Source: Nemertoderma westbladi
Lineage: Eukaryota > Animalia > Xenacoelomorpha
Direction of reading: 5' to 3'
DNA length: 64,000 nt
Assembly: GCA_032718475.1 (NCBI GenBank)
Contig: JAUCBJ010008420.1
Span: 1-64,000, forward strand
The notes under the pieces are model-generated. The model saw nothing but the letters and a program-made list of their open reading frames with translations. It was not told the DNA's origin and did no database searches. How positions within the stretch are numbered: the stretch's first letter is position 1; each line of letters starts with the position of its first letter. Made by a program: the position numbers and the translations under genes. Positions 1 to 64,000 of this stretch are shown piece by piece.

Positions 1-2119
1 TGGACTGCTTTATGAGCTGTAATTTCACCTCGCTATCCAGGAATGACATGAGATCAGCGATGGTAGGGTCTCGTTGTTGTTGTTCCATCATATATAACAC
101 CTTCTTGTCCCAGCGTGTACCTACTCCACCCTTGGGCAAAGTAGACGCTAAGGCTCCTACAACCATAGAATTCTGGTATTCATGAGACTTACCTAACCAA
201 TCTAGTTGTCTACAGATCTCCTGAATCTCATCGGAAAACTCTATAATCCCGCTGCTAAGAAACTTTCGGGGCGCCATTAATTTCGCATATAAATACCTAG
301 CTATGTTAGTCCTATTACCATACCTGATGTTTAGTGTATCCCAAACTTGTCTTAATCCGTCTGGATGTCCAATAAACTTTAACGCCATTAACTTGGGAGA
401 TCCTTCCAAGCACTCGATGAGGTATCTAAGTTTTTCTCCATTAGATAGTACAGAGTTCTGTATGTTATCTTTGTAATATTCATTAAAAGGTAACCATTTC
501 ATCTCATCTCCATTGAACTTGACGATCTCTCCAACCTTTACCGCTTGCCGGGCTTCGGTTCTAGCCATTTGACGCGTAAAACTTTCTTGGGCCATCGTGC
601 TATTTAATATCGAGTTATCGGTATATAAATTTCTCGGATTATGATCAGTTCTATAGGGAATATCATTATCAACAGGTCTATAATTACCCTTAATAGGGTT
701 CACTATAGGAGTTTCTACTTCGCTAGCAGTATATATGCGTGTAGGCTCCACACCTTGCGCATGCAATACTTCAGACCTAACAGGTTGACACATTGTTACA
801 GAGGGTGGTGGTATACCCTTTTGGGTATTTACTAATTTATCGCGTTCAAGCGCGATACTTTGCTGCACTTCTTGCAACTCTAGCCTACTTTCCCTTACTG
901 TGCCCTTGAATTGCTGGACAGTCTCCTGCATCTGCCCGAGCAGGATATCCATCCCCCGCCGTCTCTCGTCCACCCATTCGACCGCCGAAGCGGGAGTCGC
1001 CAACGTTGTAGCGGGCGGACGAGGGACAACGGGCGACAAATTGTGAATATTTCGCTCGGGGTCCAGGACCTGAACTGTCTCTTGGGCAGTTCTGCAGGGC
1101 ACAGGTAGCTTAGTGCTATGCAGAGGGAATTTAGATGTAGTTTCAGGGAGCACATGCGTGTCTATCACCGAAGGGGTGATTTCAAGAACAGGCCTAATTA
1201 TTTCAGGCTCATCTACTATAGTAGGGAGTCTTTCTATTTTAATTATTTGGTCTGTGGGCTCTGTACTACCTACTTTGGTGTTATTTAGTTGCCTTCTAAC
1301 AGCTGGAGGCAAATCAGGCAATTTCTGCCGGTGGAATGTTCTTTTACGTCTGCTTAGGCGAGATCGATTTCCTCCGCCTTCGGTGTCGGTGGTATCGCCT
1401 TCCTCAGATGATGTATACCCCTGTCTCTTGGGAGTAGATCGACTCATCATCTGCATATTGCTCGCTGTTAACTGTTTATTGAAGTTGTCTTGCCTCTCTT
1501 GAAGATTTTCCAACTCTCGTTGGGTTGCCTCTTCAGATGCCCTCCGTTCTGCTTCTGCCACTGCCTCTGCTGTTTTTCTTTCGGCTTCTGCCGCTGCCAC
1601 TGCTGCTGCCGCTTTCCTTTCCGCTTCGGCCTCTGCCACTGCCACTGCTGCTGCTGCTTTCCTTTCCGCTTCGGCTTCTGCCACTGCTGCCTTTCTTTCC
1701 GCTTCGGCTTCTGCCACTGCTGCCTTTCTTTCCGCTTCTGCCTCTGCCACTGCTGCTGCTGCCTTTCTTTCCGCTTCTGCCTCTGCCACTGCTGCTGCCA
1801 CTGCCGCTGCCTTTCTATCTTCTATACGTTTTTTCTTTACTTGTTCTTCTTGGTCTCTAGCGATGCGGAGTTGTTCATCGAATTTAGCTTGGTTCGCCGC
1901 TAACCTATCCACATCAATTGCATCCAACACACGCTGGGCTCCTTCACTATTAGGGCTAAGCCCATCTAGTCTTCTCCGCAACTCTTCATCACCTACGAAA
2001 CGCTGATAGTCTGACAGATAGATGTCAATGGCATCCCTCTTATGCGGTTTCTCTGCTGTCACTTCGCTCTCGGTTGTATCTAGTAGACTGTCTGACAGGT
2101 TCTGCTTTGCGTCAGACAT
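1..2119 (-). CDS. Bel/Pao LTR-retrotransposon gag (N-terminal part of polyprotein, runs off the window edge)
   Basis: ATG at 2119 (MSDAKQNLSDSLL...) is in frame with a DUF1759-like segment at about 550-300: VKFNGDEMKWLPFNEYYKDNIQNSVLSNGEKLRYLIECLEGSPKLMALKF...QVWDTLNIRYGN. No stop seen in the parts translated. It is missing from the ORF track, consistent with no stop inside the window. Confidence 0.8.
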   Translation of the reverse strand, partial: MSDAKQNLSDSLLDTTESEVTAEKPHKRDAIDIYLSDYQRFVGDEELRRRLDGLSPNSEGAQRVLDAIDVDRLAANQAKFDEQLRIARDQEEQVKKKRIEDRKAAAVAAAVAEAEAERKAAAAVAEAEAERKAAVAEAEAERKAAVAEAEAERKAAAAVAVAEAEAERKAAAAVAAAEAERKTAEAVAEAERRASEEATQRELENLQERQDNFNKQLTASNMQMMSRSTPKRQGYTSSEEGDTTDTEGGGNRSRLSRRKRTFHRQKLPDLPPAVRRQLNNTKVGSTEPTDQIIKIERLPTIVDEPEIIRPVLEITPSVIDTHVLPETTSKFPLHSTKLPVPCRTAQETVQVLDPERNIHNLSPVVPRPPATTLATPASAVEWVDERRRGMDILLGQMQETVQQFKGTVRESRLELQEVQQSIALERDKLVNTQKGIPPPSVTMCQPVRSEVLHAQGVEPTRIYTASEVETPIVNPIKGNYRPVDNDIPYRTDHNPRNLYTDNSILNSTMAQESFTRQMARTEARQAVKVGEIVKFNGDEMKWLPFNEYYKDNIQNSVLSNGEKLRYLIECLEGSPKLMALKFIGHPDGLRQVWDTLNIRYGNRTNIARYLYAKLMAPRKFLSSGIIEFSDEIQEICRQLDWLGKSHEYQNSMVVGALASTLPKGGVGTRWDKKVLYMMEQQQRDPTIADLMSFLDSEVKLQLIKQS
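1545..1815 (-). repeat. Coding minisatellite in gag encoding (AEAERKAAAV)n charged Ala-rich helix
   Basis: Repeated ttccgcttc(t/g)gc...ctgccactgctg units. The plus-strand Cys/Leu-rich ORFs at 1490 and 1525 are shadows of this repeat. Confidence 0.85.
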
Positions 2120-2249
2120 GCTTATGTGTACAGTTGAATGTCTACTGCTGTATTACAGTCTGAGCAAGTCTAGTAACTCAGTATTAACTGCTAGCCTAGT
2201 AATTAATTACCGGTACTGCTACTCAGTGTAGCGTGATATATAATATATT

Positions 2250-2505
2250 AGAATACCGGTATGCTTATAGTATATATAACTATTATTACAGACTAGGTTT
2301 ATCACCGAATACCGGTATAATTTTAGCACAAATATATATAAATATATAATAGGCCTATCGTGGATACCGGTATGCAGTTTACACTTATAGTGTATATATA
2401 TAAGTATAATTACAGACTAGAATTAATTACAGAATACCGGTATGATTTCAACCTAAAATTTATAGAAATAAATATAATAAGCCTATTGTAGATACCGGTA
2501 TGTCA
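2250..2505. repeat. Degenerate ~60-bp tandem repeats carrying ATACCGGTAT in the retroelement leader
   Basis: ataccggtat recurs near 2253, 2309, 2365, 2433 and 2493. Confidence 0.65.
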
Positions 2506-3484
2506 ATTATTTTAGAATAATTGAATTTCTGAACTTTAGGGTTACTTGGTTACTTTAACTTACTTTATTACCGTTATTTAAGCAGTAGTCCAACTGATAT
2601 TGAGACCTAATTGTTGTATGGCAGGCCTACTATTTATAAATCGTTTGAGTTGATTTATAATATATATATATATACCCTGATAAGGGGTTTTGTTACAATA
2701 TTGAAATAGATGTTATTATTTCATGGGGTAATCACTACACAAAGCGGTGCGCTTTCAGTGAAGTGTTACGTATAGGACACTAAAACAAATAATTCTAATT
2801 TACCTAAGTTACTTAATACTACAAATTACGTACAATTCGGGTTGAGATTACAATCTCTAAATAAACACAAAAATTTACAAAAAACACAAATACGAAATTT
2901 TAGGGTAATTTTACAAGAAGTCTACAAACCAGCCTAACAAAGGGTTAGAAAACTGGTTATTACAACGGACAGGATACTACGGTATTTGAAATAATAAGTA
3001 GTAGTAAATACACTGCGTTGTCCAGATAGGAAAATACCACCGCCTGACGACCTATAGCCGTATCGCTATAGGTTCTACGTTATGTATCACGGAGTGTTCC
3101 TACCTAGAAGTTAATAGAGCTAATCGAATGTGCCTATCAACCACTTTACAACACAAATATAATGCCTACACTAATTACTTCGGAAAGTACTGTACACTAA
3201 ACCCTAAATTAGGTACGAGTACTTGTACAACAGATAATCAGTAGTTAAATATACTTGAACAGCTAAAAGAACCACGGCATCTGCTGGAGTGACCGATGCA
3301 CAAAATCACCAGTCTTTACCTACGCCGAGCAGCCCGTATAGTACCGGGGTTAATTTAACTATAGCGGTATGTATAACAAACACAATTACTGTAGGAACAA
3401 ACTTAGGGAATGAATGTTGCGGATAATCGCATAAACTCTGAATAATAAATATTACGCTACGCGTACAAACTACTCAAACAAAAT

Positions 3485-4015
3485 ACAGACCGAACACTGA
3501 CAGACTACTATCAAGCCTAAACAAACTACGGTATATGCAGACTCCGAAATGATTAGGGAGTATGCGCTCTAACCCAGTAGTGCGACTTATTCTTTAGTTG
3601 GGGGTTTACCTTACAGCGTTCGCTGCCCCTACTTCCTAACCGTACTTAATCGGACAGATGATCTACACACGCGGCAATCCGTTAAGACCTAATAACAGCC
3701 AGACAACTATCCAGCCTACAAATTATCTAAATAAAATTATACGCTACCCGTACAGACTTACACAAACAAAGTACAGACTAAACGATGGCAGACTACTCTC
3801 AAGCCTAAATAAACTACAGGACATGCAGACTCCGAAATGATTAGGGAGTATGCGCTCTAACCCAGTAGTGCGACTTATTCTTTAGTTGGGGGTTTACCTC
3901 ACTGCGTTCGCTGCCCCTACTTCCTAATCGTACTTAATCGGACAGGTGATCTACACACACTGCAATCCGTTCGGACTTAACAGCAATCAGACAACAGCTC
4001 AGCCTACAAATCGTC
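3485..4015. repeat. Two ~288-bp tandem copies in the retroelement 5' leader
   Basis: actccgaaatgattagggagtatgcgctctaacccagtagtgcgacttattctttagttgggggtttacc is identical at 3541 and 3829. Confidence 0.9.
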
Positions 4016-4422
4016 TGTACAATCTGATCAGGTTTACACGCCTTCTGTTCAATACTGGCCTACAAACAAATAAAACTGACAGAAATAAGTAAGCTCCAAA
4101 AGAAACAAGGGGTGTACAGTCCCTAATCTCTTAAACAGCCTACCGGTATACAACAATCAAATCGAATAATACTAGTGTACTTATACGGCAGTACCGGTTC
4201 TAGCGGTTGGGCCTACTGACCTACAGGTGTACTGTTCAGGTTTACCGGTTGACCGGTACTTTCAACTTTATTGCTTACTGCAATAAAGAAGCTATATCCT
4301 TTAATGTTCGCGCTTTCAGACCTTTGGCAGTTTAACCCGCCAAATTAGGATGTCTTCTAGATATTAAATCGGTTTTTAGTCTATGACAAGTATTTGATTC
4401 ACTACACTAGTCGAAACCAATC

Positions 4423-5455
4423 TGTGCGCGATCATTCACCCGCTGGATATTCCCGGGAGATTGGGTTCGACGGTTTAATTTTATTGCTATGTAAGCCTAA
4501 TGTATTATTCGACTGACAGTATTATATAATCTCTGACAATATTATTCACCTTCGGGAAATATTAACAGTTCCTTTAGGACGTGGCGCTTTATCTATATAA
4601 ACAGAGTTATGACTTAAACTACTCACAACGATATGGCTTAATTATAATTCACATATATGGCGCATTCTTTGGGAATTGCTTCTTTAACAGACTCACTCAT
4701 ACACAATGCTGCACAATACTGCACACTAATCTGCCAATCTTCACTGATTTTAATCACATATAAAAGGAACACAGACTGACTCATGTAGGGTCTATCAAAT
4801 AACATTAGATTCACTTCAAACCACTTTAACATAAGTCACAATCGTTTATCTGTAACCCTTCTCTCTTACCTTCGGTATATCAAGAATATTGGGTTTCGGG
4901 GTTATTTATCGTTATTCCAAATATAATTATTCATCAACCATATTATGAAGAACTGACGTTAAATAGCAGTATAAAACAACAATGAAAACACTGATTGTTA
5001 TGAGTTTGCAATGTTTCAGCAGTCAGCATGTATGATCAGTCAGCAGTCCGCAGTTAAAGGATATATGCCCTTTATAATTAAACCTACTAGTGTAAGACTA
5101 AAAAACAGTAAAGCACAAAATACTTCCAAGCCGTTCTTTCTTTGGCTCAGGACTGAATGTAAACACTGCACATAGGCATTGCGTCATTTCTCAGAAATTT
5201 TCTGTACAAGGAGCCACAAAAACGCTCTAATTGGCTGACTGAACTGAGAGACGCCGTAGAACAAAGGAAATCAACACGTATGAATGTCAGCTGTTAACCG
5301 TAGTCATAGTAACTACTGTTCAAGAGTAGCTATCACCCCTTTGCGTCACGAATTGCCATAGAATCATAAAACATGCCCCCCACAGTACACATACGGAGGA
5401 AACAGGTCTCAGATCCTCCAAAAACACCGATACAGCAATAATACGGTCTCTTACA
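4423..5455 (-). mobile_element. Candidate 5' LTR of the Bel/Pao element
   Basis: Minus strand starts TGTAAGAG at 5455, has a TATA-like motif (~4595) and AATAAA (~4485), and ends ...GCACA at 4423 followed by GAT-TGG. The PBS tRNA is not identified and the 3' LTR is outside the window. Confidence 0.35.
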
Positions 5456-5527
5456 CTTATTAAATCAACTACAGAGTATTTTAATGTAAAAGATAATAAA
5501 AATAACGGGGCAATTCAGCAAAGGCTT

Positions 5528-5915
5528 TTACAACAGTGTTCGATATTCCGCAGACAAAGCTATGTTGGTCGATGTTCCCCCAGACAAAGTTATGATTGTC
5601 GATGTTCCCCTAGACAAAGCTATGATGGTCGATGTTCCTACAGACATAGCTACGATTGTCGATGTTCCCCTAGACAAGGCTACAGTGTTCGATGATCCCG
5701 CAGACAAAGCTATGTTGGTCGATGTTCCCCCAGACAAATCTACGAGTGTCAATGTTCCTGCAGACATAGCTACGATTGTCGATGTTCCCCCAGACAAGGC
5801 TACAGTGTTCGATATTCCCGCAGACAAAGCTATGTTGGTCGATGTTCCCCCAGACAAAGCTACGATTGTCGATGTTCCCCCAGAAAAAGCTACAGTGTTC
5901 GATGTTCCCCCCAGT
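5528..5915 (+). repeat. 30-bp in-frame minisatellite (VDVPPDKATI-like decapeptide, ~13 copies), with degenerate copies at 6040-6150
   Basis: gatgttcccccagacaaagctacgattgtc units; translated in ORF 5562..6419. Confidence 0.9.
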
Positions 5916-7553
5916 CAAGCAATATATTTATGTAAAGAACTTCTATATGAAATCAATAGTAACATAGAAAGTGAGTGTGACAACTGTTGTATCAATGTGT
6001 CAAATTTTTATGGGTTTTCTTTGGACAGTATGGTTTGTGATATGCCCCTGGACAAAGCTACTATTGTAGATGTTCCTCCAGCCAGTGCTATGATGGTTGA
6101 TGTTCCCCCTGACGTAGCTGCGATGGTCCAAGTTCCCCCAGAGAATGCTATGGCGAGGAAATCTAGAAATAAAGAACCTCTGTATGGACTCGATGAGAAC
6201 ATAGAAAGTGACTGCGATGACTCCTATTTAGATGAAGATTACTCACCTTCAGAATATAGTTATTTGTCTGATTCTGAGTTTTTTGAGGATTATGATATTT
6301 TTCAAGGTTCACCTTCTCAGAGTAATAATTTTGAAGAAGGAGACGATAACATAGAATGTGTACCTGAAGATTTTATTGTGGATGGGCACCACCAGAAGAT
6401 GATGGTGTTGTTAATGTAAGCATAAAGCACTAAAAGTGCAAGAGACTGATAGTAAAGAAGAATCGGAATTCAGGCCAACCGTATTTGAGCGAGAAGTCCC
6501 GTAAAGAGTTTAGTTCTCGTCGTGTCCTTGGTACAAGATGTAACTGCGCCCTTCGCAACACCAAGGAAATTAAAGACTGTAGGTTAGTTAATGAGGAAGT
6601 TCGCAAGAATCTTATGGAATCGTTTTATGATCTTGGCAGTTTAGAGGAGCAGCGTAAATATATATTGCGCCATGTTAGATCTACATCACTTTGTGAACCA
6701 AAGGGGAAAAAGAAACAAACTCTTAATTACACACTATTTAAAGATGGTGAATACGTTTCTGTTTGCAAACAACAAAACTTTTAATATAAGCGAGAAATTT
6801 GTTTATACAACCATCAAGAAGCTGTCCGCAGATGGTGTCTTGGAAGGGGAGAAACGAGGTGGTCGAGTAGCATCTCTAAAAGTGAAAGATGAGTTTCTTG
6901 AAACAAGAACAAGTGAGCATATTGATAGATTTCCAAAGGTCGATGCACATTATACCAGGAAAGATTCCAAGAAGAATTATTTATCGGAGGATCTTTGTGT
7001 TCCAAAGATGTTCAGAATGTATAAAGCTGAAGAAAAGAGAGCAGGAAATCCTGCTGCTTCCTTTAGTAAATATTATAACGTCTTTCAATCGAAAAACCTA
7101 GCTATCCATCACCCAAAGAAAAATTTGTGTGGTCTTTGCGAAACGCACCGTAGTGCTGTAAAGACCCAAAATATTGTTGGTGGTGAGATTAATGCTGAGC
7201 TGAAAGAAGAGTACGAGCAGCACACTAGTGAAAAGTTGAAATATAGAGAGATAAAAGAGGATTTAACAAAAAGAGCAAAAGCTGATGAATGTAACCAAAT
7301 CGCCGCAGCTTCATTTGACCTTGAGCAGGTCATTTACCTTCCAAAATCCAACAGGGCGGAAATCTTTTATAAGAGACGTTTAGCAAATTATAGTTTTACA
7401 ATTTATAATCTGGCTTCAAAAGACGTACATTGCTATTTGTGGCATGAAGCAGTCGCTCAGCGGGGATCGAATGAAATCTCATCATTTCTTAATAAGTGGC
7501 TTCATTTCCAAGATGGTAGGGGAGTGACAGTGTTGTATGATGAGAGTATTTAA
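5562..7553 (+). pseudogene. Frameshifted Sola-like DNA transposase
   Basis: Consecutive ORFs 5562-6419, 6485-6784 and 6672-7553 carry HIDRFPKVDAHYTR, HPKKNLCGLCE and FDLEQVIYLP...FYKRRLANYSFTIY...CYLWHEAVAQRGSNEISSFL. Subterminal gacgaa/ttcgtc motifs run to about 8131. Confidence 0.7.
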
Positions 7554-8149
7554 CATTGGAAGTAAGTGTGGCATCATCTCTGCCTTATATTAACAGCAAA
7601 GAGAGCGAGAGTGGAGCCTTTGGATTGCCTTTAGTGTTTTGTGTTTCACGTCCAACAATAACTTTAATACTTTACAATATGAGCACAGTGTTGTACCCAC
7701 CCACTTGCATAAAAATAAATGTATCATAAATTTTCTGTCAAGTTCAACTCTACTCTCATTGTTTTGGGCAAATTAGTTAATATTGCATATTGAAATATAA
7801 ATAAAACATCAATATAACAATATTAGTAAGGTTTCTTACATTTTAGTTCATATTTTTATAAACATTAATAGGTCGTATTACAAGATAATCATTGACTAAC
7901 TTTTTGACGAACAGACGTTTTGGAAAATTTTTCTTATACGACCTTTCGTCAAATTAAAATTATTTAGAAATACCATATAAGGCCGTTTGCTTTTTACTGT
8001 ATAGTGTTTAATACTGAAGATATGAATACGACCTTTTGTCAAAACATAGTTCCACCTTTTATGAACTCAAATACCCAATAAAGTCAAAATCGCAAAAGTT
8101 GCCAATGCGACTGTTCGTCATGGTGCCATCGAAGTAAGAGTTCTCAAAC

Positions 8150-8343
8150 TTGTATTTTTCGGCGATGGGTGAAAAGTTTTGTGCCATCACCAATTTTTTT
8201 AAAATAAGCAGATTCTTGCCTTATACGGGTTTATGAGGGTCCTGAAACCGATAGAATCAATAAAAACAGCACTGGATATCTCAAACGAACGGGTCAATAT
8301 GACCCCCCGGTATTTGTACAACATTTAGCCCGGTACTATTAGG
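8150..8343 (-). mobile_element. End of a piggyBac-like MITE (same family as 10052-10296)
   Basis: gggtcaatatgacccccc...gcccggtactattagg|TTAA is the inverse of TTAA|ccctattagtaccgggc at 10052. Confidence 0.6.
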
Positions 8344-8370
8344 TTAACGTTAACCAAACATTAACATTAA

Positions 8371-10047
8371 GGGGGGGGGGGGGGGGGTAGTCGGATTTGG
8401 CAACCTTTTGGTAAGGTAAAATATACCATAGTATATCATTGGATACTAGGACATATATATATATTCTGAAAGGTAATTGGACGGGCTTTCCATTTCTGTG
8501 GTCACACATCTAAAATACTCGCTTCTGATTGGCTAATAGCCAATTAAACGAAATTTTGATTGGTCCGTTCTTAAAATGTATCTCCTCCAACAATTTTGAG
8601 TATTTTGGTCTGAAAATTGGTGAGTACGTGCACTGACTATCCCTTTACAGAATCCTTAGAGGAATTTTTGAATTTCGTTTTCAAAATCATTTTATTGCAC
8701 TTTTTGTGACACGAAGTCATCAAATTTTCATTTTTATAGACTACATAAGCTTTAATCGAACTTTTCTCGAAAACTAGAGCGAAATTCAAAAATCCATCTA
8801 AGGGTTCTGTTCAGGAGAGACAGGGCTTTCAAACAAAAAAAAATTAGCCAAATTGGATAAAGATTGAAGGAGGAGATACATTTTTAGTGACTAAAAGTGT
8901 CCAAAAAATGAAATAGGAGTAAATGACAAAAACAAAATGTCCTTTTTTGAACCTTACCGCGAAAACTGTCTGTGAATATCAAAGAATGTCAGTTTAATAA
9001 TGTCCGTCAGTTAGAATGATAAACTAACAAGAAATTTCGATATAGGGTTTCGGGGTCGGAGATTTCATTTCTGATGTTAATTTTTATGTTTGGCAGAATC
9101 TAGACTGTCTGTCTGTCGGTCTGTATGTCTGTCTGTTTGTCCATCAGTTGTCCGTCTAATTTTAATAAATCACACCAGCTAGCTAAAATTTCCATTGTGG
9201 GGGTTTTCGGGGTCGGGCATTTCATTTCCAATATCAATTTTTATGTTTGATAGAGTCTAGGCTGTCTGTCTGTCGGTCTGTCTGCTAGTTGTCTGTCCGC
9301 TGGTCTGTCCGTCAAAACTGGTTTATATGGCTTCCAGCAAACATGAAAAAGCCAAAATGCATGTAACCTGGTTTATATGGCTTCCAGCAAACATGAAAAA
9401 GCCAAAATTATGTAACCTGGTTTGTATGGCTTCCAGTAAACATCAAAAAAGCCAATCCCCCTGCCCTTCCTGCAACACGTTGACGTCGTGGCAGAGCTTA
9501 AAACTGAATTTGGATACTTCAGTTGAACTAAGGCTGCAGGAAATATCATTTGATGGAATCAGCTAAATCAAATATGTCATATAGAACGAAAAGTGCAATT
9601 AGTGTAAAAAAAACAGCCAAGACTTGGTCAGATTTTTTAATAAGTGCCACCATCGGATTCAGCGACCTGAAAAACCCCACAAGAATTATAAGTGGCGTTA
9701 TAAGACAAAACTCCGAGATTTTGAAATTTTCTATGGTCCGAAAAGTGCAAGTAGTGAAAAAAAAAACAGCCAAGACTTGGTCAGATATTTTAATAAGTGC
9801 CACCATCGGATTCAGCGACCTAAAAAACCCCACAAGAATTATAATTGGTGTAATAAGACAAATCTGTGTGATTTTGACATTTTTTATGGTACGAAAAGTG
9901 CAAGTAGTGAAAAAAGCCAAATATCTCGAAAACGAAAAGTGATATTGCGAAACCGCGTCAAGATTTGAAATCTACATACAATTTCGGTCTTAATGAAATA
10001 ATAAAAAAAAAAATGATTTTTTTTCACCAAATTCGACTACCCCCCCC
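8371..10047. mobile_element. Non-autonomous TTAA-targeting DNA transposon (Kolobok-like, GG termini)
   Basis: TTAA|G-run-GTAGTCGGATTTGG ... CCAAATTCGACTAC-C-run|TTAA. It contains internal 54-bp (9318-9450) and 153-bp (9588-9915) tandem repeats. Confidence 0.75.
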
Positions 10048-10051
10048 TTAA

Positions 10052-10296
10052 CCCTATTAGTACCGGGCTATAACATGTTGTACAAATACCGGGTGGGGGT
10101 CATATTGACACCCTCCCACCCCCCCTCTAAAATCTACAAATATTTACGAAAACGTCTGATTTTTTGTTTGTACGTAGGTATCACTTGTCTGGATCCGACC
10201 GAAAAAAAAAAATTTCGAATTTTCCATTTGTTTCAGAATTATAATAAAAAAACCACGGGAGGGGGTCATATTGACCCCCCACCGGGTTTAATAAGG
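10052..10296. mobile_element. piggyBac-like MITE
   Basis: TTAA|CCCTATTAGTACCGGG ... CCGGGTTTAATAAGG|TTAA. Confidence 0.7.
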
Positions 10297-10419
10297 TTAA
10301 AGCCTGTTAAACATTGGATAACTGTTGGTTACCCACCCAGCCTGTTCAAAAATTGGACAACTGTTCGATAGCCTGTTCAAAGTAAATAGCTGGTAATAAA
10401 AAAAAGTGAATACCTGTTA

Positions 10420-10635
10420 AATACCCGAGTGAAAAACATTTATCACCGGGGTGAAAAATATTTATCAGCGGGGTGAAATACATTTATCACCCAGTGAGAA
10501 TTATTTATCAGCGGGATGAAAAACATTTATTACCCGTTGAAAAACATTTAATACGCGGGTGAAAAATATTTATCACCCGGGTGAAAAACATGTATTACCA
10601 GTGTGAAAAACAATTTTTACCCGGGTGTAAAACAT
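10420..10635. repeat. ~22-bp minisatellite (gtgaaaaacatttatcacccgg), about 10 copies
   Basis: Periodic diverged units visible directly. Confidence 0.85.
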
Positions 10636-10779
10636 ATATATTAAATGTCTTGTATTAAATTACAAACCCATAAGATGCGGGCAAATGGAGGCACAAAGTT
10701 AAAATCAAATAGCATTCATAATTATTAGCATAACAGTAAAATTGACTTATTTATGACTGTTCAGTTCGGGATCAACTTA

Positions 10780-11246
10780 AAAATAAATAAAGTTATATAT
10801 AAAATTTAAAAAGTGTCTAACAAATTTAGACCTTAGCGAGCACGCCCAACTCCCGGTTCCGTACGTAGCAAAGAGTTTAGGTCGCATCGATCAAAAACCT
10901 CAATTAGCTTTGTGGAGCTTCGTTCCGGACAATCGAATAGGAAGTGATGGCCAGTTTCTATTGCTCCGCATATGCAGAGGTTTGACTCTAGGTCGCCGTA
11001 GAGATGCCTCATGTACGCGGTATTGGCCTGCCCGAGGATCAAGCCCAATACAAACGATTCCTGAACTCTACAACATCTCAGATTTATTGGTTCAAGAGGT
11101 GGAGATCCGATATTTTCGGAATTAACGGATTTAGCCACTAACATGTTTCTCCAAAGTTTGCACAAATACTTATCGGTACCGTGTTTCTTAATACGGTTTC
11201 GTGATACATAACTATCAGGTGAAATTTGGTGAAAATAATTCTGCAC
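10780..11246 (-). mobile_element. 3' end of a LINE ORF2 (C-terminal Cys/His motif)
   Basis: ...LGQANTAYMRHLYGDLESNLCICGAIETGHHFLFDCP matches the CxC...ETxxHFLxxCP motif at the C-terminus of LINE ORF2 proteins. Confidence 0.65.
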
Positions 11247-12899
11247 CGCTAGGTGGTGCTGTAAATTTATGCTAAATTTTTAGGTTTGTTATAAATAGTA
11301 TTAAATTTTATTAACAAAAAATATCGAAAAGTTGTCTGATTCTTTTATGCAGGGTGGCTATCTAGACACCCACAGAAAGTTTCAGACTAATTGCTCAAGA
11401 ATTGTAGAAGTAGTAGCGTTTAGAAGTTGACAATTTCATAAAAAAAATATTTGGAGATAATCGACCTTTCATTATACATAGTAATAGTAATTTCAATAGG
11501 ATTCCCTAAATGGAAATTGTTATAACTTGAAAACTAAAAGAGCTATTAAATAGCGGTTTTCAGATTTGGAAACACCCTTCAATGGTGCATTATAATAGAC
11601 CATAAAAAAAAATTCGACTTATTTTGGACCAAAATGGTGTACCCCCGTTCCCCTTAAAAGACGCACAAGACTCTCCGTTTTCAATTGATATAAGCCACGT
11701 GGGAAATGATTGATTAATTGTGTTTTTGAATGGATCTAAAATCACCTCCCCCCCACCCCCCCCTTAAAAAAATAATAAATAAATAAATTTGTTTAATTTA
11801 CAAACAAATTTTTTTTAGAGTTTTGAATGGCCTAGTGCACATATTATGGTGAATGCACATACTATGGTGAATGAATATGTTTATTATATAAAAAAAAAAT
11901 TTTTTAATAAAAAAATAAATAAATTTAACTGTAATATGTTACTATATTGCTTCCATAGTTAATGCGATTACAATCATTATACTCTTCAACGCCTGATACT
12001 GCCTTACACATATTTTGGGGTATATTCGAGCGTGAAAGTAACAATTTATGAATAAATGATTATTTGTTGAATTTTTTGGGTATTAGTAAGATATCATATA
12101 ATTTATTTTCGTTGATATTGCACAATTTATAATAATCGTGGCTATTCCTATTAGAAGAGTTCTAGAACCATCAATATTACCTTTTTATTACACAGTGTAG
12201 AATTTTACCATCCCAATAATGCACGTTGGTACTACTACACTACGGTGTACATCAAGGCGTTTTAACCCCGGGCCTTGTTGAAGGTGTAGGCCTACTACAT
12301 ACAGTACTGGGTATTTTTTGTGTAGCAATTCGGTGGTGTCCTAGTATACTGCTGCAATGTGAACGTGGGATATCCAGATAACCACCGATTAGGGAGAGAA
12401 GTGTGAAGGTCACTTCGTCATCAAATCTAATGACGTATTTAGCAGAAGTTTAAAACCTTATTGAATTATAGTGGTTTCCCTGTGGGACAAAATAATTTCT
12501 TTGATGCGCCAGTAATTCAATGTGATGGGACTTAAGTGACAGGGAGTGAGGGGTGCGGTGGGGAGGGCAGTTAAGGTTGAGTTAATTGTTGGACATCCAT
12601 CTCACACCTAAAGTTTAGAATGAACCAGGATTGTGTTGGTTTTTTAGGTTTTTAAGCGGCTTGGTTGAACGCTTGATCGGAATTCAGTTGCCTGATTGAT
12701 GGTACATAATCAAAGTAGTTTTACTGTTAAGTCTACTAGATATTTCTACGAAACATAAATATAATTATTTTGATTCCTACATTTAACAATTACTGTGTTA
12801 TATAGTGACTGACTATCTTGACTCTGAATATGCAATTATTAGTAAACAATTATATTACAGTATTCATTATAATTTTGATAAATGACAAATATAAGTTTG

Positions 12900-13930
12900 C
12901 GAACTCTGGAAGCTACTGACAAATAAAGTAGTGCGCTGTCAGGTCCCAGCCACGTAAGCCCTGCTCTGTCTCCAAGACCTGAGCGCCACAAACGCCTGAC
13001 ACAAAGGAGACAGAGGGAACTCCCCCGGAGGAGCGGGAATTGTAGACGTCTCGTCGCTCCACCTAGCACACATGTGGGGCCTCTCTCTCGCATCCCTTGG
13101 TGCTTTGCAACAAGGGCCTCTGCGATGTGCTTGATGAGGATCTGAGCCTCGTGGCACCAAGTCGAAAGTCAGGTGAAGACCTTCGGATACGTAAGAGGAA
13201 GGCATGGGCAGCGTTAAATAGTCTGTGCAGGATTTGGAATTCCCATAGAATGAAACGGGGGTTCGATTATTTATGGCAGTAGTAGTACCAGTACTCTTAT
13301 ATGCAAGTCTATGCTGGGCTCTAACTGTAGAGGATACCAAATCTCTGGATGGCACATTCACAAGAATACTAATAATTATATATAATTATACAATTATAAT
13401 AATAATTGGGTTTATTGTGTCAAGTACAATGAGCACATCTCCAATCAGACCAGCCTCTGCTTTGCAGGACATTGCTTTCACCGTAAGGACCAGCCAGTGC
13501 ATAATCTTGTGCTTTGGCGGCCTCTTGGAGCGAATAAGCATGGTATGGTGGACAGCCCATGACTTTCTTGAGATGCATCTTAAAAGGCACTGGCCTTGAA
13601 GATGCGGATGAATTAGCAAATGGCATGGGTGATAGGGAGTTGTGGCGGCGCAATGTTCTGACAATCCGGCACAGCATTCTTAATATATATGTAATATATA
13701 TAATGTAGCTGCAATTCAGCATGCCGATCGTAGTAGTAGTGTAGGGGCAGCGCTCTTCAAGCAACGACTCGGTGGATCAGTTGGCTTGGGCGTATGAGGT
13801 GGCGTCAGCATTTATAACTGCGACGTCGAACGACGCCACCCGTTGAGATGTGCAAATCCCGCGTGCTACCAAGTCGACCGGGACGCCACCAACTTCGATG
13901 CCAGCTCTGTCCAAAAGACAGTGCCAATAT
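12900..13930 (-). mobile_element. CRE-clade non-LTR retrotransposon relic (restriction-like endonuclease end), split by an RTE insertion
   Basis: 13757-13930 encodes DLVARGICTSQRVASFDVAVINADATSY. 12950-13150 encodes AQILIKHIAEAL...RRLQFPLLRGSSLCL. Confidence 0.6.
13165..13742 (+). mobile_element. RTE-clade LINE 3' fragment (same family as 32848-34911)
   Basis: KSGEDLRIRKRKAWAALN and VVPVLLYASLCWALTVEDTKSLDGTFTR match the 536-aa RTE ORF. It ends with the same 3' UTR and (TAG)n tail. Confidence 0.9.
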
Positions 13931-15181
13931 GATATGTTAATATGATATGATATGATTATTAGTAAACTGGTGGATAACGTTAGCAATCATAGGGACCTCG
14001 GTGTAATTAATGTTATTAAATGTGAATTAAATGTATTTCTCCGTGTTAACAGAGATACTCTGGTAACTGCACATATAAAGACAAAGTTTATGCTAGGCTG
14101 AATTTACAGATATCACAGTTTCTTTGTGTTAGGTTGATGTCCTTTGTTGTCTGGCTTTCCATTGCAACCCCTCAAACACATCCTATTCATATTTTATCCC
14201 AACTACCCTAGCATCGAGCACATTTAACAGGTACCGGAAACTGCATCCATTAACATTGGAATGCTCTTTGACTAGATTTATGAATTTCTTAAACAAGGAT
14301 ACTATTCGGCCGGGGCCATGAAAAGTTAAAGAAAAATAAAATTATTTAAAAGTTGGATTAGTTAATGAGACCTTTTATTTCACTATATCGGTTTTTCAAA
14401 ATATTTATTCCGAAATGTTCACAATAATGACAATAATGTTTAATGACGTTTAGTATTAGCTGAGATTTGTTATGTAGCAGATAATTCGCGCTAATATATA
14501 AAATTCGCGCTAAAAAATAAAGCGCCAAACTTCAATTTACAGCCCAGATGAGTTCTTCAAAATAAAACTGAATTTGGAACTTGATTGTCCTGGCAACCGC
14601 CACAAGGTTTCTGCTATTTCAGTTCACTATCACCATTGTACGATAAAATATGATCTCTGATAGCACGTTGAATAGGTCGTCGGCGTATCAAGCTCTGTCC
14701 CATAAGTTATTTATTTGAACAATTAAAGGAAAACCTTCTTTCAAATTATATTATTGATTTCGTGATAACATTAAGAAATGTATATAAACGCAAACATAAT
14801 CATCTTAATTCAATTTGTTTATTTGGCTCTCCGAAAAATATTGTAATCAATTTTAGGTCGTTTAAAATCCCTGTGTTGTAAGCTGTGGATCGATAATTCC
14901 CTTTATAGGTTCCAGCCCAGGTTTTAGGTCGATGAATCCCTCGTATTAGATATATTTAGTCCTGACAGGTGCCGTGCCTTTCTTACCCCCTGGATGTACG
15001 TCATTTTGCAGGAAACTGCGTCTCATCTAATTACATTATAGCGATGGATTAAGACTCACCCAGTGGGAATACGGAAATTCGACGTCGCCTACCAAAATCA
15101 CAGATCGTGTTGGCGCCAACTAATCTGCAGGAATTAAAAAGTCATTTGTGATTTATGAGTATGACCTTTTGGTGGGTGCCT

Positions 15182-15675
15182 CCCCTAGAGATCTGGGTAA
15201 TCTTTTGGAAGGGTGGGGGGCCCTAGAGATCTGGGTAATCTTTTGGAAGGGATAGGCGGCGATGTAGGGGGGGGGGGGGGGGGGGGGGCTCCCCTAGAGA
15301 TCTGGGTAATCTTCTGGAAGAGAGAGGCGGCGATGTAGGGGGGGGGGGGGGGGGTCTCTAGAGATCTGGGTAGTCTTTTGGAAGGGAGAGGCGGCGATGT
15401 AGGGGGGGGGGGGGGGGGGGGCTCCCCTAGAGATCTGGGTAATCTTTTGGAAGGGATAGGCGGCGATGTAGGGGGGGGGGGGGGGCTCCCCTAGAGATCT
15501 GGGTAATCTTCTGGAAGAGAGAGGCGGCGATGTAGGGGGGGGGGGGGTCTCTAGAGATCTGGGTAGTCTTTTGGAAGGGAGTGGCGGCGATTTAGGGGGG
15601 GGGGGGGCTCCCCTATAGATCTGGGTAATCTTTTGGGAGGGAGAGGCGGCGATATGGGGGGGGGGGGGGGGTGGG
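15182..15675. repeat. Minisatellite with variable poly-G spacers (~9 copies, 45-70 bp)
   Basis: ccctagagatctgggtaatcttttggaagggagaggcggcgatgta followed by a G run, repeated. Confidence 0.9.
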
Positions 15676-16899
15676 GTCGCTTTAGTGCGTAAAACATTTC
15701 TGAAAATGGATAAGAGCCGTATAATATATAATTGTGTTTCTTGGAAAATTCATAATATTCATTAAATTTAATTGTATTTTTTCGCAACTGTAAACTAATT
15801 ATTACATAAAACATTAAATAATTTTACATTTTGAGAGGCCGACTGACTGGTAGATGTTTTCAATTTCACCAAGAATTGTCATATAAATTGTCAAAATTCA
15901 AAGGTATACATAACGGTCGATATATATAATGTTTTTTTGTCAACGAATTTTTTTTAATTGCTCTGTGTCAACTTATCAGCGATTGTTATACTGCCAAGTA
16001 TCTCATTGTATATTGAAATTTTTTTTCTGAGATCTAATTTTGACCAGTAGATCTCCTTCCTGGGTACCTCCACAGATGCATTCCACACACACTACAATGA
16101 TTAGTGAGTGGAGACAAATGTCGTTGATCCTTCATGTAGAGATTTACACCGATAATCACATAGACTTTATATATTATGGAAAATCGAGTGCGTGACACTG
16201 TTTGGAAGGATTATAAATATCCACAATCACTTATACTAATTGGGTATTTAATTTCCTCAGAGTCACAAAGCGAAAAGAGTTATAAGTGCAATGGCATATA
16301 ATAATACTTATTTTAATATGTATACAAGCAGAGTATATACCGATGTGAATATGTGTATATACCAGCCGCGTTTCTGTGGAATCAAATGACATGAAATTAG
16401 GTTTCTATCATTATTATGGTGCTCAATCTGAGCCTTCCCAAGTCAAATTAGTAAAATTGGTTCCGTTGTAATTGTGTTATATAGCAGAAAACGGGCACCA
16501 TTCGTGCGCACTCTGTATGAACTGCTGACATGATGAATTGATTTCTACCTCAGCGACCTTGACTAATCATTGAATCAATTTTTCTTAGAGATTTGTCATG
16601 TTAATTGTTTGTGTTAGTGTGGTATTATTGTATGGCAGCGTTAGCTAAGAATCGCTATAATTCAAAGAATTTTCCTTTTATAATCAACAAATGTGAAATA
16701 TGATGAAACTGGAATTTATATGTAATTTAAACACGATTTTGAACTTTCCGGATCAGTGAACTTTCCATACAGTATTAGAAAAGTGTTCAAAAGTTAAACT
16801 ATGTTCCTGGAATAATTAGGGTGTGAAAAATAAACTAAACTGTCAGCCAATAACAAAATCTTATTTTGAGAAAATAATACGATTTAATTCAAGGAGTGA

Positions 16900-17530
16900 A
16901 GTGGAGCATGACACCATTGAGTGCACGCTGAGTCGTCGAGCAGCCTTGTGGAATGCACCGAGTTCACTGGCACACAGGTGCTCTAGGTATCTGTATAACA
17001 CCTATAATGGCCATGATGCCCTCTATCTCCATGGTACTAATAAACCACTGTGGAGTGCGGAGGGCTACACTAAGGGTGACCCTGCCACCATGCGACATGC
17101 AGCCAAGCGAAACACTACTACACGGCCCAACACCACAGGACCCGAGGTAGGATAATTGCGACCATGACCTACTATAACAGTTGCTACTGTTATAGTAGGT
17201 CATGTTGCGACCCAACAAATTTTTCTAAAATCATTCATCGCATTGTCCACTGTCCAGGTCGCATTGTTGTATGTGTTGGTGCATCCGGTGCATCGGATAC
17301 CCCCTAGTATGACACATTACTTAGTATGAGTAGTAATGAACTTGGATTTCATCCTCGAGCAGCAAGTTCGGGTGAAGAAGGCCCATTCCACCGTGGTGTA
17401 TCGGAGGATTTCCTTCACCACCCTCTTTGGAACCACCGATGGTGTGTGGCGCAAGGAGGCTGATATTCTGATCCTCCACCTCGCATAGATGCTTGGGACA
17501 TCAGCAAGGGATGTTAGCGGATTCAGTCCG
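16900..17530 (+). mobile_element. CRE-clade retrotransposon fragments (RT piece and C-terminal piece)
   Basis: RAALWNA...RYLYNTY...LWSAEGYTKGDPATM resembles the EGxxQGDP RT motif. 17340-17490 encodes LEQQVRVKK...SFTTLFGTTDGVWRKEA. Confidence 0.6.
17163..17204. mobile_element. 42-bp hairpin with CATG termini and 7-bp TSD (P-superfamily footprint or micro-MITE)
   Basis: TTGCGAC|CATGACCTACTATAACAGT-tgct-ACTGTTATAGTAGGTCATG|TTGCGAC. Confidence 0.8.
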
Positions 17531-18842
17531 CTATGCGCTCCAACTTTATGGTAGATACCAGTAGTATTTTTGGTCTAGCTAGTTTCTTGATATTATTTGT
17601 GTAGAAAATTTATATGAATTGCCAAAGTATCACAAAGAGCACCAAAGGAATTATCAATTATGTATATGGATACTTTTAGTTTTGAATCTATTTGAATTTA
17701 TTTATATGTGCCTTATGTTATACTTATTTTAAATGCATTTTATTTGGTTGGTGTAACAAATTTAGCCTTGTAGTGAGTGATATGTTATATTTAACATATG
17801 GTAATAATAAAATAGTAAACTGCAAAGTGAAAAAAATTATAAGCAAATATAATATGTTATCAATATTATCATCTACGTCATAACCAGATAAAGAGACAAT
17901 AACAGTACATGGGAACAATGAGGACAATGATCAACGAGAAAGAGTAATTAGAGGACATGAGATGACAATGTATACGGCCCAACAATGCACAGAAACAGAT
18001 TAGGTGGAAGAAACTGTGTAGTTCCGGGTAGCTGGTTGGTGCTTATTGATTATATTGTTATTGGATTTGTCGCTATCGATCCACTTACAAAATCCCAGAC
18101 TTCAATATTTATTGCTTATACTCTGTTACTGTTTGTTACATATTCGAATCAGGGTTACCTATAATGATTAGGGTGTCAGCAAGTAACAGACCAAAATATT
18201 AGCCCTTAACATGAATCAGGTCATTCTAAATGTTGTGATATTCTTGAGCAGAAACAATGAGATATTGTATCAGCTCCCTATGTTGGTGAAGAGAATGTGA
18301 GGTAGATGATATATTCATAATTTTAGCATTTTATATTGATTTGTATTGTGTTCAGTCAGCTTTATCTGTCAAATTAAAATAGCATCCATGATATAATTAC
18401 ATGGATGTAAACTTCAATCCTAAGTTGATTCAAAAGTGTAACTCATCAGAAGAGCTCATGAATAAATAATTATATGGCACAAATAGAGAGTGTACAGTAC
18501 AGGTAATCAAACCGCAGAGCCACCCCACAGCCCAGTGTTGAAGTTTGAGGAGCTGAGAAACATAATGGAGATAATATAAAGGCAAAATATTCGTTACTTC
18601 ATTTATAAAGTAACTTTTGTTATGTATTTCGGTGTAGGCAAGGCATCTCCTTTGTTGTTGTCTCTCGTCAAACTTAACTATATCACCTACCATACCAACA
18701 TCATTGATGTTCTAGAACACTTATGTTTTGTTTTAAACATTTCTTATATCCATAGTAAAGTAAAGTAAAATCACTAGCTACCATCAAAAACCCATAGTAA
18801 ATTAGGCTTATATTCTTAATTTAACCCTATTAAACCCGGTAA

Positions 18843-19692
18843 TAGTGTGTTATAGGTACACCCCCCCTCAAATTTTTTTTACTAGCTAGTTTTTGTAAAT
18901 TTATTTTTATGAAATGTTCTAGAACATGAGATACATTTGAAAAAAAATAATAAAATGTTCTAGAACAAATATTTTTTGTTCTAGAACAAATTTTAAAAAA
19001 GCTTACAAATTTTATTTTTTGTTAGTTATGTTTTATTTGATGTCAAGGAAAGTGAATTTTGTAGAATAATCGAATTTCTATAGCTAAGATTTGACTTTCG
19101 CCCAACAACTAGCTGAGTTTCGTTGGAAGCTTCTACACAAAGAAAACCCATTTTCTGCTCTGTTGGATTTGATCAGAAAATATTACCCGCTGTCTGCTAA
19201 ATAATAAATATTATACAGTATACGTATTCTAAGCATATCATTAATTTCTGAATATAATGACCTCAATACAGTGAATTTTGTTAATTTTAATTAGCTATTA
19301 AAAAAATACTAGCTACCCCCCCCCCCCCCCCACAAACCCATCTTGCCAGCAACGATTAAAAATTATATGAAACAAATTCTAAATAAAATGAAAAAAAAAA
19401 TTTTATATTTTTTGAACTGTTCTAGAACAAAAACTATTTGTTCTAGAACTTTTTTTTCTAGTTCTGAATAGCTAACATGTTCTAGAACATTATTAAAAAA
19501 TAAAAATAGTACATTAATTTTTTTAATTTTTTTTTAAATTGTTCTAGAACAAAAAATATTTTCTCTAGAACATATATATATATTTTTTAATAGCTAACAT
19601 GTTCTAGAACATGTTCATAAAAAGAAATAGCAAAAACTAGCTAGTAAAAAAATTTGAGAGGGGGGGGGGGGGGTGTACCTATAACACACTAG
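18843..19692. mobile_element. Palindromic MITE rich in gttctagaac motifs
   Basis: tagtgtgttataggtacaccccc...actagctagtttttg at the left end and its inverse caaaaactagctagt...gtgtacctataacacacta at the right end. Confidence 0.8.
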
Positions 19693-19795
19693 TGCCTTAA
19701 ACCCGGGGGGGGGGGGGGGGGGGAGTGGTGTCAATATGACCCATCCCGTTTTTTTGTTATAACTCTGAAACAAACGCAGTGGGGGATCTGAAATT

Positions 19796-20915
19796 TAGTG
19801 ACTTTTCCTAAAAATCTATTGTCTTCCTAATAGTGAAAACGGTTTTCAAAAATATTGGGAAGTTTTCGAGTTATATCCAAGGCGTACTATATACGAGGCC
19901 ATGCCATCGAGTTAACTGGGGGTGGTGACTGGGGGCAAGATTTTTTTTCTACAATTTAATATTTTGATATGGAGAGACTTCTATAAATTTTCATTTGCTG
20001 CAATTTGGTCAATGGACGTAATTGAAGCATCCTCGTTAAGTAAGATAACAATTTTTATGGTAGCTAGTGTTTTAGATAAGTTTAGCTAGTAATTTCGACA
20101 CTGGTTCCGACATCCTACTTCCCTCTATAAATATTTTGTAGTAGCTAGTTCTTGTTACTATTTGTATAGAAAATGTTCCAGAAGATGTTAGCTATCATTT
20201 AAAAAAAAAATTATGTTCTAGAACAAATACCTTTTGTTCTAGAACAATATTTAGAAAAAAATCTGGATTCTATTTAAAACTCATGGAATCGTTCTAAAAC
20301 GTGTTTAAAATCAATAAAAAAAATTGTGAAAAAAATATTGTGAAAAAAAAAATAATAAATAAATGAAATTTTTTTTATTGATTTTAAACACGCTTTAGAA
20401 CGATTCCATGCGTTTTAAATATAATCCAGATTTTTTTCTAAAAAATGTACTAGAACAAAAAATATTTGTTCTTGAACATATTTTTTTTTTAAAATGAATA
20501 TTTTTTTTTTAAAATGAATAGCTAACATCTGGAACAATTTCTATACAAATAGTAACAAGAACTAGCTACTACAAAATATTTATAGAGGGAAGTAGGATGT
20601 CGGAACCAGTGTCAAAATTACTAGCTAAACCTATCTAAAACACTAGCTACCATAATAATTTTTATCTTATTTAATGAGGATGCTTAAATTACGTCCAATG
20701 ACCAAATTGCAGCAAATGAAAATTTATAGAACTCTCCCCATATCAAAATATCAAATTGTAGTTAAAAAAATCTTGCCCCCAGTCACCAACCCCAGTTAAC
20801 TCGATGGCATGGCCTTGTATATAGTACGCCTTGGCTATAACTCGAAAACTTCCCAATATTTTTGAAAACCGTTTTCACTATTAGGAAGACAATAGATTTT
20901 TAGGAAAAGTTACAA
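19796..20915. mobile_element. Foldback element: ~530-bp near-perfect inverted arms, within a piggyBac-like MITE whose left end is at ~18824
   Basis: acttttcctaaaaatctattgtcttcctaatagtgaaaacgg... (19801) mirrors ...ccgttttcactattaggaagacaatagatttttaggaaaagt (20870-20911). The axis is near 20345. Confidence 0.85.
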
Positions 20916-20919
20916 AATT

Positions 20920-21760
20920 GGAGTTCGGCTTTGTAGGCTATCTTAAGATCTTCTCTCTTACAAGTAACCTCAAGGGTTTTGCCATGGCACATACTGTTTT
21001 CGTTTGGGTTTCTGGGGGATATGCCTCTTAGCTGATTCCTTGTGGGCTGTTATTATATTCTGGTATATTGAATCAGTGGACTGGTCTTCATCCATTGACT
21101 GAAGTGCTTCTAAGCAGTTTTGAACTTCTACTGTGTAAGCATCATTTACTGCATTGTCAGTTCGGAGTTTCTCCCAGTCATAGTTGATTTGCTTGCTTGT
21201 CCTGGGTTTGCTGGCTCTCAAACTGAGTCTGATCTCTGCAGTCACAATTCTGTGGTCCGAATCAATTAGGTTGAACGAGCTGTATGCCTCACAGTTGATC
21301 ATGCTGTTTCTCCACTTTTTGTTTATAAGGATGTAATCCAGTTGTGCTTTGGTTCCATTAGGGTATTGAAAGGTCTATAGCTTCCCCTTACTCCTTTCGA
21401 ATGTGTTGTTTGTTGGTATCAATTCACATTCTTCCATTAGGTCAAAAGTAAGTACCCATTTCTGTTAGAACTGGTGTTATAGGTGTAACCCTTGATGTCT
21501 TCTGGGATAGATTCGATGTTGTTTAGGGTCTTAAGTGCAAATGGGCTTAGCAGAATTCCTATTCCACCAATTGATGCATTGGCCGAGTTTCTTACTGCTG
21601 AGCTTCTTACTCACGTCCATCCATTTCCAATGTCATTGTACTTCATGGCAGTGTCTTCATGACAAATCCGATGTTCCTGGATGCAGATGATGTCAATGTT
21701 ATATTCCATTGCCAGAGCGACCATGTCACCCTGTTTGCTATGTGCTTTCAGCGTGCCATT
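20920..21760 (-). mobile_element. RTE-clade LINE AP-endonuclease fragment
   Basis: IDIICIQEHR, GGIGILLSP and AQLDYILINKKWRNSMINCEAYSSF..SDHRIVTAEIRLSL. Confidence 0.85.
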
Positions 21761-21899
21761 ATAAGGGTCATAAATTATTCCATATTATACATGAAAAATT
21801 ATTAAAATAGCTGTAGGAGGGCACATTGTATGTATTGTTAACTTTTATTTACGGGAAGCAGAGATATAATTAAATTTGAGGTAAAGAATAGGGAATAGA

Positions 21900-24450
21900 G
21901 CTGAAGTTTGAGGTGGACATGGGCATGCTGGACAATGGACATAGTATTACCGGAAGGGAAGTGTAACTAAATGTCGGTGTCTGGTGTCGTGCATCAGAAG
22001 GGACTCCATTTGGTGTGAGACAGTATCTAATGAATGTTATGTCAGAAGCTTGTTCACACGTTAGAATCAGCATAGTGTGATTCTATTAAAAATATCCATA
22101 TAATTATATTTGTAGTTTCAAATAGATGAGATAGCTGGCCGACAACAGTTAGATGCGGCCTTGTTGTAAACAGCACCAAGCCCATGGTATGATCCTTTAT
22201 TGAGTTGGGTAGTGACAAGTATGGTATGATGTAAGGCCGTGTTGGGACACCTAAGGGATCTCAGCACAGTTCCTAAACAAGCTTTGTAGGCTTCAGAAAC
22301 TAGCGGGTGGGTTGCGAAGAGTTTATAGAGGATATCATTGGACATATATCTTCCTACATGCAGGATCCTTCGCAGTTGACTCCTATAGTACCGTTCAACT
22401 TTGATAAATCTGAGTTTATACGGGAAGCCATGCACTCTATATCCTTCTTGGAGGTCCCCAGGAGGAGGATGTCGTCCGCTTACGATATGTTATTAAACAA
22501 CTGACTGAAAAGTTGGCATCCTGAACCAGTTGAAAAGGGCTGCAGACAGTACTCAGCCCTGTTTGATACCATTGAACATCAAGAAGCCCTGAGTATCTAT
22601 CTATAAGACCATTAATTTTTACAAACATTGTACTCTGATGGTAGTAACTGAGGAGTACTCGACATATGATGGGATCAATATTGTCGGCCAGTTTTGAGAA
22701 CAGATCTAGGTAATTAACACTGTCAAATGCAGCAGCCACGTCCATTTGACAGGCGTATACACCCGACCCTCTTCCGTGATACAGTTCAATGCATTTCAGA
22801 ACAGCGCTTATTATAATATCTGACCTGTTATGCCTCTTGTAGGCAAATTGATTCATCATCCTGCGTAATATTATGTAGGTATTCCATCAGTATTACTGCT
22901 TCCATTGTTTTGGAGAAAATACTCATTGAAGATATGGGGCAGTATGATGTGGTCTGCAGGCTGTCCTTGCCCCTGCCTTTGTAAAGACACGTTGGAATGG
23001 TTTCTCCAAAAAGGGATGGAACTGCACCAATACTAATAGATATGTTGACAAGAAGAGCGATGTGTGAACAAATGTAGTCCTTATCCGAGTAGATGAGGTG
23101 CTCAGCTGTCATCATCCTATTGTGATGAGTTTTGTTACAACTGAGATGTAATATGGCGCATTCAATTGCGTTCTCAGAAATAATGGGTCTCTCTGTTTCA
23201 TCGCACTTCAAGTCGAGATCCTCAGAAAGGGAGTCTAATTCCTCAGTTTTATATCTGTCCCTCTGAAATCTATTCTTGACGTGATCAGTAAGGGGGTATC
23301 TCATAGAGTCGGGAACTGCAACCGATATATTATCATTGTTCGTCTTAAAATTATTAACTTTTGCTATTAGCTACGTGTTCTAGGCGGTTGGACAGCTGAG
23401 ATTTGACGAGCCAGTTATGAAGATGGTGTACAGCATGCTTCGAATCCTTGAATTTAGGTAGTTTTCCTTGGTAGGTTTTGTCCGTAGGGGGCCGTCCAAG
23501 TATGACGTCAGCACTTTAGGGGGGGGAGGGGGGTTGGGAAAATCTGATGACGTGCTGATGAGGGGAGGGGAGGGGGTCAGCCAAAATCTGACGTCAGCAT
23601 GTTCATTTATAGGTGCTAGAAGAGATATAGCAGAAGAGTAAATAGCTTGCCTATTTTAATTGTTCGAAGCCCCCGAAGGCCCCTAGCACAACCTTCTGTT
23701 TCAGTTACCAGTCACCATGTTTCAGTGATTAGGACGCGTGCTACTGGGGTACTGCGGTACTGGGGTTCGCCTGAAAATGAAACATCTTCATAAATAAAAA
23801 TAAAAAATAATAAAATTTTTGTAATAAACTATTAAGTTTATTACAAATTTTTTTTTAATCTGATTTAGGGGGGGGGGGGGGGGGGTCAACGCCTATCTGA
23901 TGACATCTGATTTAGGGGAGGGAGGGGGTCAACATTTTGGGGAAAAGTGCAGACGTCATACTTGGACGGCCCCTAGGTAGTTTTCCCTGGTCGCACCATA
24001 TCTTATACAGGGCTATTTTGGTGGCCTTGGATGTCTCTATGAGGGCGTTGCTTCTAATTCTATAGTTTGTGTTCTTCTTCATCAGCCTAGATTTAGGTAT
24101 AAACTCGTTGGTAGCATCCAAACAAATTTTACATAAAGACTTGCTATAACTGTCAAGCTTGTTTTTAGTCCATATATTTATATCCTTGATGCAGTCCATT
24201 CGCTTTTCTAGTTCCATGGTCACCTGGGTCCTGTATTTATCTAAGTCACTAGGCTTGCACTTATTCCAGGCAAAGCGAAAGGTATTATGGTAGTGTGTTT
24301 TATTGATACCATCGGGTTGCTGGGGATTACCTGATGATGATTGAGATGATGAGATGCATTCAAGTAATGTGTAAAGACGGAGCGAGTAATGTCGATAATA
24401 ATCTCGCCAATCTTGAGGTCTTTTTGATTATTGAACATACACTCCATTTA
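21900..24450 (-). mobile_element. Degenerate LINE ORF2 (reverse transcriptase region)
   Basis: SYCPISSMSIFSKTMEAVI, NQFAYK and DVAAAFDSV RT motifs spread across frameshifted ORFs. Confidence 0.8.
23488..23973. mobile_element. Harbinger/PIF-like MITE inserted in the LINE
   Basis: TAG|GGGGCCGTCCAAGTATGACGTC ... GACGTCATACTTGGACGGCCCC|TAG, a 3-bp TSD. Confidence 0.85.
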
Positions 24451-24739
24451 TTTCCAATCGAAACACTGTAGTAAAGTTTATTCTGTTCAGAGTGCATTAT
24501 TGAAGCAGTTTTTGGGCAGCCATCTTCGAATACGACAAAATAACTATGAGTGTTGCTTGCTACAGGTGAGTTGTGGCATCGCAAATTCCACTTATGGAGG
24601 AATTGAATATCTATTGACAGTATTGTGACCATATAACTCGAGGCAGGATAGCTGCCCTCCAAATCTGAGATATCTGTGGGAGCCTGCCTACCTGGTAGCC
24701 TAACGTACCTGGTATTGTTGTTATACCTACAGACCTTGG

Positions 24740-25005
24740 AATATTATCTAAATACAATCCTATTAAAGGTTGGCAATCATCAGCTTCTATAAATGTCCAA
24801 CTAAATTCTTTGGCAGATAATTCAGGAATTGTTATTCTTAAAGTTCCTTCACCATAAGTTTTAATGAATAAGGAATCCACTGCTCGTAATTTTTTCATTT
24901 CTGTGTTAAAATTTTGTAAATATTTCTTGTATTGTAGTATTGGTATTGGTATTGGGTATTGGTATTGGTATTACAGACATAGAATTCAGACCTAGGCCTA
25001 CTAGC
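24740..25005 (-). mobile_element. Gypsy-type aspartic protease relic
   Basis: KLRAVDSLFIKTYG...FSWTFIEADDCQPLIG resembles the LxAANGxxIxTYG...WxFxxADVxxPILG pattern. Confidence 0.6.
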
Positions 25006-26408
25006 TACTACTACTGTATAACAATCAATAATGGTAATGGTGCATCTCTGCAATATTAATAAATTTAATACTTTCCTACTAGGACACCAAGGTATGGTAA
25101 CTATAACAGGTAATGATATATTGTACATGTGTAGAATGTAATCTTAATTAAATGACTTAATAAATGCAACTAAATTATAAATTTATTTATTACTTAGTTA
25201 ACTTCAATATTTATTTTTACCTAGATGCATGGATGGTTATTTTTAAACGATCTCACTGTTTTCTTTTTGTTTCTGTATTCCCTACAATCTTGTGTTTTTG
25301 CTTGTTTTCACCTGTTTTCATCTGTTGTCATAATGATCTAGTACTATCCCACAATTCCCTTGATTGAATGAATCACTCAATTCTTTCTGGAATGCCCATT
25401 AGGAGCTTGTCATTGATACCAAACTCTGCAGGTACTGCCATAACCAGAAGAACATATTTTACAGATCCTAATTTGCATCTGATCATCTGAGAGATGCTTG
25501 CTCAAGGTCTTCCCTAACCATCTCGCAAGGACTGCATCTGCCAGTCTTTCGAGGCCCGCAAATGCAATAAAACAATCGGCCATCGTAAGATGATTGCTTA
25601 ATTGATATCTACAAATGAACTCAGCAATATATTTATATTATATTATTATATTAACTCACAATGATAAACTCAGTCAGCTTTATGTGAATTCTCCCCCGCA
25701 TATAGGTCGATGTGTTCAGCCTCAATGATGACAGTATATGCGGGAAAATCAGCAATATCCTTTCTGACAGCAGCACAGCAGCCACCACCATTCTGAATGC
25801 TAACACATTGATTCAGTCAAATGTGAGGCAAAACCTATGACCTCATGTAGTATACCTCTATGGATCTATGTGCCGCTACCACCTCTCCATTGAAATTATA
25901 AATATCAGAATTTCATCATCAGAAGTCAATATATTGATCTTGTCCTTTCAGCAACATTCACTTGAAACTCATCCGCCTTGACCTCCCTCAACCCATTGCC
26001 TTATTGGCAGCCATCACTGCATCCACAGATATTCACAATGCTCATGGCCTCCCAGACATGATGAAAGTTGATAAGATTATATCCTTCTCTAAAGCACTAA
26101 CATCAATGACCACCTCAACAGTGTCTGGAAGTTCCTTCAGCACTACTGCTGCGAAGTCAGCACACCAACAAGATCCAGTTTTTCCTATGCAAAGTGTAGT
26201 TTGTAGGCTATGTTAGAGGGGTTGATGGGACCCAGGCTGACCTGCCCAATGTTTGGGCCATAGTGGAGTGGGTTTCCCTCAACCACACAACATAATCAAC
26301 TTGTGGAGCTTTGTCAGCTTGGTTGAGAAACTCATCCCTTTCTCAATGGACATCTCCGGCACGATCTCCGCCATCCCCACAACACATTGGACTGGAACCT
26401 GGAGAGTG

Positions 26409-29111
26409 GGGCACAAAAACTGATGGATTCTTCGCGAATTTCACAAACGTTGTGAAATTCGCGAATTTTGCAAACATTGGGAATATTTTGTTATTGGCTT
26501 CGCAAACGTCGCGAAATTCGCAAACATTGCAAACGTCGGGTATATTTTGTTATGTAAAAAAATATTGGCTTTGCAAACGTCGCGAAATTCGCAAATTTCG
26601 CAAACGCCAGGAATATTTTGTTATGTAAAATATTGGCTTCGCAAACGACGCGAAATTCGGAAATTTCGCAAACGTCAGGAATGTTTTGTATGTAAAATAT
26701 TGGCTTTGCAAACGTCACAAACATCGCGAAATTCGTGAATTTCGCAAACGTCGGGAATTTTTTCTTATGTAATATACAGGGTGTTCCACAAAATTTGACA
26801 CGTTTTTTTTATTACCTTTGCGCAATCCCAACCTAATTTCCTAGTTTTGGCGGCAATCAGAAGCCAAAAGATAAACTTAAACTTTGGTTTGGGTATGATA
26901 TGTTTTAGTTGCTATGGAAACTTCATGTTGGTATTATAAATCAAGAGTTTGATTATCCACTTAATATTACTATAAATATAAAGGTATAAAACTGCACATA
27001 TTAGTGAAATAATGGGACATAAAAGGGAGTCTAATATTAGGTGAGTTTACAATGAGTTCACTACTTCATACTAATTTTATTTATTTATTTTTTATAATTT
27101 AAAACTAATACACCTCAATATGCGATATTGAGGTGTATTACCCCCCCCCCCCCTCCGATATGCTGGGCGTGATCCAGTCTTCTCTGCATCTCCTTGAAGC
27201 AATTAGTTTGGTTTCAGAAATTGCAGCCCACACTGTAACCTTTGGGGTATCCCAAAAATTTTCTACAATTTTGTGAGGATTTTCCTTTCCCCAAATCCTA
27301 CAATTTACACCTGTCGACTGAAGACTCGACTCGTCGCTGAAGAACTCATTACTTAGGTCCTATCATGGAGGAACTCGACAATTTTAGTAGCGGCTTCAAC
27401 TCGTGTGTGGCGCAATCAGAAGATTGTAGTTCATGAACGATTTGGAGTTTGTAAGTTGGAAAGTGGAGATTCTTTGCAGTCCTATGCAATCATCCAAGAC
27501 TAACATTTAGTGCTCTACGATGATGATCTACGTAATGGGGTTTCTGGGTGTGCGGTTAAATATTATACAATATTATTAACAACATTTTCGCTAAGGGGCA
27601 GTCTACTGGAACCTTTCTTACGCTAAAGTGCGTTTTCGTTACGATATTTAATGACAATTATAGATATGTATTTCCTTATAGGTCGCCTTTCACCAGCATA
27701 TTTATGGGAATACTCTATAGTGATACCGTACAAGTTTTGCAGATTTCAGCTTATTAAATCTTACAAATTTACACTTACTTATGATGAAAATTTTCTAAAC
27801 ATATTAATTAGTTATTAAATTGGCATCCAATTGTACACCAAACACGTTTATGCTGTGATTATGTAGTGACTGTAAGCCAAACCATGAAGACATCACTAAC
27901 AGTAGACAACCAATATTTTTGTAACAAATGCGCAAATTAAAACACACTATAAGCTACCAGATAGATGATTGTCTAGAATAAGTAATTTTAGATCCCCACT
28001 TCACCTGACTTCACTCAATGATTTCACTAATACTTAATTTAGATCAATATTTAAAATTTGTCTAATAATTAATATCTCCCGAATAAATAATTATCTGAGG
28101 ACATTTCATACTATTTTTCAGAACAATTTAGTATGTTTCCATAGCAACTAAAATATTCCATACCCAAACCAATCGTTTATCTTTTGGTTTCCGATTGCCA
28201 CCAAAATGAGGAAATTAGGTTGACATCGCGCAAAGTTATTAAAAAACAAAACGTGTCGACTTTTGTGGAACACCCTGTATGTATATTGCCTTCACAAATT
28301 CTGCAAATAATAAACAATAAATACATAAAAGTTTAACTTGTTTCTATGGATAGTTTTTTTCGATATAACTAATTACTAAATTGTTGCGTTGTTCACCTGC
28401 AACTACTGTATAAGGAGGGAGGGCCTTTAATTTATCAAAGATTATGGGGAGGGGGTGGGGGTGGTAATTTGAGACATACAATTTGGTGTACACTATGTTC
28501 ACACTATTGTATTAATTAACGCGCTCAGGGACTGCAATATTGCCATAGGCATTACAATCTTGATAAATTTAGGGTTCATAACGCTGAAAATGACAAGTTA
28601 CAAATTTACGTACATCCATGTATATGAAAATGGCACTTTTCGTACAATTTTGTGTAAATAGTTATTAGTGGTAGCAATTTCTATTTCCATAAGAACAAAT
28701 AAAAAAAAAAACATATTTATTTCTTTCTTCCGATACTTCATAACAAATTGCACATAAGTATAATTAATGTTTTAAGTACGCCGCTGCAGTTGAGCAAATA
28801 GCATAGCTAGTGGAGCCCAACTGCAGCGACTTGACGTATTGGATGGCGTCAAGCGGGAAGATAGGACGACGTTTGCGAAGCCATTATTTTACATAACAAA
28901 AAATTCCCAATGTTTGCGAAATTCGCAAATTTTGCGACGTTTGCGAAATTTGTGAATTTCGCGACATTTGCGAAATTCGCGGCGTTTGCGAAGCCAAAAT
29001 TTTACCTAAAAAAAAAAATTTCAGATTTTTGCGAAATTCGCGAAAATTGCGATGTTTGCGAAATTCGCGACGTTTGCGAAATTCGAGAAGAATCCGTCAG
29101 TTTCTGTGCCC
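26409..29111. mobile_element. Non-autonomous TIR element with subterminal ttcgcaaacgtcgcgaaa arrays (Harbinger-like)
   Basis: GGGCACAAAAACTGATGGATTCTT ... AAGAATCCGTCAGTTTCTGTGCCC|TAA. Inverted subterminal arrays lie at 26430-26760 and 28870-29090. The left TSD is not conserved. Confidence 0.75.
26777..28277 (-). mobile_element. Tc1/mariner-superfamily element (maT/DD41D-like), degenerate transposase
   Basis: TA|CAGGGTGTTCCACAAAA ... TTTTGTGGAACACCCTG|TA with ~150-bp TIRs. Minus-strand relic FFSDESS...VNCRIWGKENP...PKVTVWAAIS. Confidence 0.85.
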
Positions 29112-30868
29112 TAATGAACCTGGACCATTCATCGTTGCTCCCTTTGGGCAGGAAATTGACACCTTGCTCAAGATGGATACAGAGTTGCACTATGCAATGT
29201 TGGAGCTCAAACTGATCACCATTGCTTGGAATAATGTTTATAAACTAGACTATAAATATATCAGCAGAATGGAGCAAGCAATATCTTTTATAAAACTTGG
29301 GGAAAATGGAACACTCCACAGCCAGTCAAGATTAAGATAAGTGCTACTTCTATATATACTGTAGAGCTCTTTGCAGCAGGTGAGGCTGGAATGCAATAAT
29401 TGTAGGGTACTTACTTACTATACATGGGAACATCGTAGACAGATATGGCATAGGTAAAATAAGGGTATGGCTGGATATGAGAATGTGGGGGCAGCAGTGA
29501 TCCCATTACTGCGATAATGATGTAATACAATAGTGGTACGCCTATGATAATGCTATCTCAGTATCAACAGTAATTGGGTCACAACAGGGTCGATTGATAG
29601 TGCTATTCAGAGCTATATATATATAAACATATACCTCCATATTGTAGATTGTATTTAATATATCATTATCACTCCACCCCACACCAATTTAAATATTATA
29701 AAGCAGTAATAATACTAGTTGTAGTAGGGAGGCTTAAAGCTAGCAGTAAGTGATTATCAAAGTCAGTGTGGCAGAAGCCAGTAATGCCACTGGATCATTT
29801 TAGGTTATTTCTTATTTTGAAAGGATGCTGCTATAGCCACATTTGGCTTTAATTGTGCATTTCCTGAAAATACATTCGGATAATTAACCTTTCGGAAACA
29901 CATATATATATATATTGACTCGGGTTAAATTCGAAAACCTATTCTGAAATGTTTTTCGAAATTTGATAGATATTGCATTTCATTAAGACCATGTTATAAT
30001 ATATTTCCATGCACCCCCCAACATTGTATTTTTAGAGTAAGTTATAGTCGTATAGTATAATTTCAATAGACATAGTTAGTTAATCATGATATATAAGTTA
30101 AATGAATATTCATACAAAAATACATAAAAACATGACAACATGCAGGAGTTCAAATATATGAACGATTTTGCATAAAAAAATAACGCAAATGTTGAAAATT
30201 ATTGTTTAGATCTAAAAATAAGTGTTATTTATAATCTGGCAATGAAATGAATTTATGATATCAAAATGCCATTTATATCATATTATTATGCTTCAAACAT
30301 CACCCTCCTGAATTGTTTTTATTTAATTGAAACAAAGAAATGAACTATAAATTTGTAATTATTGACTTCTATTTTATAACATAATAATACAAAATATTAT
30401 ATATCTCAGGAACATATATACATTATTGCTGGGATGTACAAAAGTATACAAAAGATATATGGAATACAGATTGTTCTAAACTGAAAAAACTAATAATAAT
30501 TATCCTTACAATAAACCCAAAATATTCATTTCGAATTTCGGTATACAGTTTACGGCTACATATAAAATAATAATTATGAACAATAATGAAATTGTCAATT
30601 GTTGGTGATAATGTCACATATATAATGTTGATGAAATGTAAATGTTATTTGCGTGGGTAAATTATATTAATTTAAAATAACATAAATAAATCAATAATAT
30701 TAACTAAAAATAACATTAATCATTAAATTATAATAACAATTGATATATTTATTAATTCAATTTTAGTATTTCAATTCAGTTTAGTTTTTATAATCACTAA
30801 AGTAATCTTTTCACTTTGGATATCTTGGTATCATGACAAGATTGTCCACCACCAGTATAATAAATAAA

Positions 30869-31090
30869 TTAATGACCAGCGTTAGTCGTTAGAGTCTCAT
30901 TGTTTTCTATTGGCCCAACACGACCAACACATCCAAATATTTGACGAAGACTGTCTTGAAACATCTTATATTGGGCGATGTACAGAAATGGGTTGCCCAT
31001 TGCGTTTACGAAAACACACAACACAAACAATTCGTCTAACCAACTGCCCCAATTGAGTTTCTCTTGGGCAATCAGAATAGTTCTGTTTAC
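30869..31090 (-). CDS. Class A GPCR, last exon (TM7, helix 8, stop)
   Basis: ttatag|VNRTILIAQEKLNWGSWLDELFVLCVFVNAMGNPFLYIAQYKMFQDSLRQIFGC...GH*; NPxxY motif; phase 0. Confidence 0.9.
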   Translation of the reverse strand, partial: VNRTILIAQEKLNWGSWLDELFVLCVFVNAMGNPFLYIAQYKMFQDSLRQIFGCVGRVGPIENNETLTTNAGH

Positions 31091-31644
31091 CTATAAGTGA
31101 AAAAAATATGTATTTATTTAATATTCAACCTCATTTATTGCCAATTTATTGTATCTAAGGTTAGTTATCCCTTGGGTGTGCAGTACAGTATATCCAAATA
31201 CAGCAATCATATCAACCAAAATTCTGGAAGTTTATGAACAGTTTTCGTCTGGTACTTTCGGAACAAACATATGGAAACCATATCGGCCCTATAAGCAATT
31301 TACCAGAATGATCATATCTACTCACGGTGCAACTTTTCTACACAGTTGCTTTTGCTTTTTATATTGTTAAAATAGGTTAAAATGTCAGTCATGAAAGAAA
31401 CTTTCACATTTCTTGTTGTCTGCAGAACTAAAGTGTTAATTCTAATGATACTGTGGAGATAATGACAGATTGTCTTGTAGACAATGAAGAACATGATAAA
31501 TTATTATTAGGTTCACATGACACATTGGCCAGAAAAATAATGTACCACAGTGAGGGGATTGTGAATGCTGCGAGCGACTCTGCAATAAAGCATCTCTCCC
31601 TTTATTGCTCAAAGGATGGCCAACCAGACACAATATAACTCAAT

Positions 31645-31979
31645 CTCAATCTCAATGGTTCCCCCAAGCTTGACAATAGAACAAAGCCACTGCCACTTTG
31701 CAGGACATTGCTTTCGCTGTGAGGACCAGCCAGTGCATAATCTTGTGATTTGGCAGCCTCATGGAGTGAATAATCATGGTGGACGGCCCATGACTTTCTT
31801 GAGACGATTCTTAAAGGACACTGGCATTGAAGATGCGGATGATCTAGAAAATGTCATGGGTGATAGGGAGTTGAGACGGCGCAATTTTGTCGACAAGCCG
31901 GCACAGCATTCTTAATATATATGTATTATATATATATATATATAATGCAGCTGCAATACAGCATGCTAATCCTAGTAGT
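31645..31979 (+). mobile_element. RTE 3'-end fragment (inverted relative to the 32848-34911 copy)
   Basis: VPPSLTIEQ...FAGHCFRCEDQPVHNLVIWQPHG...DKPAQHS*, followed by the 3' UTR and tagtag. Confidence 0.9.
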
Positions 31980-32276
31980 CTCTCCCTTTATATCCAAGGA
32001 AGATGAAAACTATCCTATGGGCTGAGGATCTGAGTTACCCATATCAAAACCGAAGGAAGGCAATGGTAGACAGGCAACTTTCAAGTGTATATTGTAAATG
32101 AGGAAATCAAGAGCTATTACAGATGGAGTCAAGGCCGCATAACTGGCGCTGAATCGACAGTCAGTGTCAGCTACTCTGTGAGCGGAGCAGTTTGCTGCCA
32201 TCAATGGTGCTGTTAAATCTGCCATTTTTTTTACCTTTTGCAAAAAAAGTAAAACATAGATTGTTCCCAGTCTTAC

Positions 32277-32390
32277 CTGGTTTGGCGTCCAACAAATAAT
32301 GAAGAATGTTCCCACACAGACAACAGTTTTGATGACATTCCGTTTGACTGTTTCCTGAAACTGGGTACCTGGCCTTGCTGCCGAACCATC
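32277..32390 (-). CDS. Class A GPCR exon (ICL3-TM6)
   Basis: tttcag|DGSAARPGTQFQETVKRNVIKTVVCVGTFFIICWTPNQ|gtaaga; CWxP motif; 114 nt, phase 0/0. Confidence 0.9.
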
Positions 32391-32847
32391 CTGAAATTAA
32401 CCAATTAAAGGCATTAAAATCGAAAGTCATTCTTTTGTGGCATATTTACAATTTATACTTCTTTATGTACTGTCAAATTTTATTTATAGTTTTTTTTCTA
32501 TTAATTAATTAATGACAACATTAATATATTATTAACAAATAAAAAAATACGCAATATCAAGAATAAAAGCTCTTATATTTCTGGAAGTTAATCACCACTT
32601 ACTTGCAGTATGGTTTTAATTTGCACTACATTAAGAAACTCTCTGTCATCATTATGGTTTTAATTTTCAATTCAGAGATTGTATCCAGAACCAAATAAAA
32701 TGGGGTGATCTGTGTCAAATGTCAAATACCAAAAGAGTTATGGATCTCTCCCATTTTGGTTAAATTTTAATATAAGGTTAAGCGCAGTGATTGCACAGAA
32801 CAAAACACTGTATTTTATGGTGCATAGTTGCACAGGTTGCATTACAC

Positions 32848-34911
32848 TACTACTACTACTACTAGGATCGGCATGCTGCATTGCAGCTGCATTTTTAAGA
32901 ATGCTGTGCCGGCTTGTCAACAAAATTGCACCGCCACAACTCCCTATCACCCATGACATTTGCTAGATCATCCGCATCTTTAAGGCCAGTGTCCATTAAG
33001 ATGCGTCTCAAGAAAGTCATGGGCTGTCCACCATGCTTATTCACTCCATGAGGCTGCCAAAGTACAAGATTATGCACTGGCTGGTCCTCACGGCGAAAGC
33101 AATGTCCTGCAAAGCGGAGGCGATTTTGTTCTAGTGTCAAGCTTGGGGGAACCAATGAGACACCTCCAATGTTATATAGTGTCTGGTTGGAGATGTGTGC
33201 ATTGTACTTGACACAATGAACCCGGCGTAGCATTCTTGTGAATGTGCCATCCAGAGATTTGGTGTCCTCAGCAGTTAGAGCCCAGCATGGACTCCCGTAG
33301 AGGAGTACTGGAACTACTGCTGCTCTAAATAATCGGACCTTAAGTTTCCGATTAATTCTCGGTGACTTCCAAATCCTGGAAAGCCTATTCAAGGCTGCCC
33401 ATGCCTTTCCCTTACGTATTCGAAGGTCCTCACCTGACTTCCGGATCCATGATCCCAGGTAACAGAAGTCGTCCACATGCTCAAGCATACCATCCTTTGA
33501 GCTTATGCTCATCCGATCAGAGACTTGCTGAGGACTTTCAAAGTTAACTGTCAGAATTTTGGTCTTTCTGGAGTTAATAAAAAGACCAACACTAGAAGCA
33601 GCATGTTCTAATGAGCTGAGGAGCCGTTGGGCTCCCTCTAATGATTCTGAGAGTACTCCTAAGTCATCAGCAAAGTCTAGATCAGTTAGGTACTTGGCAG
33701 GATTTCCTCGACTTCTGGAGCCAGTAGGTGGAGTTATCATCACCCCATCATCATTATGATGATCTACGGACATGCGTAGAACATAGTCAACCACAATAAT
33801 GAACAAGAATGGTGCAAGTGTGTCTCCTTGGAGGACGCCCCATAACACTTCAAATGGTTCTGTGTCACCGTCAACAGTAGACACAAATGTTGTCGAACCA
33901 TCGTATACTGATCTGATTGCTGCAATAATTTCATCAGGAATCCCATATAATGAAAGTATGCTGAACATACGTGAGCGAGAGACTGAATCAAAGGCCTTGA
34001 AGAAGTCAACAAAGATAACAGCCAGATGCCTGTCTTTCTTATTTGATAATTCTTCAATTATCCTTCTAAGTGCCAAAATGGGCTCCATGGTCCCACGACC
34101 TTTACGGAACCCATTCTGATTTCCACGGAGCAGTCTCTCAATGGGATCCCTGATGCGATTTAATAGAATCCTATTGTATAGCTTTGCAGCAATCGAGATC
34201 AATGAGATTCCCCGAAAAGAACCATAGAGTGTTAGGTTGCCCTTCTTGGGAACTGGCACCAACTTATTTGTTTTCATTTCTTGTGGGACTCTTGTTGTAC
34301 GGTACATGTCTACTATGATGGGATAGATGAGCTTTAAACACTCAGGTATTTTAAAGACCTCAGGGGGAACACCATCTACTCCACTGGCACGATTGGTCTT
34401 AATGCTCTTTGCAGCAGCCTTCACTTCTGCAAAGGAGATATCGCCAATGGGAATATCTGGGAGTACAGACTCAGACACCTTTACTTCTATAAAGTTATCA
34501 GGCAATACCCTGTCATTATTGAGGAGCTTTTCAAAGTGGGCTTTCCAACCATTGAGGCGATCGGCTGGTGATTCAGCCTTAACCTTGGTGGTTGGTTGGC
34601 TTTTCCGCCCAGTAAGCAGATTGATCGATTTCCATGCCTGGGATGATTGCCTGCTGTCGTCAGCATCATTGATGGCATCAACCTGTTGGTTTATTAGCTC
34701 CTGTAGATTAACAGAGTACTGCCTGTTCAGGGACCTAGATGCAGCCTTAACTGCATTCTTGGCCGCTGTAGTCTGTTTGAGTCGGGACTCTTTCTGCGCC
34801 TTATGAAGGTCATTTCGGCACTTTTGAATTTTGTTGTCAGTCCAGGGGGCCCTTTTCCTGTTTCGAGGGTATACAGGAACTGTTTCTGCAGCTGCTAACT
34901 TAACTGCTTCT
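32848..34911 (-). mobile_element. Young 5'-truncated RTE-clade LINE with intact RT
   Basis: 536-aa ORF with FVDFFKAFDSV, GVLQGDTLAPFLF and DLDFADD; (TAG)n tail; candidate TSD ATTACAC at 32841 and 34912. Confidence 0.95.
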
Positions 34912-35380
34912 ATTACACAATAACGGCATTATTTCTTAAACTAGATAAATTATATGTTATTCCCTCTCCCTCATGAAAACTTTATTTTTAAACACACAAA
35001 ATATTGATATTGTTATTAAATTGACACATGATGTAAACAAAAAATAAGAATCTATGTATATAAAATAATAATATAATAATAATATATATAATATAATATT
35101 ATATTATATATAATATTATTATATGATAATATGATAATATAATAATAATATAATGTATGTAAAAATATCTGTATAAGAATGAATGTATATTTACTATATG
35201 ATGTGCTTGAGTAATGTATATTTACAATATTATCCAGATTATGCCTAAATACGTGTTGTTACAAGTTACAATTTGTTTATTGCACCTGTCAGGGATGGGT
35301 CTTTGAGGTAAACCACGTTTTGTGACCTCTTCTTTCAGCCTACAGTATCTATTTATTGACATGTTCAGTGATCTACTTAC

Positions 35381-35514
35381 TTGATTGTCTGTCTTCTTCA
35401 CCCTAAATTTGAAGTAAATGCGACCGTAGCAATAAAGCAAAGTAAGTAGTGGAAAAACATAGTTGAGAAAAATGAAGTAAATGTTTAACAATTGCTGACA
35501 TGTTGGACAAAATT
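35381..35514 (-). CDS. Class A GPCR exon (TM5)
   Basis: ttttag|(E)FCPTCQQLLNIYFIFLNYVFPLLTLLYCYGRIYFKFRVKKTDNQ|gtaagt; FxxP...CYxxI pattern; phases 1/0 fit the neighbouring exons. Confidence 0.9.
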
Positions 35515-37420
35515 CTAAAACAAATGAAAATATTATAAATCATAGTAGTCAAGATAAAAATAAATGGGAATTATATTAATGAAATATATTTATTTTATAC
35601 TTTATATAGAAAAAAAAGAATTAAAACCTGCACTGTCAGAAGTTCTATCATGTAGGTCGGTGGTGGGCTGGATGGATGTGGTAGAGGGGGGGGGGGGGGG
35701 GGGGGGGGGGGGTTTCTATTGACTTAATGTATCAATAATTGATGATAATTAATGAAACAGTCATTATTTAAGTCAAGAGCAAATTAATTATATGAACTCT
35801 TAAAAGGAACAACAGAGAAGGTATTATAACAGAGAAGGTAGTATACCTTAACACACCTACATCGGTAACTATTACCTACCATGACCCCTCAATACCCTAT
35901 TAAGAAATAAAAACATGCCCCATATCACTGCAAGCCAAAGGGAAAGTTAGACAACTATAGTTTTCTGTAATTAAATCAAATCATGCTGCTAATATCTATG
36001 GTATGGTGTGGGAATAGGCACTAAGGAAATTTATAAGGGAAATAAAAATTTATTGAAATCACCCTTTTTAAAGAAGCACTAAGCTAGACCCCTATCGACC
36101 CCAATCTTATAAGGGAACCACGTAAAAATGAGACACGTATAGTCTTTATTGATTCCAGGTTTAATAAATATATATTGAGGTGATAATGAAGGGATGATTT
36201 ATATGGAAGTGGGGGATAGCCATAGCGGCCATAGTCAATCAGTGTTAGACCAACTGGGACACACAACAGCCAACTCTGTCCCAGGGAGAAGGGATGGTAT
36301 GGTATGATATTATTGTTACAGTGAACCAATCAGTTAAATATCGCCATTTGACTGTTCCTTGGCTGTTCCTTGAGACACCCTGCAATTGTAAGTATGAAAA
36401 AAGCGAGAAGAAATGATATAAAGTACAGTACAGTAAAGTAAATTTTTTTTCGGCCATTAGGCCAGGGATTGTGCACAAAGTCTGATGACTTATTCCAAGT
36501 GCGGTCCCCCCAGAACTCAGAACCCAGAAGCTCCCCAGAGGAAACTCCAGTTCTTATATAGCTACCACTTGAGGATGCAAGACAGAGATGCACCATGGCT
36601 GGTCCCTTCAAAGCATTCGTGCCGAAACGAAAACTGGCCTGGCCTATGTGTAGTCGAGTTTTGGAGCCTTTTTGGCTATTTATTTATATCAATACTATTC
36701 ACTCCCTCGGAATTTGTTTAATACAAGAGGTTTATAGTGAAATGGCCGCAATCACAATATCTATTAAAGAACCACTATCATTCATACCACTGTTGTCAGA
36801 TTACAGAGTAATATTCATTCAAGTATTAGTAACAAAGTTTAGTAGAAAAGGTTAATCAAATACAATAATGATGTCCCACAAACCAGTAAACAGGCTATGC
36901 TGATTGACTGGTATGCAGTTACTGTCAGACTGTAAAGGTGACAGGCAGATTTGCACTGACTGGTTGCTGTGGAGTGTGGATCTTTGGTAAGGTAGCAGGA
37001 TATCATAACACTGCAATATTAAGTGTATATCCTATGGCAACTACCCTACGTCCCTATAGGACACCTACACGCATCTATAAAGCCTACAGTACACCTCATG
37101 GAATAGACATACCTATATTATTCTGTAGGAACAATCATTTGACAAGGAATAATGCCTTGCATGAGCCTTTTCAAATGATTCCTTAAAATGGTCAGTTAGT
37201 AGAATAGCCTAATTTAATCACTGCTAACAAACATGGTGGGTCCCTGGTTATTGGTGGTAAAGGTGGATTTCATTACCTGAAGTGTGGGAAAACTTTCAAA
37301 AAAGCCCTACATGCCAAAAGACGTCTCCAGTGTTTTCGTTTGTCATTAATATGTTCGCCATAGTGAACAGGAATGGAATATATTCTAAGTTTGTATATTT
37401 AATATTTTTTACTTACATAC

Positions 37421-37593
37421 CTGGACCATCTGGATTTGCAATTGGGAATGTGCAAGCTTGATTGGATTCTTCTGGCCCAAGATTTACGTTATTACTATAC
37501 CAGATAGCTGCCCAATATGGTATCTGACTACACACTGAGAACAACCAGACACCAAGGCAGGCAACCTGTCCTACACGCATGGATACATTATTC
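37421..37593 (-). CDS. Class A GPCR exon (TM4-ECL2)
   Basis: ttcccag|(R)NNVSMRVGQVACLGVWLFSVCSQIPYWAAIWYSNN...QACTFPIANPDGP|gtatgt; TM4 Trp and ECL2 Cys; phases 2/1. Confidence 0.9.
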
Positions 37594-39680
37594 CTGGGAA
37601 GTAAATATTTATATTTGAGAATTATATTATTGATACTAAGTAACTTTGAATTAGTTCACAACTTTAAATATCTCAAATTTCGTATTAGCCACATTTGAAA
37701 AATGAGTATATTATAAATTTAAAACAAGCACTTGAAGCGACATTTTAATTAACATTTTATTACTATAATTGCTATCAGCGCAATTTTTCATTGTGCACAA
37801 GCTTAGCAATACTTATAATATCCATAATGCATATATAACAGGAAATGTTTATAGTTATTACTTAATCTTTAATGTTATTTGAAAATGGAAAAATTATGTA
37901 ACTCCCCTGCATAATTATTAAAATAAACGGAATGCCTATGAATATATATATCTCTTCTTTTATAAATCATAGATTGTTCAACTAATTTGACAACACTGTC
38001 CAATCTGAGAGCATGACTGACTATATATTATCATGTTTTGTACATTTCAGAACATTATTTTGCAGGTAACTAACTGATGTTACAATTATTAAGGTGTCAA
38101 AATCAATCATTATACTGATTGCCATGACCAATATATACCTAAAAATTAACATCAATTTGGTTTCTTGAATTAATTACAACGTTTTTAATCCTGGCGAAAA
38201 CGTGACCATATAGCCTTAAGTGGGAGGGTAGCTGCTTAGAGCTTGGTTTAGGCAATAAGGTGTCATGATAATTGCATAGCCTCATTGCCTTTAATATGGC
38301 ATATCCAATTATCCATCCAACCTTGTGTGCCCTGTGAACATTTTGGTATATTTCCAATTCAGGGATTTGGATCATCGGCTGTAAGAGTCCATCAATATCT
38401 GGCATAGAGCAGGACAGGCTGCAACCTACACTGAAATTTTCACCCTTCTTTAAGGAGTAATTCAAGTAATCTATCTGATATTAAGATCTTTGACAACTGG
38501 TTGATGAGCAGCCATTCTTTGCCATGATAGATTTACTATTCTTTTCATGCAGGTCTCATGATGTTTCCATTGGTCAACTTCTGTTTCAAATCAATATTCA
38601 CTTTACCGTTAGGAGTTTGGTCTTTATGCTATAAGCAAAAGATTAGCTTTTGGAGGTAGCTTTGAAATAACTGAAAAAAACATTATTTAAGCATAATCCT
38701 ATGTTTCTGAAAGAATGTCAACAAAACTGATAGCCAATTTCCTGACCTGTTTTTTGCTGTTAGTTCTTTGTGGCTTCTTAAATGCTATATTGGATCTAAG
38801 GTGCCTCTTTCTTTACCGAAACCATTTTGGTTGCCAGACAAGAGTTCCGTCTAACGGATTCCTGTTTGCATTTCCTTATGATACTGTTTGATACTCTAGT
38901 ATGTGTGGCTTATTTGATGCTCTTAATATTCAGATAGCAGCTCAGTTAAAAGGTAGATCCGGAAATACTCCCTGATAATTTGTATGCCTGCAACTCTAAC
39001 CAACTATGGATGTGCCCACTGCCTAATATATTATAAAAATGGTATTATATTTTATAAATTAATACCTTTTTATACTAGTCTTATACTTGTATACTTTAAA
39101 ACTCTACTCTAAAATTTAGTTTTGTCACACATTTGGAAACTACATTTAATCCTTGTATTCCAATCAAGGAAATAACGATTATATCTTGTAAAAATAGGAA
39201 TTTTATTTTTATTATTAATTAATTAATATTAAATAGTACAAAACAATAGTCCATGGGAAGGTAGATCTTATCTTTCTAAATTATCAGTACTGTTTATTGG
39301 TTACTTTTCTACAATATTGTGAAAAATATTTATATATAGTAGTAAAACTACACTTTATATACTAACTAATCTAATACGACTAATGGTAATTTATTCAATT
39401 CTATTCCTGTGGATAAGACGAAGGTCAGTTAATTAATTAATGAGATCGAGCTCCCTATTTTGCGTTTAGTTTTTGCGGTTACGTTTAGGATGCGATAGAT
39501 TGGATGTCCAACACAGGACATGATTTGAAGTCACCAGACAGCACCCGGCCTTTGTCTATCATTTTCTTGAAAATGGGCTTTCTAACCTGCCAGGTGTGAA
39601 TCAGCTTAGGTATACATATATTTAAGTAGATCACCATTTATGCTACTGGTGCCGGCTGGGGCAATAATTTTTATATTTAC

Positions 39681-39806
39681 CTGTGGAATATAGGATGACA
39701 CACACTCATATATCTTTCAAAAGTCATAGCAAGTAGGTTATTCGTTGAACAGACCATTGTAAGCCACATAATTCCATCATTCATCCAGGCGAAGCAATAA
39801 ATGTAC
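39681..39806 (-). CDS. Class A GPCR exon (TM3, ERY motif)
   Basis: ttacag|YIYCFAWMNDGIMWLTMVCSTNNLLAMTFERYMSVCHPIFHR|gtaaat; phases 2/2. Confidence 0.92.
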
Positions 39807-40004
39807 CTGTAACAATAGAGCCCTGTCATTGATTTGTTTTCCACAGAAATAAGTTTCAATATTAATTAAAAAACAATAATATAACTGTAAGGTGTGAGAA
39901 CAAGTTGTATGCAATAAAGAATAATGGATTAATTATTAATTGTTTATATGTTTTAACATCCATAGATTGTATAAATTATTAAGTAATTTAAACAGGACTT
40001 TTCA

Positions 40005-40089
40005 ACTTTTCAACGATATGCATGTGAAAAAATGTAAATAATTAATAATTAATTATTTACATTTTTTCACACGCATATCGTTGAAAAGT
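40005..40089. repeat. 85-bp near-perfect palindrome
   Basis: acttttcaacgatatgcatgtgaaaaaatgtaaataattaat is mirrored by attaattatttacattttttcacacgcatatcgttgaaaagt. Confidence 0.85.
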
Positions 40090-40229
40090 CCACTTTTTCT
40101 CACTAATATTTTTTAAAAAGAAGTGAATTAATCTGTTTCAAAGAGTGAATTAATCTAACTTTTTTTACACTGATTTTCCAGTAGTTTTGTTTTAACACAA
40201 TAATAAGAGATACATTATATTATTATATA

Positions 40230-42450
40230 AAATGCAACAGTTCAAAATGGATAGTATGTAAACGGGGTTCACGCTGCCCTGTCTGATCATGGGAGTTGTC
40301 CAACCTTTCTCCTCCTATCCCAGGCTGCTCCGCCACTTTACCTGCGACCCTCTGATAAAATGGCATGCACCACACCACGGCACTGACAATGGTGAACTGA
40401 ATCCGGTTTCGGACCCAGCCCATGACTTGGCTATTTGAACGTCCCCAATTCTGGTGGAGTCTCTCAGCGATAACCCGCAGGAGCATGCTTGCTTGGGTGG
40501 GGGGGGGGGGGGGGGGGGGGGCTAGGACACCATCACAAGATGCCACAAATGGAGAGAAATCTGCGTGACATTCCCAGGCAGCATCCACATACCCCTGTTC
40601 ATATCCTTGGCTGACTCAAGGGCTGACATGACTTTGCATCAAGGTTAACCAACTTAATGTCAATCAATGCTCTCAGTCTGTGGGTTGAATGCTCCTCGAA
40701 TGCCTATGTCGCACCGAAGACCGGAATCTCTATCAGTCCCCTGCTGCTTACAGACAATTAGCTCTAGAGTAATGTTGCGTATGAGGCCCAAATGCCATTG
40801 CTGCCAGATTGCCTAAACCATCCTGGAGCTCATTGTTACAATTTAAGCCATGTTTCAAATCGTAGGGGGCTCCCACATCCATCACACTGACTGGGCACTG
40901 AGGAGAGGGCACCAGCACATTCGACATCGGCCATAGCCGTCGCTGTGGCATCTCCCCTACTGCTTCAGCTAACTGAGTTTTCTGATTCATTAGCTGCTGA
41001 GACCAGGCTGCTTTCCGCGTTTGTTGGAGGCACTCGATGTGGCCTGCCAGAAAGAACTATGTCTCACCAGTATTTGTCTTCACCAGCAGTTGTGTCCCCT
41101 TCCTAGAGACGGAGTATGAATGAGGGGCCTCCATGACTGGGTCGCATAGTCTTAGTCCTCCTGAATGCTGGGAAATAGCGAACAAACTCCTCTCTGTGGC
41201 TGAAACTGTGCCACAGAAGATAGCTGACAGAAAACGCTTAGATATTGCTACCTCCAGAGTGAGCCACAAAATCAGCATCGCAATCTGGGGTTACCCACTG
41301 GAGATAGGCCCAATCCCTCTGGAGGAAGCAGGCCATGGTGGTGAATGCTGCTTGAGGTTGAGCCTTTGATATTTTTTGAAAATCAGTTAAAAAAGTAAAA
41401 ATTTGGTTAAAAAAAGTACTTTTCACTAATTTTGAAGTTAGTTAAAAATACTCTTTTAAACTAATGTTTCAGAATACAGCTCATAAATTGAGGAGTTACA
41501 ATTACTTTTATATACTTATATGTCAATAAACTATCTGTATTTTTTTTAACCTCATAAGTCTCATTTAGTTACATAGATAATAAAAACTTTACAAAATTCA
41601 GATAATATTAAACAATACCCACCACCAACTGACATTACTAGGCAACAAATGTAAGAGGGAAATTTAAAATGAAAAGTGTACTTTTCCCACCCCCAACACA
41701 GAAACAGCCTCTATGGTGTATGGAGCATACTACTGTACTACCGCATCCTGCCGAACTGTGCCAACACCCCTGGGTCTGAGTCCGCGTTAGCCAACCGGAT
41801 CGATGAGTCTGTGATGACCTACCGCACTGGTCGCCTAGCAGCGGTAACCTTGCAAACACATTAAGGATGACCTGAGGAGGGAGAAACTGATTCGCAGACA
41901 TACACCCATGAGACGCACTCCAGATAGGGAACCTGACGTTTGTCGGACAACTTCACCACCAGTCATTTGACAAACTGGTGGGCAGATGGTGCCATTCCAC
42001 CGAAAGCAGAGAAGATTAAGGGAGTGAAGGTGGAGTGTTCCACCTAGCATAATTTATCTTCGTATTTCCGGCACTTCCTCGCCTCATGGTGAAGATGTGT
42101 GGTGTCATTCGGCATTGCTGCATTGATGTCTGCCAGTGGGTTGAACACCAACATGTCGATGAACAATTTCTGATGGCGATTGCGGAATGCAGAATGTGCT
42201 CACCGACACATTGAGCCGCGCCAGCTGGTCTGTTGAGGTGGACTGGAGAGTGAAGGAATCACCTGTTAGTGTCTAGAGCATTAGCTCGACAGCCACATTG
42301 TGGGCCACCTCGGTTAGGGTGTCGAAATCACGGATCTCATTGTGTCTGATGGAGGGGAAACCTCCAGTGGGACACAACAGAACGTGGGTTGCAGAAAATC
42401 AGGACCCATAGACACAATGAGATGGTAGGTTCTTCGGCGACGAACCATAG
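40230..42450 (-). mobile_element. Degenerate CRE-clade non-LTR retrotransposon
   Basis: KAQPQAAF...LQRDWAYLQ, ERSLFAISQHSGGL, LRCDIGIRGAF and FSPFVASCDGVLA...QVMGWVRNRIQFTIV. Confidence 0.75.
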
Positions 42451-43959
42451 CGTATAGACCATCTGTATGGTGTTTGTCATCAGTAGTATATAGCTGTATA
42501 GTACTGTACAGTACAATCATAATACCGGCATACATCAAGCAGAACGGCAGCGAGAAGTACTGGAAAGCTGGACCTGGCAGGCCTTTGGCCTAATAGTAAT
42601 ATCCTTCTTGATGATCTGAATGTGCCTTCCTTTTCATACTTTAATGAGGATGATATGTTTTTGGGGCTTTGGGTCTTATGAAGTACCCCAAAATACCTGA
42701 AAACAGTTCAAATATACCATATAATACTAATCAATAATAGTTACTAATCAAAACAATAAATGAGAATAAGATAACAATTTTGTGTCTATTTTAGTTAATG
42801 TTGCAATTTTGTAATGTTCTTGGGTAATCTAAATGCACAAAATAGAGGCTCCACTTTATTTTTGAAAATGAATTTTCAAATTTATAGTATTTTAGACTTT
42901 TTATGAGGTATTTCGTAGGACTGGGACCTTCTGCCTGAGAAATCCAAAGATACAGTGATAAGGCCGGTAATACTTTTTAAAATAAAACAATATATTCAAT
43001 ATATAATAATAGAAAAAATATAATGGAAAAATTTTTTTTAGCTCATTTTCTTTAGTGAAATTCAGATATTCTGACCTTGTGTTTAGTTTTTCACTCATTG
43101 GCTCTCACTTAATTTCACTCACTTAGATCATTTTAAATGCCTAAATTTCCAACTTATGTAAATTTCAACCACTTAAGAATAGTTGAATTTTACTAAATTG
43201 AAATTGAGTGAAAAAATTTTCAGCTTACTTTTTTTATGGAATAATAGTCCTATTATTAACTCCATACATTAGAATACGCAGGTGGTTTTAATTACAGCAC
43301 ATTATCAGCTCTCTACATAAGTAGTAGCAAAGCAAAAGCAGCAGTATTGTAAATATAATTTGTTTGTTTGTATATAGTTGTTTCAAGTCTGCTTGCCATG
43401 CAATATTATACTTGTGATTCTTTTTTGACATTCTTCTGCCTTACATTTACTCTTATTCTTAGACTCCCGGCTGTGGGGCAAATTAGTTAAAACTGCAGGC
43501 CATCAGTGATCTGTTATAATTATACTATGGCCATTGTGTATTGTAATAATGTCATTCCTGGTAACATTAATACTACCCCAAACCAATTAGCTGAGCACAG
43601 CAGGCAATCCATTTTACCCTTTCAATCTGATCATCTTCATACAGAAATATCTAACTCATTCACACAATAGCAGTTGCACACAGACAGAGGCTCAAATTGT
43701 CATCATTAGCTTCATTTTTATTCAATTATCTTCATTACCATTAGAAATAGTTGTAGGCAAGTTTCTCAACTTCGTAGTAGTGGTCTCCCTTTGACATTTA
43801 ATGGAAGTCACAAAGGTGATAAGTGTTCTGTATCACACAACACCTAGAGATTCAGAGTCAACAACGATAAGATGATGTATGATTGTTTTAAAATGCACAA
43901 TTGGCTGAACTCATTTGAGAATACTGGCACTGTTCCAGCTCCAGGAAAGTTCCCAACAA

Positions 43960-45250
43960 AATCTCATAATAATGCGATAGCAAGGCAGCATGTTGTGGAA
44001 TTCTAAGACAATCTTCCCAAGATGCCATCATCGCATTACTGTAGGGCACATACCACTCGATTGTATGTAGAACCTCAGTTTAAAACTAAAAAAGCTTTGT
44101 ATGATTTGTATTGTCAAAATATCACAGAAAAATATAACGATGGTAATATTATGAGCTCGACTTCGTTTTTAAATGAAAGTGAAAATTTGAAAATTTCCCT
44201 TTTGGCCCCTAAAAAAGACCAATGCGATACGTGTGTGGCATTCAAACATCAAAATATTAGTAAAAGCGAATATGAAGAACACATGAATCGCCGGAGTAGT
44301 TTGAGGGCTGAGAAGGAGGCAGACAAAGAGAGAGGCATAGAAGCAAATGGCGATGGACTTATTGTTATAATGGTTGATGAGGAAGCAGTTGTATTGACCC
44401 CGTATGTTCAAGCAAGTGATGCCTACTACCGATCAAAGTTGTCGACGCACAACTACACTGTTTATAATTGTGTAAGTAAAAGTGCAACCTGTTATATTTG
44501 GAACGAGACAGAGGGCAATGTAGATGGAGAAGATTACGGATCCTGTCTGTATGATGATTACATAGTCCAATTAAATCTTAAACCGAAATAAATCAACGCT
44601 AATTATCTGGAGTGATGGTTGTGGAAGACAACATCGATGTGCACCTCTTGCGAATATCTTACAATATCTTGCATTGAAACTGGATGTAACAATAATTCAA
44701 AAATACCTAGAAAAGGGACATACGCAAATGGAGGTGGATACAATTCATTCAGTAATAGAGCGAAAAAGCATAGGGATAATATTATAGTAGGGATAGTATA
44801 TATTATATACGCCCCATCTAGCTTTGGTGAGTTTGTACGTGGTTGCAGATCTAAACAAACTCTGGTCAATAACTATGTTGAGCACACTTTCTTCAAGACT
44901 TTTAAAGCCATTGCTCTAATTTCTGACATTCGGCCAGGAAAGAAAAAAAGGCGATCCAATAGTAGTTAACCTTTGTTCACTGAAATACTCTAAAAGTGGG
45001 GACATGCCCTTAGATAAGTTAAACATAGGAGACCAATGGCAAGTGCTACCAGTTCGAAATCCGATGCAAGTGACATTACATAAGGTATCGATCGATTCAA
45101 GATCTGGAAAAGAAAATACTTGCAACATATAATTCAAGACTTTCAATATCTGAGAGAAAATATAATGATCTCCAGGCTTTGAAGATGGTGATACCCAAAG
45201 ATTATCAAAAATTCTACAATGAAATACCGCATGGGGCCGCTTCTGAATGT
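43960..45250 (+). pseudogene. Second Sola-like transposase relic (divergent from the 5.6-7.5 kb copy)
   Basis: LPKMPSSHYCR, PKKDQCDTC, YYRSKLSTHNYTVY, CYIWNETEG, IIWSDGCG and KYLEKGHTQMEVDTIHSVIER across frameshifts. Confidence 0.75.
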
Positions 45251-45319
45251 GACTGATCTAGAGTAGCTCTGTGATCCGTGCAATAATATTCATTCATATC
45301 TTTGACATCAAACGGCAAA

Positions 45320-45685
45320 TGCAATTATTATTTATATGCGAGAGCTAATACATTAATTAGGAAGTTTGGTTCGGCCAGCTTATCTGTCAGAGTAGCGCTG
45401 TTTCGTGCATTTTGCACCCAGATCTATGGTAATGCACTATGGGCGGGTCAGCACTACTCTGATAGTATATATAACAAAATTAGAGTGGCATATAATAACT
45501 CTATTCGTTTATTTTTCAATATTCCGAGATTTGCTGATGGAGAACCCACCAGTATAAGCTTAACATGTGCACAATTAAATTTACCGATGTTTATTCACAT
45601 CCGACATCGCTCCATAGCTAGCTTGATATCTAGGGTGTGCAAGTCGGATAATTTAATTGTATGTGCGGTATATAGTACATGCCGA
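45320..45685 (+). mobile_element. LINE ORF2 C-terminal fragment
   Basis: LYARANTLIRKF...ALFRAFCTQIYGNALW...IRVAYNNSIRLFF. Confidence 0.7.
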
Positions 45686-47900
45686 TTAGCTGGTTATATA
45701 AGGAATACTATTGGCGAGAGAATTCCACCCTGTGGGACACCACAGAGCATAGATCTAAGGGTTGAAATTATCTCGCCAATACTTACAAACTGCGTTCTAG
45801 AACTAAGAAAGCTAGCCAGTAATTTATGTGGGATGCCTCTGATACCGTACCGTACATATGTAGTTTATCAAGAAGAATTTTAAAATCTATAGTATCAAAT
45901 GCCTTTTTAAGGTCAATAAAAATAGTACGTACTGGCTGTTTGAATAAATTATGTAATTGACAAAAGAGCATCTGTTGTAGATGTCTTTGAGCGGAAACCA
46001 TACTGGGATTTTGCAATTATTGAGAATTTGTCTAGGTAAGATTTAATAATCTTCTCAAAAATTTTACTCAAGACAGGTAACAAGGATATCGGCTGGTAGT
46101 TGTTTGTGTCGGTAGGGTCTTGAAATTTTTAAAGAATATGGAAAAAACCCGTTTTTTATAGATAAATTTATCAGATAGTTCAAGTGTATAGATAGTGGCT
46201 GTGCTGCTAAAATTAATAGTCTCGCAGGGAAGTTGTCATTGGACGACGAGTTAGGGTTTAGGTGTAGTAAGTGATATTGTATTTCTACTGGCGAGGTCTC
46301 ACAGAGTGAAGAGGATGATGGATTTTTATGTCGTACATTACGCAGTGGTGATCGTGGCGATTTAGGTATAGTTTCTGCTAGTGAAGGACCAATAGTCGAA
46401 AAGTGTTTATTAATAGCATTAGCAAGGTATTGCTTTTCTGCATTGCGTCATGGAATGCTATATAGAGATATTCTCTATATAGCATTCCATGATTGCGTAG
46501 AGTAGTCGTTAATTTATTTCGAAACGTCCTATATTTATTTAACAGCATTATTTATTATCAGTTGGTTTTTTTTTAATAAATTCTGTATATTTTATTTTTA
46601 CGTAAAGTAGAATTTATAAGTCCCCGTGTCATCCACGGTTTATTTTGGGCTTCCCGTTTCGGTAAGTTCTTTTCAAGAACATGTGAACGGCAAATTTTCT
46701 GGAGGTCAGAATAAAACAAGTCAAATTTTTTATCATCTGGTTCATTATTGTTTGTACACGACCAAGATGTCTGCTCGTTTATATCATTTAAAAATTATGT
46801 TACATTAAAGTTTCCATAATCAAAAACGTTTTTTGTTGTTTTTTCATTAAAAAAAACAAGATTATTCCGTAAAAACCACAAAAGTTGAGTAGTGGTCCGT
46901 AGTTCCGATGTCACATTCAAAAGGGGCAAAGATAGATAGTGAAGTTGTTATATTTGTTATTATGTGATCAATTAGACTTTTGGACCACTCGGTAACTCGA
47001 GTTGGCTGTTTAATTAATTGCGTGAATCCGAAGGAATTTATTAATTCTATATATGTTTTAGATACACACACATGAAGATTTTAGTAGATCAATATTATTT
47101 ATATCTCCGGTAATAAAGACATCCTGGTTTGATTGCGATAATTTTTTTAAAGTAGAACCCAATTGGTTGATAAAATTATCAATATTCACAGAATCAGAAC
47201 GATATATGGTACCAATAATTACTGGTTGATTGTGATTTCGTTTAATTTGGATCCGCGAATTTTCCGGTCCCTCCATTTTTAGATCGACTCTTTCTTTCAG
47301 TCGCTTCTAAAGATTCCTTTATATAAATGGCAGTACCGCCTCGATTTAACGTTGTTCCTAGTGTTCGGTTATCAGTGAAAGGACCTTGATATCCAGAAAT
47401 TTTTACAAGATCGGTTAGATAATTGTCAGTTAAGACATCAAACTGTTTGTCTAAAATATTCAAAAAATCAGTAATCGGTGATAAATTTTTTTGCAGGCTC
47501 TTACAGAAGGGAAAGGTTTCTTTAAAGCAGAAAACGCAAAATCGGGTTGACAAAGGGTTAGGTTCAGCAATCTCCCTCAGGCTTAGGTGTGATCCGCACT
47601 GGCAGTGAAAATTATTTGAACGCAATTCACACTGAAATACATAATCCGGTGGGGCGATTATAGAAAAACAAAATTGGCACAATAATTTTTTGTTGGGTGT
47701 AAACATACGGTTAATTCTGGCTAATGTAATCAAATTTTAGTAATTTTAGTTAGTACAGAGATCGCAGTTGCTATGCCTACGTATGAACTAAAGCTTACAA
47801 AACTGCAGTCTGAAGAGGTAGGCAATGAGTCTGACAGTTTTAAGACAGAAAGTTATCAATAGGACCGTACGTGAGATGGAATTAACCGCGTGTTTGAATA
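45686..47900 (-). mobile_element. Degenerate CR1/L2-group LINE (Cys-rich domain, AP endonuclease, RT)
   Basis: RGGTAIYIKE, IIGTIYR, PTRVTEWSKSLIDHIITN, TDHY, IFIDLKKAFDTID and CGVPQGGILSP. Confidence 0.85.
46449..46491. mobile_element. 43-bp hairpin with CATG termini and 7-bp TSD (P-superfamily footprint or micro-MITE)
   Basis: ATTGCGT|CATGGAATGCTATATAGAGA-tat-TCTCTATATAGCATTCCATG|ATTGCGT. Confidence 0.82.
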
Positions 47901-49681
47901 TCACTCTAAGACGAATCTGGCAAAACAGGCAGGTCTATTTATATAGATAGACAACAAAAATAATTACGGTTGAAGCAAATATTTCTTAGTAAATAATTGA
48001 AAAAATAACACAAAAAGGGATACCGGATTCGGTTAATTATGTAACAGACAGTTAAGTTCATGTGTCTGAAATTTCCAACCCTATCGTGGTTAACATAACA
48101 AAAGTTTCATAAAAAAGAGAAGAATAAACTAAAATACTAAAATAATCAAAATTTCGGATTACAATGGCTACTACCTGCAGATATTATTAGTAGTCATTAA
48201 AAAAAACACCTAAAATAGTTGGTTTTTCAAGTTGTACAGTAGTGGGACTATGGGCCCATTTCACTGTGCCAGTGCTGTGTTCCGGTCTGGTAGTAGGCAT
48301 AATTGTTTTGTTTACAGCCCTGTCAGTAACGAATAGGTCGTTCCTGAAAAAATGAAAAAATTCAAATGAAAAAACTAGTTTCGAAAAAAAAATGAAAAAA
48401 TACTTGCTTTTGAAAAAAAATTAAAAAAAATACTAAAAAAGTAGTAAATGGCCGGAAATCACCACCGTAATGAATATTATTTTTTTATTTTATTTATACC
48501 ATATAATCAGTCCATAAATACCAGTTTACCGTATTATGGTAAGGGGACCGAAAAGGTTACAGTGGTAGTTTTTTCTAACCAAAACAATAAGCGAGAGATC
48601 TCGGGTACATTTTGTGGTGTTTTACATACATACAAATAGGAATTCTTCATTTTGCAATGTTTTCGGGTAAACAGAATGTCCAAAACAGAGGCCCGAAAAC
48701 AAGTACCGGTATTTTAGTTAATGAATCAAGTTTTTAGGGGTATTTTTGAAGTTATTTTGAGGTATTTTGGTTTCTTGGTGTGTTTTGTGGTAATTCGTAG
48801 GACCGAGAGCTTCTGCCTAACAAATTCAAGTATATAGTGATACAATGTGTGATAGATAACGCTAAGTGATATTTTTTTCAAATAAAACAATATATTCGAT
48901 ATAAAAACGTGAGGGAAAGCACTATTTTCCACTCATTTTCTTTAGCGAAATTCAGGTATCCTGTATCAGGTATCAGGTAGCCCCCGTGTGTTGACATTCT
49001 AGCAAGCATTCTTGCAAACTCCTGTAAAACTCAACCACTCTAGACAAAATAGTTGAATTAAGCTGTTATGAAAATGAGTGCAAAAATGCGGTGTAGTCCT
49101 TAATGGGGTAGACGACTCGGAAATTTTTTTTCGAGTTTTCGTTGGTTTCATGTGAAAGAGCATGTGAAATAACCCCAGAGAGCAATTTTACTTAAAAAAA
49201 ATAAATATTGGCCGAGTTATAGCGATTTTAAAACGCAAAATTAGCAACATCGAAAAATCAGGCCGTTTCAGAAAACTGCACTAGTGACGTCACTAGTGCA
49301 GCAGTAAATGTTCATTGGTTACTATACAATATAAATCTCTTAGTAACTAAAATAAATTGTGTAGCTAATATTTATTTAGTGTGTTTTTGTGTTGTGTTAA
49401 GAATACATTATTTGATATCTTAATGTGGAAATTGATTCATGACAAGTTAATTATTCCAGAATAATAATTATTTTTCCCAAACTATACAGTTGTTAGCTAT
49501 AAAAATAAAATATATTTGTAGCTAAAACTGCCAGGTGATAGAAATCCAGTAGCTTATTGATGTTTCATTTAAGCTTCAAAACTTAGATTACTTTGGATTA
49601 GATTGTGGATTCGCACTTTTTCGATTGTAATTATTTTTATACAAGTTAAATTATTGAATTCCAATTGATAGTTGATAGTTA

Positions 49682-52600
49682 TACTCCAGTCCCTGGCTTT
49701 AGACCCCGTAGGAATTTTGGGGTGGACGGGGTTTCTCACCGAATCCTAGTTGGACATACATATATGGGTGAAAAAAACTTGGGTAGACTTTCTGGTTCCT
49801 GGGCGTAAGTTTTTTATAGCCATTTGTTTTGTGCGTCTGTGAGCTGTTCACAATTTCAAAAATTGCGGCGATTTGAGTATTTACTATGACAGTTTCCAAC
49901 GTAACATAATAATACACTTTAAAAATTGTGGTGAAAGTGGTAAAACAAAAAATACGCCACATAATATACAGTACCTGTTTTTTAATACATTGTGAAAAGA
50001 TCCAATTATTTCATGTAATAATGTTACCTATACATATTTTCTATGCTGTGCAAGTAAATACATTGTGTTCTAGAATACTAGCTACTAATTTATAGCTATT
50101 AATAAAATTTGTTACATCATTTTAAGTATTTATTTTTAACATCATTTTAAGTATTTATTTTAAACATAAATCATTAATTTAACATAAAAACAGAAAGCAA
50201 AAGTTATTGGTCTCACCGATAATGTTCGTTAAATGGAATTTTCCGAACTTCAGGGTCCCCATAAACATAACCATGTAGGCTAATTATTTCTGTTACTGCA
50301 CATCTTTCGCTATATTTTTCAATAAGAAATATCACAGAATTGTTCTAGAACAATTTACAAACACATTATATTAAAGCAAATATATGTTATTAAAAAATCA
50401 TTAAAAAATCATATGTGGCATATAATGCAAAAGTACCAGTAGCTAACAAAACTTTGTTAGCTACAGTTTCATATTGTTTGATACGGGTATATATATTTTA
50501 TACGTAAGAAGGCCCTTCATATTTTATTTATAATGTAGAAAGAAGGTGTTAAAAGTACAGTACATATAATAAATAATATAATTATTTATCTTGTTGAACA
50601 TCGAACAGTTTTTTTTTCAAATGGGAGACAACAAAGAACTTGTTGGACTACAACTTTGCAGAACTACAACATTAATTCGAGATGGTTTTGGGACATCAAT
50701 TGTTTGTGATGCTTCACGGTGTGTTATCTGTCAAGGTGTTGTATCTGTTAGGTTAGGGGGTTCAGGGGATAATATCACAGTTACCGGAACAACCGAAGGT
50801 AGAAAGAAAATAATAGCAGCCGCACAAATCCGAAAAGATATCGTTTTGAAAAGGATAAATTATCTGGGATTAGACTCTGAGTTTGTATATCATTGCAACA
50901 ATGAGTGTTACAAATTATACACATTAAAGAAAACACTTCTAAAAAAACAAAGAGAACCGGAAGTGATAGATATTTCTTCAGCAAATGCTGAATCTTGATA
51001 AATCACATCCTGAGGTTTATGATCAGTTCATGAAAGGCCATTTTGTTGTACGGAGAACTAAAGGGAAGTTTAATGCGGTTGGTGTCGATATGGCTCTGGA
51101 ACAGACAATAAATAGATCTCAAAAGTCAAGTGGTGGAATTATTGGTCAATCTAAGCGAAAAGACTATATTGCAGAATGGAAACTGGTCTATCATTAGGTT
51201 CTTTCAATTCGACAAGCAATGCAAGTACTACTTAATGTTAGACAAGTCGATTATGAACTGCAGATACATCATGAGTTAAGTGGAAACCTCAGAAACGAGA
51301 TGGATTTAAGTATAGCAAAAATGGTGCAGTATATCGAATGCAAAGAAAATCCCTATATTAATGGAGGTGAGGTTAAACTTCATAATTTATTAACAAACGA
51401 AATTGTACCACCATCAACTTCCGAAAAGCTACAGTGTAAGTGTACTTAACTTTTCGACCCTGGAAGACAATGTCTATTAGGATTGTTAGGATTGATTATT
51501 AGGATAACAGTAGTATGGCTGTAATGTACTGCTACTGCTGACTCCCTACCTAAGTCTGGCTCAGACCAATACTTGCAAATAAATACTGAACTTAAATACT
51601 CAATCCTGCAATCAATACCCTCTATCTGCCTGTTCCGCAATGGCACGCAAGGCTGACAAAGAGAACTGGGCTGCCGCTATACAAAAGCTTAATGACCTTA
51701 TTGAAGTTAAGTTCGAATATTTGGATGGAGACATTAAGCTCATAAAGACCCAACTAGAACTCATCCCAGTTATCCTCAAGGAAAACGAAACATTAAAAAG
51801 AGAGAACCTAGCTCTAAAAGACAAGATTGCAACACAAGAGCTACATATCGATGAACTCGACCAATACGAGCGGCGGCACTCGGTTCTGCTTCATGGAATT
51901 GCCGAAGGTAGCAAAGATGACGATCGGAAATCTCTCCAAGATGTTCTCTCCACCCTATGTATTAACTTTAACTCCGTTGACATTTTTCACTATATGCAAT
52001 ATTTGGTTAAGGTCATAAAGCCACGATCGACTAGTAAAACGTTTGACAGTCTTCGATCCGAAATCATTAGACAAGAAGGTGCTCCAAACTTATTAAACCT
52101 TCCTTGTTCAAGTCATTCATTGCAGGGTCATTTGTAGCGCGCCTTCTACAATGTTTATTTGTGTACATCAGTATTAAATAGTAACTCGCCCAACCTAGAA
52201 CCAACAGATTATGGATGGTCTATTAATGAGAATGACTCATCAATCATGCCCGATCCTTGGAATAATGAACTACCTAAATGGGCGACGATTACTTGCTTCT
52301 GCAAGAAGTGCAATACTATGCGATGCAGATGCCGGAAAGATATCGCTTCTTGCACATCATTTTGCAAATGCAATTTTGAAATGGAGTGCGAAAATATTCC
52401 ATAATAAGAACATTTTATAATTCATAGCATTTAATTAACATTATATAACATTTCATAATAAATTCACTCAGTGATCATATCAATATAACTATTTTACTAT
52501 GCCCTCGTTTCTTTATAACTCGCTTCGATCGGTTTATGATGAATTGGAGCATCGTAAAACCGTTATATTTGGTTAACTCTGGTAACAACAGCTAAATAAT

Positions 52601-52820
52601 AATTATCATTTGTACTCTTGATTTGGAAAAGTGATGAGGACACAGATGAATATTTGTATATTTATGACGTCATAAAATGACGTCATAAAAAACTTAGGCC
52701 CAGGAACCTAAAAGTCTACCCAATTTTTTGTTCTTCATTTTTGGACCCCAAACCCAGTTCAAGTGAGAAACGGCGTCCACCTCGAAATTCCTACGGGACT
52801 TAAGGGCAGGGACTGGATTA
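49682..52820 (+). mobile_element. Academ-like (AcademX) DNA transposon, internally deleted
   Basis: TTA|TACTCCAGTCCC ... GGGACTGGATTA|TTA (3-bp TSD, TA termini, ~130-bp imperfect TIR). Relics GHFVVRRTKGKFNAVGVDMALEQTINRSQKSSGGIIG, NLPCSSHSLQGHL*RA and PTDYGW...CFCKKCNTMRCRCRK...CTSFCKC (Cys8 finger). Confidence 0.75.
51437..51985 (+). mobile_element. LINE 5' fragment (ORF1 coiled-coil) nested in the Academ element
   Basis: Coiled coil followed by IDELDQYERRHSVLLHGIAE (LEQYSRRxNxxIxGIPE-type ORF1 motif). Academ coding resumes after ~51990. Confidence 0.65.
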
Positions 52821-54165
52821 TTAGTCCATGTAGCTGTAATGGATGACGTAGTAAAAATATCTTCAGCTGCCATCTCAATACAATCAGCATAAATCAGAAT
52901 TTAGTTGAACTATAACTACTGTATAATTTAAATTTTTTGATTATCTATTTTTTCACAATTTTGGGAAATATATATTCCTTCCAGAAGCTACGACTACTTT
53001 TCAGTAAACTTTGCATGTATATGGAATCATATGATACTTCAACTATTTTCACTTCGCCATTTATTTCAAAAGATGGATCTGCGATGCTAAACAAGGCCCA
53101 TTGTTTATTGCAAAGATGCATTTGAAGTTGGATTTGTGACATGAATTTAGCGCTTACGATATTCGATTGTGTAAGATAAGATTTTTGAATGGCATGTTTT
53201 GATGTTGGACATTTTACTTCTACCACATGCGTTGGTGTAATGGCATCTGAAATGGCATCAAAAAATAAGATTTTGTGGTATTTTATAAAAACACTAGCTA
53301 CAATATTAAAACAGTACATACCATTGAAAACACTAGCTACCACAAACATTTGTTTTTATTTTCTTTAAAACATTTTTTTTTTCACATGTAACTAGCCAAA
53401 ATATATCAAGAACATAAATCAATAGCCCAAAACATTATGTTTTGGTATTTTTTGGTATTTTGATATTTTTGGATGTCAAACCAAAAACAGCTATTATGAA
53501 AGGCAGAATAATGGTGACACGTGCAACACTAGTACCAGTAACACTTTACAGTGAACTGTACAAAAATCGAAATAATTTCCATCTAGTGCTAAATCTACCC
53601 ATCCATTGTTCGCTGTAAAAACAATTAAAAAATAGATTAATGAAACGCCTGGCAGTATTTAGCTAGCTATATTTGTTTTTAGCTACAGCTCTACGGTACT
53701 GGTATGGGCGAAATAAATATTATTCTAGAATAATTAACTTGATATGAATAATTTGCCTCCATACCGTTATCCTATAATCGATTCTTAACACAACACAAAT
53801 ACACATCCAAATAAATACATAGCTACATTTATTATTTGTTTTATTTTAGATACTGCAATATTATACTTTATATTAGCCAATCAACTGCGCTTGACAACTG
53901 TTGCTGTGTTATGGCTGACGTCACTCGTGCAGTTTTCTGAAACGGCCTGATTTTTCGATGTTGCTAATTTTGCGTTTTAAAATTGCTATAACTCGGCAAA
54001 TATTAATTTTTTTGAAGTAAAATTGCTCTCTGGGGTTTTTTCACATGCTCTTTCACATGAAACCAAAGAAAACTCGAAAAAAAATTTCCGAGTCGTCTAC
54101 CCCATTGTATGCATAAATGTTAATAGCAGTAAGTTTTTATTATTTTCCTTTACTTATATTTGCAG

Positions 54166-54255
54166 ATAAAAAATCTTCGAAACACGTCTGTAAGTTCTGT
54201 GGTCGAGGTTGTGCGAAACCAAGTGTTCTCGAAAAGCACATCCGTAGTCACACAG
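54166..54255 (+). CDS. shn: Schnurri/HIVEP-like ZAS transcription factor, exon with C2H2 finger 1
   Basis: tttgcag|...[26 protein letters not shown]|gttggt. [22 protein letters not shown] is the hallmark N-terminal finger pair of HIVEP/Schnurri proteins. Confidence 0.88.
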
Positions 54256-54740
54256 GTTGGTTGCTATGTATTAGAGTGAATGATGGATGGATGGATGGGC
54301 ACGGATGGGTTGGTGTACGTAGTACTGAAGAGCGAGTCAAGCAGTACTTCCAATGGGTAGCACTATAAGGCTGTTAAATGTTTGACTCATGAATATATAC
54401 AAACTATTAGGAATTATATTTATTTATTTATAAAGCACGTTATAAGTAAATAAACCTTACCGGTAGGTGTGTTGTGTTAGTACCAAAGTATGTAAAAAAC
54501 TAAAAAGACCTAGACGTTGCATGCAATCAGTGATCAGCTGACAGCAGCCAGCTGATCGGCAGGTTTCGCCCCGCAGCTGAAGGCATTCTCGGGAGGCCAA
54601 GCCAGGAAATGTAGAGAGAAATTCACAACATAGTACATAATAAATATTCACAATATAATACATAATAAATATAATTCACATTTCACAATATTATACAAAC
54701 ATGTAAAATTAAATTCTGTCATTCGTTCTCTGTTATTCAG

Positions 54741-57700
54741 GAGAACGTCCTTACCCTTGCCTTCCTTGCGGGCTTTCATTGTTCTGTTTTTCAGGAGAAC
54801 GTCCTTACCCTTGCGTTCCTTGCGGACTTTCATTGTTCTGTTTTTCAGGAGAACGTCCTTACCCTTGCGTTCCTTGCGGGCTTTCATTGTTCTGTTTTTC
54901 AGGAGAACGTCCTTACCCTTGCCTTCCTTGCGGACTTTCATTGTTCTGTTTTTCAGGAGAACGTCCTTACCCTTGCCTTCCTTGCGGGCTTTCATTGTTC
55001 TGTTTTTCAGGAGAACGTCCTTACCCTTGCCTTCCTTGCGGGCTTTCATTGTTCTGTTTTTCAGGAGAACGTCCTTACCCTTGCCTTCCTTGCGGACTTT
55101 CATTGTTCTGTTATTCAGGAGAACGTCCTTACCCTTGCCTTCCTTGCGGGCTTTCATTGTTCTGTTTTTCAGGAGAACGTCCTTACCCTTGCCTTCCTTG
55201 CGGGCTTTCATTGTTCTGTTTTTCAGGAGAACGTCCTTACCCTTGCCTTCCTTGCGGGCTTTCATTGTTCTGTTTTTCAGGAGAACGTCCTTACCCTTGC
55301 CTTCCTTGCGGGCTTTCATTGTTCTGTTTTTCAGGAGAACGTCCTTACCCTTGCGTTCCTTGCGGGCTTTCATTGTTCTGTTTTTCAGGAGAACGTCCTT
55401 ACCCTTGCCTTCCTTGCGGGCTTTCATTGTTCTGTTTTTCAGGAGAACGTCCTTACCCTTGCCTTCCTTGCGGGCTTTCATTGTTCTGTTTTTCAGGAGA
55501 ACGTCCTTACCCTTGCCTTCCTTGCGGGCTTTCATTGTTCTGTTTTTCAGGAGAACGTCCTTACCCTTGCCTTCCTTGCGGACTTTCATTGTTCTGTTAT
55601 TCAGGAGAACGTCCTTACCCTTGCCTTCCTTGCGGGCTTTCATTGTTCTGTTTTTCAGGAGAACGTCCTTACCCTTGCCTTCCTTGCGGGCTTTCATTGT
55701 TCTGTTTTTCAGGAGAACGTCCTTACCCTTGCCTTCCTTGCGGACTTTCATTGTTCTGTTATTCAGGAGAACGTCCTTACCCTTGCCTTCCTTGCGGGCT
55801 TTCATTGTTCTGTTTTTCAGGAGAACGTCCTTACCCTTGCCTTCCTTGCGGGCTTTCATTGTTCTGTTTTTCAGGAGAACGTCCTTACCCTTGCCTTCCT
55901 TGCGGACTTTCATTGTTCTGTTTTTCAGGAGAACGTCCTTACCCTTGCCTTCCTTGCGGGCTTTCATTGTTCTGTTTTTCAGGAGAACGTCCTTACCCTT
56001 GCCTTCCTTGCGGGCTTTCATTGTTCTGTTTTTCAGGAGAACGTCCTTACCCTTGCCTTCCTTGCGGACTTTCATTGTTCTGTTTTTCAGGAGAACGTCC
56101 TTACCCTTGCCTTCCTTGCGGGCTTTCATTGTTCTGTTTTTCAGGAGAACGTCCTTACCCTTGCCTTCCTTGCGGACTTTCATTGTTCTGTTTTTCAGGA
56201 GAACGTCCTTACCCTTGCCTTCCTTGCGGACTTTCATTGTTCTGTTATTCAGGAGAACGTCCTTACCCTTGCCTTCCTTGCGGACTTTCATTGTTCTGTT
56301 TTTCAGGAGAACGTCCTTACCCTTGCCTTCCTTGCGGGCTTTCATTGTTCTGTTTTTCAGGAGAACGTCCTTACCCTTGCCTTCCTTGCGGACTTTCATT
56401 GTTCTGTTATTCAGGAGAACGTCCTTACCCTTGCCTTCCTTGCGGACTTTCATTGTTCTGTTTTTCAGGAGAACGTCCTTACCCTTGCGTTCCTTGCGGG
56501 CTTTCATTGTTCTGTTTTTCAGGAGAACGTCCTTACCCTTGCCTTCCTTGCGGACTTTCATTGTTCTGTTTTTCAGGAGAACGTCCTTACCCTTGCCTTC
56601 CTTGCGGACTTTCATTGTTCTGTTTTTCAGGAGAACGTCCTTACCCTTGCCTTCCTTGCGGGCTTTCATTGTTCTGTTTTTCAGGAGAACGTCCTTACCC
56701 TTGCCTTCCTTGCGGGCTTTCATTGTTCTGTTTTTCAGGAGAACGTCCTTACCCTTGCCTTCCTTGCGGGCTTTCATTGTTCTGTTTTTCAGGAGAACGT
56801 CCTTACCCTTGCGTTCCTTGCGGGCTTTCATTGTTCTGTTTTTCAGGAGAACGTCCTTACCCTTGCCTTCCTTGCGGACTTTCATTGTTCTGTTTTTCAG
56901 GAGAACGTCCTTACCCTTGCCTTCCTTGCGGACTTTCATTGTTCTGTTTTTCAGGAGAACGTCCTTACCCTTGCCTTCCTTGCGGGCTTTCATTGTTCTG
57001 TTTTTCAGGAGAACGTCCTTACCCTTGCCTTCCTTGCGGGCTTTCATTGTTCTGTTTTTCAGGAGAACGTCCTTACCCTTGCGTTCCTTGCGGACTTTCA
57101 TTGTTCTGTTTTTCAGGAGAACGTCCTTACCCTTGCGTTCCTTGCGGGCTTTCATTGTTCTGTTTTTCAGGAGAACGTCCTTACCCTTGCGTTCCTTGCG
57201 GACTTTCATTGTTCTGTTTTTCAGGAGAACGTCCTTACCCTTGCGTTCCTTGCGGACTTTCATTGTTCTGTTTTTCAGGAGAACGTCCTTACCCTTGCGT
57301 TCCTTGCGGGCTTTCATTGTTCTGTTTTTCAGGAGAACGTCCTTACCCTTGCCTTCCTTGCGGACTTTCATTGTTCTGTTTTTCAGGAGAACGTCCTTAC
57401 CCTTGCCTTCCTTGCGGACTTTCATTGTTCTGTTTTTCAGGAGAACGTCCTTACCCTTGCCTTCCTTGCGGGCTTTCATTGTTCTGTTTTTCAGGAGAAC
57501 GTCCTTACCCTTGCCTTCCTTGCGGGCTTTCATTGTTCTGTTTTTCAGGAGAACGTCCTTACCCTTGCCTTCCTTGCGGGCTTTCATTGTTCTGTTTTTC
57601 AGGAGAACGTCCTTACCCTTGCGTTCCTTGCGGGCTTTCATTGTTCTGTTTTTCAGGAGAACGTCCTTACCCTTGCCTTCCTTGCGGACTTTCATTGTTC

Positions 57701-59654
57701 TGTTTTTCAGGAGAACGTCCTTACCCTTGCCTTCCTTGCGGACTTTCATTGTTCTGTTTTTCAGGAGAACGTCCTTACCCTTGCCTTCCTTGCGGGCTTT
57801 CATTGTTCTGTTTTTCAGGAGAACGTCCTTACCCTTGCCTTCCTTGCGGGCTTTCATTGTTCTGTTTTTCAGGAGAACGTCCTTACCCTTGCGTTCCTTG
57901 CGGACTTTCATTGTTCTGTTTTTCAGGAGAACGTCCTTACCCTTGCCTTCCTTGCGGGCTTTCATTGTTCTGTTTTTCAGGAGAACGTCCTTACCCTTGC
58001 CTTCCTTGCGGGCTTTCATTGTTCTGTTTTTCAGGAGAACGTCCTTACCCTTGCCTTCCTTGCGGGCTTTCATTGTTCTGTTTTTCAGGAGAACGTCCTT
58101 ACCCTTGCCTTCCTTGCGGGCTTTCATTGTTCTGTTTTTCAGGAGAACGTCCTTACCCTTGCGTTCCTTGCGGACTTTCATTGTTCTGTTTTTCAGGAGA
58201 ACGTCCTTACCCTTGCCTTCCTTGCGGGCTTTCATTGTTCTGTTTTTCAGGAGAACGTCCTTACCCTTGCCTTCCTTGCGGACTTTCATTGTTCTGTTTT
58301 TCAGGAGAACGTCCTTACCCTTGCCTTCCTTGCGGACTTTCATTGTTCTGTTTTTCAGGAGAACGTCCTTACCCTTGCGTTCCTTGCGGACTTTCATTGT
58401 TCTGTTTTTCAGGAGAACGTCCTTACCCTTGCCTTCCTTGCGGGCTTTCATTGTTCTGTTTTTCAGGAGAACGTCCTTACCCTTGCCTTCCTTGCGGGCT
58501 TTCATTGTTCTGTTTTTCAGGAGAACGTCCTTACCCTTGCCTTCCTTGCGGGCTTTCATTGTTCTGTTTTTCAGGAGAACGTCCTTACCCTTGCGTTCCT
58601 TGCGGGCTTTCATTGTTCTGTTTTTCAGGAGAACGTCCTTACCCTTGCCTTCCTTGCGGGCTTTCATTGTTCTGTTTTTCAGGAGAACGTCCTTACCCTT
58701 GCGTTCCTTGCGGACTTTCATTGTTCTGTTTTTCAGGAGAACGTCCTTACCCTTGCCTTCCTTGCGGGCTTTCATTGTTCTGTTTTTCAGGAGAACGTCC
58801 TTACCCTTGCGTTCCTTGCGGGCTTTCATTGTTCTGTTTTTCAGGAGAACGTCCTTACCCTTGCCTTCCTTGCGGGCTTTCATTGTTCTGTTTTTCAGGA
58901 GAACGTCCTTACCCTTGCGTTCCTTGCGGACTTTCATTGTTCTGTTTTTCAGGAGAACGTCCTTACCCTTGCCTTCCTTGCGGGCTTTCATTGTTCTGTT
59001 TTTCAGGAGAACGTCCTTACCCTTGCGTTCCTTGCGGGCTTTCATTGTTCTGTTTTTCAGGAGAACGTCCTTACCCTTGCCTTCCTTGCGGGCTTTCATT
59101 GTTCTGTTTTTCAGGAGAACGTCCTTACCCTTGCGTTCCTTGCGGGCTTTCATTGTTCTGTTTTTCAGGAGAACGTCCTTACCCTTGCCTTCCTTGCGGG
59201 CTTTCATTGTTCTGTTTTTCAGGAGAACGTCCTTACCCTTGCGTTCCTTGCGGGCTTTCATTGTTCTGTTTTTCAGGAGAACGTCCTTACCCTTGCCTTC
59301 CTTGCGGGCTTTCATTGTTCTGTTTTTCAGGAGAACGTCCTTACCCTTGCGTTCCTTGCGGACTTTCATTGTTCTGTTTTTCAGGAGAACGTCCTTACCC
59401 TTGCCTTCCTTGCGGGCTTTCATTGTTCTGTTTTTCAGGAGAACGTCCTTACCCTTGCGTTCCTTGCGGACTTTCATTGTTCTGTTTTTCAGGAGAACGT
59501 CCTTACCCTTGCGTTCCTTGCGGGCTTTCATTGTGCTGTTTTTCAGGAGAACGTCCTTACCCTTGCCTTCCTTGCGGGCTTTCATTGTTCTGTTTTTCAG
59601 GAGAACGTCCTTACCCTTGCGTTCCTTGCGGACTTTCATTGTTCTGTTTTTCAG
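54741..59654 (+). repeat. 91 x 54-bp tandem array of the exon start plus 3' splice acceptor
   Basis: Unit GAGAACGTCCTTACCCTTGC(C/G)TTCCTTGCGG(G/A)CTTTCATTGTTCTGTT(T/A)TTCAG. The first exon start is 54741 and the last is 59655; the difference is 4914 = 91 x 54. It encodes GERPYPC[LV]PCGLSLFC[FY]S. Confidence 0.97.
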
Positions 59655-59815
59655 GAGAACGTCCTTACCCTTGCCTTCCTTGCGGACTTTCATTTAAGAC
59701 GAAATCCAACCTTTATAAACACGAGAAGAGCCACGCACACGCTGGTAAGATGGTAGATGATGACGAGGATATTAGTGCTAGCGCTACAGAGAGTGGAGAT
59801 GAGCCCGTTTTACCA
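59655..59815 (+). CDS. shn: Schnurri/HIVEP-like exon with C2H2 finger 2
   Basis: (G)[38 protein letters not shown]...VLP|gttagt (phase 0). An alternative donor CTG|GTAAGA follows 59744. Confidence 0.85.
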
Positions 59816-60309
59816 GTTAGTATCGACCTCACAGAGAATTATTTAAATTAATTACTCTATGTATTTTATGGTAAAATTCACTAAATTTGGAAATGTAATG
59901 GAAATATGGACATGAGATTTGAGAAACAAACGTCAATATATAGCAATACATCATGTAAATGGTACCCATTGCAATGACGTTGAGCTCACCAAAGTGGCTC
60001 GCCTCGCACTCATATATACGTCGAGAGTCCTCTAATGGCAGAATGATGAATTTGGATATTTTTATGACTCTGCCAGTTTTTGGCAATCATGGTGATTAAT
60101 TCATGTTGTCATAGTTACACTGACTGCCAGGAGGAACATTATAGCTGCGCACCAACGTCTGTTTGTGGGTCTAATTTTCGCAAAGCCATTCGCTTTTTCT
60201 TTTTTTTGTTGGAATGTGTTAAATTTCAAGTAAAACTTTTGGTACCATTGGAATCGCCTTTCCATCTCTACAGTGATGGTGTAACCTGTACCTAACTAAA
60301 TACTAAGCT

Positions 60310-60610
60310 AATACGAGGGTAGTGGTAGTGAAGATGCGACAGGGATCGATAGTGGAGGAAAAAAGGGATTGCGGGAGTGGAAAAGGGATTAGGGGGTGAG
60401 ACTTGGAAGAGTGCGGTGGAAGGAGTTGAGAAGGGGGTAGTTGGAGTGAAAAGGGGGTAAAGGGTGTGAGAGTGAATAAGGGATGGGGGTGGGGGTGGTG
60501 TGGTCGTAGGCGTGAAGAAGGGGATATAGTTGGAGTGAAAAAGAGGTTTAGTGGGAGTAAAGTACATTAGGGGATGAAGATGGTTGCAATGGGAGTGAAT
60601 AAGGGATAGA
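60310..60610. repeat. Degenerate purine-rich repeat (ggagtgaaaagggg-like)
   Basis: Recurrent ggagtg(a/g)a and G/A runs. Confidence 0.6.
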
Positions 60611-61213
60611 CCGAAGAAAGAGATCCACTGCCCTCATGAGGAAGCTTAGTAGGTAGAATAAATACTGTAATAATTAACTTATCTGCATTACCTCAATTTG
60701 TCCACCAAATGTCCACTGCGAAATGCATTTACAGTAGGGAACATTTTGAGGAGAATCAACCTACAGTTTGTTGCTGATTCACCTTTTCTCCCGTGGTGGA
60801 GAGGATGCTCTTGTGTTTGCATCAGGTACCTGCAGCAGCTGTACCAGGCGTCTGCATAGCGTCTGCTTAGCGTCTACACCCTTAACCTTAACCAGTGTCA
60901 TTTCAGAAAGCTAATTTACAGTGCATTCTTATCATTATTATCGTCTCCATTCAACTGTATATCGCTTATGGATTTTACCCAAACTGCGGTTTTTGTCAAT
61001 ATTTTTTTACCTTAGGACTTCATTCATCTCATCTGGCTGGAAAAATATCACCATTGAATTCCACAATGAACATATGCGCCATGGTGGTATGATTTTCAGA
61101 TCTTGGGGATGGAATATTGCTCTTATTTACGTCATTCGTACAGAGTTCCATCACAGCGCTGCGTTTCATTTGCGGCTCAAAGTAAACCTTTGATTTTTAT
61201 TTGTGTTTTTCAG

Positions 61214-61373
61214 GAACCCAGTATTTATTACTCGGACGATGTAAGTTTCCCCAAGACGCAGACATCCACACCGATCGCATTAACAAGCACACCACGACTT
61301 CGGGAAGCTCTCGGCTCTCATTCCAACTCTATGTACATTCCCACTTCGACTCTGTCTACAACCATTGCACTGG
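61214..61373 (+). CDS. shn: Probable next Schnurri-like exon (Ser/Thr/Pro-rich)
   Basis: gtgtttttcag|EPSIYYSDDVSFPKTQTSTPIALTSTPRLREALGSHSNSMYIPTSTLSTTIAL G|gttagt. Phase 0 matches the 59815 donor. There is an internal strong donor GAT|GTAAGT at 61241. Confidence 0.55.
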
Positions 61374-64000
61374 GTTAGTTGAACGTTTTATTTCAAAAGA
61401 ATATGAAGTTAATTTAATATGCGATTTCCTCGAAATCGTTTCGTCAACGTGTCTATCTATTATCCACGTGTATCTTAGTTTAAGTCACGAGGTCGTATTG
61501 TTATCATTTCATATCGCACCAAATCATACCATAGACGAATACCATTTGATTAAAGTCCACTTTCCAATCCATTCCATTCATATAAATAATATCTTTGTAT
61601 GCCCTGCGTTGGCGAGATTTTTTTAATCGCGAATTACACGGGACTTTAGTTCCAAAGTCCCCCCCCCCCCCCCCCCCCCACCCCCCATACCAGAATATGT
61701 CCGGTATGCACAGCTTAGTTAGTTATTGTTGGTTATTATTATGGAATGCGTGTGTAATCTGGTTGGTTCTTTGTAGGTTGTGTCTACTTCCACTTTAGCC
61801 CCATGTTATTGTTTTTCCACTTATTTCTTATCTTTGTCGTGACCTTTTGATATCGCATTCCTGCCCTCATATACAATGACAATAATACAGACATGCGCAA
61901 TCTATGTATTCGCTATAAATTATAATGACACTGCTCATCAATCAATATTTGACCAACATAGTTTAACAACTGAACTGAACGTAGGATGTTAAATAATAAT
62001 AAATAATAAATAATAGCCGCTTAAGTTATTTTACTTTAGTTTATCCTTTGCCTATAATGTTACAGCTCTATAGATATTTGATTCAATTTATTGTAGTATT
62101 TTATTTTATTATTCTATTAAATAATATTTCCAAGCAACGATTTGTTTACAAGTAGAGTGAGTATTGTTTAGTGTAGATTTACTAAATGAGTTTCTTTATC
62201 CTCTGATTTTATTTCATATTTAATCTGCTGAAGTTATGAACTTTCAAGGTTTTCCTAAAATAGCTGTTATTGTCATGAAACGAGGCAAATTATTTTAGCC
62301 GTATTATTTGAGATCAAAAGTTTATACTGTATTTGTTGTTGTTGGCTTTTTATCTGATTGGTATTTATTTATCCGAAGTGACTTTTCTTTACACTATGTC
62401 AGGGTAATCACACAATTTCAGTTCAACCAATCAAACTCCTCACTACCAATCACTTATGACACGCCCCACTCTTACTTCCTGCTCTACCATTCCCTATCAA
62501 CCAATCACCTTCATCCATTTCTAGCTATTAGGCAGCAGTCTCGCTGATAGTGAATACTATTGTACAACTTACAATGGGAGTCGTAGGCCATTCTCAGACT
62601 ACGCATTACTAATATGGCAACAGGTAGCAATGTAGTTATGGATGTTGTAAACCTATCGAATCATCTTTGTTCTGATACACACACACACACACACCTACAC
62701 ACGCATCCATCCATATCCATTGCTATTAATTCGCGAAGTGATCAAGTAATCCGCACCTAACCTAACCTGACGTTAACAATTTATCCTTACGTTTTGAACC
62801 CGTCCGTATACCACTCAATAATCTCAAATGCTTGTTTTCCTTTCCTTTTACGCGTTCCATATCGTAATGAATTGGATCAAAATAATCAGCCAGTCGTTGT
62901 TTTTATATAATAATAAAAATTAATTGGACGCCAGTTGTTTGTCGTTTTATCGCGTATAATAGCGGGCGTGTATTTAGTTATTATCTGGCTTTCAAAGGCG
63001 TTTCCTTATTGTTTCATAATGTTGTTTTGGCACAATCGTGGTCTCCCATTTAAAATATAATTAAGTATTTGTTTTCTCCCGCTTCTTAAAGCTAGCCAAT
63101 AACTCTTTATCATCAGAAGATTGGCTTTTCCTGAACTCCCTGAGGTAACGCTGCAGTTGTGACAGCCAATACCTTAAACATTGCTTAAACATTGTTAACA
63201 TTTACCTGTTCGTTATCTGGTCATAGAATATAGGCCATTTTTTGTGGCCTACTCCAAACCCCACATAATATGGAATGCATTGTTGTTACTAGCCCGCTAA
63301 GTTGCCGTGAAAGACACGGCACTTAATTAAATTCGCCGTAGCATCCACGGCACTCGGCACTAAACTTTGCGACATATTTCTGAAAACGAAATCTGAAAGC
63401 CAGATTTCTTTCAATCTCTCTTTGCAAGATCTCTTTCAATTTTCTAGATATGGCTCTCCGTCCGTTAGAGTGTCGTTATGTCCGTCGTTTTGTCCCCAAA
63501 TCAATAGAAAGCATACTATACTATATACTATTTCCCATATGGGTTTTCTTGGTCGGGTGACTTTATTTCCGAAGTCCGTATTCAAATTTGGTGTTCTTGT
63601 GTTTGTCTGGTACGCCTGTCAGTCTGTCCGTCAAAATATAACCGACAGCCATACATGCAGTTTGGAAGCTATGAAATGTGAAATCTGACATTCGAGATGA
63701 AATCACTGACTAGGAAGACCTCCACAGCCAAAATCTTATAGGGTTTTGTGCTTTCTTGTTGCTAGATATACATTGACAGACTTTTTGAATGCAATGGTCT
63801 CTGAATTCCATTTTTTTTACTGCTCCGCCATTCTTCAAACAATTTGTAAGTTTTTGGTATCAACTCAAAGCTATTCGTGTGCGCCATAATACAATTGGAT
63901 AATTTTTTAGTTTTGCAATAATTGTTCATCTGTTGTTATAATATGTTTTACGAAAAAAAAATAGCTCTTTTGACGATTTGAAAATTATTTTGAAAAATGT

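Follow-up and report, generated by a model that had tools for sequence, protein, structure and literature searches.

We report here that a gene of Nemertoderma westbladi that appears to encode a HIVEP/Schnurri protein has the junction between an intron and its second zinc-finger exon multiplied into a tandem array of 91 full units, which presents 92 splice acceptors. The array is found in a window of 64,000 nt (contig JAUCBJ010008420.1 of assembly GCA_032718475.1; all features below lie on its forward strand). It is a mirage-type minisatellite, spanning the intron/exon boundary, turning over in concert and keeping its splice signals. Most probably it is a young, unstable repeat of the finger-2 intron/exon junction which is spliced out as intron, possibly with slight leakage to neighbouring acceptors.

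A sequence scan detects 92 of 92 CAG|GA junctions spaced exactly 54 nt apart, with the last intron base going from 54740 to 59654, which bears out the 92 acceptors and 91 exact 54-bp units claimed in an earlier note on this DNA. The 91 units (54741..59654) fall into six sequence types without indels, the copy number being the count in the assembly; their mean pairwise difference is 1.8%, and they vary at four sites in all, positions 21, 32, 43 and 49 of the unit. Each unit joins nucleotides 1-40 of the finger-2 exon, where about 35 nt had been claimed, to 14 nt of intron end with CAG, the array in this way spanning the intron/exon boundary of a protein-coding gene. AG occurs within the unit only at positions 2-3 and 53-54, and the AG-free stretch of 49 nt is as described before. 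All 92 acceptors retain CAG|G, while the longer TTTTCAG|G previously ascribed to every unit is replaced by TATTCAG in five of them, and the residue variants extend beyond the noted Leu/Val and Phe/Tyr, since unit no. 89 adds a change from Phe to Cys. The purine fraction of one unit is 0.31; the unit is rich in pyrimidines because the copied exon carries Pro, Cys, Leu and Phe codons.

The gene seems, from its family motifs, to be HIVEP/Schnurri at its first C2H2 pair (ZF1,2), in accordance with the identity proposed earlier. The finger-1 exon (54166..54255, 90 nt, translated with phase 1 at both ends) stops at 54255 before a GT, as had been noted. It narrowly misses the Pfam cut-off for zf-C2H2 (E 3e-5), shares up to 21 of 25 residues with HIVEP homologues, and matches residues 1-25 of MBP-1 (PDB 1BBO). 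The finger-2 exon (59655..59815, 161 nt) encodes the whole of finger 2 followed by an acidic tail; it matches HIVEP/shn and, below the Pfam threshold, zf-C2H2 (E 8e-5). Both fingers are intact and share up to 46 of 53 residues with homologues; named HIVEP/shn proteins lead the homologue search, and both exons match 1BBO at corresponding positions. The likeness to ZF1,2 of HIVEP1-3 and Schnurri consists of the motifs of finger 1 and finger 2 followed by the acidic patch. In homologues, the linker between the two fingers is a single residue (G or N), namely in all 127 showing both fingers among 147 proteins and in 13 of 13 among 14 longer homologues, making 140 of 140. Of 80 fetched loci, 48 are first-pair loci, and every one has this linker. 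These 48 loci are all intronless there, a figure for which the E-value ranking favours uninterrupted loci, whereas here the fingers lie on separate exons. A database protein, P0015, begins at the corresponding point, hinting at the same intron elsewhere. Within the window, tblastn with 127 homologues finds no further HIVEP exon, and the gene probably extends beyond 64000. As for its function, the relevance of this finger pair to the Smad co-factor role is weaker than the earlier note implied: in Drosophila Schnurri, the fingers of the Smad complex are 6-8, and flies survive disruption of fingers 1 and 2, showing mild ectopic venation (PMC10853822).

Upstream of the array, the intron has a unique 5' part of 485 nt (54256..54740) with a GT donor, ending in acceptor 1. 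It holds a high-copy dispersed repeat, the summed contig depth reaching thousands in that bin, and 33 further AGs before acceptor 1, the roughly 105 nt from 54634 up to this acceptor being free of AG. Acceptor 1 is the probable ancestral intron end. Downstream, the donor of the finger-2 exon is likely GTTAGT at 59816, the alternative being GTAAGA at 59745; GC content drops from 0.46 to 0.32 past 59815, and the acidic tail aligns with homologues up to 59803. A candidate next exon of 27 nt (61214..61240, EPSIYYSDD, phase 0) fits the 59816 donor by its splice signals and phase.

The array was likely founded by a single slipped duplication between two copies of TCATT, a 5-nt microhomology occurring on the intron side (54719..54723) and at exon nucleotides 36-40 (59690..59694), where the exon part common to the units ends. 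This would yield a founder unit of 57 nt, which at 54 nt now differs by 3 nt from the unique intron end, and slippage or unequal exchange would then have amplified it as in any minisatellite. Among the units, a block of 12 is present twice (1/2000 shuffles), dimers alternate across the last 22 (P 0.0003), and a flank-like variant is confined to units 7-31 (P 0.02). The unit length, the low divergence, the block duplication and the polarity are all those of a minisatellite, and the intron end leading into acceptor 1 departs from the unit sequence. A tandem array at the finger pair is absent from the 80 fetched loci, which come from short-read assemblies and for the most part lack an intron at this place, and the unit junction has 0 exact matches in metagenome contigs.

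The closest known cases are the mirage minisatellites of amphioxus, located in BflGb6, BflGb9, Adh3, TnC and PGBD5 (PMC3087553, PMC3902484). Mirages resemble our array in their tandem copies across the boundary, high internal identity, divergent edge copy and kept AG, and BflGb6 is likewise of the acceptor-side type, joining an intron 3' end to the 5' part of an exon. RT-PCR on BflGb6 together with data on Adh3 suggests normal splicing according to the authors (PMC3087553, echoed in PMC3902484). However, BflGb6 has 3-6 copies, compared with 92 copies over 4.9 kb in the present assembly, and unlike the mirages the present array is wholly in frame and stands within an invariant zinc-finger linker. 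In human CBS 844ins68, an intron end and exon start are also duplicated and the distal site, which gives normal mRNA, is strongly favoured (PMC2630376, where the text says donor and the cited title says 3' splice site); that duplication has two copies of 68 bp, not a multiple of three, against 92 in-frame copies here. Tandem identical splice sites are further known on the donor side: the arrays of F7 (IVS7), LMNB2 and PDGF use the authentic site alone, and those of interferon-inducible 6-16 (25 pseudo-sites) and CBS intron 13 use the authentic site plus two neighbours (PMC1557585). In these arrays the site by the real exon wins and at most two neighbours leak, but they are mammalian 5' sites in 5-26 copies, while ours are 3' sites. 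For duplicated gamma-globin sites the experiments disagree: one series found the proximal copy in use, another the reverse (PMC1557585). With published acceptor-side precedents of 2-6 copies, the 92 copies make this the longest acceptor array among the acceptor-side cases compared here. Our literature search, mostly of papers outside subscription, returned no report of this locus, nor of long acceptor arrays beyond the amphioxus cases.

The earlier claim that every acceptor gives an in-frame product holds arithmetically, and splicing in silico to acceptors 1, 2, 46, 91 and 92 stays in frame in 5 of 5. The full insert of 1638 aa is hydrophobic (GRAVY +0.44), about 179 kDa, with 17% Cys and zero His. 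It is not a coding repeat of C2H2 fingers such as PRDM9, where a unit of 28 residues carries CxxC and HxxxH; the unit here has 18 residues. TAA, TAG and TGA are absent from the unit in every forward frame, which upholds the stop-free frame reported before but does not make it specific: any one frame stays open in 64% of shuffles of the whole unit, and in 88% when only the intron-derived bases are shuffled. The open frame is thus near chance, and the unit length, a multiple of three (1 in 3 by chance), is the sole special feature. The predicted founder and the present unit are both multiples of three, and of the two common variants in the exon part one is silent and the other Leu/Val, residues found in 33 and 49 of the 127 homologues; these are weak hints of coding tolerance.

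Concerning the choice of acceptor, the earlier note had offered as one option that 91 decoys are ignored, and we judge this the likeliest. Only the last acceptor lies near the downstream donor and the purine-rich exon sequence, so the array would be removed with the intron; the spliceosome would pair acceptor 92 alone with that donor, as favoured by exon definition. Splicing to acceptor 92 gives an exon of 161 nt and to acceptor 1 one of 5,075 nt, and only 3 of the 92 acceptors give 300 nt or less. The unique exon sequence found solely 3' of the last acceptor (59695..59815) has a purine fraction of 0.58-0.62, compared with 0.31 in the unit, and a crude motif count makes it a candidate enhancer region. 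Any leak to neighbouring acceptors would be in frame, escape decay and be tolerated, and by this tolerance the array may have been able to grow so long.

Against this reading stands the local sequence quality of the 91 internal acceptors, which equals that of the last, as do the proximal use in some gamma-globin experiments and the small copy numbers of the acceptor-side precedents. The unit before acceptor 92 has an extra A at -23, absent from the two units before it, but as 33 of 91 units carry this A its position is unremarkable (probability of the three-unit pattern about 0.15). RNA structure was rejected as a selector of the last acceptor, the probability of an unpaired AG being 0.029 there against a median of 0.062 at internal sites. 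The candidate branch point put forward earlier, ccttAc, has its A at -42 (the G of AG being -1); it fits yUnAy but fails the stricter yUrAy, and the range of 19-37 nt quoted for human introns (PMC10078293) narrowly excludes it. Micro-exons or recursive-splice points were also rejected, as none of the three GTs in a unit makes a good donor and the junction reads AG|GA.

A possible though unlikely alternative is substantial, unregulated use of several acceptors, yielding a 54-nt ladder, whether short or long, of mRNAs that keep the frame and of proteins in which Cys-rich half-finger repeats separate fingers 1 and 2. It agrees with the frame kept at all 92 sites, with the equality of internal sites to the last one in sequence and predicted accessibility, with the two extra sites used in the 6-16 and CBS intron-13 arrays (PMC1557585), and with the mild loss of fingers 1 and 2 in the fly, by which such products could be tolerated (PMC10853822). 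Against it are the mirage and 844ins68 precedents, which splice normally, and the linker invariant in 140 of 140 homologues. No repeat-bearing protein appears in three homologue searches (112-2000, 935-2977 and 2978-5000 aa) or in the top 150 hits from 1.84 billion representatives, where a repeat-plus-finger query returns ordinary multi-finger proteins at 35-50% identity and no short-period half-fingers; the blank is weak, because the species' own HIVEP protein is not found in the homologue searches either. AlphaFold2, given four units and finger 2 with no alignment, reaches a mean pLDDT of 52.7 and a pTM of 0.36 and does not recover the known finger helix, so that the model is uninformative. 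The bolder form, in which dozens of the 92 acceptors are truly used, a variable Cys-rich spacer uncouples the fingers, and array length or acceptor choice sets the active fraction of Schnurri, is rather improbable.

It is very unlikely that the donor-proximal acceptor dominates and turns the array into a 5-kb coding exon adding 1638 aa. Acceptor 1 is 485 nt from the donor, its AG-free zone offers several adenosines at -28 to -46, and proximal use is among the results for the gamma-globin sites (PMC1557585). The resulting exon would however dwarf the visible ones of 90 and 161 nt, the hydrophobic insert has no His for C2H2 closure, the linker is invariant in homologues, and acceptor 1 sits in a predicted 8-bp hairpin, though other acceptors are predicted paired too. 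The earlier note had acceptor 1 picked by first-AG scanning. AG scanning begins at the branch point. Scanning from the donor would, for this reason and with 33 AGs in the way, not choose acceptor 1.

We regard as equally improbable that the array damages splicing by exon skipping or intron retention, the locus being a weakened allele or dying copy. Competition among 91 polypyrimidine/AG modules could deplete U2AF, in a retained intron the frame would close at most about 40 codons past the donor, and fingers 1 and 2 are dispensable for fly viability (PMC10853822); yet both fingers are intact and closely match homologues, although in so young an array decay would not yet show.

Hardly credible is a selected, regulated rheostat in which tissue- or stage-specific acceptor choice tunes HIVEP DNA binding: the unit is a multiple of three, twice if the founder is counted, and 91 units show no indel or stop though 12 of the 162 single changes open to a unit create a stop, but with units differing at just four sites such absences are expected, the array is young, the open frame is near chance, and no conserved counterpart was found in the loci, metagenome contigs and protein representatives searched. 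For the tunable linker, ladder or rheostat of the earlier note we thus obtain no positive evidence, the frame being near chance, the pyrimidine richness following from the codons of the copied exon, and the closest published cases splicing normally. An assembly error, with the array far shorter or absent in the organism, is just as doubtful: no read or contig was seen spanning the array and the exact 12-unit duplicate could be a mis-join, but interspersed variants with polarity and no indels resemble a real minisatellite, and the unit junction is seen in DNA run X2, as a loose end on a single contig, so tandem copies exist beyond the assembly unless X2 is its source. Run X4, suggested as RNA by a small word share, behaves as DNA: it spans 26 of the 30 bins and shows many differences and no joint between exons.

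With 91 near-identical in-frame acceptors carrying built-in barcodes, the locus is a natural experiment on acceptor choice, free of decay bias because all acceptors are in frame, and the -23 A variant can test branch-point placement against distance to the downstream donor. If several acceptors were in fact used, repeat instability could feed through into graded isoforms of a transcription factor. In addition, such boundary arrays mislead gene prediction, here with an open frame of 1.7 kaa.

Overall, 92 CAG/GA junctions are found in the window at a spacing of exactly 54 nt, with the last intron base running from 54740 at the first to 59654 at the last. The 91 tandem units (54741..59654, +) fall into six sequence types with four variable sites and zero indels, each composed of nt 1-40 of the finger-2 exon (59655..59815, +) followed by 14 nt like the intron end. 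When the 90-nt finger-1 exon (54166-54255, +) was joined in silico to acceptors 1, 2, 46, 91 and 92, numbered from the donor side, all five products were in frame; the plain finger pair is obtained only via acceptor 92, and acceptor 1 adds 1638 residues. The earlier note's description of the array (junction count, spacing and frame) is correct save small details, and its claim of an in-frame product whichever acceptor is used holds for the five tested; this observation stands, while the interpretation drawn from it is supported in part. In addition, every junction (54738-54743 to 59652-59657) reads CAG-GAG, a NAGNAG site at which splicing to the second AG would shorten the product by a single codon and keep the frame; acceptors ending in GAG are seldom used.

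Both exons match the C2H2 profile with scores just below the Pfam cut-off, and each matches human MBP-1 (1BBO) at its corresponding finger. HIVEP/Schnurri proteins come up in the homologue searches and share up to 46 of the 53 finger residues, with crinoids, a fish and amphioxus nearly tied. The pair is the first HIVEP/Schnurri pair (ZF1,2). Since the alignment of the acidic tail after finger 2 with homologues reaches 59803 and base composition shifts downstream of 59815, donor 59816 is favoured over donor 59745. A candidate 27-nt micro-exon at 61214-61240 (+) is proposed from its strong acceptor, its GTAAGT donor and its phase, which fits the 59816 donor. The linker is HT-[G or N]-ERP, with one residue at the variable place, in all 127 proteins having both fingers (of 147, excluding 19 without the finger-2 motif and one without finger 1), and is likewise a single G/N in 13 of 13 longer homologues (14 looked at). 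Among 80 metagenome animal loci the pair is present in 48, uninterrupted in every one; the remaining 32 had no match to the first-pair patterns used. The intron between the fingers (54256-59654) is absent from all 48 first-pair loci fetched. Possibly it was gained at an AG/G site in one lineage; P0015, a database protein that starts at the same point, suggests that a further organism may have this intron too.

As to which acceptor is used, first-AG scanning from the donor, proposed earlier, would not pick acceptor 1, as 33 AGs come before it in the intron. Each unit has its own pyrimidine tract and weak branch-point candidates at -42 and -17, with another at -23 in 33 of 91; in human introns the usual branch-point distance is 19-37 nt (PMC10078293). 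The -23 A is present in the unit preceding acceptor 92 and absent from the two units before, a pattern with a chance of about 0.15. With the 59816 donor the exon would measure 161, 215, 269, 323 nt and so on up to 5,075 nt, and the purine fraction is 0.31 in the unit against 0.58-0.62 in the unique exon part (59695..59815, +), to which the purine-rich words of a crude self-made list are confined, with none in the units. Because of these lengths and this jump in purines, exon definition would favour acceptor 92. Predicted RNA structure gives it no such advantage: every acceptor is expected to be largely paired, and acceptor 92 is at least as paired as the others.

Similar arrays are described in the available text of several reports. 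In amphioxus BflGb6 the intron 3' end and exon start are tandemly duplicated, with unit lengths of 150-160 bp and 3 and 6 copies (PMC3087553), on the acceptor side as in the Schnurri array, which has 91. The latter is an extreme case of this known kind of boundary-spanning minisatellite, the mirage. The amphioxus arrays are unstable in length, and RT-PCR together with the Adh3 results points to regular splicing (PMC3087553), as restated for Adh, TnC and PGBD5 (PMC3902484). Human CBS 844ins68 strongly prefers the distal site (PMC2630376); in arrays on the donor side, splicing uses the authentic site either by itself or along with two neighbours, and duplicated gamma-globin sites give conflicting outcomes, one set preferring the proximal copy (PMC1557585). 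On the whole, the array is probably spliced out at acceptor 92. A substantial, unregulated ladder of acceptors is unlikely.

That the array forms a 5-kb coding exon is very improbable. The stop-free frame reported earlier is present, and indeed no forward frame of the unit holds a stop triplet, but as a mark of coding design it is near chance: the open frame is hardly special because a given frame stays open in 64% of full unit shuffles, and in 88% when only intron-derived bases are shuffled. The pyrimidine richness of the unit would be a property of the copied Pro/Cys/Leu/Phe codons. What remains peculiar is the 3n unit length, with a chance of one in three. Duplication between the TCATT microhomologies at 54719-54723 and 59690-59694 would yield 57 nt, also 3n, and of the two common exon-part variants one is silent and one Leu/Val; these are weak hints toward a special frame, and it may just be that in-frame arrays are tolerated more readily. 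Each 18-residue unit carries CxxC and a third Cys but lacks His, and the full insert is computed to be hydrophobic with 17% Cys. Structure prediction of repeat units plus finger 2 gave no informative model, and no protein with such a repeat was seen among the best 150 representatives or in homologue searches.

If an upstream acceptor were used, finger 2 would be intact but shifted from finger 1, a separation likely to cost paired DNA binding. In Drosophila the Smad complex is mediated by fingers 6-8, and flies mutant in zf1,2 survive, showing mild ectopic veins (both in the available text of PMC10853822). For these reasons leakage to upstream acceptors could be tolerable, with perhaps little effect on BMP signalling. 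A damaged allele is very improbable, and we give hardly any weight to a regulated dial working by acceptor choice.

The units differ by 1.8% on average; a 12-unit block is present twice (equalled in 1 of 2000 shuffles), unit types alternate across the last 22 units (P 0.0003), and a variant matching the unique intron end is restricted to units 7-31 (P 0.02). The repeated block, the alternation and the confined variant are the pattern of minisatellite turnover. Sampled words of the region are found in two DNA sequencing runs of separate studies, X1 (0.67) and X2 (0.62), either of which may be the assembly's source. Since a unit-to-unit junction is the loose end of one X2 contig among the matches listed, there is a good chance that the tandem copies exist, their number, 92, being that of the assembly; an assembly error is most improbable. 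Acceptor 1 lies within a predicted 8-bp hairpin (54724-54747) pairing the intron end with the first exon bases, which is shorter in the units, where 3 nt are missing; this quasi-palindrome may have favoured the founding slippage. High-copy dispersed repeats, with summed contig depth in thousands, flank the finger-1 exon (48400-49900 and 52800-54790), and one lies within the unique intron part (54256..54740, +).

Elsewhere in the window, Pfam profile searches detect a 717-codon open frame at 2-2152 (-) with DUF1759 (E 1e-13), a domain typical of BEL/Pao LTR retrotransposon Gag, and an Ala/Glu-rich tandem repeat, as well as a 677-codon reverse-transcriptase frame of a non-LTR retrotransposon at 32898-34928 (-; RVT_1, E 1.5e-28); many further RT fragments are seen by eye on the minus strand from 10.8 to 47 kb. 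The stretch 32013-32396 (-), which we take to resemble helix 6 of a rhodopsin-type receptor and which had no Pfam match at E 0.01, could be part of a gene on the opposite strand, as one of its exons. Two related, unclassified transposase-like open frames, recognised by eye, lie at 5490-7550 (+), with a 30-bp coding repeat at 5540-5911, and at 44007-44588 (+); the Pfam search gave no informative match for either. Finally, a YqaJ-like fragment is found at 52948-53355 (-; Pfam E 6e-4).
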